From contig CAYSUI010000004.1 in assembly GCA_964434195.1 (NCBI GenBank), positions 4,245 to 68,244 on the forward strand: a stretch of 64,000 bases of DNA. Reading direction: 5' to 3'. The notes beneath the pieces were generated by a model, which searched no databases, was not told where the DNA came from, and was given only the letters and a program-made list of their open reading frames with translations. How positions within the stretch are numbered: the stretch's first letter is position 1; every line of letters starts with the position of its first letter. Both the position numbers and the translations under genes were made by a program. Below are positions 1 to 64,000 of the stretch, piece by piece. Origin of the DNA: an uncultured Candidatus Saccharibacteria bacterium. GTDB lineage: Bacteria > Patescibacteriota > Doudnabacteria > UBA920.

Positions 1-68
1 TCTCACCCATAACCAATGCGCTCAAAAAAGCAGAGAGCGAATTAAAAAGAGACGCCTTAAACACCTAA
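1..68 (+). CDS. prfA: peptide chain release factor 1, C-terminal fragment (partial; runs off the window start)
   Basis: Frame 3 reads ...SPITNALKKAESELKRDALNT* and ends at TAA 66-68. It lies directly upstream of prmC, as in the conserved prfA-prmC pair. It is too short to confirm by sequence alone. Confidence 0.3.
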   Translation, partial: SPITNALKKAESELKRDALNT

Positions 69-70
69 AC

Positions 71-889
71 TTGACCATTCGGGAAGCTCAAATTAAATAT
101 AAGCAAATAGAAATAGATATCCTCCTTGAACATGTCCTAAAAAAACCCAAGGAGTTTATTTTTAGCAACCCAAACAAAAAGCTTTCCCCATCCCAAAAAT
201 TAAAGATCGATAAACTTGCAAAACAAAGAATCAAGGGAATACCTATTGCCTACATCGTAGGTTACAAATATTTCTATGGAAAAAAATTCCAAGTAACAAA
301 AGACACGCTTATCCCTAGACCCGAAACCGAACAACTCATAGATCTAAGCGTTGCTACAATACACACTTCAGATCATATAAAAAGTATTTTAGATTTAGGT
401 ACAGGCAGTGGATGTATCGCAATCACACTATCTAGTATTTTCGGAAACAGTCAAAAAAAGTTAAATTTCTCAGCCAGCGATGTTTCTTTAAAGGCGCTAA
501 ATATAGCAAAAAAGAATTCCAAATTACACAAACAAAAAATTAAGTTTTATAAATCTAATCTGCTCTCCAACATAGACAACAAATTCGATATAATCGTAGC
601 AAATCTACCTTACGTGCCACTTAAAAATTATAAAAAATTAATACAAAATTTGAAGTATGAACCAAAAATTGCCCTCACAGATAACACAAACAATGCCGGT
701 CTATATGAAAAACTGATTAAATCAGCAACAAAACATCTAAACGATAAAGCTGTAATATTATTAGAAATAGACCCATCTACTACGCAATATATTTCTAAAT
801 ACGTAAAAAAACACCTTCCCAATAGCCTTATTACCTTTTATCAAGATCTCTCCAAAAGAGCACGCTTCGCTGAAATTAAACTAATTTAA
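71..889 (+). CDS. prmC: release factor glutamine N5-methyltransferase (HemK/PrmC family)
   Basis: TTG start. Motifs DILLEHV, LIPRPETE, the SAM-binding LDLGTGSGCIA and an NPPY-like ANLPYV, colinear with E. coli HemK. Confidence 0.75.
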   Translation: MTIREAQIKYKQIEIDILLEHVLKKPKEFIFSNPNKKLSPSQKLKIDKLAKQRIKGIPIAYIVGYKYFYGKKFQVTKDTLIPRPETEQLIDLSVATIHTSDHIKSILDLGTGSGCIAITLSSIFGNSQKKLNFSASDVSLKALNIAKKNSKLHKQKIKFYKSNLLSNIDNKFDIIVANLPYVPLKNYKKLIQNLKYEPKIALTDNTNNAGLYEKLIKSATKHLNDKAVILLEIDPSTTQYISKYVKKHLPNSLITFYQDLSKRARFAEIKLI

Positions 890-950
890 GATACTTGTTA
901 AATCTTAAATAAAATATTATATTAGGATTTCTATTTTTGAAGGAGAAAAA

Positions 951-1445
951 ATGATTACAATAGAAGCCCCTAACCTCAAGACATTGTTTCGCATCGGTAT
1001 CTTATACCTATTCACAAGTCTATCTATTTGGTATATATGCCACTGGTATATAAGCTTAAATAACGAAATAAATGACCATTTAGGCTTTCTAAAACTACAA
1101 CCGGACCAACGGGCCTGGTTAATGGGTTTTACAACTATTTATTACATTACCTGCGCATATACCTTTATACTTCAAAAAGGAATGTTCTTCACCTGGATAG
1201 GCCTAATTTTTAGCAACATCTATACCGCTAAATTCATAGACGCTTATTTCTACTATGCAAAACCCCCAATGGTAGACACCCCCACCGAATTCATAACAAC
1301 CGGGATGGTAATTAGTGTGGTTTCAGGGTTAATAGTATTTAGCTCAATGCTTCTTTGCGACAACCTGGCTAATTATATTCTCGATCGAACCTACCTAAGA
1401 AACAAAGCAGATAAAATCTGCTTTTTTATTCTAGGTTTCTTTTAA
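951..1445 (+). CDS. hypothetical integral membrane protein
   Basis: 164-aa ORF preceded by RBS GAAGGAG. Several hydrophobic helices. No recognisable family. Confidence 0.45.
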   Translation: MITIEAPNLKTLFRIGILYLFTSLSIWYICHWYISLNNEINDHLGFLKLQPDQRAWLMGFTTIYYITCAYTFILQKGMFFTWIGLIFSNIYTAKFIDAYFYYAKPPMVDTPTEFITTGMVISVVSGLIVFSSMLLCDNLANYILDRTYLRNKADKICFFILGFF

Positions 1446-2334
1446 ATCTTTCAAAATCTTGAACCCCATGAACTCTTACCCTGGGAACTTTAAATAAATT
1501 TTCAGGATCAACATACACACCAAAACTCACAGTTAAAGCCATTACAAAACCAGCTTTTTTAGCCTCCTCAATATATAAACCTGTAAAGTGACCGTAAGGA
1601 TAAATAAGTATGCGGGATGTAATCCCTAAATTATCATATAAATCTTTACGGGATTGGGTTAAATTTTTATATATATAATCAGTTGAATACTTAGAACTTG
1701 CACCATCAAAATGACTCTCCGTATGAGATACAATTTCCATTCCCAAATTTTGCGCCTGTTTAATCTCTGCCCATGTCGCATACTCAGAAGTCCCAACAAA
1801 CCCAGTTATAATCCCAAACGATCCGGTATATTCATATTTTTTTAATATTGGAACCGCATAACTAAAAACATCTGCATAACCATCGTCAAAAGTAAATACA
1901 ATCGGCTTCTTTGGTAGATTTATTTTCTTCTGAGACGCCTGGTAAACTTCAAGTAAACTTAACGATACATACCCATTGTCTTTTAACCATTTCACCTGTT
2001 TTTCAAAATCCTCAGGACTAACAGTTAAATCCCGTCTCAATGCATCAGCATTCTCTGGCAACGGCCCAACATGATGATACATAAGAATAGGCACCTTAAT
2101 TGAATTAACCGATAGTCTAGGAGGTAAAGACTTTCTCTCACTTGGTCTGTATTCTGGACTCAGAGGATCCCCTATATTATTTTTACTTTCCACAACATTA
2201 GATACTACCTTTGTTCTTTTATCTTCCAGGTACTCTTTTACAAAATAAATATCTAAAACAGTAAAAATTATCAAAATTAAAAAAAGCACTCCCACTATTC
2301 CCCGAAAATTTTTTAACTTATGCTTTTTCATCAC
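1426..2334 (-). CDS. polysaccharide deacetylase family protein (NodB-homology domain), membrane anchored
   Basis: N-terminal TM helix, then LMYHHV...TFDDGYADVFSYAVPILKKY, typical of the PgdA/PgaB-type carbohydrate esterase 4 family. Confidence 0.65.
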   Translation of the reverse strand: MMKKHKLKNFRGIVGVLFLILIIFTVLDIYFVKEYLEDKRTKVVSNVVESKNNIGDPLSPEYRPSERKSLPPRLSVNSIKVPILMYHHVGPLPENADALRRDLTVSPEDFEKQVKWLKDNGYVSLSLLEVYQASQKKINLPKKPIVFTFDDGYADVFSYAVPILKKYEYTGSFGIITGFVGTSEYATWAEIKQAQNLGMEIVSHTESHFDGASSKYSTDYIYKNLTQSRKDLYDNLGITSRILIYPYGHFTGLYIEEAKKAGFVMALTVSFGVYVDPENLFKVPRVRVHGVQDFERFKRNLE

Positions 2335-2350
2335 GTTTAAACCATTATAA

Positions 2351-2400
2351 CTAAAAAACTCCCACGGTATCTAGTACTTAACCAGAAATTCCGAGGGAGT
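2351..2400 (-). terminator. intrinsic terminator after rplY
   Basis: On the minus strand a CUCCCUCGG...CCGUGGGAG stem with a large loop, followed by a U6 tract. Confidence 0.45.
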
Positions 2401-2411
2401 TTTATTTTATC

Positions 2412-3068
2412 CTATTGTTCTGAAGGCGCAGAACCAGCTTCTTCTTTCGGTTCTTCCTTTATTCCTTCAACCTGACTTACATCACCCACTTCTTTAGATA
2501 ACTCTGCTTCTACATCTCTAGGAGGTGAAACTTTTACTACCAGCTCTTCCGCATCCCCTAAAATTTTTACTCCAGCAGGAGCCTTTATATTAGAAACAAG
2601 AATCGAATCCTCAAAAGTTTTCAAAGCGCTAATATCGACTTCGATACTATGTGGTAAATCTTTAGGTAAACATTCAACTTCTACAGCATCTAACTGCTTC
2701 ATTAATGTTCCACCCAATGCCTTAATTGCCAAAGACTCACCAACGAAATCCAAAATAACATTCGCAGTTAAAGTCTGGTTCATGTCGACTTCCAAGAAAT
2801 CAGCATGAATCGGCATATGAGTTACTGGATCTCTTTGCAAGTCGTGAATAAGTACATTTTTTGCACTACCATCAGCAAATTGTAGTTCTACAATAGTACT
2901 TTCACCAGCTTTTCTGAGTACTTTTTCAAACTCATTCTGAGCAGCCGAAATACTTACTCCTTGCTTCTTGTTACCGTAAACAATGCCCAAAATATGGCCA
3001 TTTTTACGAATATTCTTCGGGGATGTCTTTTCATCCCTAGTTTCTACTTTTAGCAGTAATTTTTCCAT
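2412..3068 (-). CDS. rplY: 50S ribosomal protein L25 / general stress protein Ctc
   Basis: 218 aa. N-terminal L25 domain (KVETRDEKTSPKNIRKNGHILGIVYG...) plus the Ctc-type C-terminal domain and an acidic tail. Confidence 0.8.
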   Translation of the reverse strand: MEKLLLKVETRDEKTSPKNIRKNGHILGIVYGNKKQGVSISAAQNEFEKVLRKAGESTIVELQFADGSAKNVLIHDLQRDPVTHMPIHADFLEVDMNQTLTANVILDFVGESLAIKALGGTLMKQLDAVEVECLPKDLPHSIEVDISALKTFEDSILVSNIKAPAGVKILGDAEELVVKVSPPRDVEAELSKEVGDVSQVEGIKEEPKEEAGSAPSEQ

Positions 3069-3127
3069 ATATCACTAAATAATATAAATACCGATAAATT
3101 CTAACAAAAACCCCAAAAAAAAGCAAG

Positions 3128-3153
3128 AAAAAAAAACGGTGCCAGTGACACCG
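3128..3153 (-). terminator. intrinsic terminator 5 nt after the stop of the GC-rich gene 3159..4223
   Basis: Minus strand CGGUG-ucacugg-CACCG hairpin followed by U9. Confidence 0.6.
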
Positions 3154-3158
3154 TGTAC

Positions 3159-4223
3159 TTATACGAAAGCTTGATGCAGCAACCCTAAATACTGCTCTAC
3201 CCCACCAGGTGCATAACCTACGGCTACTTTATGTTCGCTTAACGAATCGAATTCAATGTCCATTTCACCAAATCGAGCCTCTTCACCAGGACGATGCGGT
3301 ACATCTACTATCCTGATAGGTGTAGGCGTGTAGATAAGATCCGGCTCTCCAATCGAGTCGCAGTAGAGTTTTGCGGTGAGCGCGAAATCATGTACCCAAA
3401 GCATTTCCGGAGAACCGCCTGGCTTAATGCGCGGGAGCACCGCGTTGTCATACCAAACCTGACTAAGTTCAGTAATAATATTGGCGCGTTCTGATCTGGG
3501 CAAAAATTCACGAAAATCATCGTTCGTATTGAATCCTACCGCAGGATTCCGAGTGGAATCGGACGTAATCAAGTATTTAGGAAAGCCTGATCCAACCGCG
3601 AACTGATACGTTGCTTCAGTATCACCATGAGCGTTAAATTGCTGCTTTTGGTTTCTGATACCACCGAAATCCATAAGCTTGACCGTGCCCAACGATCCTA
3701 GCATTGCGTAAGCTTTGATTATCTTAGCTTGGAGTGCCCGGTTAGCGCCGAACAGTTCCTTATAACCTGTTAACGGCCCTCCAGCAAGAAGCGGAAAGTC
3801 AGGACCGGATATCAGCATATCAGCAAGATCTGAGAGCGGAAGGAGCACTTTCTTACCCAATGCAACTTTATCATCAAATTTATACACACCCGGAATATCA
3901 TCAAATTTTTCCCATTCCTTGAGATGTACATGTTCTGGGACTAAGCTTGCTCGGGCTATACCCCCGTTATAAATTCTGACGTTTCCAAAACCCATACGGC
4001 TCACAAACGCATGCATACGGGCAGCATTTATAAACTGAACTTGTTCGGAAAACTCCAAATCAAACCTACTTTCTCCCTTCACCGGATTTGGATAGGTGGG
4101 CCTGCCCGTAAGTACGAAAAATATTTCAGTCTTCGGAAACAGCGCCGCAACCCCAGCGAGCTGAGCTGGATTGTCAAAATCCGTATTATCATTCAAAACA
4201 ACAATTCTGGGTATGTACCCCAT
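3159..4223 (-). CDS. hypothetical protein, compositionally atypical (GC-rich) orphan
   Basis: 354-aa ORF in a segment visibly richer in G+C than the flanks. Spurious ORFs overlap it on other frames, as expected for GC-rich DNA. It has its own terminator. No family recognised. Confidence 0.5.
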   Translation of the reverse strand: MGYIPRIVVLNDNTDFDNPAQLAGVAALFPKTEIFFVLTGRPTYPNPVKGESRFDLEFSEQVQFINAARMHAFVSRMGFGNVRIYNGGIARASLVPEHVHLKEWEKFDDIPGVYKFDDKVALGKKVLLPLSDLADMLISGPDFPLLAGGPLTGYKELFGANRALQAKIIKAYAMLGSLGTVKLMDFGGIRNQKQQFNAHGDTEATYQFAVGSGFPKYLITSDSTRNPAVGFNTNDDFREFLPRSERANIITELSQVWYDNAVLPRIKPGGSPEMLWVHDFALTAKLYCDSIGEPDLIYTPTPIRIVDVPHRPGEEARFGEMDIEFDSLSEHKVAVGYAPGGVEQYLGLLHQAFV

Positions 4224-4463
4224 ATCATATCCTCCTAAATGGAAAAATCTCGTTCTAGCCTAATATGAACTAGACAAGAAAATACTGGCTATGTTGATAC
4301 AAAATTATGAAATCGGTTTCCCGTTGACCATAACCCCCCATCAACACCTACTGCGAAAGTACCCACAGCAGATTGCCCAAAAAGCAACTTCTGTTTATAG
4401 CATATTTATTAATTGTTGTCAACCAAAAACTGAATAAAAAACTATTTCTTAAGTGAGTTGTTT

Positions 4464-5393
4464 TTAATAACTAATTTGTGGTAATTTCGGAAGCAACCTC
4501 TTCGATTTAAAGAAAAACCACCCTATTACAACAAAAGTTGCCATCGGCGAAATCCATGCGGGTACGTGGAGCCCAAAAGCGTCACATAACATAACTGTAC
4601 CCAAAACAAGAATTGAATACATTGCGCCATTTTTCAAAAAAACATATTTTTTTACACGCTCAATATTTCCAATAGTAAGTTGTCTAACAACTACTGCACC
4701 CAAGCCATTTCCTAAGACAATTAAAGGTACAGAAAGCGTAAAAGCAAAAGCACCCAAAACACCGTCTATAGAAAAAGTAGAATCTATAACTTCTAAATAT
4801 AATATTTTACTGAGATCGGACATTCCCGAACCCTTCAATTGCGCTTCTTGTTTTTCCGCATTCTCTTTAAAGCCATGAGTAATAAAAAACGCGGTCGAAC
4901 CAACAACAGCTCCAAATGCCATAACCGGATTTATTTTTATGGCCGCCCAAACAAGCACGGAAAGAAAAACAGAGACCACAGCATAGAACCAAACACCTTG
5001 CGAGTGTATAAATTTTTCACCCGGTAACCCAAAGTTTTTGGGTTCTAAAAACAACCAATGAAAAAATAAAAAAACTAGAAAAGTACCACCACCTGCTAAA
5101 AGTATCGGCGCAGATTTCTCTATTGCTTCAAGAACATGCCTGTCTCCACTAAATGTTGCAGTAATTGCCTCAACAGGCCCCAACCCCGGAATAGATAACC
5201 AAACTATTAACCATGGCAAAATTCCTCTAATAACGAATACTGCGAAAAAAATTCCCCAAACCAAAAACCATTTTCGTGCCTTAGCCCCCATTCCACTCAG
5301 CACCTCTGCGTTTATAACGGCATTGTCGACACTGCTCACAGTCTCAAACAATGCTAAACCTAACACAGTTAAAGCACCAGATAAAAACCCCAT
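4464..5393 (-). CDS. integral membrane protein, DUF475 / TerC-like family
   Basis: 309 aa, multi-pass. The N-terminal ETVSSVDNAVINAEVL motif is characteristic of the DUF475/TerC group. Confidence 0.5.
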   Translation of the reverse strand: MGFLSGALTVLGLALFETVSSVDNAVINAEVLSGMGAKARKWFLVWGIFFAVFVIRGILPWLIVWLSIPGLGPVEAITATFSGDRHVLEAIEKSAPILLAGGGTFLVFLFFHWLFLEPKNFGLPGEKFIHSQGVWFYAVVSVFLSVLVWAAIKINPVMAFGAVVGSTAFFITHGFKENAEKQEAQLKGSGMSDLSKILYLEVIDSTFSIDGVLGAFAFTLSVPLIVLGNGLGAVVVRQLTIGNIERVKKYVFLKNGAMYSILVLGTVMLCDAFGLHVPAWISPMATFVVIGWFFFKSKRLLPKLPQISY

Positions 5394-5402
5394 AAATTTT
5401 TA

Positions 5403-5774
5403 TTAAGCAGTTTTCTTTACAGAAAGTAGTTTAACGAAGTCACCTTTAAATTCACTCAAATTTTTATGAACTTGAATACAATCGTTTAAGCTCAAAGGTT
5501 CTAGCTTGCTAAATTTTGCCGAATCTTGAGAAGTTAAATCTGTAATCATTCCAACACTAAAGACTTCAGGTCCATTTATATCTATGTTAAACATAACCGA
5601 ACTAGTACATTTCTGACAGTCTGAATGAATTAGAATTTGAGCACTGTTCTCTGATTCTGTTTGCTTAGATTCAATAATCTTAGTGTTATCCAAGTTATAT
5701 TTAAATCCACAAACCGGGCACCTGAGTACCCCACCCAACCAGACCAGTACCTTCTTAAAATTCATAGGTTTCAT
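5403..5774 (-). CDS. small zinc-ribbon protein (CPxCG...CxxC), hypothetical
   Basis: The track ORF 5403..5948 starts inside the GC-rich structured element. Its first 58 codons translate that element (MLPRPSTRASGCVGGPNENSPLF...). A start at the internal Met (MKPMNFKK, 5774) is far more plausible. The product has two CxxC pairs. Confidence 0.4.
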   Translation of the reverse strand: MKPMNFKKVLVWLGGVLRCPVCGFKYNLDNTKIIESKQTESENSAQILIHSDCQKCTSSVMFNIDINGPEVFSVGMITDLTSQDSAKFSKLEPLSLNDCIQVHKNLSEFKGDFVKLLSVKKTA

Positions 5775-5875
5775 ATTCTTCACAATAAATAAATTTAAAA
5801 AGTAATTTCCTAAACTATACCACTTAAACCCCCACAACACAAACACGAACTTGTACCCAAAATCAATCGAAGGAT

Positions 5876-6034
5876 GGGGGAAAAGGGGTGAATTTTCATT
5901 AGGTCCTCCTACGCACCCGGATGCACGGGTGCTGGGTCGAGGGAGCATCCCTTTCTCTCTGGACGGGCTCAGCCCGATCCTGAGAGAAAGGGATTCGCTT
6001 CTCGGATTTCATTCAAACTCACCCCTTTTCCCCC
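5876..6034. ncRNA. candidate structured RNA element (unclassified), GC-rich, closed by a perfect 16-bp stem
   Basis: GGGGGAAAAGGGGUGA (5876-5891) pairs perfectly with UCACCCCUUUUCCCCC (6019-6034). Inside are GCACCCG-gaugca-CGGGUGC, a ~13-bp stem CCCUUUCUCUCUGG/CCUGAGAGAAAGGG enclosing GGGCU-ca-GCCC, and GGAUGC/GCAUCC. GC content is far above the surroundings. The strand is undetermined. Confidence 0.4.
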
Positions 6035-6090
6035 GTCCCAAAGTTCTGTTTAAAAATAATTAAAATGATTTTCAAAAGACATCGGAACAG

Positions 6091-6272
6091 CTCGATTTCA
6101 GATTTTGAGATGAGATTTTAAGAAACGTTCAGTCAGAGTTCGATTTCAGATTTTGAGTGGATTTTTTTCGATTTTCGAGAAGTGAGCGGAGGCGTCCGCG
6201 GGGGGACGGTGTAGCGAGCCTCGGAGAAAATCGGAAAAAAACCGCCAAAATATGGAATCCCGTCAAAACAAG
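6091..6272. repeat. dispersed intergenic repeat, copy A (full length; contains an internal tandem 18-mer)
   Basis: TCGATTTCAGATTTTGAG occurs twice (6092-6109 and 6140-6157), then TCGATTTTCGAG, a GCGTCCG..GGGACGG hairpin, AAAATCGG and CGCCAAAATATGGAATCCCGTCAAAACA. It is homologous to copies at 20974, 42816, 47884, 55145 and 60703. Confidence 0.7.
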
Positions 6273-6281
6273 TATACCAAT

Positions 6282-7382
6282 CTAGAAGCGAAGCGACCTA
6301 GACTGCATGACAACATTCTGTACAATGCCGAGGCAAATATACGAAACCAATAAGGCACTCCCACCATAACTCATAAAAGGGAGAGGGATTCCTGTAACTG
6401 GCATGATCCCCATGTTCATCCCTATATTTATTATTATCTGCACAAAAAATACACACAGTACTCCCATTGTTAAATATCTGCCCAAATAATCTTTAGATTT
6501 CTGCATAATAGTATAGAGCCTATATATCATAAATATATAAAACCCTAAGAGCACACTTGAGCCAAAATATCCTATTTCTTCCGCAGCTGATGCAAAAACA
6601 AAATCCGTTTGTCTTTCCGGTAAAAATTTCAACTGACTCTGAAGACCCTTACCTAACCCCCTCCCAAATAGCTGACCACTACCCACAGCAATTGTCGCTT
6701 GCTTAACATTGTAACCTTTACCTTTGGGGTCTAAATCTGGATTTAGAAAAACCTCAACTCGCAGTCTTTGGTAATCATGCAATAAAAACTCCCACGAAAA
6801 TCCAGATATAATCAAAAACGAAACTAACAAAGCGATAATATATTTTTTACTTATAGGTGATAATAAAATCATCCCTCCCCACACACTAGCTAATACCAAA
6901 GAAGATCCCAAATCAGGCTCCAATAGTACCAACACAAAAGGTATTGCCGTCATGACAAGTGTCATTAGCATATGCTTCCAAGAATTCACCAAAGCCTGTC
7001 TTAGACCAAACCATCTTGCCAAAACAATAACTAAGATTACTTTGGCAAATTCTGCCGGTTGCAATTGGAAAAATCCGAAATCTATCCACCTAGAACTCCC
7101 TCTAATATCCCTAGCAAAAAACAAGACATAAATTAAGACAATAATAATTACCGGATACGCTATTCGGTTCATTTTGGAAAGACTATGGTAGTTATAAAAT
7201 GCGAACACAAAAAACAAAATTAACCCTACCGATGCAAATAATAACTGTTTCCAAAAAATCGTCATTGACGGATTAGACAACGAAGTCGCATACAAAACTG
7301 CTAGCCCCAATGCTTGGACAAGCAACATCACCACAAACAGTGGCACGTCAAAATAAGTTAAATTACGAAAAAAGCTAAGCAT
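6282..7382 (-). CDS. SEDS-family peptidoglycan glycosyltransferase (RodA/FtsW)
   Basis: 366 aa, 10 TM. Motifs RWIDFGFFQLQPAEFAKV and ATIAVGSGQLFGRGLGKG...FLPERQTDFVFA are typical of FtsW/RodA/SpoVE. Confidence 0.8.
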   Translation of the reverse strand: MLSFFRNLTYFDVPLFVVMLLVQALGLAVLYATSLSNPSMTIFWKQLLFASVGLILFFVFAFYNYHSLSKMNRIAYPVIIIVLIYVLFFARDIRGSSRWIDFGFFQLQPAEFAKVILVIVLARWFGLRQALVNSWKHMLMTLVMTAIPFVLVLLEPDLGSSLVLASVWGGMILLSPISKKYIIALLVSFLIISGFSWEFLLHDYQRLRVEVFLNPDLDPKGKGYNVKQATIAVGSGQLFGRGLGKGLQSQLKFLPERQTDFVFASAAEEIGYFGSSVLLGFYIFMIYRLYTIMQKSKDYLGRYLTMGVLCVFFVQIIINIGMNMGIMPVTGIPLPFMSYGGSALLVSYICLGIVQNVVMQSRSLRF

Positions 7383-7384
7383 GA

Positions 7385-8221
7385 TTATTTGTTCCGATAA
7401 ACAGTAGACAATCGAAGATTTTCTGGATCTAACACATTTGTATCAGCCTTTGTTTCCACGCGGTAAAGCCCAGCTGTACTACCAGCAGGCCAAACGATAT
7501 GATATGCCCTTCTCTCAAATGGCTTCATGCTATTTTCTGTACGACTACTAACTGCAATCAATTTATTAGAAGCGTCAAACAGATATACTTTTAACAAAAC
7601 TTTTTTCAAAGCAAAAGGACTCCCATTATATACGGTCCCCTCTATCCCCACTCCCCCACTTCCGTTATTTACGATCTCTGGTGTGGGTGTTTGGAAATCT
7701 ACTTTTGGTATATTCAAACGTTTTTGAAAATGAGGGTTATCTGCATTAATTTTTGCATCTACTATTGCACTAGTGGTTTCGATCCTTGGTACAACAACAT
7801 CATATTCTCCATTAGGTAAAATATGATAGGTATCTGTAGCTGTATAAATGAGAGAACCTGCGCTATCATAAAAGTCCACCCTTACCGGACTACTCCCTAC
7901 AGCAATGTCTAAATTAGGATTTTTAATTACCGCTCTAGCAGAATAAATGCTATTCGTTACCCTAAACACTTCGACTGGCGATATTGTTAATGGTGATGCC
8001 AACACAGTACTAGGTTTTGAGCTTAATCTCAATGACTTATATACAGTGTCAAAATACGCAATTGATATATACTTAGATAATGCGTATACGGGTACTATGC
8101 CTATTAAAAACACTAAAAAAAGAATTCTGCCCCACTTAGTAAACTGCATAAAAGCATACCCAGTCTCATATACCGATTTCTCTACCTGATATTTCGCTTT
8201 TTCTTTTATCAAAGATTCCAT
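7385..8221 (-). CDS. hypothetical membrane-anchored protein, co-transcribed with the SEDS gene
   Basis: The track ORF runs to 8257 and would overlap the divergent dnaE start at 8247. A start at the internal MESLIKEK (8221) or later is more plausible. It has one TM helix and then a soluble domain, and begins 3 nt after the SEDS gene. Confidence 0.4.
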   Translation of the reverse strand: MESLIKEKAKYQVEKSVYETGYAFMQFTKWGRILFLVFLIGIVPVYALSKYISIAYFDTVYKSLRLSSKPSTVLASPLTISPVEVFRVTNSIYSARAVIKNPNLDIAVGSSPVRVDFYDSAGSLIYTATDTYHILPNGEYDVVVPRIETTSAIVDAKINADNPHFQKRLNIPKVDFQTPTPEIVNNGSGGVGIEGTVYNGSPFALKKVLLKVYLFDASNKLIAVSSRTENSMKPFERRAYHIVWPAGSTAGLYRVETKADTNVLDPENLRLSTVYRNK

Positions 8222-8246
8222 ATATCCAAAGTATATCAAACTTCTC

Positions 8247-11200
8247 ATGAATTTCACTCATTTACATTGCCACACCCACTACTCGTTATTAGATGGCCTA
8301 AGCAAACCTGAACCCTTAGTAGAAAAAGCAAAAAACCTTGGAATGACTGCTCTTAGCATAACTGACCACGGAGTGCTTTATGGTGCTGTCGAATTTTACA
8401 ACCTATGTCATGATGCGGGCATAAAACCCATAATAGGAATGGAAAGTTATGTAGCCCCACGAACCCGTTTCGATAAAGAAGGCAAAATCGATAGCGATTA
8501 TTACCATCTAACCCTACTCGCAAAAAATTACACAGGTTATCAAAACCTTCTTATGTTAGCCAGCCTTTCTCACACCGAAGGTTTTTACTATAAACCCAGA
8601 GTAGACAAGGAGCTACTTCAAAAATACCACGAGGGTATTATTGCTCTATCTGGTTGCCCAAGAGGAGAAATCGGTAGGAAATTACAGACAAGCACGAAAG
8701 AAGGTGAGAAAGCCTTAGAAGAATATTTAAACATTTTTGGTAAAGAAAATTTCTATATCGAACTCCAGCGCACCAGTGCAAACCCTGATCCAGAGTTAGC
8801 AAAAATATTCGACTCAATGGCCGAGTTAGCCAAAAGAAAAAATATACCCGTAGTCGCCACTCAAGACTCTCACTATATAGACAAAGAGGACGCCGAAGCT
8901 CAAGACATTATGGTCTGTATAGGAATTGGAAAAACAGTAAACGATCCAAACAGATTGGACATGCGTCAGCATGACCTATCGCTCAGGTCCCCGCAGGAAA
9001 TGATAAATCTTTTTAAAGATATTCCCGAAGCAATCGAAAATACTAACAAGATTGCTGAAATGTGCAATCTCGAAATTCCAATTAACCAAAGATACTTCCC
9101 TAAGGTAAAACTTCCAGAAGGAAAAAGCGCAGAGGAACACCTCACGGATACAGTTCACGAAAAATCTTACGCTAAATACGGAAAAGACGGAAGCATTCCT
9201 GAAGAAATACTCACTCGAATAGACTATGAGCTAGATATTATTTGCAAAAAAGGATTCGCACCGTACTTTCTAATGGTCGCAGATATTGTTCATGGCTCAC
9301 ACGAAATAGGTGCAATTACAAACACAAGGGGATCTGCTGCTGGTAGCATTGTTGGTTATATACTCGAAATAACCAATGTAGACCCACTCTACTACGAACT
9401 TCCTTTCGAACGCTTTTTAACTATGCACCGACCCACCCCACCCGATATTGACCTCGATATTTCTGACGTAAAAAGAGACGATGCAATTCGCTACATCACA
9501 GAAAGCTATGGTAAAGACAAGGTTGCTCAAATTATTACATTTGGAACAATGATGGCAAGAGCAGCAGTAAGAGACGTAGGTCGAGCACTAGGTGTCGCAT
9601 ACGGAAAATGCGACCGCATTGCCAAAATGATCCCAATCGGTAAACAAGGTTTCCATATGACCTTGGACAAAGCTATCGAAATGTCAGCCGAGCTAAAAGA
9701 AGTCTATAAAAGAGATCCCGAAACTACAAAAATAATCGACATCGCAAGGCGTTTAGAAGGCTGTTGTAGACACGCCTCTATTCACGCTGCTGGAATTATC
9801 ATTACTCCGGTTCCTCTTACCGACATTGTTCCTTTGCAAAAAGAACCTGACGGAGAAAGAATGATTACCCAATACGATATGTATTCACTCGATGTGAACG
9901 CTAAGGGTAACGCTATCGGTGCAATCAAGATGGATTTGCTCGGAATTAGAAACTTAAGCATTCTAGAGCTTGCGGTTAATTTAGTAGAAAAAAGACACGG
10001 GAAAAAAATAGATATCTATAATCTCCCCCACCCAGATAAAGCTACTTTTGAATTACTTTCAAAAGGTTTGACCTTTGGTGTCTTTCAACTTGGGTCAGGT
10101 GGTATGACTCGCTACCTAAAAGAGCTTAGACCTACAAATATTTTCGACCTCTCAGCAATGATCGCCCTTTATCGTCCTGGCCCCCTCCAATTCATTCCTC
10201 AATTCATAGCAAGAAAACATGACCCAAAACTTATAACTTACCTAGACCCTTCTTTGGAAAAAATACTTCAAAGAACTTATGGAATTTTAGTTTATCAAGA
10301 TGACCTTTTAACCATCGCCCACGACCTAGCTGGTTACTCCTGGGAAGAAGTAGATAAATTTAGAAAAGCTGTAGGAAAAAAAGACGTGGAGGTTATGGCA
10401 AAAGAGAGAGGTAAATTTATAGATGGTTGCGTAAAAACTGTAGGGTGGAGTAAAAATAAAGCCGAAGAAGTATGGGCATGGATAGAACCCTTTGCCGCAT
10501 ATGGTTTCAATAAAAGCCATTCTGCAAGCTACGCTGTTGTTTCTTATCAGACTGCTTACATGAAAGCTAACTTTCCTGTTGAATTTATGGCTTCTGTTAT
10601 GACCTGTGAAAGCGGCAATGAAGATAAAATTTATGCCGCAGTAGAAGAATGTAAGAATTTAAAAATTACAGTACTCCCACCAGACGTAAATGAATCCTTC
10701 GGAGATTTTACAGTAGTAGATGAACACACTATTCGTTTTGGTCTAAATGCTATAAAAAACTTAGGTAGTGATGTCGTAGAACAAATTATTAAACTAAGAT
10801 CAGAAACAAAAGAAAAAGTCCCATTTAAAACTCTCGAAGATTTTCTAATTAAATGCCATACCAAGAACTTAAATAAAAAATCATACGAAGCCTTGGTAAA
10901 AGGAGGTGCATTAGATAGATTTGGCGAGAGAGGAAACCTAATTTTCAACACAGAGAGAGTTCTAGATTTTCTAAGAGAGCATTTTAAAATTAAAACAGAT
11001 GGACAAAATTCTTTATTTGGTAAATCTTTTCAAATTGGAAAGCTCAAACTAGAACCCTCCGGAGAAATATCCGAGCAAGAAAAACTTACCTGGGAGAAAG
11101 AACACCTGGGAATGTACGTAACTTCACATCCCCTAAAAAATTACAAAAAAGTTTTGAGTAATTTCGGTTCCATAAACGCACTTCAGGACGTACCCCTCGG

Positions 11201-11711
11201 AGCGAGTGTTCACCTCGGGGGCATGATTTCAAAAATGAAAAAAATGCTAACCAAAAAAAATGATCCTATGGCAATTTTTACCCTAGAGGATTTAACTGGA
11301 AGCATGGAAGTCATAGTTTTTCCAAAAACCATGGCTCAAGTAGTCACATTGCTTGAAGTTGATAGAGTAATTGAACTAACCGGAAAACTTAACGACAAAG
11401 ACGAAGAACTTAAAATAATCGCAGATTCAATAAAAATTCTCCCAAGCGACGAAATATATCAGATGGCCTTAAGCGAGATGGAAAAAGAAAAACAAGTCCA
11501 TATTCACATCTCCAAAAACGGAACCAAAGAGACACTGAATTCAATCAAAGAAATACTTACCAAATTCCCTGGTAACGCTGAAGTGGTGTTAGATATAACA
11601 ACCGAAGAAGGTGTTAAAAAAATCAAAACCCACACGAAAGTTTCAATTTCTATGGACCTTATAGATCAATTAACCGCTTTAAAAGAAGTAAGCATGGTTG
11701 GGGAAAAATAG
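8247..11711 (+). CDS. dnaE: DNA polymerase III alpha subunit
   Basis: 1154 aa. N-terminal PHP domain (HLHCHTHYSLLDG), polymerase core and an OB-fold C-terminus. Confidence 0.9.
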   Translation: MNFTHLHCHTHYSLLDGLSKPEPLVEKAKNLGMTALSITDHGVLYGAVEFYNLCHDAGIKPIIGMESYVAPRTRFDKEGKIDSDYYHLTLLAKNYTGYQNLLMLASLSHTEGFYYKPRVDKELLQKYHEGIIALSGCPRGEIGRKLQTSTKEGEKALEEYLNIFGKENFYIELQRTSANPDPELAKIFDSMAELAKRKNIPVVATQDSHYIDKEDAEAQDIMVCIGIGKTVNDPNRLDMRQHDLSLRSPQEMINLFKDIPEAIENTNKIAEMCNLEIPINQRYFPKVKLPEGKSAEEHLTDTVHEKSYAKYGKDGSIPEEILTRIDYELDIICKKGFAPYFLMVADIVHGSHEIGAITNTRGSAAGSIVGYILEITNVDPLYYELPFERFLTMHRPTPPDIDLDISDVKRDDAIRYITESYGKDKVAQIITFGTMMARAAVRDVGRALGVAYGKCDRIAKMIPIGKQGFHMTLDKAIEMSAELKEVYKRDPETTKIIDIARRLEGCCRHASIHAAGIIITPVPLTDIVPLQKEPDGERMITQYDMYSLDVNAKGNAIGAIKMDLLGIRNLSILELAVNLVEKRHGKKIDIYNLPHPDKATFELLSKGLTFGVFQLGSGGMTRYLKELRPTNIFDLSAMIALYRPGPLQFIPQFIARKHDPKLITYLDPSLEKILQRTYGILVYQDDLLTIAHDLAGYSWEEVDKFRKAVGKKDVEVMAKERGKFIDGCVKTVGWSKNKAEEVWAWIEPFAAYGFNKSHSASYAVVSYQTAYMKANFPVEFMASVMTCESGNEDKIYAAVEECKNLKITVLPPDVNESFGDFTVVDEHTIRFGLNAIKNLGSDVVEQIIKLRSETKEKVPFKTLEDFLIKCHTKNLNKKSYEALVKGGALDRFGERGNLIFNTERVLDFLREHFKIKTDGQNSLFGKSFQIGKLKLEPSGEISEQEKLTWEKEHLGMYVTSHPLKNYKKVLSNFGSINALQDVPLGASVHLGGMISKMKKMLTKKNDPMAIFTLEDLTGSMEVIVFPKTMAQVVTLLEVDRVIELTGKLNDKDEELKIIADSIKILPSDEIYQMALSEMEKEKQVHIHISKNGTKETLNSIKEILTKFPGNAEVVLDITTEEGVKKIKTHTKVSISMDLIDQLTALKEVSMVGEK

Positions 11712-11721
11712 GAAGCAAACA

Positions 11722-11750
11722 TTGACATAATTCAAAAAAAAGTGTAATAT
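11722..11750 (+). promoter_or_regulatory. near-consensus sigma70 promoter (TTGACA-17-TAATAT, TG-extended)
   Basis: TTGACA at 11722-11727, a 17-nt spacer, and gTGtAATAT at 11742-11750. A TATAAT also occurs at 11748-11753. Confidence 0.55.
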
Positions 11751-11757
11751 AATGGGG

Positions 11758-12320
11758 CTAGAAAGGCATAACCTCTTCTGTGAATTCACTGAATAGGTTT
11801 CCCAATAGCCCTGTAATGCACATTTTAAAATTAGGTTTTCAAGTGGTTTCCTAGTAGTAAGAAATACTTTCTTTTTTATTGCCAGGAAACCACTTGCCGG
11901 AAAAGCTTCGGCGAGCGCAACCTGCACGCAAGTGCAGGCATCCCGGTTGCACAACCGACCCAAAGACAGGTTTCCTTGCTATGGTAGAGAAAAAGTTTAC
12001 ACCAGAGCAAGTCTTTGGGTAAGTAACTATATCCGTCAGAACATGCTAACTAAGTAATGCGCGTTCTGGCACCTCGGAGTCTGCTGCCCCCCCCTTATTT
12101 TTACTCGGCAAGCAAGACTCCTAGTCGAGGAGCGGTAGCAGCAAGAACCCAATGCCCTTGGTTCAACTACCGCTCCTCTGGGGCAAAAAGCAATTCGGCG
12201 TCTATTGAGAAGGGCTAATTTGCTTGCCCCAAGCAGCCGCTCAATTAGACGTAGTCAAAAACCTAATGTGCTCACAGGAAAAGCCGACTCGAAATATATC
12301 GGGCCGGCTTTTTCTCTTGT
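11758..12320 (+). ncRNA. unclassified ~560-nt highly structured GC-rich RNA with its own promoter and terminator (candidate large ncRNA or thrS leader)
   Basis: No ORF. Stems:
- 14-bp stem, 11840-11854 with 11882-11896.
- GCUUCGGC (UUCG tetraloop), 11905-11912.
- CUGCAC-GCAA-GUGCAG (GNRA), 11923-11938.
- GGUUG-ca-CAACC, 11945-11956.
- GGAGUCU/AGACUCC.
- 12-bp GAGGAGCGGUAG/CUACCGCUCCUC, 12127-12138 with 12167-12178.
- GCGUCUAUUGAG/CUCAAUUAGACGU.
It ends in the terminator at 12283-12320. Confidence 0.45.
12283..12320 (+). terminator. intrinsic terminator closing the structured RNA upstream of thrS
   Basis: GCCGACUCG-aaauauau-CGGGCCGGC stem (8 of 9 bp) followed by UUUUUCUCUUGU. Confidence 0.6.
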
Positions 12321-12349
12321 TTGACTTCCCTAAGCCAAACTCTTAATAT
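12321..12349 (+). promoter_or_regulatory. candidate sigma70 promoter for thrS (TTGACT-17-TAATAT)
   Basis: TTGACT at 12321-12326, a 17-nt spacer, and TAATAT at 12344-12349. It starts immediately after the terminator U-tract. Confidence 0.4.
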
Positions 12350-12524
12350 TCCAATATATTTATCACTAAGACCCGACTACCACTCGGCGAGCGATTACAA
12401 ATTTAATAAAATAGCTAACTGGGTTGGAACCGTCTGGTCAACAACTAGACCCCAGAATTTATTTACCATACTTTTGGTAATTAAATTCTGGGTTTTATTT
12501 TTTATTAACATCTAAAATTAGACT

Positions 12525-14273
12525 ATGCAAAACGAAATACTCCAAAATAAAAGACATTCACTCGCCCATCTCTTAGCCGCAGCAGTAATGGAATTATGGC
12601 CCAACACAAAACGTGCCATCGGCCCCGCTATCGACAACGGATTTTATTTTGACTTCGAATTTAAAGAACCTATAAACGAAAAGGATTTAGAAAAAATCGA
12701 AAAGAAAATGAGAGAAATATCCAAAAGCTGGACAACATTTGAAAGACACGAACTTACAGCTGAGGAAGCCAAAAAAGAGTACCCCAATAATCCATACAAA
12801 CACGAACTGATAAACGAGTTTACAAAAAACGGAGAAAAGGTAAGCTTTTATAAATCCGGTGAGTACTGGGATCTTTGCAAAGGTGGTCACACTGAGAACT
12901 TTAAAGACATAGTACCGAGTAGTTGGAAATTAGATAAGATCACTGGTGCATACTGGCGGGGCAATGCCGAAAACACTATGCTCACTCGCATCTATGGCTT
13001 AGCTTTCGAAACCAAAACTGAACTCGAAGATTATCTAAAAATGATCGAGGAAGCAAAAAAAAGAGACCATAAAAAACTAGGCCCCGCCCTAGACCTTTTC
13101 ACTTTCTCAGAATTGGTTGGTCCTGGCCTCCCGCTTTGGACACCTAAAGGCACCTTAGTAAGAAGCTTACTGGACGACTTCGTCTGGTCACTCAGAAAAG
13201 CTAAAGGTTACGAGAAAGTAGAAATCCCCCATATCACGAAAAAAGACCTCTACGAAACCAGTGGTCATTGGGACAAATTCAAAGACGAATTATTCCGTAT
13301 AAAAACTAGAGAAGGGCACGAATTTGCTATGAAACCCATGAATTGCCCTCACCACACGCAGATCTACGCCAGAAAACCACATTCGTACAAGCAACTTCCT
13401 GTTAGATTCGCAAATACAACTGTATGTTATAGAGACGAACAAACCGGTGAACTCTCAGGATTATCCAGAGTAAGAGCATTCGCACAAGACGACGCCCATG
13501 TCTTCTGTAGAAATACTCAGGTCAAAAAAGAAATGGAAGCGGTTTGGGACATTATAGAAAGTTTTTATACTAGCTTCGGATTCAAATTAGAAGTAAGACT
13601 CTCTTTTCACGACCCTGAACAAAAGGAAAAATATTTAGGCTCTAGTGAAAACTGGGAATTCGCAGAATCACAACTTAAAAAATTAGTCGAGGATAGAAAA
13701 GCTAACGCTGAAATAGTCCCCGGTGAGGCAGCATTTTATGGTCCTAAAATAGATTTTCTAGCCCATGACTCCATAGGAAGACGCTGGCAAGTAGCAACAA
13801 TCCAAATGGACATGAATATGCCAGAACGTTTCAATTTAAATTGTATTAACGAAGAAGGAAAAGAAGAGAGGGTCGTAATGATACATGCAGCAATAATGGG
13901 TTCGATAGAAAGATTTCTATCCATATTCATTGAACATTCAGCCGGCAACTTCCCACTTTGGCTTGCCCCAGTCCAACTTGCAATCCTACCCATCTCTGAC
14001 AAATTCAATAACTACGCCAAACAAGCAAAAGAGGAGCTAGAACAACACCTAAAAAACCTCAGAATCGAAATTGACGACAGAAGCGAATCTATAGGCAAAA
14101 AAATTCGCGAATCAACTATCTCAAAAATCCCCTACCAAATAATAGTTGGCGAAAAAGAAGAACAAAACCACACTCTATCTGTCCGCGCAAGAAATGGCGA
14201 AGATTTAGGTACTAAAGGAATACCAGAATTCGCTAAACACTTGCAATCAGAAATTGAAAGCAAATCTAACTAA
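12525..14273 (+). CDS. thrS: threonine--tRNA ligase (lacks the N-terminal TGS domain; starts at the editing domain)
   Basis: 582 aa. HSLAHLL...IGPAIDNGFYFDFEF aligns with the E. coli ThrRS editing domain from about residue 70. Class II motifs, the zinc ligands and the C-terminal anticodon-binding domain are present. Confidence 0.9.
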   Translation: MQNEILQNKRHSLAHLLAAAVMELWPNTKRAIGPAIDNGFYFDFEFKEPINEKDLEKIEKKMREISKSWTTFERHELTAEEAKKEYPNNPYKHELINEFTKNGEKVSFYKSGEYWDLCKGGHTENFKDIVPSSWKLDKITGAYWRGNAENTMLTRIYGLAFETKTELEDYLKMIEEAKKRDHKKLGPALDLFTFSELVGPGLPLWTPKGTLVRSLLDDFVWSLRKAKGYEKVEIPHITKKDLYETSGHWDKFKDELFRIKTREGHEFAMKPMNCPHHTQIYARKPHSYKQLPVRFANTTVCYRDEQTGELSGLSRVRAFAQDDAHVFCRNTQVKKEMEAVWDIIESFYTSFGFKLEVRLSFHDPEQKEKYLGSSENWEFAESQLKKLVEDRKANAEIVPGEAAFYGPKIDFLAHDSIGRRWQVATIQMDMNMPERFNLNCINEEGKEERVVMIHAAIMGSIERFLSIFIEHSAGNFPLWLAPVQLAILPISDKFNNYAKQAKEELEQHLKNLRIEIDDRSESIGKKIRESTISKIPYQIIVGEKEEQNHTLSVRARNGEDLGTKGIPEFAKHLQSEIESKSN

Positions 14274-14275
14274 AC

Positions 14276-14312
14276 TTAAAAAACAGCATGGATCACCTTG
14301 CTGTTTTTTAAA
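14276..14312. terminator. bidirectional terminator between convergent thrS and rarA
   Basis: AACAGCA-uggaucaccu-UGCUGUU hairpin flanked by an A-run and a U-run. It overlaps the rarA stop. Confidence 0.55.
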
Positions 14313-15441
14313 TAGTGTAGTATTTTCTACCACGCAATTTCTCAGGGAGATAGTCTTTATCGGAATACATCTCGTATCCAGATCCATATCCAATATCTTT
14401 CATAAATTTTGTGGGAGCATTTCTTAACTCGAAAGGCACCTCAAGATTACCTAAATTCTGCACATCCTCTTTTGCACGAAGATAAGAATCATAAACCTTA
14501 CGGCTTTTAGGTGAAAGAGAAAGATAAACAACCCCTTCGGCTAAATTTATCCCACATTCAGGATAACCAATAATACTACAAGCCTGAAACACAGCATTCG
14601 CAACACCAAGAGCACCCGGATCTGCCATACCTATATCTTCTGAAGCAAATACAACCATTCTTCTAGCAATAAATAAGGGATCTTCTGCTGCCTCTATCAT
14701 TCTATTCAAATAGTATAAAGCAGCATCTACTTGACTTGCCCGCATGCTTTTAATAAAAGCAGAGATTATATTGTAATGCTCTTCACCTTTCTTATCGTAC
14801 CTTAGAATGCTCGACTGAAGACTTCTTTTTAAATTTTCAAGCGTAACCTCAGAATACAATTTACCAACATTTTCCAAAATACCTATAGCTTGTCTAGCAT
14901 CTCCACCTGATTGACCTACTAGCAAATTAATTGCTTCCTCTTCTATAGGTATTCCGGTGCTCAAAATAATACCCCTCAAAGATTCTGTACCTAGCTGTTT
15001 TAGCGTAAAAACTCTGCACCTAGATAGCAAAGCCGGTATCACTTCAAAACTAGGATTTTCTGTAGTAGCGCCTATTAAATAAATTTGGCCGGATTCCACG
15101 AAAGGAAGCAAAAAATCTTGTTGAGCCTTGTTAAACCTATGTATCTCATCTAAAAACAATATTTTTGTTTTTCCTAAAAAAGTAGGCAAGTCTAAAATCT
15201 GCCTCACCTGATCCTTACCCGCGGATACGGCCGACAAAGTAAACATTTCTGCCCCAACGGATTTTGCGTAAATCTTCGCCAAAGTCGTCTTACCAGTACC
15301 AGGAGGTCCCCACAAAATAAAACTAAAAATATGTTTTTCTAAAATAGCTTTACGAATTGGCCCATCCTCACCCACCAAATGCTCCTGCCCAAAGTACTTA
15401 TCCAGTGCTAATGGTCTAATTCTATTTGCTAATGGTTCCAT
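14308..15441 (-). CDS. rarA: replication-associated recombination protein A (AAA+ ATPase RarA/MgsA)
   Basis: Walker A GPPGTGKTTLA, Walker B LFLDEIHRF, and the typical RarA C-terminal helical domain. Confidence 0.85.
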   Translation of the reverse strand: MEPLANRIRPLALDKYFGQEHLVGEDGPIRKAILEKHIFSFILWGPPGTGKTTLAKIYAKSVGAEMFTLSAVSAGKDQVRQILDLPTFLGKTKILFLDEIHRFNKAQQDFLLPFVESGQIYLIGATTENPSFEVIPALLSRCRVFTLKQLGTESLRGIILSTGIPIEEEAINLLVGQSGGDARQAIGILENVGKLYSEVTLENLKRSLQSSILRYDKKGEEHYNIISAFIKSMRASQVDAALYYLNRMIEAAEDPLFIARRMVVFASEDIGMADPGALGVANAVFQACSIIGYPECGINLAEGVVYLSLSPKSRKVYDSYLRAKEDVQNLGNLEVPFELRNAPTKFMKDIGYGSGYEMYSDKDYLPEKLRGRKYYTI

Positions 15442-15514
15442 AAATTATTGTTTACTAATTTTCTACCATGATTCTTCTAGGTATACCTTTGTACACCTAA
15501 ATATACCATACTCA

Positions 15515-15550
15515 TAAAATAAAAAACATAGCACTTTTCCACATGCTATG
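15515..15550 (-). terminator. intrinsic terminator of gene 15546..16073
   Basis: Minus strand CAUAGC-auguggaaaagu-GCUAUG followed by UUUUUUAUUUU. Confidence 0.4.
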
Positions 15551-16073
15551 CTAGGTCATCATAATAATCCTGAGCCGCTTTTTTAAGCTCATCAATCCCT
15601 GTAGGACCGTCACCTTTCCCAGCTACGAAAAACGGACCAGGTGTTTTTCTGACTCCCAAAGCTGTCGATTTCTTTTTAACACCTTCCTTCTTTTTACTTT
15701 TAGGATCACCACTCACCCCCTCAACTAATTCCTGAAACATTGAGCCACAGGGAAAAATTTGAATATCAACCTCAGTAAACATAAAAGGATCATCGGGCAG
15801 CGGCTCCAAAACAATCTCATAATCAGGAATATCCGAAAAAGACAAATTGAAAATCTTAGCTTTGATCCTGTGAAGCCTTGTATATATACACAAAGCTTTC
15901 CGTATTCGAGTATCCAAATAAATATAAACCTCAATCCCTTCCCTATTTGAAAAATTTTCCTCCGTATTTTTTTTGCAAGGGACAATTATTTTTTTTGTCT
16001 GATTATCTACCAATGTCTCTACCACACGAAACATTCTAGGCTTTCTTTTTTTATTATTTTGATCCTGCATTGC
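15546..16073 (-). CDS. hypothetical protein
   Basis: The track ORF extends to 16208. The internal start MQDQNNKK at 16073 is preceded by a strong RBS (GAGGAGG-N5-ATG), so the 5' extension is rejected. No family recognised. Confidence 0.45.
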   Translation of the reverse strand, partial: AMQDQNNKKRKPRMFRVVETLVDNQTKKIIVPCKKNTEENFSNREGIEVYIYLDTRIRKALCIYTRLHRIKAKIFNLSFSDIPDYEIVLEPLPDDPFMFTEVDIQIFPCGSMFQELVEGVSGDPKSKKKEGVKKKSTALGVRKTPGPFFVAGKGDGPTGIDELKKAAQDYYDDLA

Positions 16074-16195
16074 GTCCTCCTCGCAAACTTGTGGGAAACC
16101 ATAAACTTGTCGGAAAACTATAACAATTCTAGGGTATCCATTTTTGGGAGAAAAAACAATAGTCAAACAATTTACCAAAAATAAAAAAAGATGGA

Positions 16196-17485
16196 TCAAA
16201 ACTTCCACCTTGCTGGTATAACCAGAATACCACTTTCTGTTTTTATAGGTACGGGAACTGGTCGTTTTCCAGACTGCAGGCGAACAATCGCCTCATCAAA
16301 ATCCAGCGTACCTTCAGGGTAATATCCACCACCCAGGACTGTCCCTGGTGGTACACATACCCCCTCACCAAGAATTACCTTTTTCAGAACAGAACCTGTC
16401 CCTATCTGGCAATTTCTTAGGGTCACTACCGTTTCCAGAGTGCTTTTGTCAAAGACTCTTGTACCCGGACTCAAAACAGAATTATAAAGCTCAGTATCTT
16501 GGGCCAAAATGACACCTGCTCCAAGTAAACTAGCCTCACAAATAGCAGCGTCCAGCTTCACAGGACCAGGATAGACATTCCCAGGCACTCCGCGGTAAAT
16601 CGGCCATTTTTCATTATACAAATTGAAATGCCTTCCACCTTTCACCGCTAGTAATTTTTGTACTTCGAGATAAGTCTCATGAGTTCCTGCATCAAACCAG
16701 AAACCCTGCTGGAAATCAGCAGAATTATCAATAATATTACTAGCAATATCGTAGCCAAGCACTTCCTTCTGCCCTATCAACCACTGTATGCCGGTATTAC
16801 TCAAATTTGGTCCAGGATCAGCATCGGCTATATGGGCTATCATCTCAATGTATGCTTGCTTGTCCATGCAGTAAATTGCAGTATTCGCACAAGTTTGAGT
16901 TGGATCAAATGAATCAGGATAAGGATTTTCTGGTTTTTCAGCCATAGATTCAACCAGACCACTCTCCGACAACTTTACTACTCCCAATTTTTTCCTTGCC
17001 TCTTCAATCCCAACTTTCTTATACACCAGTGTCGCATGAGCACCTACTTTAAACATTTCATCAAAAACTTGTTCAAAATCCAGTGCCCAAATCTGGTCTG
17101 CATTGAGCAAAATCACATAGTCAATTCCATCTAACTCCAGAAACTCATGCACCCGTCTTAGAGCATGTTGGTCAGACAAAAACTGATCTTGTTGATAGAA
17201 AGGCATGCGGACTGAACCGAACTCTCCTCTACCCGATGCAAAAATTGCTGGATATGAATTAACATGCTCGGTAATCACATGCGGTAAATGCTGAGCGATC
17301 AGCACTATTTTACCAAACCCAGAATTCAACAAGGAAGATATTGGAAAATCGAGCATCACATAGTCTGCTCCAACAGGCACAGCAGGTTTCGGAACACTGG
17401 CTGTAATTGGCCAGAGTCTATTCCCTTCACCACCACCAATAATAATCCCAAGTGTATTCTTGAAATTCGGTTTCGGTCTTTTCAT
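16196..17485 (-). CDS. glgC: glucose-1-phosphate adenylyltransferase-like nucleotidyltransferase (GlgC family)
   Basis: N-terminus GIIIGGGEGNRLWPITASVPKPAVPVGADYVMLDFPISSLLNSGFGKIVLIAQH matches the GlgC signature. The C-terminal left-handed beta-helix region is present. Confidence 0.65.
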   Translation of the reverse strand: MKRPKPNFKNTLGIIIGGGEGNRLWPITASVPKPAVPVGADYVMLDFPISSLLNSGFGKIVLIAQHLPHVITEHVNSYPAIFASGRGEFGSVRMPFYQQDQFLSDQHALRRVHEFLELDGIDYVILLNADQIWALDFEQVFDEMFKVGAHATLVYKKVGIEEARKKLGVVKLSESGLVESMAEKPENPYPDSFDPTQTCANTAIYCMDKQAYIEMIAHIADADPGPNLSNTGIQWLIGQKEVLGYDIASNIIDNSADFQQGFWFDAGTHETYLEVQKLLAVKGGRHFNLYNEKWPIYRGVPGNVYPGPVKLDAAICEASLLGAGVILAQDTELYNSVLSPGTRVFDKSTLETVVTLRNCQIGTGSVLKKVILGEGVCVPPGTVLGGGYYPEGTLDFDEAIVRLQSGKRPVPVPIKTESGILVIPARWKF

Positions 17486-17574
17486 TTTTCCTCCAAAATA
17501 TAGACTAAACTTAATAGCGCTAACTCAAGTTAGCGCCGGTGACAATTATATACATTTTTTACATTCTCTGTAAA

Positions 17575-17982
17575 CTAGCCAATTATCTCTTTTAACCACT
17601 CCCACCTAAGTGGAAGCTTAATAGCATGATCTTTCGCAAACCAAGCAACATCTAATAATTCATCATTCAAGCCTGTCAAATCGCCCCCTACTATCCTAAC
17701 TTCAAATAAATGAATATCAATCTGTTTATCGTTTTCAGAAAAAGGACCTTTGTACTCCAACCCACTTACAGTCCGCACTAGCAATGGTTTTACAATTTCC
17801 ACCTCGTAACCAGTTTCTTCCTTCGTCTCTCTTACACAGGCGATATCAGGTGTCTCACCTGGATCTACATGCCCACCAGGAAAACACCACAACCCATAAG
17901 GCTGTCTCCCGCCTTCCTGGACAAGTAGAACCCTCCCGTCTCTCTCCAAATAAGCAAAACTTACTGGTACATTACCTGACAT
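17575..17982 (-). CDS. NUDIX hydrolase
   Basis: Nudix box GGHVDPGETPDIACVRETKEETG. Confidence 0.7.
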   Translation of the reverse strand: MSGNVPVSFAYLERDGRVLLVQEGGRQPYGLWCFPGGHVDPGETPDIACVRETKEETGYEVEIVKPLLVRTVSGLEYKGPFSENDKQIDIHLFEVRIVGGDLTGLNDELLDVAWFAKDHAIKLPLRWEWLKEIIG

Positions 17983-17987
17983 ATTCT

Positions 17988-18362
17988 TTAAACCCCTTCT
18001 TGCCTAACCTCGTTTGTTTTCTTAAATTTAACACTAAACACCGGCTCATATGGATTTTTGTCTTCATCCTCTACACTCACGGTTTCACCAGACATTAGCT
18101 TATTAATGGCTAAATCAGCTAGCAATTCTTTATCTGCCTGCACATCCTTTTTTAAAGCCTCTAATTTTGCTAAGTCATTTCCCAATTCAGCCTTAACCTC
18201 TTCCTCTATTTGCTGCTTTCTGAGCTTAAAACCACGCAGTTTCTCTAAAACATCTCGATATTCCGAAGAGGACTCGAGTGAATCCTTGTACATATTAGTT
18301 ATTTGTTTCTGTTCACGCTTAGTTGCGCGCATTCTTTGGAAAACGTCTTGTAAATTTTGCAT
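17988..18362 (-). CDS. hypothetical coiled-coil protein
   Basis: 124 aa, charged and helical. No family recognised. Confidence 0.35.
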   Translation of the reverse strand: MQNLQDVFQRMRATKREQKQITNMYKDSLESSSEYRDVLEKLRGFKLRKQQIEEEVKAELGNDLAKLEALKKDVQADKELLADLAINKLMSGETVSVEDEDKNPYEPVFSVKFKKTNEVRQEGV

Positions 18363-18498
18363 CTAAATATGATTTGTTTTTACTCTTAATACTGAGTGTT
18401 AATACAAAGAAAATTATAGCACATACTTGACTCATCCATAATAAAAAAGGCATAATCTATAATCTTACGCGGTAAAAACCAAACACGAGGAACCCCCG

Positions 18499-18900
18499 AT
18501 GAAATCAAAATGGTTTATTGTAACGTGCTTACTTTTATGCGCTCTTACCCCACAAATTAGCGCACGCCCCAAATTAACCGCTAGACAAAAAATTCAAAAA
18601 CTAGAGAAAAAACTCACTCACGCGTACAACGAAATCAGATATCTAGAAAACAGAATCGATCAGATAGTCTTAAAGGAAACCGAACTTGAAACCCAGTTAA
18701 TGGGTATAAAAAGCAATAAAGATTCTTTTAAGAAAAAACATACGCTAAATGACCTGGAAGAATCCGTATACTCCTTAGGGGTTCAGACTAGAAGGTTAAT
18801 AGTCTTGGGGATTCTACTTTATCTCACATGCGGGCTTACATTCTTCTATGCTTGGCGTAAATCTATTTTAAACAACTCAAAAAAACAACAAGTACATTGA
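18499..18900 (+). CDS. hypothetical protein with N-terminal signal/TM and C-terminal TM, coiled-coil
   Basis: RBS GAGGAA. Signal-like N-terminus. A terminator follows. Confidence 0.4.
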   Translation: MKSKWFIVTCLLLCALTPQISARPKLTARQKIQKLEKKLTHAYNEIRYLENRIDQIVLKETELETQLMGIKSNKDSFKKKHTLNDLEESVYSLGVQTRRLIVLGILLYLTCGLTFFYAWRKSILNNSKKQQVH

Positions 18901-18915
18901 CTACTTGTTTTTTTA
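18886..18915. terminator. bidirectional intrinsic terminator (18499 gene / map)
   Basis: CAAGUA-cauugac-UACUUG followed by U7. Confidence 0.55.
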
Positions 18916-18926
18916 TTTTCTATATC

Positions 18927-19694
18927 TTAAGTAAGAATTCTAGGCCCACTTTTTGTTATAGCAATTGTGTGTTCAAAATGTGCGGCCCTACCACCATCAT
19001 CTGTCCTAATTGTCCATCCATCTCTATCTACGTAAATCCTCGGACTCTTTTCGCACACCATTGGCTCAATGGCTAAAACCATACCATCTAATAGCTCAGG
19101 TCCTGTCCCTGGACGACCGTAACAAGGCACAGCAGGATCTTCATGCACCTGATAACCTACCCCATGACCAACCAGCTCTCTTACCACACTGAACCCTGAA
19201 TCTTTTGCGGTTTCAAATATGACAGCCGATATATCGCCTATTCTATTTCCCACCCTAGCCTGATCGATTGCCTTACCAAGAGCTTCTTGTGTAGTTAAAA
19301 CCAACTCTCTCACACGATCTTTCACCTTCCCAACCATAACGGTAATCGCTGTATCTGTATATAGACCTTTATATTCCATTCCGATATCCAAACCCAATAT
19401 ATCGCCTTCCTTCAAAATCACTTTTTCAGAAGGGATTCCATGCACCACAACATCGTTTAAAGAAGTACATAGCGCTGCTGGAAATGGATTATTTCGTGGT
19501 CCATAGCCCAAAAAACTCGGCCTACCTCCACAGGCTTCTATTTCTTTCCAAGCAATCTTATTCAACTCGTAAGTAGAAACTCCAGGAACAGATTTCTCAG
19601 AAAGCATGTTTAAAATACTCCTCATTATTTTACCTCCCTCACCTATAATATTTATCTCTTCTGGAGTTTTAATAAACCCTTGTTTGCCTGGCAT
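18927..19694 (-). CDS. map: type I methionine aminopeptidase
   Basis: Conserved metal ligands and motifs (VVVHGIP, LGLDIGMEY, HFEHTIAIT). Confidence 0.85.
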   Translation of the reverse strand: MPGKQGFIKTPEEINIIGEGGKIMRSILNMLSEKSVPGVSTYELNKIAWKEIEACGGRPSFLGYGPRNNPFPAALCTSLNDVVVHGIPSEKVILKEGDILGLDIGMEYKGLYTDTAITVMVGKVKDRVRELVLTTQEALGKAIDQARVGNRIGDISAVIFETAKDSGFSVVRELVGHGVGYQVHEDPAVPCYGRPGTGPELLDGMVLAIEPMVCEKSPRIYVDRDGWTIRTDDGGRAAHFEHTIAITKSGPRILT

Positions 19695-19714
19695 ACAAAA
19701 TAATACCTCTAAGG

Positions 19715-20350
19715 TTATTTAGAGGTATTTTTAACTTTTTCTAAATATTTATCAATAGTCAAAAAAATTCGTTGTTTTACTTCAGTCTTATTACCTAAAC
19801 CACTTACCTTTTTAAATTGGTACTGTTGTTTAAAAAAATCGATAACCTGAGAGACATTCGTCCGATAATAAGCTACTCTATTTTTTAACGCCTCGACAGA
19901 ATCATCTGCCCTTTTCCCAAATTTACCTTCAAAATACCCAACTCTTTTATGCATCCGAGTTATGGTTTCTTTGGTAGGAATACTCAAATAAATTACTATG
20001 GGATTACTTCTTCCCTGCTCTTTGAGTAATTTACTTACAAGCTTAGCTTCACCGAGCATTTTAGGATGACCATCAAACAATATCCCCTTTTCCTTTGGAC
20101 ACTCACTAATTTTATCTCTCAATATTTGTCTTACAATTTGCGTAGGAGACAAATTACCCTTATCAGTGTTCTGTTTTAAAACTTCATCTACCTGCTTATC
20201 TTTTGACCTCAGAACAGTCAATTCTTTACCCATGTCAAAATCATACAGGTCATACTTTCTAGTTAAAAAACTAGCCTGAGTAGCTTTCCCAGCAGCTGGG
20301 TCCCCTATCAGTATTATGTTAATTGGATTCTTTGTCTTCTCTTCCTTCAA
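19715..20350 (-). CDS. adenylate kinase-family nucleoside monophosphate kinase (second paralog)
   Basis: P-loop IILIGDPAAGKATQA at the N-terminus. NMP-kinase fold lacking the LID zinc motif. It overlaps the upstream adk by 32 nt. Confidence 0.6.
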   Translation of the reverse strand: MKEEKTKNPINIILIGDPAAGKATQASFLTRKYDLYDFDMGKELTVLRSKDKQVDEVLKQNTDKGNLSPTQIVRQILRDKISECPKEKGILFDGHPKMLGEAKLVSKLLKEQGRSNPIVIYLSIPTKETITRMHKRVGYFEGKFGKRADDSVEALKNRVAYYRTNVSQVIDFFKQQYQFKKVSGLGNKTEVKQRIFLTIDKYLEKVKNTSK

Positions 20351-20912
20351 GTGCGTAATTTATTTGTTCAGTAACCATTTCGATTTCAGGTGAACCGTCA
20401 ATCGTAATAAAAGTAGTTTTCTCTCTTAAAAAATCCAAAACCGGAACTGTTTGTTTCTCATACATGGACAATCTCATCTCTATACTCTCTTTATTATCAT
20501 CCACACGACCTTCTTTTTCTGCCCTAAGTAACAACCTTTTAATCGATTCTTCCTTAGGTAAATCTATAAAAATGGTCACCATTTTCTGCTTATTGTTTTT
20601 CTCCAAAAACGACAACAAATGCACAGCCTGTCCCAACTGCCTAGGCACACCATCAAATACCAAACCCTTCTCACTCATTAAACCTGGAAGCTTCTCATCC
20701 AATATTTCTAAGATCACCTGGTCAGGAACCAAAATACCTGCATCTAACAGCACTTTTATCTTTTTACCCAATACAGAATTTTCTTTCCCAATTTCTCTTA
20801 AAATTCCACCCATCTCCCAAAAATAAAAACCAAGCTTGGTGGCTAGCAGCCGAGCTTGCGTCCCCTTCCCACTCCCTTGAGGTCCTATAAAAAAAATCAC
20901 ATCAAACTTCAT
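20319..20912 (-). CDS. adk: adenylate kinase
   Basis: The start at MKFDVIFFIGPQGSGKGTQA (20912) is preceded by RBS GGGGAG. The track's 13-codon 5' extension is rejected. Typical Adk motifs. Confidence 0.8.
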   Translation of the reverse strand: MKFDVIFFIGPQGSGKGTQARLLATKLGFYFWEMGGILREIGKENSVLGKKIKVLLDAGILVPDQVILEILDEKLPGLMSEKGLVFDGVPRQLGQAVHLLSFLEKNNKQKMVTIFIDLPKEESIKRLLLRAEKEGRVDDNKESIEMRLSMYEKQTVPVLDFLREKTTFITIDGSPEIEMVTEQINYALEGREDKESN

Positions 20913-20973
20913 CTCCCCGATAATAAGCCATCCCCCCATTTTTTGCAACACTTATCTCTCCTGAAAAAAGTAC

Positions 20974-21110
20974 GCATTGCAGATTTTGGTTCAGATTGCA
21001 CGATCTTTTTCGATTTTTTTACGCAAGCGTCCGTGACGGGACGATGGAGTAAAAAAATCCAAAAAATCGTGCGAGCTGGAGCAAAATATGCGATGCCATA
21101 GCCACAAAAC
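20974..21110. repeat. dispersed intergenic repeat, copy B
   Basis: GCATTGCAGATTTTGGTTCAGATTGCAC...TTCGATTTTTTTACGCAAGCGTCCGTGACGGGACG...AAAAAATCGTGCGAGCTGGAGCAAAATATGCGATGCCATAGCCACAAAACA. Aligns with copy A along its whole length. Confidence 0.7.
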
Positions 21111-21151
21111 ACAAAACCAAAGGAAAAGGCTGCATGTGGGGTTCATGCAGC
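21108..21151 (-). terminator. intrinsic terminator of the GC-rich gene 21204..22625; its U-tract is supplied by the end of repeat copy B
   Basis: GGCUGCAUG-aaccccac-CAUGCAGCC (perfect 9-bp stem) followed on the minus strand by UUUUCCUUUGGUUUUG. Confidence 0.55.
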
Positions 21152-21203
21152 CAAAGTGTTGTGTGTGTACTTATGTTGAGCACAATTTTTTTCTTATTGT
21201 CGA

Positions 21204-22625
21204 TTATGAGATCAGGTCACGACCCCCTTCAGCCGTGCCCAGATCGCGAAAGAAATAACCAAGGATTGGACTCCTCGCGCAGTATTCCCTCACACTGGCC
21301 CAAATCCTGCTTGTTGCTGGCTCATCTCTGGTAATCCGGTAAGCATCCTCAGTTTTCAGGTACGCCTTTCTGTCACGCACCCACGAACGCCATAGAGCTA
21401 AATCGTTCTGGACTTGTGGATCACTCTCACGAGTAGCGGTATGATATGCGATCGCAGCTTCCAGGAAGTCTGCTTCGGTGTAGTCAAGATAGGCATCGTT
21501 TACTGCAAACCAGGCCCTAGGATAAGGATCGACATCGCTTGCTTCCCGCATAACATATTCACCCGCCGTATGATCACTCACAATTCCATTCTCCTTAAGG
21601 TAATCATGAATTCGATCATTAATCTTCAAAGGATTTGTATCAGGGGTTAGCCCATCTGAGGTTTGGGCCTCAGGTTTCTCGATTCTGTCTTTGGACTTGA
21701 TCTCGTCCGAAATGAACTTGTAGAAGCAACTTTTGGGGTTGCTCAGGAATTCAGGATTAGTTTCGACCCGGTTCTTGCGGGCAATCAGGAGCATCATCTC
21801 ACGAGCCATTTTAGCAAACACGAGATTTGCAGTCTTTAAAGTCTCGAAGTCGCTTTCAAGCGAGCCACTCGCAACCAGAGTCTGGTTGCCGTCAAAGGAT
21901 TCTTTCCAGGCGCGAAATGTAACGCGCACCGGTGTAAACTGCACAGGCATCTTCTTCTCGGGTGCAAAGCCGGTAGCCTTGCGGAACTCGCTCATAACTT
22001 TCTTAGCAGTAGGCAGGTCCTTTTTACGACCGAAACGCTTGGGCTTCTCAGGGAAACCAAGGTACAACAGAAGGTCGTAGGGACGCATCATCGCCAATTC
22101 CTCGTCCGCCTCACCTACACTGAAAACCTCAGGGTATTCGGTTTCCAACCAAGAAATATATTCAGGATTGGACTGCGATCTGGTAAGCGAGAACTCGATA
22201 CCTGTTTCCAGGTCGAACTCCACGAAAGTCGTTTCCGTACTCGGCGCATAAGGCGTCTTATACTGACGACCACTCGGTGTAATACCGGGTTTCGAATTCG
22301 GTGAATAAACTTTCCCGCGCTTACTTTGCGCGACATTCACCAAATGGTTCGCGAGCATCTTATTGTTCCGAAACCCTTCGTCGTAAATGAAGTAAAACGA
22401 ATCATGCTCCAAATCGAACTCTTTCTGTGTCCGGTTAGCCGAATTAATAAGCGCTGGCCCGAATTTTCGGACCAAAGAATAACTGGCGACAGACAGACCA
22501 CCAATAACTACCGAAGCAGGTAAAGCTACCTGCGGCCAAGGCAAACTCTTGAAAGTTTCCCAAGCATCAACGACCTGTTTCGTAGCAGTGGGATCAGCCA
22601 GAAGAAATAATTCTTTGCTCAACAT
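21204..22625 (-). CDS. hypothetical protein with N-terminal TM helix, compositionally atypical (GC-rich) orphan
   Basis: 473-aa ORF in a ~1.4-kb segment of clearly higher G+C. Many overlapping spurious ORFs on other frames. Flanked by repeat copy B and a hairpin-containing spacer. No family recognised. Confidence 0.5.
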   Translation of the reverse strand: MLSKELFLLADPTATKQVVDAWETFKSLPWPQVALPASVVIGGLSVASYSLVRKFGPALINSANRTQKEFDLEHDSFYFIYDEGFRNNKMLANHLVNVAQSKRGKVYSPNSKPGITPSGRQYKTPYAPSTETTFVEFDLETGIEFSLTRSQSNPEYISWLETEYPEVFSVGEADEELAMMRPYDLLLYLGFPEKPKRFGRKKDLPTAKKVMSEFRKATGFAPEKKMPVQFTPVRVTFRAWKESFDGNQTLVASGSLESDFETLKTANLVFAKMAREMMLLIARKNRVETNPEFLSNPKSCFYKFISDEIKSKDRIEKPEAQTSDGLTPDTNPLKINDRIHDYLKENGIVSDHTAGEYVMREASDVDPYPRAWFAVNDAYLDYTEADFLEAAIAYHTATRESDPQVQNDLALWRSWVRDRKAYLKTEDAYRITRDEPATSRIWASVREYCARSPILGYFFRDLGTAEGGRDLIS

Positions 22626-22892
22626 ATCGATACCTCCGTAAATCTCAATCTTTGTTTTTGATGACTACTTTTTTGCTAGAAAAACTCTTTAGCGTCCTAT
22701 AAAGCCTTCTAACACGTTCACGCAAGCTTATCCGTGAACGTTTTAAATCATTGAAATCTTGAAGTTAAACCACAAAAATTGCCTTTTGGCACCTTTCTGT
22801 TACTGGCTAAACCTAATAAAGACTTCCGCTGACTATACCTAGTATAGAAAGGATTGTCAAATAATTTCTCAAGAACAAATATTCGATTCTTA

Positions 22893-22921
22893 TTGACAGA
22901 AACCCAAATTTTCCGTATTAT
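22893..22921 (+). promoter_or_regulatory. near-consensus sigma70 promoter for gene 22955 (TTGACA-17-TATTAT), followed by RBS GGAGG
   Basis: TTGACA at 22893-22898, a 17-nt spacer, and TATTAT at 22916-22921. GAGGAGG lies 6 nt before the ATG. Confidence 0.55.
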
Positions 22922-22954
22922 CACGAATTCAATTTAACACCTGAGGAGGTAATA

Positions 22955-23743
22955 ATGATGTTCTCAAAACTACGACTTTTTTTCCTAATTCTGATACTGG
23001 CAACCACACTTCAAATTGCAATTACTTCACCCAGTATTATCACAAACCAAGTCGATTTATTTTTCAAGCTCTATCAAGCAGAGAAGGAAAAGTCTCTCAT
23101 TGCTGAATTAAGAAAAAAAGAGAAAGAAAGAGCAGAACAGGAAAGAATCCCAACAGACCAGACAAAACCCATTCTACTACCCTCACCATCGCCTACCCCC
23201 ATAACAGCAACCTTATCCATAAACTTCCCCATTACTTCTGGTAGCTTGGAAAATACCTTCGTCGGTAACCTAATCTCTCGTATTCCATCTGATAAAATCA
23301 GCCACTGCGAAGGGATTACCAATTTCACCCTAAATGGATCACAATACGAAGCCTTCCCTTCTGACGAGAACACAATTCTCAGAAGAAAGCGATTCGAACA
23401 CAATCCTGAATACGAAACTTTAATAATATCTGGTGAAGGGAAAATTCTGAAACGTATTAAGTTTGAGACTAACCCTGAAACTCCTATTAGCGTCACCATA
23501 TTCAGTCCAAGAAAAAAAGGTGAGCCACCTCAAGTGAATACATCTTTTAACTCTCAATTCTCCTATGTAGGATTTAGGGTAAAAATTTCTGAACCACGGA
23601 AAATCTTCCTAAACTACTCTGGTATTGAAATTACAAGTTTCCTATTGGATGATATCGAAAGCTGGCTTTTGGAAAAATCCAATCCTAACAAATGGGAAAC
23701 AAGCCTAAATCCAACTATCAAAGATTATAAAAAACGCAGATAA
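22955..23743 (+). CDS. secreted hypothetical protein (signal peptide, Pro/Thr-rich linker)
   Basis: Strong promoter and RBS. N-terminal signal MMFSKLRLFFLILILATTLQIAITSP. A terminator follows. Confidence 0.55.
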   Translation: MMFSKLRLFFLILILATTLQIAITSPSIITNQVDLFFKLYQAEKEKSLIAELRKKEKERAEQERIPTDQTKPILLPSPSPTPITATLSINFPITSGSLENTFVGNLISRIPSDKISHCEGITNFTLNGSQYEAFPSDENTILRRKRFEHNPEYETLIISGEGKILKRIKFETNPETPISVTIFSPRKKGEPPQVNTSFNSQFSYVGFRVKISEPRKIFLNYSGIEITSFLLDDIESWLLEKSNPNKWETSLNPTIKDYKKRR

Positions 23744-23764
23744 AAAATCTGCGATATTTTTTTG
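23735..23764 (+). terminator. intrinsic terminator of gene 22955
   Basis: GCAGAU-aaaaa-AUCUGC followed by U7. Confidence 0.55.
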
Positions 23765-23790
23765 AAAAAAAATTAACCCTATCCAGGGTT
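23763..23790 (-). terminator. intrinsic terminator of gene 23779..24462
   Basis: Minus strand AACCCU-ggau-AGGGUU followed by U8. Confidence 0.5.
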
Positions 23791-24462
23791 TTCTGCAGCA
23801 AGTTCTATCTCATTCCCATGAACCGACGTTGGTTCCACGACTTGAGAAGCAACTGTTATATTATCCTGCGGGAAAGCCATACCTTCATCGACTAGCATAG
23901 ACCAGGAAACTATCGGGATCCCATCCGACGTCTCTAAACCTGAAAAATTTGGCTCAGAATAAAATGCTAGCTGGACATTTTCTACTTGTACCTGACTCAG
24001 CTTATCAGCGTATACATAAGCATAAACCTGAGAAAATGCTAGCTTCAAATCTCTAATCAACCAAATCAACAAATTTATCAATGGTCTAAATATTGGGGCC
24101 AAAGTTTCTAAATACAACTCATTAATTGACTGTGCCAACGAAATTTTTTCATGAATGAATTCTTGTTGTGGACTTTTCAATTTCTCAAGAACTGTAATCA
24201 TCTGCTCTTCCGTGTATTGATGATCACAAATTCCACAATATAAAGAATAATATAGAATTTCACCTTTCTTATTCACGATCCGAGTAATTATCACTTGAAG
24301 ATTTGGCCACAAATACTGACTCTTATGACCATAGGGACATTCAGGTTTTGACCTAGATTTCCAGTACCTTACTTTACAAGCAGAACATGCCCCATTAAGC
24401 TCATTTAAATGTATATTTACACCGCATTTACAAACTGCTTTTTCTTCCATTTTTTCCTCCAT
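23779..24462 (-). CDS. hypothetical Cys-rich protein (possible zinc-binding N-terminus)
   Basis: CKCG...CSACK...CPYGH...CGICDH pattern. No family recognised. Confidence 0.4.
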   Translation of the reverse strand: MEEKMEEKAVCKCGVNIHLNELNGACSACKVRYWKSRSKPECPYGHKSQYLWPNLQVIITRIVNKKGEILYYSLYCGICDHQYTEEQMITVLEKLKSPQQEFIHEKISLAQSINELYLETLAPIFRPLINLLIWLIRDLKLAFSQVYAYVYADKLSQVQVENVQLAFYSEPNFSGLETSDGIPIVSWSMLVDEGMAFPQDNITVASQVVEPTSVHGNEIELAAENPG

Positions 24463-24562
24463 AAAATTTCCGGTCTCAAATCTCTTAAATATAGCGTTTT
24501 ATGATATAATGGTCTAGTCTGAAAAATACAAGTACCTAGAGAAACAAAAAACCAAAATTCAC

Positions 24563-26248
24563 GTGCATTCTATTTTTTTTGAAATTACACTAGCGTTAAT
24601 TTTAGCCGGAGCAATCGCGGTAATTGTTAGTTTTTTTAAACAACCCAGCATTCTCGCATATATACTTACCGGTCTAATACTTGGCCCACTTGGTCTCTCC
24701 AAACTTTCTGAAGGAGACTCTCTTAAAGGCTTATCTGAAATAGGTGTGACACTTTTACTATTTATGGTGGGCTTAGAGCTAGACGTAACAGAACTAAAAA
24801 AAATCGGAAAAACAGCAAGTATCGCAGGAGTGCTACAAATCCTAGTCACGACTTTACTCGGGTTTACCATAGCCAAATTCCTAGGATTTGATTCACTTAA
24901 GAGCATCTACTTAGGTCTTGCTCTCACTTTCTCTTCCACAATAATTGTAGTTAAACTGCTTTCAGAGAAAAAAGACCTACAGTCTCTTTATGGAAAATTA
25001 GCTGTAGGCATATTTGTTATACAAGATATCGTAGCAATCTTTATTCTCGTATTCCTACAAGGATTAAACAGCACCGCAGGCAACTTACCTCTAAACTTTC
25101 TTTACACACTAATAAAGTTAATTTGCTTACTTTTAATAATTTACCTCCATAGTAAATTTATTTTTCCATTAGTCCTAAAAACTGTAAGCAAATCACAGGA
25201 ACTTCTTCTAGTTTTTTCTCTTGCCTGGGCTCTCGGCTTTGCTGCCTTAACGGCGTTACCATTAGTGGGTTTCAACCTAGCAATTGGAGGATTTCTGGCT
25301 GGGGTAGCTCTCGCAAACACAGCAGTTCACTATGAGATAAGCGCTAAGATAACCCCACTCAGAGATTTCTTTATAATGTTGTTCTTTATAGTACTTGGTT
25401 CCCAATTAATATTCAGTGGTTGGCAAAATGTCGTTATACCTAGTATTACTTTTTCAACTTTCGTTCTTATTGGTAACCCTATAATCGTACTAGTAATACT
25501 GGCTTTGCTAGGTTTTAAACCCAGAACTGCATTTTTCACCGGATTCACTGTCGGCCAAATTTCCGAATTTAGTTTAATCCTTGCCACTTTAGGACTTAGC
25601 CTTAACCACATAACCCAAAATGAGTTAAGCATAATTACCTTCACCGGAATTGCCACTATCGCTATTTCTTCTTATCTAATCCTTCACACTCGTCAAATCT
25701 ACGAAAAAACGAAACACCTAATTTCATGGCTGGATTTTAAAAAAGGTTCTGCGGAAAAAAACCTAAAAAGATCAGTCTTAAAAAATCACTTTATACTAAT
25801 CGGCGCCCACCGTCTTGGTAGTAGAGTCATAGAATCGCTCTCTCATTTAAAAACAGAATTTGTAGTTATAGATTTCAATCCAGACATAATAGAAAAACTA
25901 GAAGCCAAAGGATTTAACGCCATATGCGGCGACATAACCGATCCTTATATTCAAGACCTTGCTAATATTAAAAAGGCTAAATTAATTATCTCCACCTTAC
26001 CGAATATGTTCGACACACTTTCCCTAATTGAAGCAATTGAAGCAACAAATTCTAAAGCTAAATTCATAGTCACAGCTAGAGACGAAGCAGAAGCCTTAAA
26101 ACTATACGAACACCAAGCAGACTACGTCTTACTCCCCCACTTTATTGGCGCAGACCACTTAAAACAAATTCTAGAAAATAAAAACACCAATACAAACCTA
26201 AAACACCTGAAAGTAAGACACGTAAAACAACTAGCGCACGTAAGTTAG
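24563..26248 (+). CDS. cation:proton antiporter (CPA2/Kef-type) with C-terminal RCK/TrkA-N domain
   Basis: 12-13 TM helices (LILGPLGLS, EIGVTLLLFMVGLELD) and a C-terminal Rossmann domain (FILIGAHRLGSRV). Confidence 0.75.
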   Translation: MHSIFFEITLALILAGAIAVIVSFFKQPSILAYILTGLILGPLGLSKLSEGDSLKGLSEIGVTLLLFMVGLELDVTELKKIGKTASIAGVLQILVTTLLGFTIAKFLGFDSLKSIYLGLALTFSSTIIVVKLLSEKKDLQSLYGKLAVGIFVIQDIVAIFILVFLQGLNSTAGNLPLNFLYTLIKLICLLLIIYLHSKFIFPLVLKTVSKSQELLLVFSLAWALGFAALTALPLVGFNLAIGGFLAGVALANTAVHYEISAKITPLRDFFIMLFFIVLGSQLIFSGWQNVVIPSITFSTFVLIGNPIIVLVILALLGFKPRTAFFTGFTVGQISEFSLILATLGLSLNHITQNELSIITFTGIATIAISSYLILHTRQIYEKTKHLISWLDFKKGSAEKNLKRSVLKNHFILIGAHRLGSRVIESLSHLKTEFVVIDFNPDIIEKLEAKGFNAICGDITDPYIQDLANIKKAKLIISTLPNMFDTLSLIEAIEATNSKAKFIVTARDEAEALKLYEHQADYVLLPHFIGADHLKQILENKNTNTNLKHLKVRHVKQLAHVS

Positions 26249-26269
26249 TATGGGAAGACAAAAAAACAC

Positions 26270-26306
26270 CTGTTATACTACACAGGTGTTTTTTATAACT
26301 GTTATG
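26270..26306 (+). terminator. intrinsic terminator of the antiporter gene
   Basis: ACACCUGU-uauacuac-ACAGGUGU followed by U6. Confidence 0.6.
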
Positions 26307-26364
26307 TGTATGATATAATCATACTAAGTAATATATTCTTATCTCGATATTAATCGAACATCGT

Positions 26365-27162
26365 ATGAACTATTTAAAATCTTTACCCAAAAGCTCCAAA
26401 CATAAAAAAAAGAAAGTTAGTCTTACCACTTCACGCGTAGAAATTGAAGACCCAACGGAAAGCGCAGAAGACCCACGTGACCCTTGGAGAATTTTTAGAA
26501 TTATGACGGAATTCGTAATGGGCTTCGATTTTCTTAAACAATTTACCAAAGCCGCTACTATATTCGGATCAGCCAGATTCGACGAAAATCACCCCTCCTA
26601 CAAAGAAACCCAAAAACTTGCTTCCATGCTTAGCAATGAAGGTTTTGCCATCATGACAGGGGGAGGCCCTGGTATTATGGAAGCCGCAAATCGAGGTGCA
26701 AACGATGCCGGTGGTCACTCTGTTGGTATCTCCATAAAAATCCCAACCGAACAAGGCACAAACCAATACGCAAACAAGTCCACTGAATACAAATACTTTT
26801 TTACCAGAAAAGTAATGCTTGTCTACGCCTCACAAATGTACGTGTTTTTCCCAGGTGGATTTGGTACTCTAGATGAACTTTTCGAACTTGTAACCCTTGT
26901 TAAAACTCATAAAATCCAACCAGTCCCAATTATTTTAGTAGATAAAAAATTCTGGACTCCCCTCCTAGCTTGGATAGATGAAACCCTAGTAAAGCAGTAT
27001 AATACTGTTACCGAAGCCGAAACTGAGTACTACATATTAGTAGATACCCCTGAAGAGGCAATGGGTAAAATTAAAGAACTGCTAAACCACGATGATAAAA
27101 CTATTCAACACCCTGGGAAGGAAACTAGAACAGCTAAGTCCAATTCAAAAAAACGAAGTTAG
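26365..27162 (+). CDS. LOG-family (TIGR00730) Rossmann-fold nucleotide-binding protein
   Basis: GSARFDENHP...IMTGGGPGIMEAANRGA...PGGFGTLDELFE motifs. The 3' end overlaps cysS by 71 nt in another frame. Confidence 0.65.
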   Translation: MNYLKSLPKSSKHKKKKVSLTTSRVEIEDPTESAEDPRDPWRIFRIMTEFVMGFDFLKQFTKAATIFGSARFDENHPSYKETQKLASMLSNEGFAIMTGGGPGIMEAANRGANDAGGHSVGISIKIPTEQGTNQYANKSTEYKYFFTRKVMLVYASQMYVFFPGGFGTLDELFELVTLVKTHKIQPVPIILVDKKFWTPLLAWIDETLVKQYNTVTEAETEYYILVDTPEEAMGKIKELLNHDDKTIQHPGKETRTAKSNSKKRS

Positions 27163-28474
27163 TCTCTACACCTGCGGACCCACTGTTTACGATTTTGCTC
27201 ACATAGGCAACCTACGTACTTACATCTTCGAAGACCTACTAAGAAGAACTCTCGAATACAACAGCCTAAAAGTTACCCACGCGATGAACATAACCGACGT
27301 GGGTCATTTAGTTGGCGACGGCGACGACGGTGAAGATAAAATGGAAAAAGGTGCTAAAAGAGAAGGCAAACACCCTCTTGAGATAGCCAAGTTCTACGAA
27401 AGTAAATTTTTCGAAGACGCTAGTAAATTAAACATACTTCCCCCACACAAACTCCTCCGCGCAACAGAATCTATAACCGAGCAAATAGAAATTATTAAAC
27501 TTCTCGAAGAAAAAGGTTTCACCTACCAGGACGAGTATGCTATATACTTCGACACTAGCAAACTACAAGACTATGGAAAGCTAAGTGGGCAGAACCTAAG
27601 CGAAAAAAAAGTTGGAGCTAGGGAAGAAGTAGTAATAGACGAAAAAAAGAAAAATCCCCAGGACTTCGTGCTCTGGTTTTTCCTCAAAGGTAAATTCGAA
27701 AACCATATACTAAAATGGCCTTCCCCATGGGGTGAAGGTTTTCCCGGTTGGCACATAGAATGCTCTGCTATTAGCAAAAAACTCCTAGGTCAACCATTCG
27801 ACATTCACTGTGGTGGTGTAGACCACATTGGCACTCACCACACCAACGAAATCGCCCAAAGCGAGGCGGCTTTCGGTACACCTCTCTGCAATATATGGAT
27901 GCATGGTGAATTCCTGCTCATAAACGGTGGTCGAATGGGTAAAAGCGAAGGCAATTTAAAAACAATAGACTCGCTTAGAGAAACCGGTTTCAACCCTCTT
28001 GTTTACCGTTACCTCTGCTTAACAGCTCACTACAGAACCCAACTAAACTTCACCGAAGAAAATTTAAAAGCCAGCGAAACGGCATTAAATAGACTCTACG
28101 AGTTCACAAAAAACATTACCCCAGCAGCAGTTGGCCTAGAAGAATATGAAACCGAATTCCTAAAACTCATTAACGAAGACCTAAATCTCCCAGGAGCACT
28201 CGCCCTTACTTGGAAAATGCTTGCAACCGACCACCCAAAAGAAAATAAACTAAAAACACTACTTAAATTCGATCAAGTCTTCGGATTGTCTTTAAATAAC
28301 CCACCAGTTGATGAATTTACAATCCCAGAAAAAATTGCACAGCTCTTAGAACAAAGAGAAACAGCAAAAAAAGATAAAGATTTCGAAACCTCAGACAAAC
28401 TAAGGCAAGAAATAGAAACCCAAGGCTGGGTTCTAATGGACACCCCCGAAGGACAAAAAGTTAAGAAAAAATAA
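27092..28474 (+). CDS. cysS: cysteine--tRNA ligase
   Basis: LYTCGPTVYDFAHIGNLRTY (HIGH region), KMGKS-like GRMGKSEGN, and a zinc-binding Cys. Confidence 0.85.
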   Translation: MIKLFNTLGRKLEQLSPIQKNEVSLYTCGPTVYDFAHIGNLRTYIFEDLLRRTLEYNSLKVTHAMNITDVGHLVGDGDDGEDKMEKGAKREGKHPLEIAKFYESKFFEDASKLNILPPHKLLRATESITEQIEIIKLLEEKGFTYQDEYAIYFDTSKLQDYGKLSGQNLSEKKVGAREEVVIDEKKKNPQDFVLWFFLKGKFENHILKWPSPWGEGFPGWHIECSAISKKLLGQPFDIHCGGVDHIGTHHTNEIAQSEAAFGTPLCNIWMHGEFLLINGGRMGKSEGNLKTIDSLRETGFNPLVYRYLCLTAHYRTQLNFTEENLKASETALNRLYEFTKNITPAAVGLEEYETEFLKLINEDLNLPGALALTWKMLATDHPKENKLKTLLKFDQVFGLSLNNPPVDEFTIPEKIAQLLEQRETAKKDKDFETSDKLRQEIETQGWVLMDTPEGQKVKKK

Positions 28475-28498
28475 AAAAACACGTTTTCCGTGTTTTAG
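28473..28498. terminator. bidirectional terminator between cysS and the GC-rich gene 28495..29850
   Basis: ACACG-uuuuc-CGUGU flanked by A7 and U4. Confidence 0.5.
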
Positions 28499-29850
28499 CT
28501 TATTCCCATAAGCTTCATAAGAAGTTCGTAGTTGCCTCTGACTTTTTCAGGTCTCGGTAATCTGAATTTGGAAGATCCTGAAATCTTGTAAAACTGAATC
28601 GGCGCAGTATGGTATTTGGCGTTGCCATTTTCCATTTCAATTTCCGGCTCTCCTTTGAACATAAAAGCATTCGCCTCTGGAGGCGCTATCCTCTTAATCT
28701 CTTTCATGTCGAACCGGAAGAACACGTAATGCCCACCAATTTCAGTTCTAAAAACCTGAACCTCACCAACCGGGGTTATGTCCTCGATTAAATACTCTGG
28801 TGTGTAAGTACTCATTGAATCACCCTTCTTGCCGTAATGAGTAAAATACCGCCCAGCATATTCCATAACCTGATAAAACCCAAAAGGCTTCTCATTTGCA
28901 GGTTCAAGCAGACTCTCCCAGTTCTGCTCGATCAAACCCTCAACATCATCAGGTCCAGGGTGAATATTTTGGAATCTCTCAGGAGTATTAACACCCACAA
29001 ACCGAGTTCCATCATTCCAGGAGTGGCAACTAACGTCGGTCACAAGCGACCTATGTTGTTCATGGTTCATAGACTGTAGTTGTCCTATAGAGAGCAGGTT
29101 AGCAAATGCCAGACCCGGCTCAGCAATCCGGTCAAAAAACCTATACAAAGGTCCGTCCTTTATGGATATTAGAAACGGGTCTGAATATGGTTTCGCAAAC
29201 TCTCTATGCATCGCCCGTCGCCTTACGCAGTACTCTTCATGACCAGCAAGCCCGTAGCGATTTTCTGGATCTTTCTGAGATTCTTCAGCGTGCCACTTTC
29301 TAGCATACTCAAGGTGAAAATCTAAATACTCCTTGTACCAACCACCAAGCCTCGCCCGGACCATTGGGTCGCACTCTGCCTCAGAATAACGAAGGATCGA
29401 AAGAAAAGAAAACTCGTAGCGATCCAGGTATTCCTCCAAATCGACCACATAAACTTTCCCATAAAAACCATCTTCCAATTTCCTGAACTCGTCGAGTGTA
29501 ATGCGCCCTCCCTCGACTCTCGTGTTTTTAGCTTGGTAACTGTGTGCATAGGCTTTCATTATTCCGGTCTTATCCGCCATTGGACCAACCCCATGAGCAA
29601 CAATCGCAATTAGCCTACCACCCTTACTCCTTCCAACAAATTCAGAAGAGTTAGTAGTAAAGTATCGCACCCAAGGCGTGCTATCTAAACCAGTCGCAAG
29701 TCTTGCTCGAATAATATCGGGCAAAGTAGCAACTCTACCTTCGTTACCTGCAAATTTCTTTGCATCCTCATAGGAGGGAACAAATCCATCACCATGGTAA
29801 AAAGCCATCGCTTGAGGCTTCTCTAACTCGCTATTTTTCCTCGTATTCAT
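28495..29850 (-). CDS. hypothetical protein, compositionally atypical (GC-rich) orphan
   Basis: 451-aa ORF in a GC-rich segment with many shadow ORFs. No TM helix. No family recognised. Confidence 0.5.
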   Translation of the reverse strand: MNTRKNSELEKPQAMAFYHGDGFVPSYEDAKKFAGNEGRVATLPDIIRARLATGLDSTPWVRYFTTNSSEFVGRSKGGRLIAIVAHGVGPMADKTGIMKAYAHSYQAKNTRVEGGRITLDEFRKLEDGFYGKVYVVDLEEYLDRYEFSFLSILRYSEAECDPMVRARLGGWYKEYLDFHLEYARKWHAEESQKDPENRYGLAGHEEYCVRRRAMHREFAKPYSDPFLISIKDGPLYRFFDRIAEPGLAFANLLSIGQLQSMNHEQHRSLVTDVSCHSWNDGTRFVGVNTPERFQNIHPGPDDVEGLIEQNWESLLEPANEKPFGFYQVMEYAGRYFTHYGKKGDSMSTYTPEYLIEDITPVGEVQVFRTEIGGHYVFFRFDMKEIKRIAPPEANAFMFKGEPEIEMENGNAKYHTAPIQFYKISGSSKFRLPRPEKVRGNYELLMKLMGIS

Positions 29851-29987
29851 TTTTAACCTTTCCTTTTTCTGGTTTCAGGTTCATACACCCACAGGCCGAA
29901 TTGCCTGCGGAACCCATTTTATATCACAAACCGCACTATTTTTCAAATACCCCGATACCACCTAACTATGTTAAAATACTCAAACCT

Positions 29988-31388
29988 ATGACTACAAAAT
30001 CAACACCAAATATAGATAGAATTCCCCCGCAAAACCTAGAGGCCGAAAAATCGGTCCTTGGCTGTTTACTGCTCGACCGCGACGGTATTATTAAAATCGC
30101 CGATATCTTAATTTCAGACGACTTTTACGACCACCGTCACAAACTTATTTTCGAGGCTATTTTAAGGCTCTATCAAAAAAACTCACCAATAGACATCCTT
30201 ACTGTCTCTTCTGCCCTAGAAGACGTTAAATCACTCGATAGGGCTGGTGGCACCTCTTATATAGCTGAACTCGGCAGCGTAGTACCAAATAGCGCTCACA
30301 TTGTCCACTACGCTGGCATCGTGCGTAAAAAAGGTACCCTTAGAAGGCTCATTAATTCTGCTTCCGAAATAACACATCTCGCCTACGAAGAGGAAGGCGA
30401 AGTAGAAACTATTCTCGACCAAGCTGAGCAAAAACTATACGGGGTCACCCAAAAACATCTTAAACAAAATTTTATCTCTATCTCAGATGTCCTTCACGAA
30501 ACTTTCGAAAGAATAGACGAACTACACAGAGACAAAGGCAAATTCCGTGGTCTACCCACAGGTTACGTAGACATGGACAATATCCTTGGCGGTTTTCAAA
30601 AATCCGACCTTATTATACTCGCTGCCCGTCCTAGTATGGGTAAAACCTCTTTCGCATTGGAAATTATTAAAAACATTTCCACACAGGCCAAAATCCCTAC
30701 CGCCATTTTCTCTCTCGAAATGAGCAAAGATCAATTAGTAGACAGACTTCTTTCATCTGAATCAGATGTTAATCTTTGGAAAATTCGTACTGGTAATTTA
30801 AACGAAGAAGATTTCGAAAAAATAGGAGTTGCTATGGGTCGGCTAGGAGAAGCGCAAATTTTCATTGACGACGCTGCTGGTAGCAACATTATGGAAGTAA
30901 GAACCAAAGCTCGTAGATTACAACAGGAACATGGTATAGGAATGGTAGTTATCGACTACCTTCAACTCATGTCAGGCCACAATACCGACAACCGCGTACA
31001 AGAAGTTAGCGAAATTTCCAGGTCTCTTAAAATACTCGCTCGTGAACTTAATGTTCCAGTCTTAGCTTTATCTCAGTTATCTCGAAGCGTTGAACAACGC
31101 CCAGACAAAGTACCACAACTTTCAGACCTCAGAGAATCAGGTTCAATCGAACAAGATGCAGACGTCGTTATGTTTATTTACCGAGAAGATATGTATAAAG
31201 GAGCAGATAGTAAACGTCCTCATATTGCTGAAATACACATTAAAAAACATCGTAACGGACCGACCGGACAAGTAGACTTATACTTTGACAATGAAAAAAC
31301 AGCATTCAAAAACCTTGCAAAACAATTCGACACTCGCCCCCAAACTGTAATGCAATCGGTAAATAGCACAGAAGAAGATTTTAATTAA
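29988..31388 (+). CDS. dnaB: replicative DNA helicase
   Basis: The start at MTTKSTPNIDRIPPQNLEAEKSVLG (29988) is the canonical DnaB N-terminus. The track's 76-codon 5' extension overlaps the divergent GC-rich gene and is rejected. Walker A ARPSMGKTSFAL and a RecA-like C-terminal domain. Confidence 0.85.
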   Translation: MTTKSTPNIDRIPPQNLEAEKSVLGCLLLDRDGIIKIADILISDDFYDHRHKLIFEAILRLYQKNSPIDILTVSSALEDVKSLDRAGGTSYIAELGSVVPNSAHIVHYAGIVRKKGTLRRLINSASEITHLAYEEEGEVETILDQAEQKLYGVTQKHLKQNFISISDVLHETFERIDELHRDKGKFRGLPTGYVDMDNILGGFQKSDLIILAARPSMGKTSFALEIIKNISTQAKIPTAIFSLEMSKDQLVDRLLSSESDVNLWKIRTGNLNEEDFEKIGVAMGRLGEAQIFIDDAAGSNIMEVRTKARRLQQEHGIGMVVIDYLQLMSGHNTDNRVQEVSEISRSLKILARELNVPVLALSQLSRSVEQRPDKVPQLSDLRESGSIEQDADVVMFIYREDMYKGADSKRPHIAEIHIKKHRNGPTGQVDLYFDNEKTAFKNLAKQFDTRPQTVMQSVNSTEEDFN

Positions 31389-31474
31389 TTAAAATAAAAA
31401 ATATAGAATAACGAATGACGAAGACTCATAAATAATCACTCCCATTCTTCATTCTCTATTCGTCATTCACCCCC

Positions 31475-32077
31475 ATGCAACTCCCTAAATCTCTTGAAAA
31501 ACTAATCACAGAATTCAGCAAACTTCCAGGCATCGGACCCAAGTCAGCCCAGAGGTTAGCTTTCTATATGCTTAAAAGAGATTTGTATGAGGTAAATCAA
31601 CTATCTGAAGCGGTAAAAAATGTAAGAAACGATATCACCTTCTGCTCTTTGTGCCACAATATGGACGACGCAAACCCATGCAATACATGCACAGACCAAA
31701 ACCGAAATAAAAGCATAATCTGTATCGTGGAAGAACCTATGGATGCATTGGCACTCGATAAAACAGGTGCCTATAAAGGCTTATTTCACATCCTTGGTGG
31801 TGTTTTAAACCCAATGGAAGGTATTGGTCCAGAAAAACTTAATATCAACTCTCTATTGAACCGCGTCCAAAATTCTACGGAACCGATCGAAGAAATAATT
31901 ATAGCTACAAACCCCACACTCGAAGGCGAAACCACAGCCATGCATCTTACTAAAATCCTCGCCCCCACAGGCATAACAGTCACCCGAATAGCTCGTGGAC
32001 TTCCTATGGGAGGAGTTCTCGAATATGCAGACGAAATTACTCTTTCCCGCGCACTCGAAGGAAGAAGAAATATATAA
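31475..32077 (+). CDS. recR: recombination protein RecR
   Basis: HhH (LPGIGPKSAQRLAF), C4 zinc finger (CSLCHN...CNTC) and a Toprim domain. Confidence 0.85.
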   Translation: MQLPKSLEKLITEFSKLPGIGPKSAQRLAFYMLKRDLYEVNQLSEAVKNVRNDITFCSLCHNMDDANPCNTCTDQNRNKSIICIVEEPMDALALDKTGAYKGLFHILGGVLNPMEGIGPEKLNINSLLNRVQNSTEPIEEIIIATNPTLEGETTAMHLTKILAPTGITVTRIARGLPMGGVLEYADEITLSRALEGRRNI

Positions 32078-32112
32078 AAAAACTCCGCTTAAATGAAGCG
32101 GAGTTTTTTTAT
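32074..32112. terminator. bidirectional terminator between recR and rplU
   Basis: ACUCCGCUU-aaaug-AAGCGGAGU perfect 9-bp stem flanked by A6 and U7. Confidence 0.65.
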
Positions 32113-32414
32113 ATTTTTACAATTTCTATTTCAGTATATGCTTGTCTGTGACCAATTTTCTTACGGTACTTACTTTTTGCCTTATACTTAAGAACTTCTA
32201 CTTTCTTGCCTCTACCCTGTTTTAAAACTTTTGCAGTTATAACAGCTCCGGTAATATAAGGCTTTCCTACGCTGTATTTACCACCGTCTTCAGTAAACAG
32301 AACTTTATCCAAAGAAATAGATTCACCAACCGCTTGGTCGATCTTTTCTATTTGTACCTTGTCCCCTTCTTTAACCAGATACTGCTTACCACCTATTTCA
32401 AATATTGCGCTCAT
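32109..32414 (-). CDS. rplU: 50S ribosomal protein L21
   Basis: MSAIFEIGGKQYLVKEGDKV... is the typical L21 N-terminus. Confidence 0.85.
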   Translation of the reverse strand: MSAIFEIGGKQYLVKEGDKVQIEKIDQAVGESISLDKVLFTEDGGKYSVGKPYITGAVITAKVLKQGRGKKVEVLKYKAKSKYRKKIGHRQAYTEIEIVKI

Positions 32415-32640
32415 CTCTAAATAAATTAAATAATTTCTCTTATTTTCTTAACTCTTATTTTAAGAGTTCTAAACTATAGTGCAGAAACTATTTTAGCTAA
32501 AACTGACAAAAAAGTCAAAATTCCCCCATTTAGCTTGACTATAGCAATAAATCTGCGTAAAATTGTCAAAAGGTTTAGTTAATAAAAAACCAGCACAAAA
32601 TCCTGATATTTTGTGAATTTTATCGTTTTGAGGAGGAATT

Positions 32641-32817
32641 GTGAATACTTCAATCCTGGCCTTTTCCATTTTGGCCCTAATAACAATGACCGTTGGCGCG
32701 ATCCGATATCGCCCGATTATCGCTTATTCTATAAAATCCTACCTGATTCCAACTTCGCGTCAGTACCAAGCCCGCATTAATGGTACTCGCTATCGGGAAG
32801 TGGGTTACAAACTGTAG
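32641..32817 (+). CDS. candidate small membrane protein (58 aa), not in the ORF track
   Basis: A GTG start 5 nt after a strong RBS (uuGAGGAGGaauuGUG). The product VNTSILAFSILALITMTVGAIRYRPIIAYSIKSYLIPTSRQYQARINGTRYREVGYKL has one TM helix. Confidence 0.3.
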   Translation: MNTSILAFSILALITMTVGAIRYRPIIAYSIKSYLIPTSRQYQARINGTRYREVGYKL

Positions 32818-32829
32818 CTTTTTAAAAAG

Positions 32830-33888
32830 CTATTTTTTTTTAAGCTCTTTTCTTCTATAAACATAAGCTACTAAAACACCTAAAGCAACCATTACAAAGA
32901 CTAATACTACCAAAGCAACCAGTTTTCCTAAACTCTGCAAAAAAACAGCAAAAAATCCAAACACAGCAGATATTAACCAAAGTACGTAAACTGCCTGTCT
33001 CTGATTCAAACCAATATCTAGTAATCTGAAATGCAAATGCTTCCTATCGCCCACAAAAGGACTTACCCCAGACTGAATTCTCCTAAATATTGCCCAAGCT
33101 ACATCTAAAATTGGAATTCCCATGACCAAAAGCGCAGTCGCAATTTTACCTCCTAAAATTATCGAAATTACTCCGAGCAAAAATCCTATTAGAGTACTAC
33201 CCCCCTCTCCTAAAAATATACTTGCAGGGTTAAAATTATAAAACAAAAAACCTAAGCAAGCTCCAGCTAAAAGAATAGCTAAACTTGCCGTAATCGGCTG
33301 ATTAACTCTTGGTGTTAACGAAAGAAAAAACAGGGTAAGCGCAGCTATAACCCCAATCCCGCTAACCAAACCATCCATCCCATCTAATATCTTGGTTGTA
33401 TAAGTCATGCCCATTAACCACACAAATGTAAAAATTGCCGAAATTGGTACACCTAAAATATCATCTCCAAAATATAATATCCCACCAAAAGGATTAGTTA
33501 TAAATTTAATCCCCACTCCTATCCCAAAACCCACACATAACAAACTAGCGACAGCAGGAAATATCCAAGACCATTTAGCGCTTAGTGTATAAATGTCATC
33601 CAAAATACCTCCAATACTCAAAATTAGAATAGAAAGTACAATAGCAACAAAAAATTTCAAAGGCACGATTCGAAAATCTATATCTCCAAAATACAGAAAA
33701 AAAGAAAGCCCAATCACAAATGTAAGAGCCACTGAAATCCCTCCCAGTAGCGGCGTTGGCCTCTTATGAATTTTCCTATCCGATACAGGTATATCTAACG
33801 CTTTATATTTATATGCCAATTTCCTCACAATAGGCACTAAATATACCGATATAAATGTAGACAGAACCAATAAAACAAAATACCTCAT
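32830..33888 (-). CDS. polyprenyl-phosphate HexNAc-1-phosphate transferase (MraY/WecA glycosyltransferase family 4)
   Basis: Multi-pass. Conserved ILDGMDGLVSG and DD motifs. 352 aa with no MurNAc-pentapeptide-specific loops, so it is more WecA/WbpL-like than MraY. Confidence 0.7.
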   Translation of the reverse strand: MRYFVLLVLSTFISVYLVPIVRKLAYKYKALDIPVSDRKIHKRPTPLLGGISVALTFVIGLSFFLYFGDIDFRIVPLKFFVAIVLSILILSIGGILDDIYTLSAKWSWIFPAVASLLCVGFGIGVGIKFITNPFGGILYFGDDILGVPISAIFTFVWLMGMTYTTKILDGMDGLVSGIGVIAALTLFFLSLTPRVNQPITASLAILLAGACLGFLFYNFNPASIFLGEGGSTLIGFLLGVISIILGGKIATALLVMGIPILDVAWAIFRRIQSGVSPFVGDRKHLHFRLLDIGLNQRQAVYVLWLISAVFGFFAVFLQSLGKLVALVVLVFVMVALGVLVAYVYRRKELKKK

Positions 33889-35555
33889 ACGTTTTCTTCT
33901 CCAACACTCTGCATTTCTTTCATATCTAAACCAGTGGTAACTCCCTTCCTTGTTTTAGGGGTTACCCAAAACTCAAGATATTTCCCAAGCATTAATCGGG
34001 TTTGTGCTTCTATCGCTGGTAGACTGCCAAACACAAGCGAAACTATGGGAACCAAAAACCATTGCAGATACATCATTACACTCCTACTTCTGCCATATTT
34101 TTTTGGTCTAGGTGGTAATAGGATTAAATTAATGTAAACACTAAAAATTAAAAAGAATGTTGCAATGGTCATAAGGGTCTTTGTTGTCTTCGGTAAATTG
34201 AACGCAACCACACTCGAGGTAAAATCCTGACCCCCAACAAAAAGCGGTAACCACCCTAAAGTTGAAATTAAGATACTAGCCGTAGCCCAGTTAAAATCAC
34301 CTTCAACATACTGCCAAAGCTTATACATCCTATCGAAAAAAGGAGCTTTACTGGTGATTAATTTAGGGACCAGATGAGGATAATATTCAACATTATAAGC
34401 CCAACGTCTTTTCTGTTTGTATTGATTCACTAATGTTTGCCAAAAACTATCAGCCAAACAAGTGTCTAAAGATATCGGAATAAATAAAGGCACTACCTGG
34501 TAATCACCTTTGTAATGCAAATAACATTGCCAGAAAATATACCCATCTTCATTCACTATATCTTTTTTCCACATTCCCACCTCAAGAAGAGTAAGTAACG
34601 GCATAGAATGCGATGAAAAAGTCCTAAGCCTGTCCGGCCTACTAGATTCAGTAAATTGCCAAAAAGAATTCGACACAGATACAACCCGAATGAAAGCCGG
34701 ACTATCCCATATATTATTATTATAAATAGCTATAGGCTGATAACTTCTCCTATATCTTTTCTCTGTAAGCACAAACTCGTACGCAACTCTTGCAAAATAC
34801 TCTGGGTGCACTATGGTGTCGCTATCGAAATTCGAAATTATCACATTCTCTTTCGAAATTTTTAATTTATCTAATTCACTTAAAATAGACAAAACCGCAA
34901 AGCTCGCATTTGCACTTTTACCTTTTATCTCTCCAGGTAACCCATCAGGGTGCCTCGTTATGAATACCTTATAAAATCCATCACTATATTTTTCTTTTAT
35001 CTGTTCAGCAATCTTAAGCGCAGACTCCCCGACTCTCTCTTCATTTGCCAGAAGGAGTATTAAATTCTCTCTACTATAATTCGTATTTACGAGTGCGGAA
35101 ACAGTAGAATCTAAAACCTCAAAAGATTCATCTACAAAAGGAATAATTATCAAATGATAAATATTTCTATAATCAGGTATCTCAACTTTACTTTCTATTA
35201 ACTTATTTATCCTAGAAATTTCTTTTCTTATAAAAAATCTTTCAACTCTTTTCCCACTCAAATCGAGCTTACCTTGTAATTCTGCAGCTAATTCTTTTAA
35301 ATCTATCGTTAAATTTAATAATTTCCGCCAATCAATTTTGACAACAACTCTAAATATCCTATAACTCGACATCAAATGAAATGCCGTATTTATCGCCTTC
35401 AAAACCCAGTAGAGGTCGAAACAAATAATAAACAAAGCTGCCGCAACCGGTTTTAAAAAGGATAAAGCGATAGCTGATACAAATACAACCCAAAACGACA
35501 AACCAGGAAGAATTTCCCAAAACCTCTCCCTAGTAGTTCTTTTTCTATAACTCAT
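33885..35555 (-). CDS. processive family-2 glycosyltransferase (cellulose/chitin/PNAG-synthase-like; QxxRW motif), membrane embedded
   Basis: TM helices at both ends. The cytoplasmic GT-A domain has D..D motifs and QKRRW (QYKQKRRWAY). Confidence 0.6.
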   Translation of the reverse strand: MSYRKRTTRERFWEILPGLSFWVVFVSAIALSFLKPVAAALFIICFDLYWVLKAINTAFHLMSSYRIFRVVVKIDWRKLLNLTIDLKELAAELQGKLDLSGKRVERFFIRKEISRINKLIESKVEIPDYRNIYHLIIIPFVDESFEVLDSTVSALVNTNYSRENLILLLANEERVGESALKIAEQIKEKYSDGFYKVFITRHPDGLPGEIKGKSANASFAVLSILSELDKLKISKENVIISNFDSDTIVHPEYFARVAYEFVLTEKRYRRSYQPIAIYNNNIWDSPAFIRVVSVSNSFWQFTESSRPDRLRTFSSHSMPLLTLLEVGMWKKDIVNEDGYIFWQCYLHYKGDYQVVPLFIPISLDTCLADSFWQTLVNQYKQKRRWAYNVEYYPHLVPKLITSKAPFFDRMYKLWQYVEGDFNWATASILISTLGWLPLFVGGQDFTSSVVAFNLPKTTKTLMTIATFFLIFSVYINLILLPPRPKKYGRSRSVMMYLQWFLVPIVSLVFGSLPAIEAQTRLMLGKYLEFWVTPKTRKGVTTGLDMKEMQSVGEENV

Positions 35556-35571
35556 ACAGAGTCAAATCTAA

Positions 35572-35898
35572 TTAGTTAATACTTAACAAAAACATATAAG
35601 CGACAAAAAGCACAATACTTACCAATAAAGTAGTATATATCGACACCTCTGCTAAAAAGTCTTGTTTAGATCTTCTTAGAAAAACATACATTATTGTGTT
35701 AAATACAAGTATAAAAAAACCGATTATCGGGATTTTATAATTATTTGAAGCATCACCAAAATATTCTGCTCCTACAATTACATTGTAATGTAAAACTACC
35801 GATCTAGAGGATTTTCCCTGGGCAACTATAATTGCCAATGTTATAATATTAATAACAAAGGTTGCTAACCAAACTATAAAAATACGATATTTAAGCAT
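35572..35898 (-). CDS. small integral membrane protein (3-4 TM), hypothetical
   Basis: 108 aa, hydrophobic. Lies between the GT2 gene and the divergent GT-C gene. Confidence 0.4.
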   Translation of the reverse strand: MLKYRIFIVWLATFVINIITLAIIVAQGKSSRSVVLHYNVIVGAEYFGDASNNYKIPIIGFFILVFNTIMYVFLRRSKQDFLAEVSIYTTLLVSIVLFVAYMFLLSIN

Positions 35899-35944
35899 AC
35901 CTACATAGTTTAATCAAAATCACTATTTCCGTAAAACAAACAAA

Positions 35945-37702
35945 TTGACAAAAAATCAAAAAATTGCATTCCTTCTGATACTTTTTCTGGCTATTTTTTT
36001 CAGAACTTTTCAACTAATCAAGTACGAAAAGTCTCCTCTGAATCCTACTAGCACAAAAACAATTCAGGCAGATATGCCTGGCGGTCTATTTCCTGACGAA
36101 GCAGCAAATGGTTTAGATATTATCTCAATGGAACAAGGCCAATTACAGCCTTTCTACGAGCGAGGAAACGGACGAGAAGCACTTTTTTTCTACATGATAT
36201 GGGCTATGGTAAAAATATTTGGGTTTGGTGTTTGGCAACACCACCTTACATCAGCCCTGATCGGTATCATAGCTTGTATTGGAACATTCTTCCTTTCTAG
36301 GGTTTTATTTAATTTATATGAGGATAAAAACAAAAGCACTAACATTGCCCTGCTTAGTTTTTTTCTAATCTCAACTAGCTCATGGCACACTGTGCTTTCA
36401 AGAACAGCATTCAGGGCTAATCTCATTCCCCTCTTTGCAACTTTTACTTTTTATTTCCTAATTAAAAGCTGGAATTCAGAAACTCTTAAGAAAAAACTAA
36501 TTTACTCAACTCTACTAGGCGCTACTTTTGCCTTAGGTTTCTACACCTATATCGCTTACCGAATTCTTGTACCAATTCTATTCTTTGCCGTACTCTGGCC
36601 CCTTTTAAATTATTTTTGGCATAACAGAAAACTTTCAGCAATCAAATTTGATTGGATAAAACAACTAAGCTTAGCGATTATTGCATTTATTATCTTTATA
36701 TTTCCACTCGCCCATTATTTTTACACCCATCCAGGTAGTTTTATTGGAAGAAGCGGACAAGTCAGTGTTTTTAATCCCGAACTCAACAATGGTAATCTTA
36801 TAGGTACCGTACTTGAAGTTGGTAAAGAAAGCTTTCTCGCTTATTTTACCAATGGAGACCTTAATTACAGACACAACGTCTCAGGTCAACCTTTCCTGTC
36901 CCCGCTAGTTTCTCCTTTTTTTGCATTCGGTCTAATAACTTCCCTACTCTTAGCCTTATATTATTTCTTTAGACCGGAAAAATATAAAATTTATTGGCCA
37001 CACTTTCTAATGATAGGCTGGTTCTTTGGAATGCTTATACCTGTAATAACCACTGCCGAAGGTATTCCGCACGGCCTACGAAGTATCGGGACTATTCCAG
37101 CCGTATTTATTATTTCGGCTTTTGGAATTATCCAAGTGACAGAAATTATAAAAAAACTCATAAGATACAAACTTGAGCTTTTACAAGGTTATGCCAAAAG
37201 CCTGAGTATCTATAAAGGCGAACCTGTTAGATGGTGGGTATGCAAATCTTTCGGCATCATACTTGCTTCACTTTTCTTTATTGGAGTTCCATTAGAAACA
37301 TATTCAAACTACTTCGTAATCGCTTATAACGATCCATCAAATTTTTATTCATTCAGATCTGACCTTACAGTAGTTTCTGATTACCTTAAAATATACGGTG
37401 ACAAAAAAACTACTTACTTAGTCCTTGATAAATTTTCAGTACAGACTCCCGACTACCTTACCGTAGTAGATCCGAAAAACTTAGAGTCCAATCCAAAAAA
37501 TCGACCCTATACACAAGTAGACCCAGAGCAAATACAGAATCTCGAAAAACTCCACACCATTAAAACTGGTGACCAAATAGTATTTACACAATCAAGTATC
37601 TACGATATAAAACGCTTCAAAGAAGCCTACCCTAATTATCGACTCACCTACGAGCAAAGGAATAAATTCGGACAAGCGGTAATAGCAGTTTATGTTAAAT
37701 AA
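35945..37702 (+). CDS. GT-C fold glycosyltransferase (ArnT / PMT family 39-like)
   Basis: 585 aa, ~12 TM. The N-terminal loop PDEAANGL..., Arg/Trp-rich periplasmic loops and a soluble C-terminal domain match the ArnT/PMT_2 pattern. Confidence 0.55.
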   Translation: MTKNQKIAFLLILFLAIFFRTFQLIKYEKSPLNPTSTKTIQADMPGGLFPDEAANGLDIISMEQGQLQPFYERGNGREALFFYMIWAMVKIFGFGVWQHHLTSALIGIIACIGTFFLSRVLFNLYEDKNKSTNIALLSFFLISTSSWHTVLSRTAFRANLIPLFATFTFYFLIKSWNSETLKKKLIYSTLLGATFALGFYTYIAYRILVPILFFAVLWPLLNYFWHNRKLSAIKFDWIKQLSLAIIAFIIFIFPLAHYFYTHPGSFIGRSGQVSVFNPELNNGNLIGTVLEVGKESFLAYFTNGDLNYRHNVSGQPFLSPLVSPFFAFGLITSLLLALYYFFRPEKYKIYWPHFLMIGWFFGMLIPVITTAEGIPHGLRSIGTIPAVFIISAFGIIQVTEIIKKLIRYKLELLQGYAKSLSIYKGEPVRWWVCKSFGIILASLFFIGVPLETYSNYFVIAYNDPSNFYSFRSDLTVVSDYLKIYGDKKTTYLVLDKFSVQTPDYLTVVDPKNLESNPKNRPYTQVDPEQIQNLEKLHTIKTGDQIVFTQSSIYDIKRFKEAYPNYRLTYEQRNKFGQAVIAVYVK

Positions 37703-37720
37703 AAAATACCGTTTACACGG

Positions 37721-38047
37721 TTACACCTTTTCCACAAGCCTATTTTGAAATTCCACTAACTTACCAAACAGATCCTTATGTATCATAACGTGTTCAGGAT
37801 GAACACCGTTACCAAATACAACCCCCTCCTCAGATTCAGGTAAGTTGCACCGAATCGATAGTATCGACTGCAACTCTCTAATACACTGCTTCTTTAGCTT
37901 ATCGGAAACTCCATTGTTGGGTGAATTACCAAACCTTTCCAAGACACCAAAGGCTTCCAATTGGCTATAAACCAAATAAACTTGATTACCAACGAGAACC
38001 ATACCCTGACCCTGACAAGAGCACTCATAGTATCTGAATTCCATCAA
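37721..38047 (-). CDS. hypothetical small protein
   Basis: 108 aa with an N-terminal CSCQ motif. Lies between the two GT-C genes on the opposite strand. Confidence 0.35.
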   Translation of the reverse strand: MMEFRYYECSCQGQGMVLVGNQVYLVYSQLEAFGVLERFGNSPNNGVSDKLKKQCIRELQSILSIRCNLPESEEGVVFGNGVHPEHVMIHKDLFGKLVEFQNRLVEKV

Positions 38048-38117
38048 AAACCTCCTTTTTAGCTTTAAGACCTAATTTAGAATCAAACAATAAATAATAA
38101 TACCACACACCCAAGAT

Positions 38118-39683
38118 ATGAAAAAACACTTAGGTATAATATCTACCCTAACTGTTGGTTTAATAATCAGACTCATAAACCTAACAGGAATAAGCTTATG
38201 GCACGACGAGGCCTTCTCAGCACTTCTAATTAAATACTCATTCCCTGAGATGATTTACAGGATCGGATTAGACGTTCACCCTCCGATGTATTATATCTTT
38301 CTTCGTTTTTGGAGCTATGCTTTCGGAGATTCTTTGGGGTCACTCAGAGGATTTTCTGTTTTTTTTGGAGTAGCTCTAATTTTAGTTGTTTACCTCTTAG
38401 TCAAAGAAATTTTTGAAGAAAAAAGGTACGCTATTTTAGCAAGTGCCTTAACAGCCTTAAATCCATTCCAAATCGCTTACGTAACTGAAGCCAGAATGTA
38501 TACAATGGGTGCCTTCTTTGGGGTACTTTCCGCGCTCTTCCTAGTAAAAGCCTTAAAGCTCGAAACACTAAGATCTAAAAACAAGGGTCTAGAAAAAAAC
38601 GCTGGCAGAAGAATTCTCTATTATTTATCCTTTTCTGCTTCTATTAGCATAATTATCTTAACTCACTACTACTTATTATTTACTGCACTCGCGCTTCTTG
38701 GTTACGCATTCCTTTATACCGCATACCTATACAGACTTAAAATAAAAAACTACGCTTCCCTACTCCTGAGCTATATCTTTATTGTTTTAGCTTTTTCAGC
38801 ATACATACCAACCTTCATGTATCAATTCAGACAAGTTGGAGCTGGCTACTGGATCCCTCCTATAGATAGGTGGAGCATACCCAGCACTCTTTGGACCCTT
38901 GTTGTCGGCATTGGAATAGATATTAATAAATCCAGAAGCCAAATATTAGTTAGTATAATTACAATTCTAGTAATTTGGCTGATTTTCAATTACCTTAGAA
39001 AATACAATCAACCAGAGAAATGGTTAATTCTACTTTCTTTCTTAGCCCCTTTTATTGGAAGTTTATTATTTGCCCTACTCGCATACCTCAAAGGTTCAAG
39101 TAGCTCCGTATATTTAGTTAGATATTTTCTATACTCTTCGCCATTTCTTATTATCATGATGGTCGGAGCAGTCTATAAATTAAAATTAGATAAAGTAAAA
39201 TACACAATCCTAACCCTCTACGCAATTCTCTGCCTCTTCAGCGTTTACCATTTCTGGAACGAAACCAAAGTAATAGAAAGACCCGGTATGTCCGCGGCAG
39301 CAAAATACCTTAAGGCCAATGCAACAAAAGAGGATGTAATAATCATCGGCTCTAGCTTTGAATTCTTTAATTACAAATATTATAATTCACGACCTAATCT
39401 CAATACCGGCCTAACCCCAAAACTATACAGCGGAGGCACAAGAGATATTCGCCAACTCCCTCATTTTGCAGGGACCGCAATTCTAACCAACGAGGATTTA
39501 CTTCCCGAATTCAGCAGCTTAACAAAAGGAAAGACGGTCTGGTTACTTTGGACAAACGGCTTCGGAGGAAGTAAACCAGAAACCCCAGCAAACTTTGCTC
39601 AAGTAAACGAAGAAATTCATTATCCTGATATAAAACCCTATTTAGGTACAAATATCTACATCACTCAATATAAAATAAAATAA
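38118..39683 (+). CDS. GT-C fold glycosyltransferase (ArnT / PMT family 39-like), second paralog
   Basis: 521 aa, multi-pass. The N-terminal LWHDEAFSAL loop is typical of the PMT_2/ArnT family. Confidence 0.55.
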   Translation: MKKHLGIISTLTVGLIIRLINLTGISLWHDEAFSALLIKYSFPEMIYRIGLDVHPPMYYIFLRFWSYAFGDSLGSLRGFSVFFGVALILVVYLLVKEIFEEKRYAILASALTALNPFQIAYVTEARMYTMGAFFGVLSALFLVKALKLETLRSKNKGLEKNAGRRILYYLSFSASISIIILTHYYLLFTALALLGYAFLYTAYLYRLKIKNYASLLLSYIFIVLAFSAYIPTFMYQFRQVGAGYWIPPIDRWSIPSTLWTLVVGIGIDINKSRSQILVSIITILVIWLIFNYLRKYNQPEKWLILLSFLAPFIGSLLFALLAYLKGSSSSVYLVRYFLYSSPFLIIMMVGAVYKLKLDKVKYTILTLYAILCLFSVYHFWNETKVIERPGMSAAAKYLKANATKEDVIIIGSSFEFFNYKYYNSRPNLNTGLTPKLYSGGTRDIRQLPHFAGTAILTNEDLLPEFSSLTKGKTVWLLWTNGFGGSKPETPANFAQVNEEIHYPDIKPYLGTNIYITQYKIK

Positions 39684-39705
39684 CCCCGTAAGGGGTTATT
39701 TTATA
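39680..39705. terminator. bidirectional terminator (GT-C gene / pyrH)
   Basis: AACCCC-guaa-GGGGUU followed by a U-rich tract. It overlaps the stop codon. Confidence 0.55.
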
Positions 39706-40379
39706 ACTGTACCTTTATATTTTTTTCCAAGAATTATATTAGATAAATTCTTTAAATCATTACCGTTAGCAATAATTACATTTAAACTATTTTTACTAGC
39801 AAACTGAGAAGCTATAGGATCGAATGGTACATGAGCACCTGGTATCCATTTATTGCCTACTAATTTTATATAATCTTTCCAAGTAATCTCTTTAATTAGG
39901 TTTGCATCGGAATGCATATTGGGATCTTTATCATACAAATAGTCAATATTACTCAAATTAACTATATAATCTGAACCATACATCTTAGCAAGCCTTACAG
40001 CATCATCATCACTACTTCTCCCTGGCATCCAACCACCTGCTATTAAAAATTTCTCTTTGAAATTTATTTTCTTGTTTGGATCTATCACAATACTTGAATG
40101 AGCCTCAGCCCCTAAACTCAATCTTAAATACTCAGCATTTAACCTAGTAGCATAAATACCCATCCAATCCAAATAACTAGGATTAGTTATTCTTAATTTT
40201 CTTAATGAATGTTGGTATTGCCTACAAACTACACCTCCTCCGGTAATAATAACAAACCGGTTCCCCTGTTTTGCCTGCCTTTTTAAAAAAATCAATAACT
40301 TCTTTACAAATTCTGTATTTGGACCATTATCGCCTGAAAACAATGACCCACCAAGTGACAAAACAAATAATTTGTTCAT
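39696..40379 (-). CDS. pyrH: UMP kinase, archaeal-type short form
   Basis: 227 aa. Colinear with archaeal PyrH (LSLGGSLF, VIITGGGVVCRQY, IAGGWMPGRSSDDDAVRLA, VNLSNIDYLYDKDP), not the ~240-aa bacterial form with an Ala-rich N-terminus. Confidence 0.6.
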   Translation of the reverse strand: MNKLFVLSLGGSLFSGDNGPNTEFVKKLLIFLKRQAKQGNRFVIITGGGVVCRQYQHSLRKLRITNPSYLDWMGIYATRLNAEYLRLSLGAEAHSSIVIDPNKKINFKEKFLIAGGWMPGRSSDDDAVRLAKMYGSDYIVNLSNIDYLYDKDPNMHSDANLIKEITWKDYIKLVGNKWIPGAHVPFDPIASQFASKNSLNVIIANGNDLKNLSNIILGKKYKGTVIK

Positions 40380-40394
40380 ATTAATGCTAACTTA

Positions 40395-41549
40395 TTAATT
40401 TTCTCCTCTTACTTTCGTTTGGAGATGAGGGGGAAGACTATCTAAATTTTCGTTTATCTCACTTCCAGGTAAAGTCGGCACCTTTGGAGCCTCAACCTGA
40501 GCGCAGATAGACGTTAAATCACACAAAAATGCCCTATTCTCATATCGCATATCAATATAATAGAGCTGCTTGCGCTTGTCGAGAGGGCGTTTGTCTATAA
40601 CCAATTCCGCTCTTGCCATTATCTCAGGCAAGTTTGTTTTAGTATCAAGATAAATTTTAAACCCACCAGGGATCTTACTAGGATCAGAATCAACCCAGCG
40701 CGTATAAACAACAACCTCACCCGGCCCCAAATCTTCATTAATTAAAATAACTCTTGGGTCAGCACCAGTCGTCAATTCATCTTGAGATTTTGAATTAACC
40801 CCTTTAACCAAAAAATCAAAACTATTCCCAGACGGCGGGAAGTAAAGATTTTTTATCTTATTAATATTTTCAAATTCTGCATACTCAATGTCAGGCTTAC
40901 CTTCTTTTTCCGCCCCTTGCCACCATATCCTAATCTCAGAACCTGTATTCTCAAAAAAACTAGCCGGGTTCTCTGATAATTTTTTATAAAACTGTGAGTC
41001 ATCAAAATAAATATAAGTACCGGTTTTATTACCGACTAAAAATTTAGATTTACGAAAATCCGCATTAATTACCAACGTACGCGGAAAAACTTTTTTTAAC
41101 TCAACATTATTACGAACTTCTATTATATTTTCTAATAAAACTTTTCTTAAATCTTTCTTCCCTAAAACTAATAAATTACTCCGAGGAACACCTAAGTAAC
41201 CTCTTCCCTCTAAAAATTTCTGAACCTCAACTTTCACCCGCTCTCTCTCTGGTTCACTCCCTCCATTTATTTCAATTTTATCTATAGAAAAAAACGTTGA
41301 AAAATATAATAAATATAATGCAAAACAAGCTATAGCAAACAAAATAAAAATAGATACAAAACCAATAATTCCTATTTTTTGAACATACCTAAAAAAAGGT
41401 TTATCAGAAAGAACCCTGGTTTTCCTCTTATATCCCCTAGCCTCTATTAATTTCCCTGTAAATTCCCTAGTTTGGTATCTAACTTTAGTGTCTTTAACGT
41501 TTTTAGCTCTTAACAAATTCATAACCCCTCCAATTAATTCCTTAACCAC
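40395..41549 (-). CDS. ftsQ: cell division protein FtsQ/DivIB-like (TM + POTRA)
   Basis: A single TM helix and then FSIDKIEINGGSEPERERVKVEVQ...LVINADFRKSKFLV, resembling the POTRA domain. It overlaps the murF-like start by 16 nt. Confidence 0.5.
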   Translation of the reverse strand: MVKELIGGVMNLLRAKNVKDTKVRYQTREFTGKLIEARGYKRKTRVLSDKPFFRYVQKIGIIGFVSIFILFAIACFALYLLYFSTFFSIDKIEINGGSEPERERVKVEVQKFLEGRGYLGVPRSNLLVLGKKDLRKVLLENIIEVRNNVELKKVFPRTLVINADFRKSKFLVGNKTGTYIYFDDSQFYKKLSENPASFFENTGSEIRIWWQGAEKEGKPDIEYAEFENINKIKNLYFPPSGNSFDFLVKGVNSKSQDELTTGADPRVILINEDLGPGEVVVYTRWVDSDPSKIPGGFKIYLDTKTNLPEIMARAELVIDKRPLDKRKQLYYIDMRYENRAFLCDLTSICAQVEAPKVPTLPGSEINENLDSLPPHLQTKVRGEN

Positions 41550-42796
41550 TTCCCATACTGCCTACATAAAACATCACTCGCCACCACTTCGTCGGACAAC
41601 AATTCCTTAGAAATTTTCTCCATTCTCATTCCCTGAGAACCTTTAACCAAAATGATATCCTGCGCTGTTATTTCTTCTTGAAGAAAATAAATTGCACTGA
41701 AAATATCCCTGTATATCCTTACTTTCTCTTGTGGAAACCCTTTCTCCATTGCCCCCTGCGCAATAAGCTTTGCTCTTTCACCCACAGTGACCAGTATGTC
41801 TACATTTCCACCAATACTCATATGCCCAATTTCTTTATGCTTATCATCCGATATACTACCAAGCTCTAACATATCTCCCAGCACAGCAATCCTCCTTCTT
41901 GGAGAAAAACTAGATAACAGCTCTAACGCGGCTCTAACTGATACAGGGGAAGCATTATAGCTATCGTCTAACAACACAGAACCATTTTTGCCAGGTAGAG
42001 GATTCATCCTCCCGACTTCTGGGGTGTAATCCAATAGACTATCCTGAAGCGCAGACACGCTAATACCGCAAATCAACCCTACAGCCGCTGCTGCAGTAGT
42101 TGCTAATATATGCGCTTCTCCTATAGAAGGTATTTGTACAGAGAATTCATTATCGGCATATCCATACACAATAACTGTATGAACCTCTGGCTCAAGTACG
42201 GTTTTACTCGCCAAAACCCTAATATCGGCCAAAACAGCACGTCCATACGAGTATACTTTTGCCTTAGTTTTATTCTTCTGTCTACTGGCAATTAAATTAT
42301 CGGCATTGACAATTAAAACACCCTCACTACTCAAAGCCTCCGCAAGCTTACCCTTCTCAGTTTCTATACCTGTTGGACTCTCAAATTGCGCATAATGATT
42401 TTCGGCAATACTAGTAATAACCCCTATGTCAGGCTTAACAATATCCAATAAATTATCCATATCTCCCGGTTTATCTATTCCCATTTCTAAAACCAAAACT
42501 TTAGGAAAATCTACCGGGTATAGCCAAACAAATAGTCCTTTTAATAAAACAAATAACCAACCAAAAACATTTTTACCCTTAGGGTCCTCCCCTATTATAG
42601 TTAATGGTAAACCTAATTCATTATTGTAATTCTTATTACTCGAGCGCACACTCATACTAGAAGAGAGCACCAGTGAAATTGCTTTCCTGGCGCTTGTCTT
42701 ACCTACACTACCCGTTATTCCTACAACAATTGGTTTGTATTTTATTATTATCTTTTTGGCTATAAAAGATAGTAAATATTGTAATATTTGTTTCAT
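41534..42796 (-). CDS. murF: Mur ligase (MurF-like UDP-MurNAc-tripeptide--D-Ala-D-Ala ligase), N-terminal domain truncated
   Basis: P-loop VGITGSVGKTS at residue ~25. Central and C-terminal Mur ligase domains are present. The N-terminal domain is missing. Confidence 0.65.
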   Translation of the reverse strand: MKQILQYLLSFIAKKIIIKYKPIVVGITGSVGKTSARKAISLVLSSSMSVRSSNKNYNNELGLPLTIIGEDPKGKNVFGWLFVLLKGLFVWLYPVDFPKVLVLEMGIDKPGDMDNLLDIVKPDIGVITSIAENHYAQFESPTGIETEKGKLAEALSSEGVLIVNADNLIASRQKNKTKAKVYSYGRAVLADIRVLASKTVLEPEVHTVIVYGYADNEFSVQIPSIGEAHILATTAAAAVGLICGISVSALQDSLLDYTPEVGRMNPLPGKNGSVLLDDSYNASPVSVRAALELLSSFSPRRRIAVLGDMLELGSISDDKHKEIGHMSIGGNVDILVTVGERAKLIAQGAMEKGFPQEKVRIYRDIFSAIYFLQEEITAQDIILVKGSQGMRMEKISKELLSDEVVASDVLCRQYGKWLRN

Positions 42797-42815
42797 TTAA
42801 TCTCTTACTATTATA

Positions 42816-42880
42816 GCTCGATTGCAAATTTTGATTGCAGATTAGTCGATTTTCGAGCACTTCGACGGAAGGACTCCCTG
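42816..42880. repeat. dispersed intergenic repeat, partial copy E (left module only)
   Basis: GCTCGATTGCAAATTTTGATTGCAGATTAGTCGATTTTCGAGCAC is near-identical to the left module of copy C (GCTCGATTCCAAATTTTAAGAGCAGTTTCACCGATTTTCGAGTAC). Confidence 0.6.
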
Positions 42881-42893
42881 AATAGACATGCTA

Positions 42894-44249
42894 CTAATTT
42901 TTTGGTTTTATTACTTCGAATCCTGTCCATTTTCTAAGTACTTCGGGTACTATTACACTACCATCTTGTTGTTGATACGTTTCTAAAATTGGAATTAATA
43001 TTCTAGGACTAGCAACTGCTGTGTTATTAAGCGTATAAACATATCGTATTTTTCCTGAAGAATCCTTATATCGAATACCTAAACGTCTACTTTGCCAATC
43101 TGTTAAACTGCTATCACTATGCGTTTCACCATAACTTGCCCTAGAAGGCATCCAAGTCTCTATGTCATACATTTTATACTTTCCAGCACCCATATCTCCT
43201 GTGCACACATGTATTACACGATAAGGAAGTTTTAAATCCTGTAATATCTCTTCTGCAACCTCTCGTAAATTTTCCAACCACTGATCAGCCTCATTAATGT
43301 CTGCCTTACACAAAACAACCTGTTCAACTTTCTGGAATTCATGAATTCTGTAAATACCCCTTGTATCCTTACCATAACTCCCTACCTCGCTCCTAAAACA
43401 AGACGAAACACCCGCAAGTTTAATTGGCAAATCTTTTTCTTCTAGCACTTGATCCTGATAATACGCAAGTAAACTGGGCTCACTTGTCCCTGCTAAAAAA
43501 GTAGGCTCCTCTTCAGAAAACTTTCCATTCTTCACTGAGCCACTACTAGCTACCTGATAAATCTCATCTCTACCTGTTGGAAAATGTCCACTACCTAACA
43601 ATGCCGATTCTCTCACTAAAACAGGTGGCACCATCAAAGTGAACTCTCTCTTTCTCAATTTTTCCAATGCCAAACTTACCAATGCTTGCTGAATTAAGAC
43701 AGCCTCGTTTTTTAAATAATACCCCCTAAATCCAGATGTTTTTACACCAGCTTCAGTATCTATAATATCCAAACTCTTACCCAATTCCACATGGTCCTTT
43801 ATTGGGAAATTATATACAGAAGGTACTTTTGCAACATTTTCAGTATCTTTAGGATCTACAACCCCAAGAGGAGGTGACCAGTACTTCCATGGAATATTCT
43901 CTGCATCGCTTTTCCCAACTGGGGTTTCAGGAGCGGGAATATTTGGCACTAAATACATCAGATATTCAAACCTTTCAGTAACTGTTCTAAGTTTTTCTTT
44001 TAGCTCACTCTGCCTAAAGTCTACCTCTTTCATCTCAAGCAGCTTTACCTTCTTTTCCTCCGCAGACAAATTAGGTAACTCTTTAGAAACATTATTTTTT
44101 GTAGCTGCTAATTCTTCAACTTCTACTAGCAAAGTCCTTCTTTCAGAGTCTACATCCAATAATTCATCCAAACTCAAATCAACTCTTTTGTCGATTATTG
44201 CTTTCTTAACCTTCTCAACATTTTCACGAATATATTTTATATCAAGCAT
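42894..44249 (-). CDS. serS: serine--tRNA ligase
   Basis: N-terminal coiled-coil arm and class II motifs. Confidence 0.9.
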   Translation of the reverse strand: MLDIKYIRENVEKVKKAIIDKRVDLSLDELLDVDSERRTLLVEVEELAATKNNVSKELPNLSAEEKKVKLLEMKEVDFRQSELKEKLRTVTERFEYLMYLVPNIPAPETPVGKSDAENIPWKYWSPPLGVVDPKDTENVAKVPSVYNFPIKDHVELGKSLDIIDTEAGVKTSGFRGYYLKNEAVLIQQALVSLALEKLRKREFTLMVPPVLVRESALLGSGHFPTGRDEIYQVASSGSVKNGKFSEEEPTFLAGTSEPSLLAYYQDQVLEEKDLPIKLAGVSSCFRSEVGSYGKDTRGIYRIHEFQKVEQVVLCKADINEADQWLENLREVAEEILQDLKLPYRVIHVCTGDMGAGKYKMYDIETWMPSRASYGETHSDSSLTDWQSRRLGIRYKDSSGKIRYVYTLNNTAVASPRILIPILETYQQQDGSVIVPEVLRKWTGFEVIKPKN

Positions 44250-44263
44250 ATTTTTATAGGTAA

Positions 44264-46168
44264 TTAAGAATATAAAGAGAATCCAGAAGTTATCTCTGAA
44301 ACCTTTTTCTTAGATCCAAAAACTAAAACTCCTAATAATTCTATATCTTTAAATTCCTTTGTGTTTATTTCTTTCATTACTTTTTTATCATCGCTGGAAT
44401 TTATCATTTCTCTAGTAAAAACTTCTGTATGCAATTTTAATTCAACTGCTTTTTCCAATAACTCACCAAGCTCACCTCCCGAATTAGCGCTCTTTATCAT
44501 AATTGCATGACTAGTATTCATTTTTACATCTTTTCCGTCCTTAGAGTGGGTAGAGTCAGAATAAAACAATTTCTTACCCATTCTTGCCCCGTAGGCAGCA
44601 TTTAAATGTGCGACCGTATTTAACTCTTGCCATTTTTCTAAATTGGATGAATTATTAACCACCACTACAGCCAAAGAAGTTTCTTTCTCATTTTTTTGAA
44701 CACTTCCAGAATCTTCCTCTTTCATCAAAGGAAAAATCTGTGTTTCTCTTACAGATTTGTCCATGAGCAAAGCAAACAATCTCTCACTTACACCAAATCC
44801 GGCTGCTGGTGGCATACCGTATTCCATAGCTTCTACATAACCCTCATCAAACATCTGAGCTTCACTATCACCAGCTTCTCTTAACTTAGCTTGTTCAGCA
44901 AATCTCTGTCTCTGGTCTATTGGATCATTTAATTCCCCAAATCCTTTACCCAATTCAGTACCATAGGCAACAACCTGTGCCCTCAAAACAAGCTTTGGAT
45001 TCTTTGGGTCCTTCTTAGCCAAAGGCTCTAGCTCAATAGGTTGATCTATCAAGAAAAATGGCTTGTCTCCAGGAATTTGTTTTCTAAATTTTTTAAAAAT
45101 TACATCTATAAGCCTGCCTCTCTGAGCAAAATCTTCATACAGAATTGAATTTGAATCTGCATAACCTTTTAAATCTTCATCTGAACAACTAAGCAAATCC
45201 AAGCCAGTATATTCTTTGAATACCTGTACATAACTAACCCTAGGCCACTCTCCACTCCAGTCCACAGTTTTCCCTCTAGAGGTTATTATCAGCGTCCCAA
45301 AGGTCTCTTTTATTACGTACTGATACATTTCCTGCCAAAATTTCAAAAGCCCTTCAAAGTCCCCATATGCCCAGTAAAACTCCATTTGCGTGTAATCTTG
45401 CAAATGCTCGGTAGAGATACCTTCATTTCTAAAAATTCTCCCTATTTCAAATACTTTCTCGTACCCTGCCACTAACATTTTCTTCAAAGGCAATTCAAGT
45501 GAAATTCGTAAATAAAAATCACGATCAAGTGCATTGTGGTGCGTGATGAATGGGTCCGCTTCTGCACCTCCAGGTATACCTTCTAAAATTGGCATCTCTA
45601 CTTCCAAAAACCCTCTTTGTTCTAAAAAAGTTCTAAATGCTTGCCAAAATTTATTCTTCTTAACGAATATCTCTTTAACCTCAGGATCAAGTAAAATATC
45701 CAGATATCTTTTTCTTAGTTTTAGTTCGGTATCCTCAATCCCAAAATGCTCGCTCGGCAAAGGCAATATAGCTTTTGCTAGCATACGGAAAGCTGTAACT
45801 TGCAAAGTCTTTTCACCAGTTTTAGTTAGAAACAACTTACCAGTAAATTCAGCAAAGTCACCTATATCAAAATGCTTTTTGAAAAATCTTAATTCATCAA
45901 TACCAACAAACTCATCCTTAAGCAAAACCTGAATTCGAGCAGTCCCGTCTTCGACATGTGCAAAAAAGATCTTTCCCATATCACGCTCAGATCTAATTCT
46001 GCCAACTATAATAATTTCTGCTTCTGTAAGCTCAGAAAATCTTTCTAAAACTTCTTTATTACTGTGTGTTCTATTAACCGAAGAAGGATATGCGTATATA
46101 CCCTGCGTTTCCAGGTCGGCAATTTTATCTTTTCGTATTTGAACAATGTCTTGCAGTCTGTCTTGCAT
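44264..46168 (-). CDS. lysS: lysine--tRNA ligase (class II) with a ~150-aa C-terminal extension resembling the PTH2 peptidyl-tRNA hydrolase fold
   Basis: The N-terminal OB anticodon-binding domain and class II catalytic core end at ...ETQIFPLMK. About 150 extra residues follow (LAVVVVNNSS...VAHLNAAYGA...IMIKSANSGGELGELLEKAVE...LGVLVFGSKKKVSEITSG), co-linear with the PTH2 family. This match is from memory. Confidence 0.85.
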   Translation of the reverse strand: MQDRLQDIVQIRKDKIADLETQGIYAYPSSVNRTHSNKEVLERFSELTEAEIIIVGRIRSERDMGKIFFAHVEDGTARIQVLLKDEFVGIDELRFFKKHFDIGDFAEFTGKLFLTKTGEKTLQVTAFRMLAKAILPLPSEHFGIEDTELKLRKRYLDILLDPEVKEIFVKKNKFWQAFRTFLEQRGFLEVEMPILEGIPGGAEADPFITHHNALDRDFYLRISLELPLKKMLVAGYEKVFEIGRIFRNEGISTEHLQDYTQMEFYWAYGDFEGLLKFWQEMYQYVIKETFGTLIITSRGKTVDWSGEWPRVSYVQVFKEYTGLDLLSCSDEDLKGYADSNSILYEDFAQRGRLIDVIFKKFRKQIPGDKPFFLIDQPIELEPLAKKDPKNPKLVLRAQVVAYGTELGKGFGELNDPIDQRQRFAEQAKLREAGDSEAQMFDEGYVEAMEYGMPPAAGFGVSERLFALLMDKSVRETQIFPLMKEEDSGSVQKNEKETSLAVVVVNNSSNLEKWQELNTVAHLNAAYGARMGKKLFYSDSTHSKDGKDVKMNTSHAIMIKSANSGGELGELLEKAVELKLHTEVFTREMINSSDDKKVMKEINTKEFKDIELLGVLVFGSKKKVSEITSGFSLYS

Positions 46169-46288
46169 AAAAAAATTATAAATATTTCATTTATTTTAAC
46201 AGATAATCCACAGTATTGACAAAAATAAAAAAATTCAGTGAAATAAAAAATCTTTTTGTCAAACCCATAACCCTAACAGGAGGTTAGA

Positions 46289-47083
46289 ATGCCAACTATT
46301 GTATTCATTGCAATGCTAATTGCTTTGGTAATTTTGCATGAGCTCGAACATGCAAAAGAAATGCGTAAAAGGGGAGTGGAAATTCAAAGCGCAGGCTTTG
46401 AAATACCCATAATCACACTTTTCACAATACATAAACCCTGGTTCTTCTCGGGAATCCCTTTCAAATTTAGCCCTTTTCCCTACCTTGCGTACGTCTTACC
46501 CAGTGAAAAGGGAATCGAGACAATTAAAAAACTCCCCTACCGTGATATGGCAATGATCTACGGCGCAGGCCCATGGGGAAGTTTTTTCTACCCATTACCG
46601 ATCCTAATGGTTATTTCCATTTTCCAGCAAGAATTTATGATGGCGCTATTATATGCTGCGCTAATACCCGCTCTCTGGTTCGGCAAAAACATATTTTGCA
46701 AATACGGCGTACTGATAATAGGATCAATCTTCACCGTTCTATTTGCGGTGTATATCTACAAAACCGGTTTAAGCAATCTAGTTTCTGCTGACGCAGGCCA
46801 CAGTACGCCTGCAAACATAAACAGAGCAACGGAAAAAATGACAGTGATAACAGCCATTGCAGGTGCATGCGATGCATCATTTTGTCTGGCTGCACTTAAC
46901 TGCATCCTATCAATACCACTCGACGGTGGGAGAGTTTTCAAGGCCTTCTTACATGCAATAAATAGCCCTAAATGGATAACGGTAACACTAAGCACTATCC
47001 CCGCTTTTCTGATTATTTCATTTTTATTAATGAACATAGGCTCAGACCTAATTGGAACAATTAAATGGTTTATGAGCCGCTAA
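46289..47083 (+). CDS. membrane metalloprotease, peptidase M50-like (HExxH ... LDGG)
   Basis: HELEHA at the N-terminus and PLDGGRV near the C-terminus. Multi-pass. The 3' half is notably more GC-rich than the 5' half. Confidence 0.55.
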   Translation: MPTIVFIAMLIALVILHELEHAKEMRKRGVEIQSAGFEIPIITLFTIHKPWFFSGIPFKFSPFPYLAYVLPSEKGIETIKKLPYRDMAMIYGAGPWGSFFYPLPILMVISIFQQEFMMALLYAALIPALWFGKNIFCKYGVLIIGSIFTVLFAVYIYKTGLSNLVSADAGHSTPANINRATEKMTVITAIAGACDASFCLAALNCILSIPLDGGRVFKAFLHAINSPKWITVTLSTIPAFLIISFLLMNIGSDLIGTIKWFMSR

Positions 47084-47086
47084 ACC

Positions 47087-47116
47087 AAACGTGTCTTATC
47101 AACACGTTTTTTTATT
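47087..47116 (+). terminator. intrinsic terminator of the M50-like gene
   Basis: AAACGUGU-cuuauca-ACACGUUU followed by U7. Confidence 0.55.
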
Positions 47117-47304
47117 TCAAAGCACAATTGACACGAAAAGCGGTAATAAAGTAAATCCTAAAACTAAGCGGGTGAAGCCATCACAAAATAACCGGAAGAG
47201 AAAAATTCGGATTAATCTCATAGCGAGCACAAAAAATGAATGCCAATTAGGTCTTACAAGTAGCAAGCTACCCGGAAAACTCGGTCAACACCTTTCAGTA
47301 AACA

Positions 47305-47350
47305 AATTCAATAAAACGCACCACTCGAAAGTGATGCGTCTTCATTTTCT
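47305..47350. terminator. bidirectional hairpin at the greA 3' end
   Basis: ACGCACCACU-cgaa-AGUGAUGCGU (9 of 10 bp) with U-rich tracts on both sides. Confidence 0.45.
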
Positions 47351-47810
47351 AAGCTATTTCTACTATCTCATACTCCATAGGACCAGCTGGTGCTTGAACT
47401 GTAAATTTATCTCCGAGTTTTTTCCCTAAAAGAGACTTCCCTACCAAAGACTCATTAGAAATTTTACCTTCTCCAGGATTAGCTTCATTACTTCCAACGA
47501 TACTATAAGTTCTTTTTTGATCGTTTACCTTTACAGTTACGGTTGAACCTATCGTTACGGTATTGTGCTGAGTAGCAGCTGTAATTATTTCAGCATTCTT
47601 AATCATCTCCTCTATCTCTTGAATCCTACCTTCTATAAAAGATTGCTCTTCTCTCGCTTGTGCATAATCAGCATTTTCAGACAAATCACCATGAGCCGCT
47701 GCCTCTCTAATTCTTTCTATGACTTCTTTACGTTTCTCATTTATAAGAAACTTCAACTCTTCATTTAATTTTGCCAGACCCTCATGGGTCAATAAATACT
47801 TTTTGCTCAT
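47349..47810 (-). CDS. greA: transcription elongation factor GreA
   Basis: N-terminal coiled coil with the conserved acidic tip (GDLSENADY) and the FKBP-like C-terminus. Confidence 0.85.
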   Translation of the reverse strand: MSKKYLLTHEGLAKLNEELKFLINEKRKEVIERIREAAAHGDLSENADYAQAREEQSFIEGRIQEIEEMIKNAEIITAATQHNTVTIGSTVTVKVNDQKRTYSIVGSNEANPGEGKISNESLVGKSLLGKKLGDKFTVQAPAGPMEYEIVEIA

Positions 47811-47883
47811 TTATAATATTGAAAAATAATGCCCTAACTATACCAAAAACCCTTGTCCAAGTCAATGTTCTTTTCTTAATTTG

Positions 47884-48012
47884 GCTCGATTCCAAATTTT
47901 AAGAGCAGTTTCACCGATTTTCGAGTACGACCCTGGGGTGTCTATGATTAGGACCATTAAGGGACGCGCAAAGAAAATCGCTGAAAATGCGCCAAAATAT
48001 TCAACCCCTCAC
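47884..48012. repeat. dispersed intergenic repeat, copy C
   Basis: GCTCGATTCCAAATTTTAAGAGCAGTTTCACCGATTTTCGAGTACGACCCTGGGG...GGGACGCGCAAAGAAAATCGCTGAAAATGCGCCAAAATATTCAACCCCTCAC. Confidence 0.65.
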
Positions 48013-48026
48013 TTTACAAATTAATC

Positions 48027-48854
48027 CTAGCTCCCGCCTGCTACCTTTAAAACATTTTTATACAACATAGCCACAGTCACAGGCCCAACCCCACCAGGTA
48101 CCGGGGAAACAAAACTGGCAACTTTAGAAACACTATCTGTATCTATGTCCCCGACTATTTGACCAGCAGACTCAGCTGTACCTGCATCTATTACTATAGC
48201 CCCCTGCTTTATCATCTCACCCGTAATAAATTTAGGCTTCCCTGTCCCACTAATAATAACGTCTGCTTCCTTTATTTTCTCATTCGGATTCTCAGAAGAA
48301 GTATCTAATACCGTATACGGAAGCCCTCTTAGCTCCAACAATCTAGCAACAGGCCTGCCTACTAACTGACCTTTTCCTATTACCAATATATTCTTTTTCT
48401 CTAACGCAACACCTGTACTGTTCAAAATTTCCATAACTGCTGCTGCAGTCGGCGGTGTCAAAATGAAATTATTATTAGAATAAAACAACTCACTACCCTG
48501 ACTACTCACAACATCAACATCTAAACCAATTGGCAAAGCGCTTAATACCAAACTCGTATCTATGCCTTTAGGTAATGGTAACTGAACAATTATCCCCGAT
48601 ACCTTGGCAAGATGAGACAATCTTTCTAATTCATTTATTATTTTATTAACATCCGAATCTGCTGGTAGCTTACTAACTATGAATTCTACGCCGATCCTCT
48701 GGGCAACTTTTTGCTTTACTCCTACGTACTGCATACTTACTGGATCTTCGCCGACTACTAAGTCTGCAAACACAGGTATAAAAGGGAGATTTTTTACCTT
48801 TTTGGTCAAGTCATTATATATAGCTTCTGCAATTTTTACCCCATCAATTAACAT
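48027..48854 (-). CDS. folD: bifunctional 5,10-methylene-THF dehydrogenase / methenyl-THF cyclohydrolase
   Basis: Typical FolD length and motifs (ILVIGKGQLVGRPV, GGVGPVTVAML). Confidence 0.85.
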   Translation of the reverse strand: MLIDGVKIAEAIYNDLTKKVKNLPFIPVFADLVVGEDPVSMQYVGVKQKVAQRIGVEFIVSKLPADSDVNKIINELERLSHLAKVSGIIVQLPLPKGIDTSLVLSALPIGLDVDVVSSQGSELFYSNNNFILTPPTAAAVMEILNSTGVALEKKNILVIGKGQLVGRPVARLLELRGLPYTVLDTSSENPNEKIKEADVIISGTGKPKFITGEMIKQGAIVIDAGTAESAGQIVGDIDTDSVSKVASFVSPVPGGVGPVTVAMLYKNVLKVAGGS

Positions 48855-48942
48855 AATAGTAGCTCTTAAAGTTAATAAAATTTGTAAAGTTCATAAAGTT
48901 AAACTCAAAAAAATACTTTCTACTTTATAAACTTCATACACG

Positions 48943-50907
48943 CTACTTTCGGTAGCGGTGTTCTGCCCACCATGCCAATACCTTATTCGCAATCGGCACC
49001 GCAGCAGCATTACCTTCCCCACCTGCCTCTACTAATACAGTAACAACTATCTGAGGATTTTCATATGGCGCATAAGCAGTAAACCAAGCATGTGTTTTTT
49101 TAGGATCACTCCCATCAAACTGAGATGTTCCTGTTTTACCTGCACTGGTAATTGGGAGACTTAGTAATTGCCTACCAGAACCATAAAGAACTGTCTCTCT
49201 CATCCCCCCTTGCACTATAGCCAAATTTTTATCACTTCCCACTTTAGGAATAAGTACCTGCTCTTTACTCTCAAAAACCACTTTACCAGAGCCGTCCTTA
49301 ACCGAATTTAACAGTCTAGGCTTCATTCCGACTCCGTTATTTGCAATTGTAGCAGTCCAAGAAGCAACCTGCAGAGGAGTCACAAGCATATCACCCTGTC
49401 CTATACCTACGTGATATGTATCTCCTAAATACCACCTCGAAAGTATATTATCTCCTGCAAAATATTTTGCTTTCCAATCAGGATCAGCGACCACACCACT
49501 TTTCTCTCCTGGAATATCTATACCAGTAGGTTTACCTAAATAAAATTTTCTATACCATTTTGAAAGCTTCTCTATACCCAAAGGGGTTACAGGGGAACTT
49601 GGATGACCGCCTGTAACCACATAAAAGTAAATATCACTAGAGACAGCGATTGCTTTTGCAACATTTACAGGACCCAAACCATCTCTTTTCCAACCTACGA
49701 AGTCATAAGAAATAGCCGGATTATACTGGTTAGGAATCACCAATTTTCCATTATCGACTACAATCGTATTTTCTTTTACGCTTCCCTCCTCAAGTGCTGC
49801 TAGGCCAACCATAGGTTTTACAGTCGAACCTGGTGGATAAATACCTGCTACCACACGGTTAAACAATGGTAAATTTTTATCCTCTAACAAATTCCTATAA
49901 TCCTGATTAGAAATCCCTCTTGAGAATAAATTTGTGTTATATCCAGGTAAACTCAAAAATGCCAACACCTCACCATTTCTCGGATCCATTGCGACCACAG
50001 CTCCTTTAGTGCCAGCTATCCCTACTGAAAAATATTTATATATTTCATCCTGCAGGTCTTTATCTATATTTAGTACTAGAGTATTCCCAACCTTAGGCTC
50101 AACTTCACCTATCACTTTCATCAATTTACCAGTAGCATCTACTTCTATCTCTTGTCTACCATTTTGCCCCTTCAAAAATCTCTCATACTGACTCTCAATT
50201 CCGCTTTTACCTACAACATCAGAGAGCTCATACCCTTGCCCAAACTTTCCCAACTCACTCTCAGAAATTATACTTGTATAACCTAACAAATGAGAATATA
50301 TCTGCGGTTCTACGTAATCCCTAACAGGGACAGTTATTATGGTGATACCAGGAAAATTTGCAGCTTTTGTTTCAAAAAGAATTCTATCCTTTTCATCTAA
50401 ATTAGCTTTGATAAGTATTGGTTGAAAAGACTTTCTATTAGCATTTTGTATAGTTTTTGTAATCTCGGCACTATCCAATTTCAACGTTGAAGCAAGCGAT
50501 TCTATAGTCTGCGATAAACCTTCCTGTGGTAAGTCGAATGGAATCGCAACTAAATTAAAACTTGCTCCATTATAAGTGAGATTGCTACCATACCTATCAA
50601 CTATCAAGCCCCTTGGTGCAGGCAAGCTCAACTTGCGGGTTCTATTCCCTTCGGCACGATTCGAAAGAGATTCGCCTTTTACAACTTGTAAATAAGATAA
50701 CCTTGCGAATAATAAAACAAAACCCAAAACAATAACCGGTTTCAGCCATTTTATATCTAAAGCCGTATCCGCTTGTGAAGACTGTTCATCAACGTCACTA
50801 TTAGAATCCGCAATAGCCTCGTCCCACTCTAAACCCTTACCATGTTTAATTTCCGTACTTGGACGGTCGTCAAATGGATTATGTAGTTTTCTAACTTTTC
50901 TTATCAT
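48943..50907 (-). CDS. mrdA: penicillin-binding protein 2 (peptidoglycan D,D-transpeptidase)
   Basis: N-terminal TM, dimerisation domain, and transpeptidase motifs STVKP, SSD-like and KTGT. Co-directional with mreBCD. Confidence 0.8.
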   Translation of the reverse strand: MIRKVRKLHNPFDDRPSTEIKHGKGLEWDEAIADSNSDVDEQSSQADTALDIKWLKPVIVLGFVLLFARLSYLQVVKGESLSNRAEGNRTRKLSLPAPRGLIVDRYGSNLTYNGASFNLVAIPFDLPQEGLSQTIESLASTLKLDSAEITKTIQNANRKSFQPILIKANLDEKDRILFETKAANFPGITIITVPVRDYVEPQIYSHLLGYTSIISESELGKFGQGYELSDVVGKSGIESQYERFLKGQNGRQEIEVDATGKLMKVIGEVEPKVGNTLVLNIDKDLQDEIYKYFSVGIAGTKGAVVAMDPRNGEVLAFLSLPGYNTNLFSRGISNQDYRNLLEDKNLPLFNRVVAGIYPPGSTVKPMVGLAALEEGSVKENTIVVDNGKLVIPNQYNPAISYDFVGWKRDGLGPVNVAKAIAVSSDIYFYVVTGGHPSSPVTPLGIEKLSKWYRKFYLGKPTGIDIPGEKSGVVADPDWKAKYFAGDNILSRWYLGDTYHVGIGQGDMLVTPLQVASWTATIANNGVGMKPRLLNSVKDGSGKVVFESKEQVLIPKVGSDKNLAIVQGGMRETVLYGSGRQLLSLPITSAGKTGTSQFDGSDPKKTHAWFTAYAPYENPQIVVTVLVEAGGEGNAAAVPIANKVLAWWAEHRYRK

Positions 50908-50911
50908 AATT

Positions 50912-51436
50912 CTAAAGCAACCTTCTACTATGCCTCAGCTTAGTGATAATATTATTGACATTGTTCTCTAAAAAATATATTGGAAAAAGCAAGATTAAGT
51001 TACATATTAACCTAATAAAAATTTCTTTAAGTGTGGGAAATCCAAGCCCTATAGCCCCACCAATCTTTAACCAATAAAACACCTGATTATATAAGTATAC
51101 CCAAAAAGGCAAAACAATAGTAACCGAAGAAACTGACAGTAAAAGATAACCAATAGGATTTTGATTAAAAATTACCTTATCAAATATCAACCTAATTAAA
51201 AATACTAAAAGGATATATGCTAAAAGGTAAGTTCCTGGGAAGGCATTTACCGTAAAATCCATATAAACACCTGCTAAAACGGCGAAAAAATAATAACCCT
51301 CCTCATTATTAGTTACCAATACCAACAAAAACAATAAGAGTAAATCATGCATTCCAAAAAATGGTAAATAGGTAAACATACCAAAATTTAGACCTAACAA
51401 TACAATAATTACTAAAATGTATAAAAAATATCTCAA
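50912..51436 (-). CDS. mreD: rod shape-determining protein MreD
   Basis: 174 aa, 5 TM. Lies immediately downstream of mreC. Confidence 0.55.
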   Translation of the reverse strand: MRYFLYILVIIVLLGLNFGMFTYLPFFGMHDLLLLFLLVLVTNNEEGYYFFAVLAGVYMDFTVNAFPGTYLLAYILLVFLIRLIFDKVIFNQNPIGYLLLSVSSVTIVLPFWVYLYNQVFYWLKIGGAIGLGFPTLKEIFIRLICNLILLFPIYFLENNVNNIITKLRHSRRLL

Positions 51437-51441
51437 TATTA

Positions 51442-52239
51442 TTACTTAACAATAAAAACATAATTAAGTGTTCTGAAAACTAATGGACTAATTACAGTAG
51501 TTTTTTTGAACAATTCATTATCTTGAGTAATCACTTTATCAACCTCGCCAATTACTAATCCTGCTGGAATCAAACTATTAACACCTGCCGTAACAACTAG
51601 ATCTCCTTTATTAAAATCACTTGTCTGAGAAAGTGACTCAAATACTAATCCTGAAGCAAAAGAACCTCTTACCAACCCTAGACTACCGCTTCTGGAAATT
51701 TTACCATCTATAGTACTGTTCGGATTTGTTACAAACTCTGCAGTACTAGTCTGATTACCAACATATATTAATCTCCCAGCTACATGAGAATTTGATAACA
51801 CAGCCATCCCCTGACTTAACCCCTTATTTTTACCACAGTTAATTACAAAAGTATTCGTTATACCTTGAGGATCATAAGACAATACCGTACATCTAATTAG
51901 CTCATATTTACTCGCTTTAGCAAAACCCAATTCAGATAACAATAGCTGATTCTCACTCCGGAGCTGATCAACAGACACAACCTGTTGCTCTAATTCCTTT
52001 ATCCTTTCACTCAATCTGACATTTTCGTTTGCTATTTCTTTTAATGCCGAGACAGTTGAAAAAAAATCCCTTATTGGACCGACTATCCCCCTTAACACGT
52101 ATGTGACAGGTTTTGGAGCCTCTAACATAATTCTTTTAATTGGATCAACAAAACCCTTTGTTTGAAGAAATACAAATACGGCAGATATTGTTAAAATTGC
52201 AAAAAATACCCCAAACGCTCTTGTATAAATAAATCTCAT
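51442..52239 (-). CDS. mreC: rod shape-determining protein MreC
   Basis: N-terminal TM, coiled coil (LSERIKELEQQVVS), and C-terminal beta domains. Confidence 0.7.
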   Translation of the reverse strand: MRFIYTRAFGVFFAILTISAVFVFLQTKGFVDPIKRIMLEAPKPVTYVLRGIVGPIRDFFSTVSALKEIANENVRLSERIKELEQQVVSVDQLRSENQLLLSELGFAKASKYELIRCTVLSYDPQGITNTFVINCGKNKGLSQGMAVLSNSHVAGRLIYVGNQTSTAEFVTNPNSTIDGKISRSGSLGLVRGSFASGLVFESLSQTSDFNKGDLVVTAGVNSLIPAGLVIGEVDKVITQDNELFKKTTVISPLVFRTLNYVFIVK

Positions 52240-52243
52240 AATT

Positions 52244-53320
52244 TTATTGCCTCAAACTCTTATCAAATTGCGTTGGAAGCAATACATCTTTCAGAGCCTC
52301 TAAGTCCTCTACTACCACACCCGTACCCCTAACCACACAAGTCAAAGGGTCATCAGCAACAGTGACCGGAATTTGCGTTGCTTCAGAAATAAGTCTATCC
52401 AACCCACGAAGACCCGCACCCCCTCCAGCCAAAACGATACCTTTGTGCATAATGTCGGAAATAATTTCTGGAGGGATCTCCTCTACCACATCTTTGATTG
52501 TATTAACAATCATTTTAACAGATGGAGCCAAACTCTCCCTGACATCCGCATCACTTACCTGTAATTCCTTAGGCAAGCCAGACACCAAATCCCTCCCTCG
52601 CATATTTACAAAAATAGTTTCAGGAATCGGATAAGCACTCCCAGCTTTTATTTTCATCTCCTCTGCTGTTCTCTCGCCAATAACTAAACCCATACGCTCT
52701 CTAGCGTACTGTATAATATTTTCATTCATCTTATCGCCTGCGACCCTTAGACTTCTAGCTATCACCACGCCACCCAAACTAATAACCGCTATCTCAGTCG
52801 TCCCACCACCAATATCTACTATCATCGAACCTTGCGCATCCTGCACCGGAAGCCTAGCCCCAATTGCAGCAGCCATTGGCTCTTCTATCAAATAAGCCTG
52901 ACGTGCACCTGCATTTTGAGCAGCATCTTGAACTGCCCTTTTTTCTACCTCTGTTACACCTGATGGAATGCCTATTACTACCCTAGGTCTTCTTAAAAAA
53001 GTATAAGTTTTATTATGCACCTTATCTATAAAATACCTAAGCATTTGTTCTGTTATTTCAAAATCAGAAATAACCCCATCTACTAGAGGTCTCGTAGCAA
53101 CTATATGCGTTGGGGTTCTACCTACCATTCTCTGTGCCTCGCTACCTATAGCTACTATCTGTTTTGTTCTCTGATTAATAGCTACAACCGAAGGCTCATT
53201 GATAACAATACCCTTGCCTTTTACATAGACAAGAGTATTTGCAGTACCAAGATCTATACCTATATCCTTCGAAAATTGTTTAAACAAAAACTCAAACACG
53301 ATTGTAAATTTAAAAGTCAA
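52244..53320 (-). CDS. mreB: rod shape-determining protein MreB (actin homologue)
   Basis: DIGIDLGTANTLVYVKGKGIVINEPSVVAI. The true start may be the TTG about 11 codons downstream of the track's ATG. Confidence 0.9.
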   Translation of the reverse strand: MTFKFTIVFEFLFKQFSKDIGIDLGTANTLVYVKGKGIVINEPSVVAINQRTKQIVAIGSEAQRMVGRTPTHIVATRPLVDGVISDFEITEQMLRYFIDKVHNKTYTFLRRPRVVIGIPSGVTEVEKRAVQDAAQNAGARQAYLIEEPMAAAIGARLPVQDAQGSMIVDIGGGTTEIAVISLGGVVIARSLRVAGDKMNENIIQYARERMGLVIGERTAEEMKIKAGSAYPIPETIFVNMRGRDLVSGLPKELQVSDADVRESLAPSVKMIVNTIKDVVEEIPPEIISDIMHKGIVLAGGGAGLRGLDRLISEATQIPVTVADDPLTCVVRGTGVVVEDLEALKDVLLPTQFDKSLRQ

Positions 53321-53420
53321 AAATCAAAAGTCAAAATTGTAATTCAAAATTCAAAAGTAAATACCAAATTTTGAGTTTTTACTTTAAATTTTGAATTTTT
53401 ATTTTTGAATTTTGAATTAC
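53300..53420 (-). terminator. long AT-rich hairpin and U-rich tract after proS, in the mreB upstream region
   Basis: GUAAUUCAAAAUUCAAAA (53339-53356) pairs with UUUUGAAUUUUGAAUUAC (53403-53420). On the minus strand it is followed by AAUUUUGACUUUUGAUUUUUGACUUUU. Confidence 0.45.
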
Positions 53421-55124
53421 CTAACTGTTCCTGAAATAACTGACGAGCGTACTCAAAGGTTCCAATACGCCATCTTTCTCATCTCGTCTCTTAATTTCCA
53501 CACTATCCTTCTCAAGACTTCTATTTGAAACAACTACCCTATAGGGAATACCAACCAAATCGCTGTCAGCAAATTTTTCTCCTGCTGTCACCCCCTCCCG
53601 ATCGTCATACAAAACTTCTACCCCTGCCTCAAGCAAATCTCTATATATCGCATCAGCCTTATCCTTTACACCCTCACCTTTACCTGAAACATAAACCAAA
53701 TGAACCCTAAATGGGGCGATACTTTCAGGCCACACAATCCCCTTTTCATCGTTATGCATTTCGACAACAGCAGCCATAGTTCTCCCAATTCCAATACCAT
53801 AACAACCCATATAATAAGGTTTTTCCTCGCCATCTATATCTGTAAAAACAGCACCCTTCATTAAGTTCGAATAATGATACCCCAATTGAAATATATTACC
53901 GACTTCTATACCCTTCTTTTCTTCATATACACCCCCATCCTCTGAGCTAGCACCTGGGTAAGCCATCGCCACATCGGCAACCATGTCGCAAGTAAAATCT
54001 CTACCATAATTTACATTTATCGTATCTGTAGTTTCTGTTTTTTGACCTCCAATCAAATTTCTTGCTTCTAATAAAACAATATCAGCTACTGTAAATACAT
54101 TTGGATAACCCCATGAATGCACATAACCAGATTTGGTTCCCAATTTTTCTAAATCCTCGTCTGTAGCATCCTCTAACTGCCCTACCGCTTTTAAAACTTG
54201 TTCTAATTTGGTTTTATTTACCTCCAAATCTCCGGTAAGAGTTACTACCACAATTTGACCACTTTTACTATTTTTATAAACGACGTTCTTTAAAAAATGA
54301 TTCTTAGTCTTTCGGTAATGCTTTTCATTTTCTTCCATATTCCTTACCCAGTCAGGTTGCTCAATAACTTCTATTGGTAATAAATCCTGACTTTTATTAG
54401 CAGGATTCCTAACAAATGTTGCCACATCCTCATGCGCTGCAGTACCTTTTTCAGTTACAAAATACCTACTCTCACCACTGTCTGACTCTACAATAAACTC
54501 ATGACAATATTCGCCACCAATATATCCATTATCAGCCAACACAGTGTCTGTTTTAAGCCCTAATCTGTGAAAAATCCTCGAATAGACTTCTTTCATTTTT
54601 TCATACTCTTCACCAAAATCCTCTTCACCTCTATGAAAAGAATACCCATCTTTCATAATAAATTCTCTCACCCGAAGTAACCCACCTCGTGCCCTTAATT
54701 CATCTCTAAATTTAGGTGAAAATTGGTATATATGAAAAGGTAAATCCTTATAACTCATTGTAAATTTTCTGACCAGATCCACAAACATCTCCTCAGCCGT
54801 TCCCCCTAAAGCGAATTTCCCGCCTCTTCTATCTTCCACTTGCATAAGCTCGAAGCCTGTAGTGTTTGTTCTATTAGTTTCCTTCCACAGTTCCAATGGA
54901 TGCAAAATAGGTGAAAGCATTTCTTGTGCACCACTTTTATCCATCTCTTCTTTTACAATGCCCATTATTTTCTCTAAGACCCTCATACCTATAGGCAAAT
55001 AATAATACCTCCCAGCTACAGATTCACGAATAAAACCAGCTTGTTTTAGCAAACGAGCTGAAATAATTGTGTCTTCCGCCGAAAAAGTTTTACTTGTTTT
55101 TAAAAAATATCTACTCTGTCTCAT
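53421..55124 (-). CDS. proS: proline--tRNA ligase
   Basis: Class II motifs and a bacterial-type insertion domain. 567 aa. Confidence 0.9.
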   Translation of the reverse strand: MRQSRYFLKTSKTFSAEDTIISARLLKQAGFIRESVAGRYYYLPIGMRVLEKIMGIVKEEMDKSGAQEMLSPILHPLELWKETNRTNTTGFELMQVEDRRGGKFALGGTAEEMFVDLVRKFTMSYKDLPFHIYQFSPKFRDELRARGGLLRVREFIMKDGYSFHRGEEDFGEEYEKMKEVYSRIFHRLGLKTDTVLADNGYIGGEYCHEFIVESDSGESRYFVTEKGTAAHEDVATFVRNPANKSQDLLPIEVIEQPDWVRNMEENEKHYRKTKNHFLKNVVYKNSKSGQIVVVTLTGDLEVNKTKLEQVLKAVGQLEDATDEDLEKLGTKSGYVHSWGYPNVFTVADIVLLEARNLIGGQKTETTDTINVNYGRDFTCDMVADVAMAYPGASSEDGGVYEEKKGIEVGNIFQLGYHYSNLMKGAVFTDIDGEEKPYYMGCYGIGIGRTMAAVVEMHNDEKGIVWPESIAPFRVHLVYVSGKGEGVKDKADAIYRDLLEAGVEVLYDDREGVTAGEKFADSDLVGIPYRVVVSNRSLEKDSVEIKRRDEKDGVLEPLSTLVSYFRNS

Positions 55125-55144
55125 AAAATTGTATTTGTTCTTTT

Positions 55145-55235
55145 GCAGTTATTTTATAGCTTTTCCGAATCTGGCTCTGCCATGTTCGGAAAAAACGACG
55201 GAAAGGAGAAGCCATGAAGAGGAAAACCGTGTTTT
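55145..55235. repeat. dispersed intergenic repeat, degenerate partial copy F
   Basis: TTTTGCAG...CCATGTTCGGAAAAAACGACGGAAAGGAG shares the CGGAAAAAACG(G/A)CG block with copy D and the TTTTGCA end with copies B and D. Confidence 0.35.
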
Positions 55236-55249
55236 CCTTTTCATAGTTT

Positions 55250-56371
55250 TTAAAAGAATCCCTTAATGTCTTTAATTGTTACTACTAACATCAAAAGAAG
55301 TAGTAATGAAAAACCAATCACATTCGCGTACTGTTCCATTTTCTGATTATTTTTTTTACCTCTAACTTTTTCAATAAGCAGAAATAAAACCCTACCACCA
55401 TCAAGCGCCGGAAAAGGAAAACTGTTCAACACACCTAAGTTTAAAGATAAAAATGCGGTAAATTGCAACAAATATATAACTCCTAGCCCTGCAACTTCTC
55501 CTGTTAACTGAGCAATCTTTACTGGTCCCCCTACACTAGACAAACCATGCCCACTAGTTATCAAATCATATAAACCATAAAATATGTTTCTAATTTGAAT
55601 CCCTGTAGTAGTGACTCCTTCATAAAATGCATACGGAAATGGATATTTTAACTTACCAACAGAAACCATACTTATACCCACCGACCCCTGTCCTTCAACA
55701 GGTTTTTCAATAGACTTTACTGATATACCTTCTTTTTTACCGCCCCTATTAATTTCAAAGCTAAATTCTTTCCCTCTATTTTTTCTTATATACTCTTGGA
55801 CATCTTCAACAACTGTAAAGGGTTTACCATCAATACTTACAATTACATCATTCGGCTTTAAGCCAGCTTTAAAGGCTGGAGAATCAGGATCCACCTCAAG
55901 AATATTAGTTTTAACGTCACTCAATTTAGCATACTTAGGTATTTTTACTGTTTCATCTATCCCAACCGGCAAACCAACCATATATCCAATAGAAATCAAA
56001 ACCCAAGCCAATATAAAATTCATTGCGACACCCGCAAGCAAGGTAACAAGTCGCGGCATAAAAGCTTTGCTTGTAAAACTCCCTGGAATTTCAGCAGCAT
56101 CATTATTCTCACCCAATATCTTAACGAATCCACCTAAGGGAATCAGGTTAAAAGAATATACCACAGCATCCTTATTAACCTCCTTAGGGTGACCAAATAA
56201 AAATTTAAATTTTCCATCAATCCTCTGAACGCCAAAAAGCCTAGGAGGAAAACCGAAGCCAAACTCTTCAACTTTCATTCCACTTTTTTTTGCAGCTATA
56301 AAATGGCCAAACTCATGCACCAGCACAAGGATAGCCAAAATAACAATAAACAATAAAGCCGTAGACAGCAT
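55250..56371 (-). CDS. rseP: RIP zinc metalloprotease RseP (site-2 protease with PDZ)
   Basis: HEFGHF, PDZ (GLKPNDVIVSIDGKP) and LDGGRVLF. Confidence 0.8.
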   Translation of the reverse strand: MLSTALLFIVILAILVLVHEFGHFIAAKKSGMKVEEFGFGFPPRLFGVQRIDGKFKFLFGHPKEVNKDAVVYSFNLIPLGGFVKILGENNDAAEIPGSFTSKAFMPRLVTLLAGVAMNFILAWVLISIGYMVGLPVGIDETVKIPKYAKLSDVKTNILEVDPDSPAFKAGLKPNDVIVSIDGKPFTVVEDVQEYIRKNRGKEFSFEINRGGKKEGISVKSIEKPVEGQGSVGISMVSVGKLKYPFPYAFYEGVTTTGIQIRNIFYGLYDLITSGHGLSSVGGPVKIAQLTGEVAGLGVIYLLQFTAFLSLNLGVLNSFPFPALDGGRVLFLLIEKVRGKKNNQKMEQYANVIGFSLLLLLMLVVTIKDIKGFF

Positions 56372-56377
56372 ACTTTT

Positions 56378-56935
56378 TTATACAGTTAATAAATCTTTTT
56401 CTTTCTCAGTAGATATTTGCTTAATTAATTCATTTTGCTTATCTACAACGTCTTGTAATTTCTTTTGAGCATGAGAGAAATCATCTTCAGAAATTTCCGC
56501 ATTTTCCTTAGCCTTCTTCAAGGCTTTCAATATCTCTTCTCTAACCTGTCTTATCCCAATCCTAGCCTGTTCAGTCATCTGTCCTAAAACTTTAACCATT
56601 TCTTTACGACGCTCTTCGGTTAAAGCAGGTACTGTTATTCTAATAACATTCCCATCATTAGAAGGATTGAGCCCTAAATTCGCCTGCTGTATACCCTTCT
56701 CTATAGCCTGCATACTCCCTTTGTCCCACGGACTAATCGTTAGAGTCTTGGCATCACTTACCGTAACACTTGCCACATGGTCCAATGGCATTTCACTACC
56801 ATAAACCTCGACTTTGACCGTTCCAAGCAACCCAGTCGAAGCCCTCCCGGTCCTAAGCCCATTAATTTCATGTTCAAAATGCCCCAAAACCTTCTCAAAC
56901 TCCTCTTTCTTCGAATTTATTATTGTATCAATCAT
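56378..56935 (-). CDS. frr: ribosome recycling factor
   Basis: Canonical Frr sequence along its whole length. Confidence 0.9.
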   Translation of the reverse strand: MIDTIINSKKEEFEKVLGHFEHEINGLRTGRASTGLLGTVKVEVYGSEMPLDHVASVTVSDAKTLTISPWDKGSMQAIEKGIQQANLGLNPSNDGNVIRITVPALTEERRKEMVKVLGQMTEQARIGIRQVREEILKALKKAKENAEISEDDFSHAQKKLQDVVDKQNELIKQISTEKEKDLLTV

Positions 56936-56939
56936 TATT

Positions 56940-57135
56940 ATCTTTTTAAATTTTCAAATTCTAGCGAGCGAAGCAATGCTAGTTCGTAATCAAAAGCAAC
57001 TCGTTGTTTTTGAGAGGGACAACATGGCAGTCGTAGTGGAAGGTTTATGGAGCCCCAAGCGAATAAACCTGTAACGAGGAATGCCATGATTGGCCCGAAG
57101 TGACAGGACCCCGTAGCATGCCGATAGGCATATGA
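56940..57135. other. GC-rich structured intergenic segment (unclassified)
   Basis: ~200 nt without an ORF. Hairpins AGGUUUAU...AUAAACCU and AUGCC-gaua-GGCAU. Much higher GC than the flanks. Confidence 0.3.
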
Positions 57136-57147
57136 CACCCAAACAAA

Positions 57148-58218
57148 CTATTCAGTAAATATCCCCGCATATACTATCTGCGGTAATTCTCTATCTACTA
57201 AAATATAGTTAATAAACCCTGAAGTAACAATACCCTGGGTCTGAAAAGATACCCCACCATCCAAAGTCTTATAAATTGTACTCCCTGCGCTTAAATAAAC
57301 TATTTTAGGGTTAGAATGAGCGAAAGCTACTGCCCTAAATTGGATATCCCCTCTTTGTATAGGAACGTTCAATTTAACCCAAGTTTTTCCACCAGTAATC
57401 GTTTTAAATACACCTTTATCCGTGGTTACATACATTTCCGCTGGATCACTGTCATTAACAGCAAACTGACTAAATATAGAAGCCCCATCTGTGGAGTTTA
57501 AATATAACCCAGAAGCATCCCCACTTTTATGAAGTATCGGTGCTGTTAATTCAGTAAAGTTTACTCCTCCGTCTGTAGAGACAAACACACCTTTAGTTCT
57601 CAAAACCACAAACATTGCTCCATTCGACCAGCTAATTCTATTAATCCTATCTTCAAAATTCCTTACCAGTACCCAATTTCTACCTCCATCAAAACTCTTT
57701 ACCAAGTTACCGGACGAAAGACCAATTGTAATTTCGCTTACATTTGAGGGATTTATCGTTACCGCACGAACAGCATTATTGGGAGCTTCCTCACTATACA
57801 TTTCTTCCCATGTCTTACCAGAATCCAAACTTCTTAAAAGCTTACCGTGATCTACCCCGAAACCTGCCGCGTATATAATTTGTTCATCTGTGGGACTAAC
57901 TGCAACGTCATACACCGCTATACGCCCAAGCACCTGCTTCCATGAACCTGCCGAATCCTCAGATTTATATAAACCACCTGTATAACTTCCTGCATATATA
58001 ACCTCGCGTTTATTATTTGCAAAAGTTAACACGGAAAAGGAATAGTCAGATAAAGTAGCCTTTTCATTACCAGAAATTACGTTTGTTGCTGACCAATCTG
58101 CCCCACCATTCGAGGTTCGGATTAATCCCGCCGGTCTCGTACTAACAAAAGGATTACACCCTGCAGCCAAAGTCGTAAGTAATCCCAAGGTTATTAAATT
58201 TTTCCAATTAAATTTCAT
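57148..58218 (-). CDS. BNR/Asp-box repeat lipoprotein (Ycf48/sortilin-like beta-propeller)
   Basis: Lipobox LAAGC. Six or more S-x-D-x-G-x-T-W-like repeats (SNGGADW, SEDSAGSW, SLDSGKTW, SFDGGRNW, STDGGVNF, TLDGGVSF). Confidence 0.6.
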   Translation of the reverse strand: MKFNWKNLITLGLLTTLAAGCNPFVSTRPAGLIRTSNGGADWSATNVISGNEKATLSDYSFSVLTFANNKREVIYAGSYTGGLYKSEDSAGSWKQVLGRIAVYDVAVSPTDEQIIYAAGFGVDHGKLLRSLDSGKTWEEMYSEEAPNNAVRAVTINPSNVSEITIGLSSGNLVKSFDGGRNWVLVRNFEDRINRISWSNGAMFVVLRTKGVFVSTDGGVNFTELTAPILHKSGDASGLYLNSTDGASIFSQFAVNDSDPAEMYVTTDKGVFKTITGGKTWVKLNVPIQRGDIQFRAVAFAHSNPKIVYLSAGSTIYKTLDGGVSFQTQGIVTSGFINYILVDRELPQIVYAGIFTE

Positions 58219-58223
58219 AATTT

Positions 58224-59051
58224 TTAAAGCAAAACTCCTTGTAAAATTAATTTTTTATTCATATTAGTTTGTGTTCGTTTTATCGCCTCTAACATCTTTC
58301 TCACCCTTTCCACCGAAGAAACATCTACCAACTCTTCTTTAAGTAAACCCAATGTTATTTCTATAACACACCTTATATCCTCACCTTCCAACATTGATAA
58401 CCTATTTAAGAGTATTAATCTTTCAAACAAACCTTTTTTCAGAACCGAGACCATCTCTTTTGCTGCAGGAAGGTATATTTTTTCATACTTTATATCCTGT
58501 ACCATCTGCATTAATCGTGAAAACGAACCTTGGCAAGCTAATATATTCTCGGGTAACACTTTAATACCCTTACTTTCTGCTAACTCATTCAATTCCAATC
58601 TATTTAATCTCGAAAAACTTAATGGTATGCATCTTGAGATTATGGTCTTTGGAATATTATAGGTATGAGAAACCAAAAAAAACACAGTCCCATTTGCCGG
58701 CTCTTCTAAAGTCTTTAACATTATGTTCATATTAGCCGTACTTATACTATCTACATTATCAATTAAAACAAAGGTATTATTTAGTTCAACCGAAGCAAAT
58801 CTCGTACTGGCTAAAAAAGAACGCAATGTATCCATAGAACCTTCATTCTCTCCATCTAACAACAACAAATCAGGATGCTCCCCAAAATTCTTTCCTGTTA
58901 AGTTTCTTACATACTCTCTAAACAAAGTCGATTTACCAACACCTTTAGGTCCAATACCTAAATAAGCATTAGAAAATCGCCTAGTCTTTTCTATTTTCGA
59001 AAAAAGACTCTTAATATAATCATGACCAACTGTATTCCACTCAATATTCAT
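58224..59051 (-). CDS. holB: DNA polymerase III delta' subunit
   Basis: AAA+ clamp-loader fold with a degenerate P-loop GIGPKGVGKST and an SRC-like motif. Confidence 0.7.
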   Translation of the reverse strand: MNIEWNTVGHDYIKSLFSKIEKTRRFSNAYLGIGPKGVGKSTLFREYVRNLTGKNFGEHPDLLLLDGENEGSMDTLRSFLASTRFASVELNNTFVLIDNVDSISTANMNIMLKTLEEPANGTVFFLVSHTYNIPKTIISRCIPLSFSRLNRLELNELAESKGIKVLPENILACQGSFSRLMQMVQDIKYEKIYLPAAKEMVSVLKKGLFERLILLNRLSMLEGEDIRCVIEITLGLLKEELVDVSSVERVRKMLEAIKRTQTNMNKKLILQGVLL

Positions 59052-59624
59052 CTATGGAGAAACCTCCAACGAACCTTTTGTGCCATCATGCTTATTAGAA
59101 AAATCAAATTTTCCAGTTCTCTGAAACATTAACTCAAATCTCTCTCCTCGCTTTATATCTTTACCGGAATCCAACTGAGGAAAATCTACAAGATTATTAT
59201 TTGTAACCCAAAGAGCTTCACTGGCACTATTTTCAAACCATACTATATCGCCCTTAGATAATCTTAAACTAGGTGGATTAAAACTGTTTCCATCAAAAGT
59301 AACTCTAAAAACCTGTGCAGATCCACCGCCTATATCTTCCTCTGAACTAAATCTCCCCTGTATCTCCTTATCTGCAACATTTGCGGCATTCTGCCCACCT
59401 GGACCATTCTCAACGCCTCCTTTCATAGCATCCAAGTTTGTATCGGTTTTTTGCTGACTTGGGTCTGTGTCATTATTTCCCTTTATTTCCCTGTTATTTA
59501 TGTTTCTAGTATCATCCCCCTTATAATCTTCCAAACTACCGCTATTTTTCCGCATAATTAAAAGACCTGCTAAAATCAGTATAATTACCAATATTACGAA
59601 TAAAATAGAGTATTTTCTTTTCAT
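59052..59624 (-). CDS. secreted hypothetical protein (N-terminal TM/signal; cupredoxin-like C-terminal beta domain?)
   Basis: 190 aa. Signal anchor and then a beta-rich domain. No family recognised. Confidence 0.4.
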   Translation of the reverse strand: MKRKYSILFVILVIILILAGLLIMRKNSGSLEDYKGDDTRNINNREIKGNNDTDPSQQKTDTNLDAMKGGVENGPGGQNAANVADKEIQGRFSSEEDIGGGSAQVFRVTFDGNSFNPPSLRLSKGDIVWFENSASEALWVTNNNLVDFPQLDSGKDIKRGERFELMFQRTGKFDFSNKHDGTKGSLEVSP

Positions 59625-59653
59625 TGCTCCCTTTATTATACAATAAATTACGT

Positions 59654-60652
59654 ATGATTAAAAAACTAAAATTTATTGGCTTAGCCATAGTAGGCCCAAC
59701 CTCAAGTGGTAAGAGCGAACTTGCGGTTACATTGGCAAAATTATTAGACACTGAAATACTCTCAGTTGATTCTAGACAAATATACAAGGGAATGGATATT
59801 GGCTCAGGAAAAGTGAGCCCCCTAATTAAAACTAATCATAGCGGGTCATCCTCGCGGAAGTTGGGATCTAAACTACCCATATCATACTTATACAAAAATA
59901 TCCCCCACTACGGAATTAACCTTTTCTCCCCAAAAAAACAATTCTCCGCAGCGGAATTCAAAAATTATGCTAAAAAAATAATCGATAAAATAACTGAGCG
60001 AAATAAAATCCCTATACTTTGTGGCGGTACCATGCACTGGATAGACGCTATCATATACAATCAAACCTTCCCAAATGTCCCCCCAAATCCAAAGCTAAGA
60101 AAGATTTTAGAAAAGGAAACTACTGAAAATTTAATACTAAAACTTTCAAAATTAGACCCAGCAAGAGCTAATACCATAGACACACAAAACAGAAGAAGGC
60201 TCATTAGGGCCTTAGAAATTGTAATCACTAGTGGAAACCCAGTCCCCACAAGAGACAAATCACAAACAAGCAACTATCTTTGGATAGGACTAAATCCAAA
60301 ACCAGAAGACCTCAAAAATAAAATATCAAAAAGACTTGAAACTAGAATACAAGAAGGATTACTAGATGAAATACAAAATTTACACAACAAAGGCCTAAGT
60401 TGGAAAAAATTAATAAATTTTGGTTTAGAGTATAAACACGGCAGTCTATTTCTCCAAAAAAAAATTGATTATGAAAATTTCGTAAGCAATCTAACAACGG
60501 ATATCCTACATTATGCCAAACGACAAATGACCTGGTGGAAAAGAAACAAAGAAATCCACTGGTTCCAAACTGCCGAGGAAGCTTTAAATTTCATTGACAG
60601 AACCCACCCACACTGGCACCATAACAAAGACGAAATTTCACACCGAGACTAA
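59654..60652 (+). CDS. miaA: tRNA dimethylallyltransferase
   Basis: The start at MIKKLKFIGLAIVGPTSSGKS is a P-loop at the canonical position. The track's 10-codon 5' extension is rejected. It has an ~25-aa insertion after the YKGMDIG motif relative to E. coli MiaA. Confidence 0.8.
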   Translation: MIKKLKFIGLAIVGPTSSGKSELAVTLAKLLDTEILSVDSRQIYKGMDIGSGKVSPLIKTNHSGSSSRKLGSKLPISYLYKNIPHYGINLFSPKKQFSAAEFKNYAKKIIDKITERNKIPILCGGTMHWIDAIIYNQTFPNVPPNPKLRKILEKETTENLILKLSKLDPARANTIDTQNRRRLIRALEIVITSGNPVPTRDKSQTSNYLWIGLNPKPEDLKNKISKRLETRIQEGLLDEIQNLHNKGLSWKKLINFGLEYKHGSLFLQKKIDYENFVSNLTTDILHYAKRQMTWWKRNKEIHWFQTAEEALNFIDRTHPHWHHNKDEISHRD

Positions 60653-60702
60653 ACATGAATTCCAAACGTCATGCGCCAACGAATTACATATTTTGTATGT
60701 AG

Positions 60703-60878
60703 TTTCGTCGATTTTTGAGTACGGCCCTGAAGCGACCGTGATTGGGAAAAAGCGAAGTATTTATGAAAGGATCCGGCATGCCGGTCCTGGAATAAAGACT
60801 ATTCCCTACGGTGAAAGGGCGTACGGAAAAAACGGCGAAAATACACAAAATATGCGATCCCGTCGCTTTTGCAAAAAC
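60703..60878. repeat. dispersed intergenic repeat, copy D (full length, with a palindromic CCGGCATGCCGG insertion)
   Basis: TCGATTTTTGAGTACGGCCCTG...CGGAAAAAACGGCGAAAATACACAAAATATGCGATCCCGTCGCTTTTGCAAAAAC. Its right end runs into the RBS of gene 60892. Confidence 0.65.
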
Positions 60879-60891
60879 TCTAGGAGGGAAT

Positions 60892-61407
60892 ATGGCATAC
60901 TGCGCCGATCTTCCTTTGGAAGTTATCAAAAAAATCCAAAAAAACTTCCAAATTTCACTACACTACGACTTACTTAGTAACTATCTTCAAGAAGCGTGTG
61001 CCCTTAAAAGCATACTTTCTTTAGAAGAAAAACTTCGAAATATAGACAACCTCGTTATGAATTATTTCCTAAATCACCCTTCCTTAAAGGAAGGACAAAG
61101 TGATGAAAACAACCCGGAAATTTATTTCAAAAAAAATGTAGCGGCTGTCTATTTCCTGCTCGCTGTAGTAAGCGGAGTAGTAGATAATTTTGCGGTAGAT
61201 GAAATGCTTATCAAACACCCTGATAATACCGCAACTAAAAACTATTATTTCCTCAGCTTGAACCGCAGAAAGGGTTCAAGGCAAAGAATCGAGCACCCAC
61301 AGAACAGAGTCGCCCAAAAAATGGGAAGAAAAGATCTAGAAAGCGAAGTCCCCAATTTAACCTCTTCCTCTACGATCCTTTCCTATCCATTTCCTATCAA
61401 CGCGTAA
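60892..61407 (+). CDS. hypothetical protein
   Basis: The track ORF starts at 60811 inside repeat D. The internal ATG at 60892 has a strong RBS (CUAGGAGGGAAUAUG), so the extension is rejected. Confidence 0.45.
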   Translation: MAYCADLPLEVIKKIQKNFQISLHYDLLSNYLQEACALKSILSLEEKLRNIDNLVMNYFLNHPSLKEGQSDENNPEIYFKKNVAAVYFLLAVVSGVVDNFAVDEMLIKHPDNTATKNYYFLSLNRRKGSRQRIEHPQNRVAQKMGRKDLESEVPNLTSSSTILSYPFPINA

Positions 61408-61434
61408 ATATCACGCGTTCTTTTTAATTTTTTC
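61399..61434. terminator. bidirectional terminator between convergent genes 60892..61407 and 61411..62235
   Basis: AACGCGU-aaauauc-ACGCGUU followed by a U-rich run. It overlaps both stop codons. Confidence 0.5.
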
Positions 61435-62235
61435 TAGATAACTCCTTGCCCCATATAGACCCCCAAAGTCTCCCAGCTTAGCTTTAATAATCTTTGGCAA
61501 GGATGGATATATAGTATTTATTTTTTTCAAATGTTTTTCAATTCCTGAGATGCTTAACTGAGCATTAATCACCACTCCGCCGCCAATAACCACTAAGTCT
61601 GGTCTCCAATGTAAAATTAAATTGTACAGTCCCATTGCCACTAGACTCTCTTCTAAATCCCAAAACTTTCTATCTTTAATAGTAGATGGAATTTTTCCCG
61701 TATTTTTAAAAATAGCTGAACCCGAAACCAACTCTTCCCAAGTTTTATTTTTTTTGTTTTCTACCAATAAAACTTGCTTACCGGGTTCAAAATTTAAATA
61801 GCTTTCAGAAGGTTTTCCTTCAACAAATCTTTTCGCACCTACCCCCGTACTTATAGTAACATAGGCAACTACCCTGGTATTATCTAAGCGCAATTTTTCG
61901 ATTTCACCTAATCCAATCATAGTGCAGTCATTTTCTAAATAAACATCGCAATTGAATTCTTTTTTAAGAATATTCAATAAATTTCTATTTTCATAATTTG
62001 GCAGATTAACTGATCTTTCTATCTTACCCTCTACAGAAATAACCCCTGCTAACCCTCCCGCTACTGCTGTTAAAAACCCACCTGATATTATGGTTTTAAT
62101 TTCTCCAACCAATTTTCTAGTCGCTTCATCAAACTTTTTCGGCGTTTTGAAAACCACAGGCTTTAACGGTAGGCTTTCATTATCATAAGCTGCAATTCTC
62201 GTAGTCGTTCCCCCAATATCAAATACTGCTTTCAT
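61411..62235 (-). CDS. ROK-family sugar kinase (glucokinase-like)
   Basis: DIGGTTTRIA N-terminus and the ROK pattern (GLGEI, ISTGVGA). Confidence 0.6.
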   Translation of the reverse strand: MKAVFDIGGTTTRIAAYDNESLPLKPVVFKTPKKFDEATRKLVGEIKTIISGGFLTAVAGGLAGVISVEGKIERSVNLPNYENRNLLNILKKEFNCDVYLENDCTMIGLGEIEKLRLDNTRVVAYVTISTGVGAKRFVEGKPSESYLNFEPGKQVLLVENKKNKTWEELVSGSAIFKNTGKIPSTIKDRKFWDLEESLVAMGLYNLILHWRPDLVVIGGGVVINAQLSISGIEKHLKKINTIYPSLPKIIKAKLGDFGGLYGARSYLEKIKKNA

Positions 62236-62244
62236 AAATACTTT

Positions 62245-63255
62245 TTAATTATTAAACTCATGCTTTGCTGTCTCAAGTAAACTAGAATCATTATTCTTCT
62301 CATTCATCCAATACCACCACTCTACACCCCATAAATAATGCCTTTCAAACCCACTCTTACGAGCATAGCTTATGTTGTCCGAAAGCATTTCGGCATTCAT
62401 TAATTCCTTCTGTCTTGGTATTGGCGTAAGCAGTACGTCAGTTGCAAACCAGGGTTCTGCTTGAAGCTCAACACCATATATATTTGTTTGCCCAACGAAA
62501 GCATTAAGCATCCCAGCTTTTAACCTAAAGAATAATGGTGGTAAATGGTATGAGTAATATCCAATCTTAGGATTATGCACAACCCTGTACATCGTAGTTC
62601 CAAAATAATCTGCACCAGATTTTGCAGTAGGTATCCACCTACCCAGCTCTCCACTATCAGTAACTATTATCTTTCTATTATCCTCACCTCTTACCCATCC
62701 AATTTCCTCCGACAATTGTTCAGTGTTTATTTTGGGACAATCCGGACCAAAACCAAATATTGGCTCATTTTCCACTTGCCAAAATTCCACTGAAGCATAG
62801 CTTTTAAAATGTCTAACCGACTCCACAATATAATTCTTAAGCAAATTCTTTTGCTCCTCACCAGAGAGCGATTTAACCCATACAGGAACATGGCACTCCG
62901 GCCACCTAGGCTGTTTTTTTCCAACAACTAAAATCACTTTCGCGTCATTCTGACTAGCTATTTGTAATTGATAATCTAAATCTGAAAAATCAAAAACCCC
63001 TCTCTGCCTTTCGACGTCATCCCAATAAATAGGGAGTCTGAGATACTTGGGTTTTAGATCCGTAAATACATCTGAATAGATTTTCTTCCAATCCATACCT
63101 AAATAGGTAACATGCCTCGACGAAAAATTAATACCTAAATCAGATTTTTCAACCGGATCAAATTGAGAATACAAAAAAATTAAAAATCCAAAAATACCCA
63201 AAAACAAAATCCCAATTATTAAATACAATTTTCTTATTTTATTTTTGTTTTTCAT
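62245..63255 (-). CDS. membrane-anchored glycoside hydrolase (TIM-barrel, GH5-like clan GH-A)
   Basis: N-terminal TM, then a catalytic domain with the WQVENEP (NEP acid/base) motif. Confidence 0.45.
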   Translation of the reverse strand: MKNKNKIRKLYLIIGILFLGIFGFLIFLYSQFDPVEKSDLGINFSSRHVTYLGMDWKKIYSDVFTDLKPKYLRLPIYWDDVERQRGVFDFSDLDYQLQIASQNDAKVILVVGKKQPRWPECHVPVWVKSLSGEEQKNLLKNYIVESVRHFKSYASVEFWQVENEPIFGFGPDCPKINTEQLSEEIGWVRGEDNRKIIVTDSGELGRWIPTAKSGADYFGTTMYRVVHNPKIGYYSYHLPPLFFRLKAGMLNAFVGQTNIYGVELQAEPWFATDVLLTPIPRQKELMNAEMLSDNISYARKSGFERHYLWGVEWWYWMNEKNNDSSLLETAKHEFNN

Positions 63256-63271
63256 TTTCCAAAAAATAGTT

Positions 63272-63934
63272 TTATTTAGTTAAAAGAATTAATCCGATCG
63301 TTATAAACCCTATTGCTATCAATTTCTGAATTAATATAGCCAAAGTTATTTTTTCTTTTAAAATTCTTGGGAAGTAAATAGTTAAAAAACTAGTAAGTAA
63401 AAGCAAAAATACATACTGCGTCCCTTGCATAGCCTTTACCAAAGTTACTGAACCTATACTAATTGCGTAATTCTCCATAAGACCACCAACTCCGCCTGTT
63501 ACCTTAGAGCCATAAAATAATAGCTTGCTTCCCGAACTTGCTTTCTCCCCCGTACTAAAAACATGTTGTCTATTTGCTTTTGGAATTAAAAATGCCAAAG
63601 CCATTAGCCCCATCCCAAACCTAGACCAAACAAGCCCTGTTAAAAATCCAGAATCGTTATATACAAATTTGGTAAAAACAAACGATATTGAAAAAAACAC
63701 AGCTGCCAACAGTGAAGAGGCCAAAGCTTGGGGATGAAATTCACCCCTAGCCTCATCCTTTTTGAGTGAAATTAAAACAGCTCCAAAAACTAAAAATACA
63801 AAAGCTATATATTGATACTCGGTCAACCTTTCTCCCAAAACAAAGTAAGCCAAAACTAAAGTAAACATTGGTATAAAACCTCCTTCTATAGGCAAAACCC
63901 TAGAGATACTAGTTGCCTGAATAGCACTATACAA
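63272..63934 (-). CDS. EamA/DMT-superfamily-like membrane protein (TTG start; only ~1.5 EamA repeats)
   Basis: Hydrophobic multi-pass. The N-terminal segment resembles the end of an EamA domain. An in-frame stop lies just upstream, so the gene does not extend further. Confidence 0.4.
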   Translation of the reverse strand: MYSAIQATSISRVLPIEGGFIPMFTLVLAYFVLGERLTEYQYIAFVFLVFGAVLISLKKDEARGEFHPQALASSLLAAVFFSISFVFTKFVYNDSGFLTGLVWSRFGMGLMALAFLIPKANRQHVFSTGEKASSGSKLLFYGSKVTGGVGGLMENYAISIGSVTLVKAMQGTQYVFLLLLTSFLTIYFPRILKEKITLAILIQKLIAIGFITIGLILLTK

Positions 63935-64000
63935 AAAATATAGAGCTACAGAAAACGCCGCACCGCCAACAAGTGAAAAAAATATCCCTAACCCACTGGG

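Follow-up and report, generated by a model that had tools for sequence, protein, structure and literature searches.

The question raised by this locus is whether the similar sequences in several intergenic spacers of one 64-kb stretch of Candidatus Saccharibacteria DNA (the whole of which we refer to as the window) belong to a genuine repeat family and, if so, what kind of element they represent. A preliminary description had counted four full copies (A to D) and two partial ones (E and F), all intergenic and all on the plus strand. We evaluated this census in three ways: by counting motifs, by an nhmmer search and by a covariance model. Three motifs were searched in the window: TCGATTTTCGAG (with at most 1 mismatch) gave 4 matches vs 0.30 expected, CAAAATATGCGATCCCGTC (at most 3 mismatches) gave 3 vs 0.01 expected, and TCGATTNCARATTTTGA (at most 2 mismatches) gave 4 vs 0.16 expected, with every match on the plus strand. 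The nhmmer profile, for which we used A, C and a single copy taken from another genome, recovered all of A to E (D in two pieces) at E-values between 1e-47 and 1e-8. The covariance model, R1, was run on the whole window with filters off; D had been left out of model building and was nevertheless scored at 31 bits (E 7e-5), next to 142 bits for A, 123 for C and 98 for B. The repeat family is genuine, with A to D as full copies and E as a partial one, and their intergenic position and plus-strand orientation within the window were borne out. Copy F (55145-55235) was matched by neither nhmmer nor R1, and we rejected it as a member. Its site, between an M50 peptidase gene and proS, folds into two unrelated local hairpins, TTTTCCGAA...TTCGGAAAA and GGAAAACNNNGTTTTCC.

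Copy A (6136-6266, plus strand) is a 131-nt imperfect palindrome and a full element. It is preceded by a tandem duplicate of the left terminus only (A1, 6089-6135, plus strand; AGCTCGATTTCAGATTTTGAG...), whose motif recurs in A 48 nt downstream; a repeat search aligned 6089-6119 with 6137-6167 at 84% identity, and nhmmer matched 6087-6117 with an E-value of 1.3e-3. Copies B (20969-21102, plus strand) and C (47882-48013, plus strand) are also full elements, the latter lying between the folD stop codon and the greA promoter. Copy D (60676-60866, plus strand), a full element of 191 nt between miaA (plus strand) and a hypothetical gene (plus strand), begins about 27 nt further to the left than had been described. 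It scored 55 bits over its full length with R1 under default filters, at positions 9161-9351 of the minus strand of a public contig (L018) that correspond to 60676-60866 of the window. The apex of D is about 58 nt larger and contains a GGATCCGGCATGCCGGTCC hairpin, and the palindromic insertion CCGGCATGCCGG reported for this copy is indeed present. Copy E (42814-42860, plus strand) consists of the left half only (GCTCGATTGCAAATTTTGA-N12-CGATTTTCGAG), without a right arm. In line with this, nhmmer matched 42807-42874 (E 6.8e-10) to profile positions 9-74 only; the composite left-arm pattern is matched exactly, the full R1 model gives 13 bits (E about 1), and no significant fold was found for this copy (z -1.35). 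Where C and E had been called near-identical, they are in fact about 75% identical over 60 nt.

To see how far the family extends, a composite left-arm pattern was scanned over 185,579 species-representative genomes, and matched one genome in two places: the uncultured Candidatus Saccharibacteria MAG CAYLIB01 (GCA_964384035.1). One of the two matches is the orthologue of A, with flanking genes that are 83-89% identical between the window and the MAG. Within 20.7 kb around yidC the MAG contains three further copies, of which L3a separates yidC from jag, L3b lies between divergent genes upstream of rpmH-rnpA, and L023c (L023 19588-19717) lies between a methylase gene and yebC. The sampling comprises 5 loci in 74 kb here and 3 in the 20.7 kb from the MAG. 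Sample SRR23592405 represents a third lineage (YidC 78% identical to that of the MAG, GreA 88% identical to that of the window); it yields a 1,444-nt rnpA-yidD-yidC contig of which both ends lie inside copies, at the L3b and L3a positions. Copies therefore exist outside the window, as expected of a repeat family, and the label "genome-specific" had to be given up, since the MAG and a third related Saccharibacteria lineage carry the family as well. More distant relatives (YidC 71% and 67% identical) showed no copy in the 2.5-20 kb examined, BLAST searches of phages, plasmids and E. coli gave no matches, a pattern scan of viral contigs gave none, and a metagenome pattern scan gave two chance matches only. 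A search for Adk homologues did not find the MAG orthologue. The family appears to be undescribed so far, and a full-text search of the literature found no report of dispersed repeats in Saccharibacteria or Patescibacteria.

Comparison of these copies revealed at least 3 sequence subfamilies, in addition to truncated, duplicated and apex-expanded copies. A and L3a are 84% identical, which is the highest identity between copies at different loci, and B is 83% identical to L3b, a non-orthologous MAG copy of the same subfamily, while identities between subfamilies are about 50-65%. What unites the copies is their architecture. The left and right modules that had been described are both present, but they are not separate units: they are the complementary arms of one long hairpin, which the preliminary description had missed. 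Each full copy folds end to end into such a hairpin, with RNA folding energies of -36.6 to -62 kcal/mol (z -2.7 to -9.2). The copies have conserved termini, CGATTGCAGATTTTG on the left and CAAAATATGCGATCCC on the right, which form an inverted repeat and enclose variable interiors. These terminal inverted repeats (left GATTGCAGATTTTG compared with the reverse complement of right GATCGCATATTTTG; 14 nt, 2 mismatches) are kept in A, B, C, D, L3a, L3b and L023c. The constant parts are the left terminus (G)CTCGATTGCAGATTTTG, the right terminus GCCAAAATATGCGATCCC and a CGATTTT/AAAATCG pair, and the apex is usually a GC-rich hairpin, GCGTCCG...GGGACG. In L023c, the termini CGATTGCAGATTTT...GCCAAAATATGCGATCCC are retained around an unrelated core.

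The pairing itself has been maintained while the sequence changed. In an RNAalifold alignment of seven sequences from five loci, the consensus contains 43 pairs and 88.4% of cells are paired, compared with 39-55% in slid-partner controls. Fourteen pairs have changed on both sides, and 0 of 500 shuffles reached the observed covariation score. The middle helix is almost fully rewritten between subfamilies, with compensatory changes at 6 of its 7 pairs, and in two strains that are 97.8% identical, copy C differs by one A-U to G-C double change and one A.G to U.G change. Such compensatory changes in a DNA palindrome need not involve selection, as hairpin-templated (template-switch) mutation can also produce them. 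Whether RNA or DNA parameters are used, the better-folding strand is the lagging-strand sequence (that is, the leading-strand template) in 4 of 5 copies, with RNA folds on the plus and minus strand of -53.6 (z -4.8) and -36.1 kcal/mol for A, -62 (z -9.2) and -47.8 for B, and -54.4 and -47.6 for L3a; copy C shows no strand preference. On the plus-strand consensus structure, five independent copies together have 16 G.U pairs vs 6 A.C pairs. Together with the changes between the two strains, this is no more than suggestive of a pressure to retain the plus-strand fold, considering that the structure was predicted on that very strand, that the copies share ancestry and that palindromes can correct themselves by template switching.

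These observations bear directly on the possibility that the copies are paralogous genes for structured small RNAs (or antisense or regulatory RNAs), transcribed from the plus strand, with the long hairpin as the functional RNA. The much better fold of the plus strand in A, B and L3a would fit such genes, as would the G.U excess, which runs opposite to what local mutation bias would produce, the compensatory changes (one of them between the 97.8%-identical strains) and the uniform orientation. However, the G.U count carries the bias just mentioned, C lacks the strand preference, and no copy has a sigma-70-like promoter before it or a terminator after it on the plus strand. Rfam 15 gave no match at the gathering threshold anywhere in the window, and permissive thresholds over 5300-6400 returned plant miRNA-precursor noise only (E >0.5), on which basis we rejected a known RNA family; the window also contains no tRNA or tmRNA. 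Half copies, a duplicated end and an unrelated interior within conserved termini would be odd for RNA genes, and close relatives do without C and E and have no replacement for them. Taken together, we consider small-RNA genes an unlikely explanation, though not a far-fetched one.

The surroundings of the copies are informative with respect to roles in gene expression. Intergenic DNA makes up 8% of the window, and a copy typically occupies a site that follows the end or terminator of one gene and precedes the promoter of its neighbour. Next to B, the upstream gene (21204-22625) has an intrinsic-terminator-like hairpin on the minus strand (stem read from 21152 to 21128; 9 bp with 6 GC pairs, tail TTTTCCTTTG), whose T-rich tail runs up to the right end of B. 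The T-run lies beside B and outside its homology with the closest paralogue, and does not bear out the idea that B itself supplies the U-tract of a terminator. On the other side, a promoter scan placed a sigma-70-like promoter (TTGCAA-17-TATTAT, 20920-20948, minus strand) between B and adk; as the ADK Pfam match begins only at residue 22 of the long ORF, adk itself probably starts downstream of this promoter. The greA promoter (TTGACT-17-TATAGT, 47837-47865, minus strand) was located outside C, and relatives without C have TTGACG-17-TATAAT at the corresponding position. The claim that copies lie directly upstream of a start codon consequently fails for B and C, where a sigma-70-like promoter separates element and gene. 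Likewise, the ribosome-binding site attributed to the end of D, an AGGAGG before ORF 60892, lies about 15 nt past that end.

This arrangement also makes it highly improbable that the copies act on mRNA as intercistronic hairpins on the gene (minus) strand, in other words as RNase III processing sites or 3' stabilisers, a role that has been proposed for REP, ERIC and Correia elements. Five copies do lie between co-directional genes, and the fold contains a stem of about 45 bp, which would be an RNase III substrate on either strand. Yet B follows a terminator and precedes a promoter and C precedes the greA promoter, so that both are probably outside mature mRNAs; relative to transcription, D and L023c are inverted, and L3b has divergent neighbours; the minus-strand fold is also the weaker one.

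Three explanations that would tie the copies to particular genes were rejected. They are not the leaders of paralogous genes, as the preliminary description had allowed they might be, since their neighbours are unrelated housekeeping and other genes (ftsW and the Zn-ribbon gene, adk, serS and murF, folD and greA, miaA, yidC and jag, rpmH). They do not share a cargo protein, the small proteins beside A, D and L3b being unrelated to one another. Finally, a type I toxin-antitoxin-like repeat was set aside because reading of the copy sequences revealed no conserved small ORF on either strand.

Comparison with relatives bears on how the copies arose. The folD-greA spacer measures 216 nt with C in the window, and 53-68 nt with only the greA promoter in relatives (GreA 93% and 88% identical); the serS-murF spacer measures 97 nt with E in the window, and 35 and 17 nt in relatives. 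C and E are thus found in the window species only, without replacement in close relatives. The 88% relative, which lacks both, nonetheless carries copies on both sides of rnpA-yidC, indicating that members of the family arrived at different times, and the two yidC-locus copies are common to three lineages. Judging from these comparisons, the different arrival times favour insertion over a fixed ancestral set. The copies are small (131-191 nt), contain no conserved ORF, are dispersed and vary in presence or absence, as is expected of MITEs. Around the 8 copies there is no consistent direct repeat, and filled and empty spacers are too diverged for the junctions to be placed at base level. The sequences give no sign of recent transposition, because identity between copies at different loci never exceeds 84%, and the yidC-locus copies are in place across species. 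Decayed forms also occur in the family: E is a half copy, A1 a duplicated end, and D has an expanded apex.

Copy A requires separate consideration, as it is 98% identical to its orthologous MAG copy but lies within a 900-nt block that is about 98% identical throughout. This block (5401-6300) is 96-100% identical to the MAG, whereas its flanks are 78-89% identical, with 57-73% at third codon positions. Its edges are sharp, one at the stop codon of the Zn-ribbon gene and the other about 18 nt inside the 3' end of ftsW. Since the whole block is near-identical, we did not accept the cross-species conservation of A as proof of selection. Rather, the sharp edges of the block and the contrast with its flanks suggest that it was recently imported by recombination, bringing along the Zn-ribbon gene, the hairpin upstream of that gene and copy A. 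The Zn-ribbon gene (5403-5774, minus strand) is real, encoding 123 aa, with mismatches of 2/0/7 by codon position and a protein family of 251 cluster representatives at E-values up to 0.001; the long ORF 5403-5948 probably starts at 5774, given that public gene calls yield 123 aa. Upstream of it, at 5871-6040, lies a 35-nt inverted repeat (80% complementary; GGATGGGGGAAAAGGGGTGA... / ...TCACCCCTTTTCCCCCGTCC) without an Rfam match.

The most interesting feature of the family is its strict replication-strand orientation in a CPR genome. The plus strand of the window has negative GC skew throughout and 43 of its 60 genes are on the minus strand, and all five copies are on the plus strand. At the MAG locus, read with yidC on the plus strand, positive skew extends over the whole sequence and the minus strand carries all three copies. 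Hence, in a sample of 8 loci from about 150 kb, all 8 independent loci (A to E, L3a, L3b and L023c) have the element on the C-rich (lagging) strand (two-sided p about 0.008). Transcription does not account for this. The genes on either side of D and L023c run on the strand of the element, those next to A, B, C, E and L3a run against it, and L3b has divergent neighbours; orientation therefore follows the replichore and not transcription. Replication-coupled orientation is documented for IS200/IS605 elements and is a signature of single-strand (HUH/Y1) transposition (PMC5027513).

The same regularity could mean that replication polarity is itself the function, with the copies being host cis-acting DNA elements (for example an array bound by a nucleoid, replication or segregation protein, or a hairpin that serves as a signal on one of the template strands) that are vertically inherited and occasionally duplicated but not transposed. 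The uniform replication strand at all 8 loci, whatever the gene direction, would be a natural outcome, and so would the strict conservation of GATTTT/AAAATC-type motifs across copies and the persistence in three lineages of the yidC-locus copies, one of these copies adjoining rpmH, a gene that faces dnaA in more distant relatives. Nevertheless, the copies are irregular in density and position, C and E are lacking in close relatives, decay into half copies occurs, interiors are unconserved and no protein partner was identified. Moreover, the polar signals KOPS and Chi are 8-mers, not 130-nt palindromes. We therefore think it quite unlikely that the copies are host elements of this kind.

We slightly favour the interpretation that the copies are a lineage-restricted, MITE/REPIN-like non-autonomous element, an imperfect palindrome of about 130 nt (and up to 191 nt), mobilised in trans. 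The inverted termini, the truncated and expanded copies and the empty spacers make the MITE/REP-like alternative of the preliminary description the best supported of those it offered, while its suggestion of a small-RNA or regulatory family received no positive support. According to this interpretation, an enzyme whose gene lies elsewhere in the genome would mobilise the elements in trans, or would have done so in the past. The most likely route would be a folded single-stranded DNA intermediate at the replication fork, considering that orientation tracks the replication strand and that the hairpin pairing is kept by compensatory changes; this would be the route of HUH tyrosine transposases of the IS200/IS605 and REP/RAYT types. 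Most present copies would probably be tolerated passengers at harmless sites and not host regulatory devices. Pfam searches detected no transposase or HUH gene, and no full-length IS with the family termini, in the window or in the other loci from family-carrying genomes (about 75 kb), nor was a RAYT gene present in the approximately 150 kb examined.

Its architecture and behaviour place the family in a known class, that of the small, palindromic and non-autonomous repeats of bacteria (MITE, REPIN, ERIC-like), but it fits no named repeat family. The classical MITEs and long palindromic repeats comprise Correia/NEMIS, ERIC/IRU (ERIC measuring 127 nt), RUP and the Rickettsia RPE. Our family resembles them in its size (100-200 nt), its inverted termini, its imperfect palindrome over the whole length, its intergenic location, its truncated and expanded variants and its confinement to one lineage; it differs in that no target-site duplication or parent IS with the same ends was identified, and in the lack of sequence similarity. 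To our knowledge, strict single-strand orientation has not been described for classical MITE families. Integron attC sites, with lengths of 57-141 nt, are likewise imperfect palindromes; they function in folded single-stranded form and have a set orientation relative to replication. In contrast to attC sites, however, the copies lie 5-27 kb apart among housekeeping genes (adk, greA, murF, yidC) and not in cassette arrays, the ends that were read have no GTTRRRY core, and no integrase was found.

REPINs are inverted REP doublets mobilised by RAYT tyrosine transposases (PMC3116915, PMC3337134). Like our family, they are non-coding and intergenic, combine two inverted arms in one hairpin of about 100 nt, persist vertically over long times, fall into sequence subfamilies and are thought to move via single-stranded DNA. 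The differences are that we saw no RAYT gene and no 20-40 nt REP unit with a conserved 5' tetranucleotide, that the sampled density is low (5 per 74 kb), that the copies are 50-84% identical and hence far more diverged than typical REPIN populations, and that there is no sequence similarity to E. coli genomes, which contain REPs. With IS200/IS605 elements and their miniature derivatives ("peel and paste", PMC5027513), the family shares replication-strand orientation, the lack of an evident target duplication and central DNA hairpins. Those elements, however, have separate subterminal hairpins, a specific 4-5 nt target at the left end and no terminal inverted repeats, whereas the present copies are one end-to-end palindrome with inverted termini, no constant tetranucleotide abuts their ends, and a TTAC near the right end occurs in only 4 of 8; moreover, no TnpA or TnpB gene was found, and the better-folding strand is not the lagging-strand template. 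Because IS608-type elements use the lagging-strand template, the better-folding strand is opposite to the simple IS608-type expectation.

A newer kind of system would be a long shot: a replication-polar hairpin system of a small Saccharibacteria clade, which would be either a new single-strand mobile element or a polar element retained by the host. If mobile, its active strand may be the leading-strand template or the nascent lagging strand, and its enzyme may be unrelated to RAYT or TnpA. If host-retained, the strand-specific fold may be maintained through G.T/G.U pairs against local mutation bias, and may serve as a mark of replichore polarity or give rise to head-on antisense RNAs in a genome-reduced episymbiont.

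Under the favoured interpretation of a MITE/REPIN-like element, the cognate enzyme, if found, would extend hairpin or single-strand transposition to CPR. Dispersed repeats are rare in small, gene-dense CPR genomes, and the family offers a way into the study of mobile-DNA activity and replication-strand effects in organisms that are difficult to grow, as well as a strain or species marker for the clade. It also comes with a practical warning, as several public short-read contigs end at or inside copies. We did not accept such ends (in L017, L026 and L027) as an indication of high copy number, because strain variation and palindromes also break de Bruijn assemblies.

Several other features of the window were recorded along the way. 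Two very short insertions with clean filled and empty sites were observed: one of 63 nt (5938-6000), present in the window but not in the MAG and located in the loop of the 5871-6040 inverted repeat, and one of 74 nt (L014 2519-2592, corresponding to window position 55221), present in a 97.8%-identical strain but not in the window. Both begin with GAG and contain GGGAGCA and a CGGGCTNNGCCCGAT hairpin core, and these shared features give them the look of another mobile hairpin element, of very small size. The apex of copy D (60771-60789) and the interior of L023c contain a similar GC hairpin. A region with an M50-like peptidase gene (46238-47346; the gene at 46289-47083, plus strand, followed by ORF 47091-47429) is absent from strain L014, in which greA is directly followed by aspS. 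Between a BNR-repeat gene and frr lies a 212-nt spacer (56936-57147) with 44% GC, which is high for this genome, and four public contigs (L018-L021) end at 57173, inside the BNR-repeat gene and 26 nt past the right edge of the spacer. Finally, an 813-nt gene-free gap separates dnaE from thrS (11712-12524; core 11752-12322, plus strand). A near-consensus promoter (TTGACA-17-TATAAT) lies at 11722-11750, and hairpins that resemble terminators and have T-runs lie near 12278-12320 and 12440-12503. The gap has no ORF longer than 64 aa and no Rfam match, and its 571-nt core, with a predicted folding energy of -231 kcal/mol (z-score -13), is probably a large unannotated structured RNA.

Follow-up and report, generated by a model that had tools for sequence, protein, structure and literature searches.

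The gap between dnaE and thrS probably holds two independent + strand units, a large structured RNA followed by a thrS promoter with a compact T-box (Table 1). The two genes, placed by Pfam at 8247-11711 (dnaE) and 12525-14273 (thrS), flank ~810-813 nt that form the longest ORF-free stretch of the window, the 64,000-nt piece of DNA that was analysed; the runner-up is 382 nt. The gap is also raised in G+C (0.49-0.52 at 11900-12300 vs 0.38 window-wide). Both properties agree with the original prediction, which was made from the letters of the DNA. Its further statement that the gap has no ORF does not hold literally, since mechanical ORFs reach 53 aa on the + strand and 94 aa on the - strand, but it stands in that the RNA body has no conserved + strand ORF. 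Unit 1 is a putative stand-alone gene for a stable multi-hairpin ncRNA of ~565 nt, and 12321-12524 is a thrS promoter with a putative compact transcriptional T-box riboswitch. L-numbers denote the thrS/dnaE loci of relatives; L003 is the sister species.

Table 1. Features of the dnaE-thrS gap (positions in the window).
Feature	Coordinates	Strand	Description
Unit 1, structured RNA	11754-12318	+	~565 nt
Large-RNA promoter	11722-11750	+	-35 TTGACA 11722-11727, 17-nt spacer, -10 TAATAT 11745-11750; 10/12 consensus positions
5' hairpin	11754-11812	+	At predicted transcript start, GGGGCUAG...CUAGCCCU; MFE and consensus folds; 95% identity to L003
Closing helix, 5' strand	11819-11837	+	Long-range; CACAUU 11819-11824, AGGUU 11833-11837; partner 12260-12270
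H1	11842-11894	+	~24-bp hairpin, AU-rich tip; carries GGUUUCC copy 2 and the sole GGAAACC
H2	11895-11913	+	CCGGA-AAAGC-UUCGG; consensus fold
H3	11915-11952	+	GCAACC/GGUUGC helix around GCAC-GCAA-GUGC hairpin; consensus fold
H4	11958-12020	+	Long helix ACCCAAAGAC/GUCUUUGGGU; internal loop AGGUUUCC (GGUUUCC copy 3), variable tip; MFE and consensus folds
H5	12035-12070	+	GUCAGAAC...GUUCUGGC; segment originally called "P4-3'-like"
H6	12076-12121	+	GGAGUCU/AGACUCC stem; loop opens with C8 (12087-12094), then U-rich stretch
H7	12127-12178	+	12-bp GAGGAGCGGUAG/CUACCGCUCCUC with inner GAACC/GGUUC hairpin; MFE and consensus folds
H9	12198-12252	+	GCGUCUAUUGAG/CUCAAUUAGACGU, apical GCUUG-CCC-CAAGC; consensus fold
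Closing helix, 3' strand	12260-12270	+	AACCU, AAUGUG; consensus fold
Large-RNA intrinsic terminator	12276-12318	+	16 pairs, two stacked stems (11 + 5), then UUUUUCUCUU; 98% identity to L003
Unit 2, thrS promoter and compact T-box	12321-12524	+	
thrS promoter	12321-12349	+	TTGACT-17-TAATAT; hexamers kept in L003; L083 has TTGACG-17-TAATAT in same position
T-box Stem I	12373-12387	+	4 bp (CCGA/UCGG), 7-nt loop CUACCAC; specifier ACC (Thr) 12379-12381, purine A12382
T-box antiterminator	12419-12455	+	A1 CUGGG/CCCAG; 8-nt bulge UUGGAACC; A2 GUCUGG/CUAGAC; -13.7 kcal/mol
thrS leader terminator	12450-12505	+	17-pair hairpin 12451-12492, then UUUUAUUUUUU; -23.7 kcal/mol, z = -7.1

The large RNA was compared with the homologous spacer of the sister species, its sole homologue. 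Searches with blastn and nhmmer against 80 CPR thrS loci of GTDB genomes matched L003 alone; L103-L106 are identical copies of L003 from four samples. The RNA body is 84% identical between the window and L003 (gaps left out), well above the neutral expectation given by four-fold degenerate sites, where identity is 44% (thrS) and 65% (dnaE). This difference indicates purifying selection on the large RNA. In the two-species consensus fold, 15 of the 322 paired columns are changed vs 93 of the 253 unpaired columns. All 12 changed pairs still pair, three of them by compensatory changes, and the indels and most substitutions sit in loops. Coming from two species only, the evidence from covariation is limited and to some extent circular.

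The region is hardly credible as a source of small proteins. Mechanical + strand ORFs of 40-53 aa are present in it; however, L003 preserves no + strand ORF of 15 aa or longer from 11754-12320, owing to lost start codons and frame-shifting indels. The - strand ORFs that remain intact number two (21 and 33 aa); both fall within the near-invariant 5' part and lack a promoter.

The near-consensus, sigma-70-type promoter of Unit 1, recovered by a promoter scan, starts 11 nt downstream of the dnaE stop codon. The number of promoters in the scanned region is no higher than in shuffles; the case for both promoters of the gap therefore rests on their retention in relatives and not on the scan. TTGACA followed by TAATAT, TATAAT or TAGAAT occurs directly 3' of the dnaE stop codon in the window, L003, L102 and L107, with different neighbouring bases. 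The large-RNA promoter is conserved across these four lineages. The predicted intrinsic terminator was confirmed as a hairpin at 12276-12315 with a U-tract (-21.2 kcal/mol, z = -4.7). Its inner stem was also picked up by the promoter/terminator scan. The MFE of 11755-12320 on the + strand is -228.8 kcal/mol (z = -10.55 vs shuffles). The - strand of the region gives z = -9.2, near the + strand value, so the strand is not chosen by folding alone. Projection of the MFE fold of the window sequence alone onto L003 preserves 11 changed pairs and breaks 21; the minus strand performs about equally well. Covariation is thus no guide to the strand, which is assigned by the orientation of promoter and terminator. 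These signals point to expression of the large RNA as a discrete transcript, whose start was deduced from the position of the -10 box. The original reading of a stable structural RNA is consistent with this discrete non-coding unit, which has its own promoter and terminator, a strongly negative folding z-score and conservation above neutral.

No terminator was found between the dnaE stop codon and 12276, so that the 12276-12318 terminator would end dnaE read-through too. The whole block could accordingly be read as a structured 3' UTR, terminator or insulator of dnaE that is conserved for this alone and has no function in trans. Such a reading agrees with dnaE having no terminator of its own before 12276, with the C-run hairpin directly 3' of dnaE in L084, where the large RNA is missing, and with the fast turnover of sequence among lineages, which fits a weak, non-specific constraint. 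It is nevertheless rather unlikely: one terminator would suffice, the promoter after dnaE is retained in four lineages, and 84% identity over ~565 nt indicates a constraint far beyond that on a terminator.

The putative stand-alone RNA folds into a series of hairpins enclosed by a long-range closing helix. Every helix of the original prediction is present in the sequence, and some details were revised. The stem described as 14 bp comprises 13 contiguous pairs, one mismatch and one further pair, and the GCAA hairpin is shifted by one base to 11922-11937. The supposed UUCG tetraloop belongs to the 3' strand of the H2 stem. The supposed GNRA loop reads ACAA in L003, where the outer U-A of its 7-bp stem becomes C-A; the GNRA motif is therefore not conserved. 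The pairs of the closing helix are invariant between the window and L003 and hence provide no covariation. H1 has a tip shorter by 3 nt in L003 and one change from G-U to A-U, and H2 differs by three one-sided, pair-keeping changes (G-U/A-U, G-C/G-U and U-G/U-A). The H5 stem shows two compensatory changes and one one-sided change, with a different loop and a 4-nt deletion in L003. The H6 stem and its C8 run are unchanged. H7 differs by one change from G-C to G-U and one C-A mismatch, and H9 by one compensatory change from U-A to A-U and two one-sided changes. An alternative pairing of UGGGGCA (12179-12185) with UGCCCCA (12224-12230) is possible at H9 and is present in the MFE. GGUUUCC occurs three times, first at 11796-11802 within the 5' hairpin, and its complement once, all within 180 nt; the frequency is 13 per 128 kb, both strands counted.

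The large RNA matches no Rfam 15 family. At the gathering threshold, there are no Rfam matches in the entire window, and a relaxed search (E <= 10; 461- to 1001-nt slices) yielded miRNA-like noise only, with no RNase P, SRP or tmRNA. The OLE, ROOL, GOLLD, raiA and HEARO models give no match at E <= 10. Neither a tmRNA nor a tRNA was detected by ARAGORN in the window or L003, in agreement with the original failure to find a tmRNA by eye and with the empty Rfam result. The SRP RNA domain IV hairpin, tested via the Rfam models, has no match in the large RNA; an AGCAGCC heptamer at 12232, in the H9 tip, is its only resemblance to SRP RNA. Two further candidates were rejected. A 6S RNA would be a rod of ~180-200 nt with a central bubble, whereas the large RNA is multi-branched and ~565 nt long and has no Rfam match. 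For an origin from a T-box, or from a tandem or degenerate T-box, covariance model R1 of the thrS leader (see below) was run with filters off over 11712-12365 and gave 3.4 bits at best (E = 0.74).

The original prediction had included a divergent essential RNA among its possibilities. A highly divergent RNase P RNA, tmRNA or large SRP RNA beyond the standard models deserves consideration because the RNase P RNAs of CPR bacteria may have large helix extensions and Rfam scores under the threshold (PMC8172020). The RNase P negative at E <= 10 has to be read accordingly, since the 5-bit threshold needed for some CPR genomes (PMC8172020) is below the reported range. The large RNA resembles bacterial RNase P RNA in its closing helix around a multi-helix core of ~440 nt, in its CPR host and in the CAGAAC segment that had been called P4-3'-like. 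However, CR-I-like AGGAAAGUCCGG with up to three mismatches is absent from the core (11813-12275) and was found only in the terminator arms (12276 and 12304). The universally conserved CR-IV (ACAGAA) with a long-range 3' strand of P4 is absent as well, as UCAGAAC (12036-) pairs locally with GUUCUG. L003 reads CUAGAAC at this position, which is compensatory (C-G to U-A), and the bases after it are deleted, shortening the loop by 4 nt. The CAGAAC segment is actually the 5' strand of the local covarying hairpin H5, whose loop is not conserved. Unlike RNase P RNA, the large RNA has no model match and no conservation beyond the sister species. With Rfam (E <= 10) and ARAGORN empty, no core motif of RNase P, no such RNA in L084 and unrelated sequence in its place in L083, L102, L107 and L108, a divergent essential RNA is very improbable.

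The large RNA is similar to OLE, ROOL, GOLLD, raiA and HEARO RNAs in size class, in its many helices and long-range closing stem, and in its G+C enrichment within an AT-rich genome. It also shares with them its own promoter and terminator and the lack of an ORF. In contrast to these families, which occur in hundreds of species, it was found in two, and it has neither a sequence nor a structure match to their Rfam models. It shows no tie to tRNA clusters, prophages or the partner genes of these RNAs. An "ornate" conserved tertiary core would take more sequences to show than the two species supply.

At 71-76% ThrS identity, relatives lack the large RNA or have other sequence at its locus. In L084, the T-box is present without it. 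Non-homologous units occupy the slot in L083 (~800 nt), L108 (~490 nt), L107 (170 + 350 nt) and L102 (~250 nt). Structured units with promoter and terminator lie upstream of the thrS leader in L083, L108, L107, L010 and L020, and no motif common to the relatives' non-homologous units was found. A hairpin loop 3' of dnaE carries a C6 run in L084 and L107, where the window has C8. Such C-run loops downstream of dnaE are thus present in three lineages, and runs of this kind are rare (13 per 353 kb). Covariance model R2, which covers H6-H7-H9, was searched against 84 sources, with filters off for the closest relatives, and recovered the window and L003 only. Protein-guided retrieval with full-length ThrS, DnaE and the ThrS N-terminus yielded no lineage at 76%-90% ThrS identity; no intermediate homologue is therefore available in the collections searched. 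A homologue in one sister species, with different sequence in the other relatives, suggests a fast-evolving orphan ncRNA and not an essential universal RNA. The large RNA is, as far as these sequences indicate, a lineage-restricted orphan, with purifying selection acting on it in both species that carry it.

The patchy distribution of the large RNA among relatives and its G+C of 0.50 vs 0.38 would also suit the remnant of an insertion, foreign or mobile in origin (a MITE-like element, for instance, or one without ORFs). The closing helix resembles terminal inverted repeats, of which L083 has a perfect 13-bp pair. Against this, the 64 kb window holds no second copy, and the large RNA was not found in phage and plasmid collections (blastn) or in viral contigs (one pattern scan). 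A pattern scan of metagenomes with the invariant 19-mer TTGCCCCAAGCAGCCGCTC gave 17 matches, all by chance, in GC-rich contigs, although another block of the RNA might perform better as a query. No target-site duplication was seen at the flanks, the helices are mutually dissimilar, and the locus is fixed in two species and under purifying selection in both. We consider a mobile remnant quite unlikely.

Unit 2 begins directly after the large-RNA terminator with the second promoter of the original prediction, which was confirmed. A T-box consensus had been reported absent; a copy with a one-base insertion, GGGTTGGAACCGTC, is located at 12421-12434 and reads GGG-U-UGGAACC-GUC. The suggestion of a very long thrS leader is correct only for the last ~170 nt, which form a predicted T-box with its own promoter 3' of the large-RNA terminator. 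All four Stem I pairs covary among 22 sequences, almost all of which have the loop CUACCA(A/C). The antiterminator bulge contains UGGA (12425-12428), the predicted partner of the tRNA 3' end. The 5' arm of the terminator (12451-12468) overlaps the 3' strand of the antiterminator (12445-12455), which makes the two structures mutually exclusive, and the overlap is arranged alike in all relatives. The window leader scores 90 bits with R1, which matches 20 distinct CPR thrS loci, each just upstream of thrS on the + strand. In the R1 alignment (22 rows, one of them, L102 5201, at chance level with E = 0.92), 92% of cells are paired, and compensatory changes occur in 13 of 15 pairs, a result equalled by 0 of 500 shuffles. 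Helices A1 and A2 covary across this alignment.

Reading all 800 nt as a single giant thrS leader, with the 12276-12318 terminator as a regulated attenuator before the T-box, is unlikely. The large RNA adjoins the thrS leader, structured units are likewise placed in L083, L108, L107, L010 and L020, and H2 and T-box Stem I share the 10-mer UCGGCGAGCG after a CCG...CGG hairpin. However, the chance expectation of this 10-mer is ~0.1, and it is not kept in L003. A conserved second promoter separates the terminator from the T-box, and no obvious alternative structure competes with the strong terminator. The T-box model is empty over 11712-12365, and L084 has the T-box without an upstream RNA.

The independent thrS leader (12356-12506) shares key features with the known T-boxes of RF00230, in that a codon cognate to the regulated synthetase is followed by a purine, a UGGN...ACC bulge is present between A1 and A2, and the downstream structures are mutually exclusive. 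In described T-boxes, the bulge is 7 nt, with UGGN at its 5' edge, always adjoining helix A1, and ACC at its 3' end, between A1 and A2 (PMC7583486). The window bulge, UUGGAACC, contains UGGA and ACC but differs from this definition in its 8 nt and in the one base between UGGA and A1. In most relatives, the bulge is ACGGAAUC, with CGGA replacing UGGA. Six distant members carry a canonical GGGUGGAACCG bulge, and the canonical T-box GGGUGGAACCGCG is also present in distant members. Stem III with its 5'-RRRxG / AA-3' flanks is absent in the window, L003, L084 and L102 and is present as AAAAG-Stem III-GAA in L009, L010, L014, L044 and others; these flanks and the canonical GGGUGGAACCGCG link the relatives' leaders to known T-boxes. 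No Stem II or IIA/B pseudoknot was recognised, and the long Stem I with K-turn, specifier loop and distal double T-loop platform is absent in the window leader. The Rfam T-box model RF00230 has no match in the window leader or in L052; the L072 leader, from one of the distant members with the canonical GGGUGGAACCGCG, reaches 21.8 bits (E = 0.0037), the gathering threshold being 93.

The specifier in the apical loop makes the leader similar to the ultrashort Stem I class II T-boxes of Actinobacteria (ileS). The "ultrashort" class was described for translational T-boxes, and the elbow-binding platform of Stem I is thought necessary for transcriptional ones (PMC7583486). In contrast to the ultrashort class, the thrS leader controls an intrinsic terminator and not a ribosome-binding site, and it does so without the elbow-binding double T-loop platform. 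CPR T-boxes are beyond the expected reach of the TBDB survey, which is Rfam-based and Actinobacteria-based. A different precedent is the E. coli thrS operator, in which ThrRS binds mimics of the tRNA-Thr anticodon arm in its own leader. The window leader also has a 7-nt loop on a short stem and would exert feedback on the same gene, but its loop shows the codon ACC and not the anticodon NGU. This ACC loop, followed by the T-box bulge and terminator, suggests that the ligand is the tRNA and not the synthetase. The GGU anticodon of uncharged tRNA-Thr would base-pair with the ACC specifier in the 7-nt apical loop, and the UGGA of the antiterminator bulge would be bound by the free 3' end of the tRNA. 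These contacts may stabilise the weaker antiterminator over the terminator, so that polymerase enters thrS.

Among modes of action for the large RNA, a trans-acting scaffold or decoy is the likeliest, and we propose this role tentatively, as an inference. The rigid GC-rich helices may present invariant single-stranded elements, namely the C8-U-rich loop of H6, the CCCC loop of H9 and the three GGUUUCC copies, to a protein or RNA partner. A C-rich anti-SD sponge model is weakened by low Shine-Dalgarno use, with a Shine-Dalgarno-like motif in 17 of 59 genes. An antisense interaction with the thrS leader was also considered and rejected, as the duplex energy is not above shuffles. Relatives that have no large RNA (L084) or have unrelated RNAs argue against a core function and leave room for a merely cis or structural role. 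More doubtfully, the large RNA may be one of an unrecognised, fast-evolving CPR class of large structured RNAs, which would have a real cellular role and lineage-specific, non-homologous versions. The conserved promoter slot that lies 3' of dnaE and 5' of the thrS T-box would drive expression of its members. They would act through displayed loops instead of a conserved core, by titrating an RNA-binding protein or nuclease, or as a link to tRNA-Thr sensing.

The non-coding RNA of CPR bacteria (Patescibacteria) is nearly unexplored, and ncRNAs go unmentioned in one recent perspective on these organisms. A selected, promoter-driven 565-nt RNA would be a large investment for a genome of the CPR size class, and it is unusual in evolution that close relatives have unrelated structured RNAs in its place. 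The predicted thrS leader extends T-boxes to CPR, and it would contradict two generalisations (PMC7583486), that transcriptional T-boxes need the elbow platform and that UGGN always abuts A1. With a sensor of ~90 nt, it would rank among the smallest natural tRNA-sensing switches. As this T-box is unseen by the Rfam model, Rfam-based surveys probably undercount T-boxes. If the large RNA does belong to a class of its own, then, together with the minimal T-box, it would suggest that ultra-small CPR genomes invest in RNA regulation that is invisible to current models.

The dnaE-thrS gap is the longest ORF-free stretch of the window (~810 nt vs 382 nt for the runner-up), and GC inside it reaches 0.49–0.52. 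The window itself has a GC content of 0.38 and belongs to a low-GC member of the Candidate Phyla Radiation (CPR; Patescibacteria). Both flanking genes were confirmed by Pfam, and the best named relatives of ThrS and DnaE are from Doudnabacteria and Paceibacteria MAGs. The original prediction described promoters, a terminator, raised GC and helices in this gap, all of which are borne out in the sequence: both promoter-like sites were confirmed, the listed helices are present, and the terminator hairpin (-21.2 kcal/mol, z = -4.7) is followed by a U-tract. Its statement that there is no ORF has to be corrected: mechanical ORFs exist, but no plus-strand ORF of the RNA body is preserved in the sister species (locus L003). 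The locus is real and unusual. The gap comprises a large RNA of ~565 nt and, in its last ~170 nt, the thrS leader, which is a distinct unit and has a promoter to itself.

Features of the window and of relatives' loci (L-numbers). H6 is a hairpin of the large RNA; every hairpin-dense unit lies upstream of the thrS T-box and has a sigma-70-like promoter and an intrinsic terminator.
Feature	Locus	Coordinates	Strand	Remark
dnaE	window	8247-11711
thrS	window	12525-14273
Promoter-like sites	window	11722-11750, 12321-12349
Terminator hairpin	window	12276-12315
GGUUUCC	window	11796-11802, 11845-11851, 11969-11975	+	three copies
GGAAACC	window	11885-11891		single complement of GGUUUCC
C8 run, then U-rich sequence	window	12087-12094		start of H6 loop
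C-run	L084	3321-3326
C-run	L107	664-669
Hairpin-dense unit	L083	3000-3760
Hairpin-dense unit	L108	1-560
Hairpin-dense unit	L107	560-1120
Hairpin-dense unit	L102	8535-8790
Hairpin-dense unit	L010	3466-3790
Hairpin-dense unit	L020	3293-3700
Post-T-box stretch	L009	3700-4000
Post-T-box stretch	L014	3690-4000
Post-T-box stretch	L052	3680-4000
Post-T-box stretch	L107	1270-1624
~110-nt element	window	6100-6281, 20990-21130	minus
Adenylate-kinase-like ORFs	window	19715-20350, 20319-20951	minus	slight overlap

When the sequences preceding thrS at 11 loci were aligned, three conserved parts emerged. The first is a short hairpin with the loop CUACCA(A/C), in which the Thr codon ACC is followed by a purine; the second, GGG-(UU/AC)GGAA(C/U)C-GUC, gives rise to helices A1 and A2 and the bulge between them; the third is a terminator, with a 5' arm that overlaps both A2 and A1 in their 3' strands. 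The covariance model built from this alignment (R1) has a single site in the window and matches 20 distinct CPR thrS loci, all directly 5' of thrS on the coding strand, with one further chance-level row in the match alignment (L102 5201, E = 0.92). The parts covary strongly: 92% of cells are paired and 13 of the 15 pairs show compensatory changes; 0 of 500 shuffles were as good, and slid controls reached 28–54%. The T-box consensus, previously reported as absent, does occur here, one base longer than the form sought owing to an insertion. More distant R1 members carry the canonical GGGUGGAACCGCG, and one of them gives a sub-threshold match to the Rfam T-box model (21.8 bits, E = 0.0037), which matched neither the window leader nor L052.

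Compared with the textbook T-box (PMC7583486), Stem I of the thrS leader has 4 bp and, despite the transcriptional mode of the switch, lacks an elbow platform. In the 8-nt bulge UGGA stands one base off A1, most relatives have CGGA, and the window copy has neither Stem II nor Stem III. In relatives with Stem III, its flanks read AAAAG...GAA, as described for T-box discriminators. Since the terminator (-23.7 kcal/mol) folds more strongly than the antiterminator (-13.7 kcal/mol), termination would be the default and uncharged tRNA the signal that turns the switch on, in keeping with a T-box. The leader appears to be a new, compact form within a known class of riboswitches, with solid comparative support. 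TBDB is based on the Rfam class I model and a class II model from Actinobacteria only, and a full-text literature search found no paper connecting T-boxes with CPR. In several relatives a further 300–400 nt, partly structured, separate the thrS start codon from the T-box terminator.

The large RNA is much more stably folded than its dinucleotide shuffles (z = -10.55), and the reverse strand is likewise well folded (z = -9.2). Rfam 15 at gathering thresholds gave zero matches across the 64 kb window, and at E ≤ 10 the 1001-nt and 461-nt slices returned miRNA-like hairpin noise only; ARAGORN found neither tRNA nor tmRNA in the window. The whole window is without a tRNA gene or an Rfam family match. 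Because CPR RNase P RNAs can fall under Rfam thresholds (PMC8172020), the characteristic motifs of RNase P were looked for as well. The core has no CR-I-like sequence, and the CAGAAC segment, originally read as P4-3'-like, supplies the 5' side of a local hairpin (H5) that changes in the sister species (stem C-G to U-A, loop 4 nt shorter). The proposed divergent essential RNA was therefore rejected, and the large RNA is not a hidden essential RNA.

Among 80 CPR thrS loci from GTDB genomes, a homologue of the large RNA was found in L003 only, with an identical copy on four further contigs of that species. A covariance model of hairpins H6-H7-H9 matches the window and L003 and nothing else; a metagenome pattern scan returned chance matches only, no copy was found in phage, plasmid and viral collections, and there is no second copy in the window. 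The large RNA is a new orphan family of very narrow distribution. Excluding gaps, its body is 84% identical between the two species, its 5' hairpin 95% and its terminator 98%, compared with 44% (thrS) and 65% (dnaE) at four-fold degenerate sites, so the region is under purifying selection. The flanking genes themselves diverge very unequally, with protein identities of 90% for ThrS and 97.5% for DnaE. Changes in the two-species consensus fold lie mostly in unpaired columns (93 of 253 changed, vs 15 of 322 paired ones), and all 12 changed pairs stay paired (3 compensatory), a test that is partly circular. When the window-only MFE structure was projected onto L003, 11 changed pairs were kept and 21 broken, the plus strand being no better; the strand assignment thus relies on the promoter and terminator.

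For the large RNA there is good evidence of selection and of an independent transcription unit, and poor evidence on function. Three GGUUUCC copies and one complement fall within 180 nt, compared with 13 in the whole window on both strands together, and all are invariant in L003; the motif could be a protein site or a means to alternative pairings. A C6–C8 run opens a hairpin loop 3' of dnaE in three lineages (the window, L084 and L107), although the AT-rich genomes concerned have few such runs (13 per 353 kb). As these elements are invariant, single-stranded and placed on rigid helices that would display them, the large RNA may tentatively be viewed as a scaffold or decoy. Two particular versions of this proposal lost ground: with an SD-like motif at only 17 of the 59 long ORFs, an anti-SD sponge is unlikely, and in antisense the RNA pairs with the thrS leader no better than shuffles do.

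Several long ORFs of the window have a -10-like TATAAT right before the start codon (e.g. 44264-46168), suggesting many leaderless mRNAs. Two intergenic regions have in common a ~110-nt element with the conserved blocks CATATTTTG, CGATTTT, CGTCCC..CGGACGC, AAAATCGAAAAA and AATCTGAA. Each copy lies 5' of a minus-strand gene, one for an unassigned protein of 181 aa and one for an adenylate-kinase-like protein, and the gap 20952-21203 folds with z of about -8. The minus strand also has two adenylate-kinase-like ORFs side by side.

The position between dnaE and thrS is occupied differently in relatives. In L084 (ThrS 71%), dnaE adjoins thrS with 220 nt between, a spacing that leaves L084 without the large RNA. 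L102 (DnaE 74%) and L107 have the same TTGACA-type promoter immediately 3' of the dnaE stop, followed by hairpin units that are shorter than, and different from, the large RNA. In the L102 unit, a Shine-Dalgarno sequence accompanies a 9-codon mini-ORF (MDNFVNMNF), and two hairpins, the second terminator-like, are mutually exclusive; the unit looks like a leader-peptide attenuator. Unrelated RNAs of ~800 nt in L083 (ThrS 76%) and ~490 nt in L108 precede the thrS promoter, and each has a promoter and a terminator of its own; the one in L083 (z = -15) has no Rfam match. No sequence or motif common to the relatives' units was detected. The large RNA is clearly constrained within the window lineage, and the picture is one of an old promoter slot, 3' of dnaE and 5' of thrS, with fast turnover of its RNA product between lineages. 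These non-homologous RNAs in one slot, together with the T-box variant, are the parts of most interest to the specialist.

What the first reader, a model, noticed from the sequence alone, without database searches (positions are those of the whole stretch)
21108..22954. GC-rich single-gene insert 2: 473-aa TM-anchored orphan protein flanked by a dispersed repeat and a hairpin spacer
The gene 21204..22625 is the most GC-rich block in the window. It encodes a protein with one N-terminal TM helix and a large soluble domain of no recognisable family. Its 3' end abuts repeat copy B, whose terminal CCACAAAACACAAAACCAAAGG doubles as the U-tract of the gene's terminator hairpin (21127-21151). Upstream at 22626-22954 lies a 330-nt spacer with a perfect 9-bp hairpin AACGUUCACG..GUGAACGUU (about 22718-22752). 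Next comes the strong promoter of a divergently transcribed secreted protein (22955). The insert's composition and boundary structure look like an acquired module. Its juxtaposition with a secreted protein and a Cys-rich protein (23779) may define a small accessory island between adk and the antiporter gene.
Basis: partly seen in the sequence, partly recalled or inferred. Interest (0 to 1): 0.55.

Follow-up and report, generated by a model that had tools for sequence, protein, structure and literature searches.

The report
Foreign orphan membrane-protein gene in islet
A GC-rich gene for a 473-residue protein with no known relatives is a real, selected gene that was acquired from outside and sits in a three-gene insertion unique to one narrow lineage of ultra-small (Patescibacteria) bacteria; this kind of event is common, and the protein's function remains unknown.

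Summary
ORF 21204..22625 (-) is the strongest compositional outlier in the window. Its GC is 0.485 and GC3 0.515, against gene means of 0.378 and 0.326. Its tetranucleotide distance has z = 6.25 and ranks 1 of 313 windows. Its third-position C is three times that of other minus-strand genes.

It is a real gene. Against the one diverged allele, dN/dS is 0.10 overall and 0.065 in the deeply diverged 5' half. It has a GGAGG ribosome-binding site, a near-consensus promoter and a conserved intrinsic terminator.

It is an orphan. It has no Pfam, NCBIfam, PHROG, PADLOC, PDB, phage, plasmid or IMG/VR match. In 5.8 billion proteins the only homologue is a 91% identical allele. AlphaFold models were unusable.

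In 30 relatives the antiporter and adk1 genes are 43-430 bp apart. Only this lineage carries 3.6 kb with three orphan genes there.

The flanking "dispersed repeat" is a ~125-nt palindromic hairpin element. Its other copies lie between core genes, so it does not mark island borders.

Function is unknown. The best guess is a lineage-specific, membrane-tethered accessory protein. This is an ordinary kind of finding, now well documented.

The parts
21204..22625 (-). 473-aa orphan protein gene (ORPH473). It has a marginal N-terminal TM segment at aa 31-52. The rest is soluble, with a mixed alpha/beta N-terminal half and a mostly helical C-terminal half, though that description comes from low-confidence models.
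   Evidence: ORF. GC 0.485, GC3 0.515. Tetranucleotide z 6.25. dN/dS 0.10 overall and 0.065 in codons 1-240. Only homologue is a 91% identical allele. Hydropathy.
22633..22637 (-). Shine-Dalgarno GGAGG, 7 nt upstream of the ATG at 22625
   Evidence: Sequence. Conserved in L006 and L001.
22626..22831 (-). Inferred structured 5' UTR of the orphan gene, about 200 nt
   Evidence: Lies between the predicted -10 box and the ATG. Folds at -55.1 kcal/mol, z -4.15. About 93% identical to L006.
22714..22741 (-). Perfect 9-bp hairpin with a 10-nt loop inside the inferred 5' UTR
   Evidence: In L006 and L001 the single arm change gives U-G on the minus-strand RNA but A-C on the plus strand.
22832..22860 (-). 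Promoter-like site for the orphan gene: TTGACA-17-TATAGT, 11 of 12 matches
   Evidence: Both hexamers invariant in L006 and L001.
22893..22921 (+). Divergent promoter-like site for sec262: TTGACA-17-TATTAT, 11 of 12 matches
   Evidence: Conserved in L006 and L001.
21102..21152 (-). Intrinsic terminator of the orphan gene: 9-bp stem at 21128-21152 plus a U-rich tract at 21102-21127
   Evidence: Stem invariant in L006 and L001; the only change is a 1-nt deletion in the loop in L001.
20972..21097 (.). Copy B of a ~125-nt imperfect-palindrome dispersed repeat (long hairpin), between the terminator and adk1
   Evidence: nhmmer E 4e-23. Fold -62.3 kcal/mol, z -10. miRNA-precursor-like Rfam hits on both strands, all below their gathering scores. 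Arms co-vary within copies.
22955..23743 (+). sec262: 262-aa orphan with an N-terminal signal-like hydrophobic segment. Second gene of the islet.
   Evidence: dN/dS 0.28. Host-like composition.
23779..24462 (-). cys227: 227-aa Cys-rich orphan with one internal hydrophobic segment. Third gene of the islet.
   Evidence: dN/dS 0.23. Host-like composition.
20952..24562 (.). The whole lineage-specific 3.6-kb interval between adk1 and the Na+/H+ antiporter gene
   Evidence: The gap is 43-430 bp in 30 relatives and about 3.6 kb only in the window's lineage.

Best explanation
ORF 21204..22625 is a real protein-coding gene of foreign origin. It forms a self-contained, monocistronic transcription unit. 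On the minus strand, in order, this unit has:
- a near-consensus sigma-70-type promoter (22860..22832);
- a structured 5' UTR of about 200 nt containing a 9-bp hairpin;
- a GGAGG ribosome-binding site;
- 473 codons;
- a stem-loop plus U-tract terminator (21152..21102) that insulates it from the downstream adk1-adk2-map operon.

The gene lies in a 3.6-kb, three-gene islet (cys227, sec262, ORPH473). The islet was inserted into the short divergent intergenic region between the Na+/H+ antiporter gene and adk1 in one narrow Patescibacteria (Doudnabacteria-like) lineage.

Shown: the composition anomaly, purifying selection, absence from the syntenic site in relatives, and absence of any detectable homologue.

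Inferred: the donor was an unsampled organism or element with roughly 50% GC or more. The product is a single-pass, membrane-tethered accessory protein. Its large acidic domain is more likely cytoplasmic, because the positive-inside rule gives 3-4 Lys/Arg just after the TM against 2 before it. Its biochemical function cannot be assigned. The palindromic repeat next to it is a genome-wide intergenic element and is not part of the insertion mechanism.
For: Composition: highest GC and GC3 of 56 ORFs. Tetranucleotide z 6.25, rank 1 of 313. Coding-strand C3 is 0.23 against about 0.08 in all other minus-strand genes, so the gene is not equilibrated to the host's strand-specific bias. The GC step is sharp at both ORF ends.

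Real gene: against the L006 allele there are 101 synonymous and 45 non-synonymous differences, giving dN/dS 0.10. In codons 1-240, dS is 1.04 and dN/dS 0.065. The SD, promoter hexamers and terminator stem are conserved.

Insertion: in 30 relatives nhx and adk1 are 43-430 bp apart with no gene between them. The three genes occur together, and only in the window's lineage.

Orphan status.

Local precedent: a second GC-rich single gene (28495..29850) is present in the window but absent from L006. HGT islands are documented in Patescibacteria (PMC12455944).

TM and topology.
Against: No donor or homologue was found anywhere, so HGT rests on composition plus phyletic pattern only.

There is no integrase, tRNA, target-site duplication or terminal inverted repeat at the gene or islet borders.

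The nearest relatives that lack the islet are distant (Map protein 67% identity or less). The time of insertion is therefore poorly bounded, and loss in other lineages cannot be formally excluded.

dS of about 1 in the 5' half, with GC3 still at 0.46-0.53, is hard to reconcile with simple amelioration. It may require selection on composition or repeated import by recombination.

The TM call is marginal (KD 1.64). Both AlphaFold models are unusable, with pLDDT 34.5 and 31.0. Promoter and terminator are consensus matches only.
Confidence: 0.72

Rival explanations
1. Phage- or mobile-element-derived 'moron'. The gene, with its own promoter and terminator, was delivered by a Patescibacteria phage or integrative element that has since decayed, and it serves a phage-type accessory role such as superinfection exclusion or surface modification.
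For: The promoter-gene-terminator architecture is what defines morons. Orphan genes are often attributed to viral sources (background, listing). There is a very weak hit to PHROG 14839, E 0.048.
Against: No match in INPHARED phages, IMG/VR viral contigs or PADLOC. No phage or integrase genes in the 20 kb around it. No att-like repeats.
Confidence: 0.12
2. Native origin. The gene arose in this lineage, de novo or by divergence beyond recognition of a resident gene. Its GC-richness would then reflect selection, for example on expression level or mRNA structure, or GC-biased repair in a recombination hot region.
For: The locus is a mosaic of recombination blocks. High GC3 persists despite dS of about 1. 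The two neighbouring orphans, sec262 and cys227, are compositionally native.
Against: The tetranucleotide signature correlates only 0.26 with the host. C3 is three times that of co-oriented genes. Other recombination blocks, such as 24700-25300 in nhx, are not GC-rich. A 473-codon ORF at dN/dS 0.065 is unlikely to be a young de novo gene.
Confidence: 0.1
3. The three-gene interval is ancestral and was deleted in the other sampled relatives, rather than inserted here.
For: There is a large phylogenetic gap between carriers and the nearest non-carriers: Map identity 95% against 67% or less. Patescibacteria genomes are streamlined. Three other relatives have 0.6-1.1 kb of unrelated extra DNA at the same site.
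Against: About 30 diverse relatives share the tight nhx-adk1 junction, and many independent losses would be needed. There are no remnants of the three genes in any relative, even in a relaxed tblastn: no hit with E < 1 (search run at E <= 10). Foreign composition argues for gain.
Confidence: 0.05
4. Not a functional gene: a chance ORF or a pseudogenised remnant.
For: No homologues and no confident structure prediction.
Against: dN/dS 0.065-0.10 over 146 differences. The ORF is intact in all 12 contigs and 3 alleles. SD, promoter and terminator are conserved.
Confidence: 0.01

Closest known systems
Horizontally acquired ORFan genes in small genomic islets (genomic islands and individually transferred genes reported in Patescibacteria, PMC12455944)
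   Same: Atypical GC, codon and oligonucleotide composition. Presence in one narrow lineage at a site that is a tight gene junction in relatives. No detectable homologues. Maintained by purifying selection.
   Different: No mobility genes, tRNA target or flanking repeats. Only one of the three islet genes is compositionally foreign. The donor is unknown.
Phage 'morons' (autonomous promoter-gene-terminator cassettes)
   Same: A single gene with its own strong promoter and intrinsic terminator, different in composition from its surroundings.
   Different: It is not embedded in a prophage, and it has no phage homologues in PHROGs, INPHARED or IMG/VR.
ERIC / REP / MITE-type intergenic palindromic repeats (for the flanking repeat)
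   Same: About 125 nt, imperfect palindrome folding into one long hairpin, several dispersed copies, all in intergenic spacers between co-directional genes.
   Different: No sequence similarity to any Rfam family at gathering score. Restricted to this lineage. Target-site duplications and a cognate transposase were not examined. One copy (60672) has lost the long hairpin.
Rho-independent terminators
   Same: A 9-bp G+C-rich stem with a 7-nt loop and a U-rich tail, 51 nt after the stop codon, conserved in the sister allele.
   Different: The U-tract is interrupted (UUUUCCUUUGGUUUU). Function was not tested.

Membership tests
Horizontally acquired genomic islet | Composition (GC, GC3, oligonucleotide signature) deviates from the host genome | tested here: met
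   GC z 3.1 and GC3 z 3.6. Tetranucleotide z 6.25, rank 1 of 313; C3 0.23 against about 0.08. Met for ORPH473 only, not for sec262 or cys227.
Horizontally acquired genomic islet | Absent from the syntenic position in related genomes | tested here: met
   The nhx-adk1 gap is 43-430 bp with no gene in 30 relatives. There are no remnants.
Horizontally acquired genomic islet | Mobility signatures at borders (integrase or transposase, tRNA, direct repeats) | tested here: not met
   No tRNA in the window. No significant flanking direct or inverted repeats. Neighbouring genes are housekeeping genes.
Horizontally acquired genomic islet | Identifiable donor lineage or homologues elsewhere | tested here: not met
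   Only the 91% allele was found among 5.8 billion and 1.84 billion proteins. Nothing in phages, plasmids, IMG/VR or JGI contigs.
Functional protein-coding gene | Purifying selection in the annotated frame | tested here: met
   dN/dS 0.10 overall and 0.065 in codons 1-240, where dS is 1.04.
Single-pass (bitopic) membrane protein | One hydrophobic segment of about 19 or more residues above the hydropathy threshold | tested here: inconclusive
   KD19 maximum is 1.64 at aa 33-52, just above 1.6. The segment is conserved between alleles, but no dedicated TM predictor or experiment was available.
Rho-independent terminator | G+C-rich stem-loop followed by a U-tract, downstream of the stop codon on the coding strand | tested here: met
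   Site 21152..21128 with tail UUUUCCUUUG. The stem is invariant in L006 and L001. Termination activity cannot be tested here.
Phage moron | Located within a prophage or phage genome | tested here: not met
   No phage genes in the flanks. No phage database hits.
MITE / ERIC-like palindromic repeat (flanking element) | Multiple dispersed intergenic copies that fold as a long imperfect hairpin | tested here: met
   Five copies in 64 kb. Fold z-scores for copy B are -8 (minus strand) and -10 (plus strand); other copies range from about -5 down to non-significant (-1.1). Self-arm duplex energies are lower than cross-copy energies for copies B and 6131 (-63 and -54 against -21 to -36 kcal/mol); copy 47879 shows no such excess, and copy 60672 forms only weak duplexes (-2 to -12) because it lacks the long hairpin.
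MITE / ERIC-like palindromic repeat (flanking element) | Target-site duplications and a cognate transposase (MITE sensu stricto) | not tested
   Copy ends were not examined for TSDs, and the complete genome was not available.
ZP-N / VERL repeat (from the P0002 and PDB 5iia hits) | Significant single-domain similarity with the conserved Cys pattern | tested here: not met
   One 53-aa stretch with E 0.02-0.24. The E 2e-36 is the sum of 20 weak repeat matches. The query has a single Cys in that region.
Patescibacteria family of the other GC-rich insert (g451) | Profile-profile homology | tested here: not met
   hhalign probability 0.9%, despite a pairwise BLASTP E of 0.004.

The most novel reading that the evidence does not exclude
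ORPH473 may be the first sampled member of a new protein family and fold. It would circulate in an unsampled, higher-GC gene pool, such as Patescibacteria phages or the host bacteria of these episymbionts. In this lineage it would be kept under strong selection as a membrane-tethered factor for host interaction or phage resistance. The adjacent ~125-nt palindromic element would then be a new lineage-specific structured repeat family in a streamlined CPR genome.
Probability: 0.15. Interest if true: 0.5.

Novelty: new member of a known kind. Interest (0 to 1): 0.27.

Why it matters
The finding gives a clean, well-bounded example of gene gain in a streamlined Patescibacteria genome. One foreign gene with complete expression signals, plus two native-looking orphan envelope genes, were inserted into what is a conserved gene junction in relatives, and all are kept under purifying selection. 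Lineage-specific envelope proteins of this kind are candidates for the host-attachment or niche functions that distinguish closely related episymbionts. Without a fold or any homologues, the protein's role is untestable in silico. The phenomenon itself, an HGT islet carrying an ORFan, is already well known.

Tried and rejected
1. Family assignment. Pfam, PHROGs, NCBIfam and PADLOC gave nothing.

2. PDB sequence search. Only marginal chance-level hits to TFB2, VERL and Cox6.

3. The E 2e-36 hit to P0002. This is a 3722-aa abalone VERL-like repeat protein. The score is 20 weak repeat matches added together, so I rejected it as spurious.

4. AlphaFold2. The single-sequence and two-sequence runs gave pLDDT 34.5 and 31.0. 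I therefore ran no fold search, because the matches would be meaningless.

5. Homology between ORPH473 and the other GC-rich insert, g451. A BLASTP E of 0.004 suggested it. It was rejected by hhalign against a 34-sequence profile, probability 0.9%.

6. The 99% identity of the 252-nt ORPH-adk1 spacer with L006. This first looked like extreme non-coding constraint. The sliding-window comparison shows it lies inside a 1.1-kb near-identical recombination block, 20809-21908, so it is not evidence of selection on the repeat.

7. Flanking direct repeats as target-site duplications. TTCTTATTGTC and TTCTTATTGAC lie at 21191 and 22887. By my own rough uniform-composition estimate, about 65 such 11-mer pairs with one mismatch or fewer are expected by chance in 4 kb, so I rejected this.

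8. Repeat copies as island borders. Other copies sit between ftsW, serS, Mur ligase, folD, greA and miaA, and none flanks g451. Rejected.

9. Other searches. Phage, plasmid, IMG/VR and JGI-contig searches for relatives found none. Rfam gave no family at gathering score; the only hits were sub-threshold miRNA-precursor-like hits that reflect the long hairpin.
Full report
**What is there**

The window comes from a low-GC (0.379) Patescibacteria genome. The methionine aminopeptidase next to the locus is 95% identical to that of MAG contig CAYLIB010000007. It is 57-67% identical to about 40 MAGs that are mostly labelled Doudnabacteria or, by automatic pipelines, Saccharibacteria.

ORF 21204..22625 on the minus strand encodes 473 aa.
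- The terminator stem is at 21128-21152, followed on the minus strand by UUUUCCUUUGGUUUUGUGUUUUGUGG.
- The spacer hairpin is ACGTTCACG / CGTGAACGT at 22714-22741.
- A copy of a dispersed repeat lies at 20972-21097.
- The C/A-rich tract that supplies the U-tract (21102-21123) lies outside the part of the repeat shared with the other copies. It adjoins the repeat rather than belonging to it.

**Composition**

Among 56 ORFs the gene has the highest GC (0.485; mean 0.378, sd 0.035) and the highest GC3 (0.515; mean 0.326, sd 0.053). Its tetranucleotide distance from the window signature has z = 6.25, ranks 1 of 313 windows of equal length, and correlates only 0.26 with that signature.

The host shows a strong strand-specific third-position skew. 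Minus-strand genes have G3 of about 0.22 and C3 of about 0.08; plus-strand genes show the mirror image. The orphan gene lies on the minus strand but has C3 of 0.23, so it has not equilibrated to the host's mutational regime.

The GC step coincides with the two ORF ends. The neighbouring sec262 and cys227 are compositionally host-like.

**Is it a gene?**

Yes. There are two diverged allele types. One is the window type, found on 8 contigs. The other is the L006 type, found in L006 and L082-L085, with L001 differing from it by 8 nt.

Between the two types there are 101 synonymous and 45 non-synonymous differences, giving dN/dS 0.10. The divergence is mosaic. Codons 1-240 have dS 1.04 and dN/dS 0.065. 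Codons 240-474 have dS 0.075.

That pattern belongs to a locus-wide mosaic of blocks at 73-100% identity, which indicates homologous recombination between diverged lineages. The same mosaic explains why the 252-nt spacer carrying the terminator and repeat is 99% identical between lineages. It sits in a 1.1-kb near-identical block, so I do not read that identity as non-coding constraint.

**Expression signals**

- A GGAGG box lies 7 nt before the ATG.
- A minus-strand TTGACA-17-TATAGT site lies at 22860..22832. It is back-to-back with the plus-strand TTGACA-17-TATTAT site of sec262. Both match 11 of 12 consensus positions.
- All four hexamers are invariant in L006 and L001, while the sequence between the two -35 boxes has accumulated substitutions.
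- The inferred 5' UTR of about 200 nt folds better than shuffles, z = -4.15.
- The single arm substitution in its 9-bp hairpin in L006 gives a U-G pair on the minus-strand RNA but an A-C mismatch on the plus strand. This is weak evidence that the hairpin acts in the orphan gene's mRNA.
- The terminator stem is invariant, and the only variation is in the loop.

The gene is thus a self-contained monocistronic unit upstream of the adk1-adk2-map operon. These are consensus-level inferences; no transcript data were available.

**Orphan status**

No Pfam, PHROG, NCBIfam or PADLOC family matched. The word-indexed search of 5.8 billion proteins and the full HMMER scan of 1.84 billion representatives returned only the 91-92% identical allele.

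The scan also returned a spurious E 2e-36 hit to a 3722-aa VERL-type repeat protein. Its score is the sum of 20 weak matches to one 50-aa stretch.

Nothing matched in INPHARED phages, PLSDB plasmids, IMG/VR or JGI contigs. AlphaFold2 gave unusable models, with pLDDT 34.5 and 31.0, so I did not attempt a fold search. sec262 is likewise an orphan. The cluster containing cys227 holds only this lineage.

**Synteny**

In 30 relatives the order is dnaB - cysS - nhx(-) | adk1(+) - adk2 - map. The nhx-adk1 divergent spacer is 43-430 bp and contains no gene.

Only the window's lineage has 3.6 kb there, holding cys227, sec262 and ORPH473. Every contig that carries one of these genes carries all three. 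A relaxed tblastn finds no remnant of them in any relative.

Three other relatives have unrelated extra DNA of 0.6-1.1 kb at the same junction. One of these includes a 257-aa ORF with no Pfam match. The site therefore seems permissive for insertions.

Because only ORPH473 is compositionally foreign, the islet probably assembled in more than one step, but no genome with a partial islet was found to prove this.

**The repeat**

The dispersed repeat is an imperfect palindrome of about 125 nt. Rfam reports only sub-threshold miRNA-precursor-like hits on both strands, which is the signature of a long hairpin.

Copies B, 6131 and 47879 fold as single long hairpins. Copy B has z = -10. For copies B and 6131, each copy's left arm pairs far better with its own right arm than with other copies' right arms: -63 and -54 kcal/mol against -21 to -36. 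The arms of those two copies therefore co-vary. Copy 47879 shows no such excess, and copy 60672 lacks the long hairpin.

The five copies all lie in spacers between co-directional genes: ftsW and a 181-aa gene, serS and a Mur ligase, folD and greA, miaA and a 198-aa gene. None flanks the other GC-rich insert. None occurs in about 1.3 Mb of relatives' loci.

It is an ERIC/REP/MITE-like intergenic element of this lineage and not an island border marker.

**Mechanism and limits**

Best-supported reading, confidence about 0.72: a horizontally acquired gene is expressed from its own promoter, terminated before adk1, and maintained by strong purifying selection.

It encodes a protein tethered to the membrane by one marginal N-terminal helix (Kyte-Doolittle 1.64, conserved between alleles). 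The positive-inside rule, with 3-4 Lys/Arg right after the helix against 2 before it, mildly favours a cytoplasmic location for the large acidic domain. I consider this about 60:40 at best.

The biochemical function cannot be assigned.

One unexplained tension remains. dS of about 1 in the 5' half coexists with GC3 of 0.46-0.53. This implies a much more GC-rich ancestor, selection on composition, or import of one allele's 5' half by recombination from another carrier.

**Assessment**

HGT-derived islands and singly transferred genes are already documented in Patescibacteria (PMC12455944). ORFans are commonplace in these genomes. It is a new member of a known kind and of modest interest.

Noticed in passing
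window 28475-29965 (ORF 28495..29850, minus strand): A second GC-rich single-gene insert: 451 aa, GC 0.447, C3 0.16, no Pfam match. It is absent from the 95%-related genome L006, where cysS and dnaB are about 88 nt apart. The protein belongs to an uncharacterised family of about 100 members, apparently confined to Patescibacteria, with the nearest homologue at only 45% identity. It is not homologous to the 473-aa orphan (hhalign probability 0.9%).
   Followed up: partly
window 11000-31100 against L006: Identity to the sister lineage alternates between blocks of 73-88% and 96-100% every 0.5-1.5 kb. For example, nhx has a 5' part at 99-100% and a 3' part at 80-85%. This is a mosaic typical of homologous recombination between diverged Patescibacteria populations.
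   Followed up: partly
window 6131-6261, 20972-21097, 42809-42900, 47879-48008, 60672-60800 (plus a partial copy at 6089-6131): A lineage-specific family of imperfect palindromic repeats of about 125 nt that form long hairpins. In copies B (20972) and 6131 the two arms co-vary within the copy. All copies lie in spacers between co-directional core genes. The family is absent from 75 relatives' loci and from Rfam.
   Followed up: partly
window 19715-20951 (minus strand) and loci L007-L046: Two adenylate-kinase-family paralogues, 31% identical to each other, lie in tandem with a 32-nt overlap just upstream of map. The pair is conserved in about 40 relatives. SecY, which usually precedes adk, is replaced at this junction by a divergent Na+/H+ antiporter gene.
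   Followed up: no
whole window: There is a very strong strand-specific third-codon-position skew. Minus-strand genes have G3 of about 0.22 and C3 of about 0.08, and plus-strand genes show the reverse. GC skew is negative across all 64 kb. This makes orientation-aware composition a sensitive detector of foreign genes in this genome.
   Followed up: partly
window 3159-4223 (minus strand): The third compositional outlier: 354 aa, GC 0.459, GC3 0.417, C3 0.18. It has only a sub-threshold match to inosine-uridine nucleoside hydrolase (E 1e-3).
   Followed up: no
L027:3163-4243, L007:7853-8755, L013:7892-8492: Three other relatives carry unrelated extra DNA of 0.6-1.1 kb in the same nhx-adk1 spacer. 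L027 has a 257-aa ORF with no Pfam match. This suggests the junction is a recurrent insertion site.
   Followed up: partly
window 14264-14300 against L006:15366-16102: L006 has about 0.7 kb between thrS and the mgsA-like gene that the window lacks. L082 and L084 call a 178-aa gene in this region. This is another strain-variable spot.
   Followed up: no
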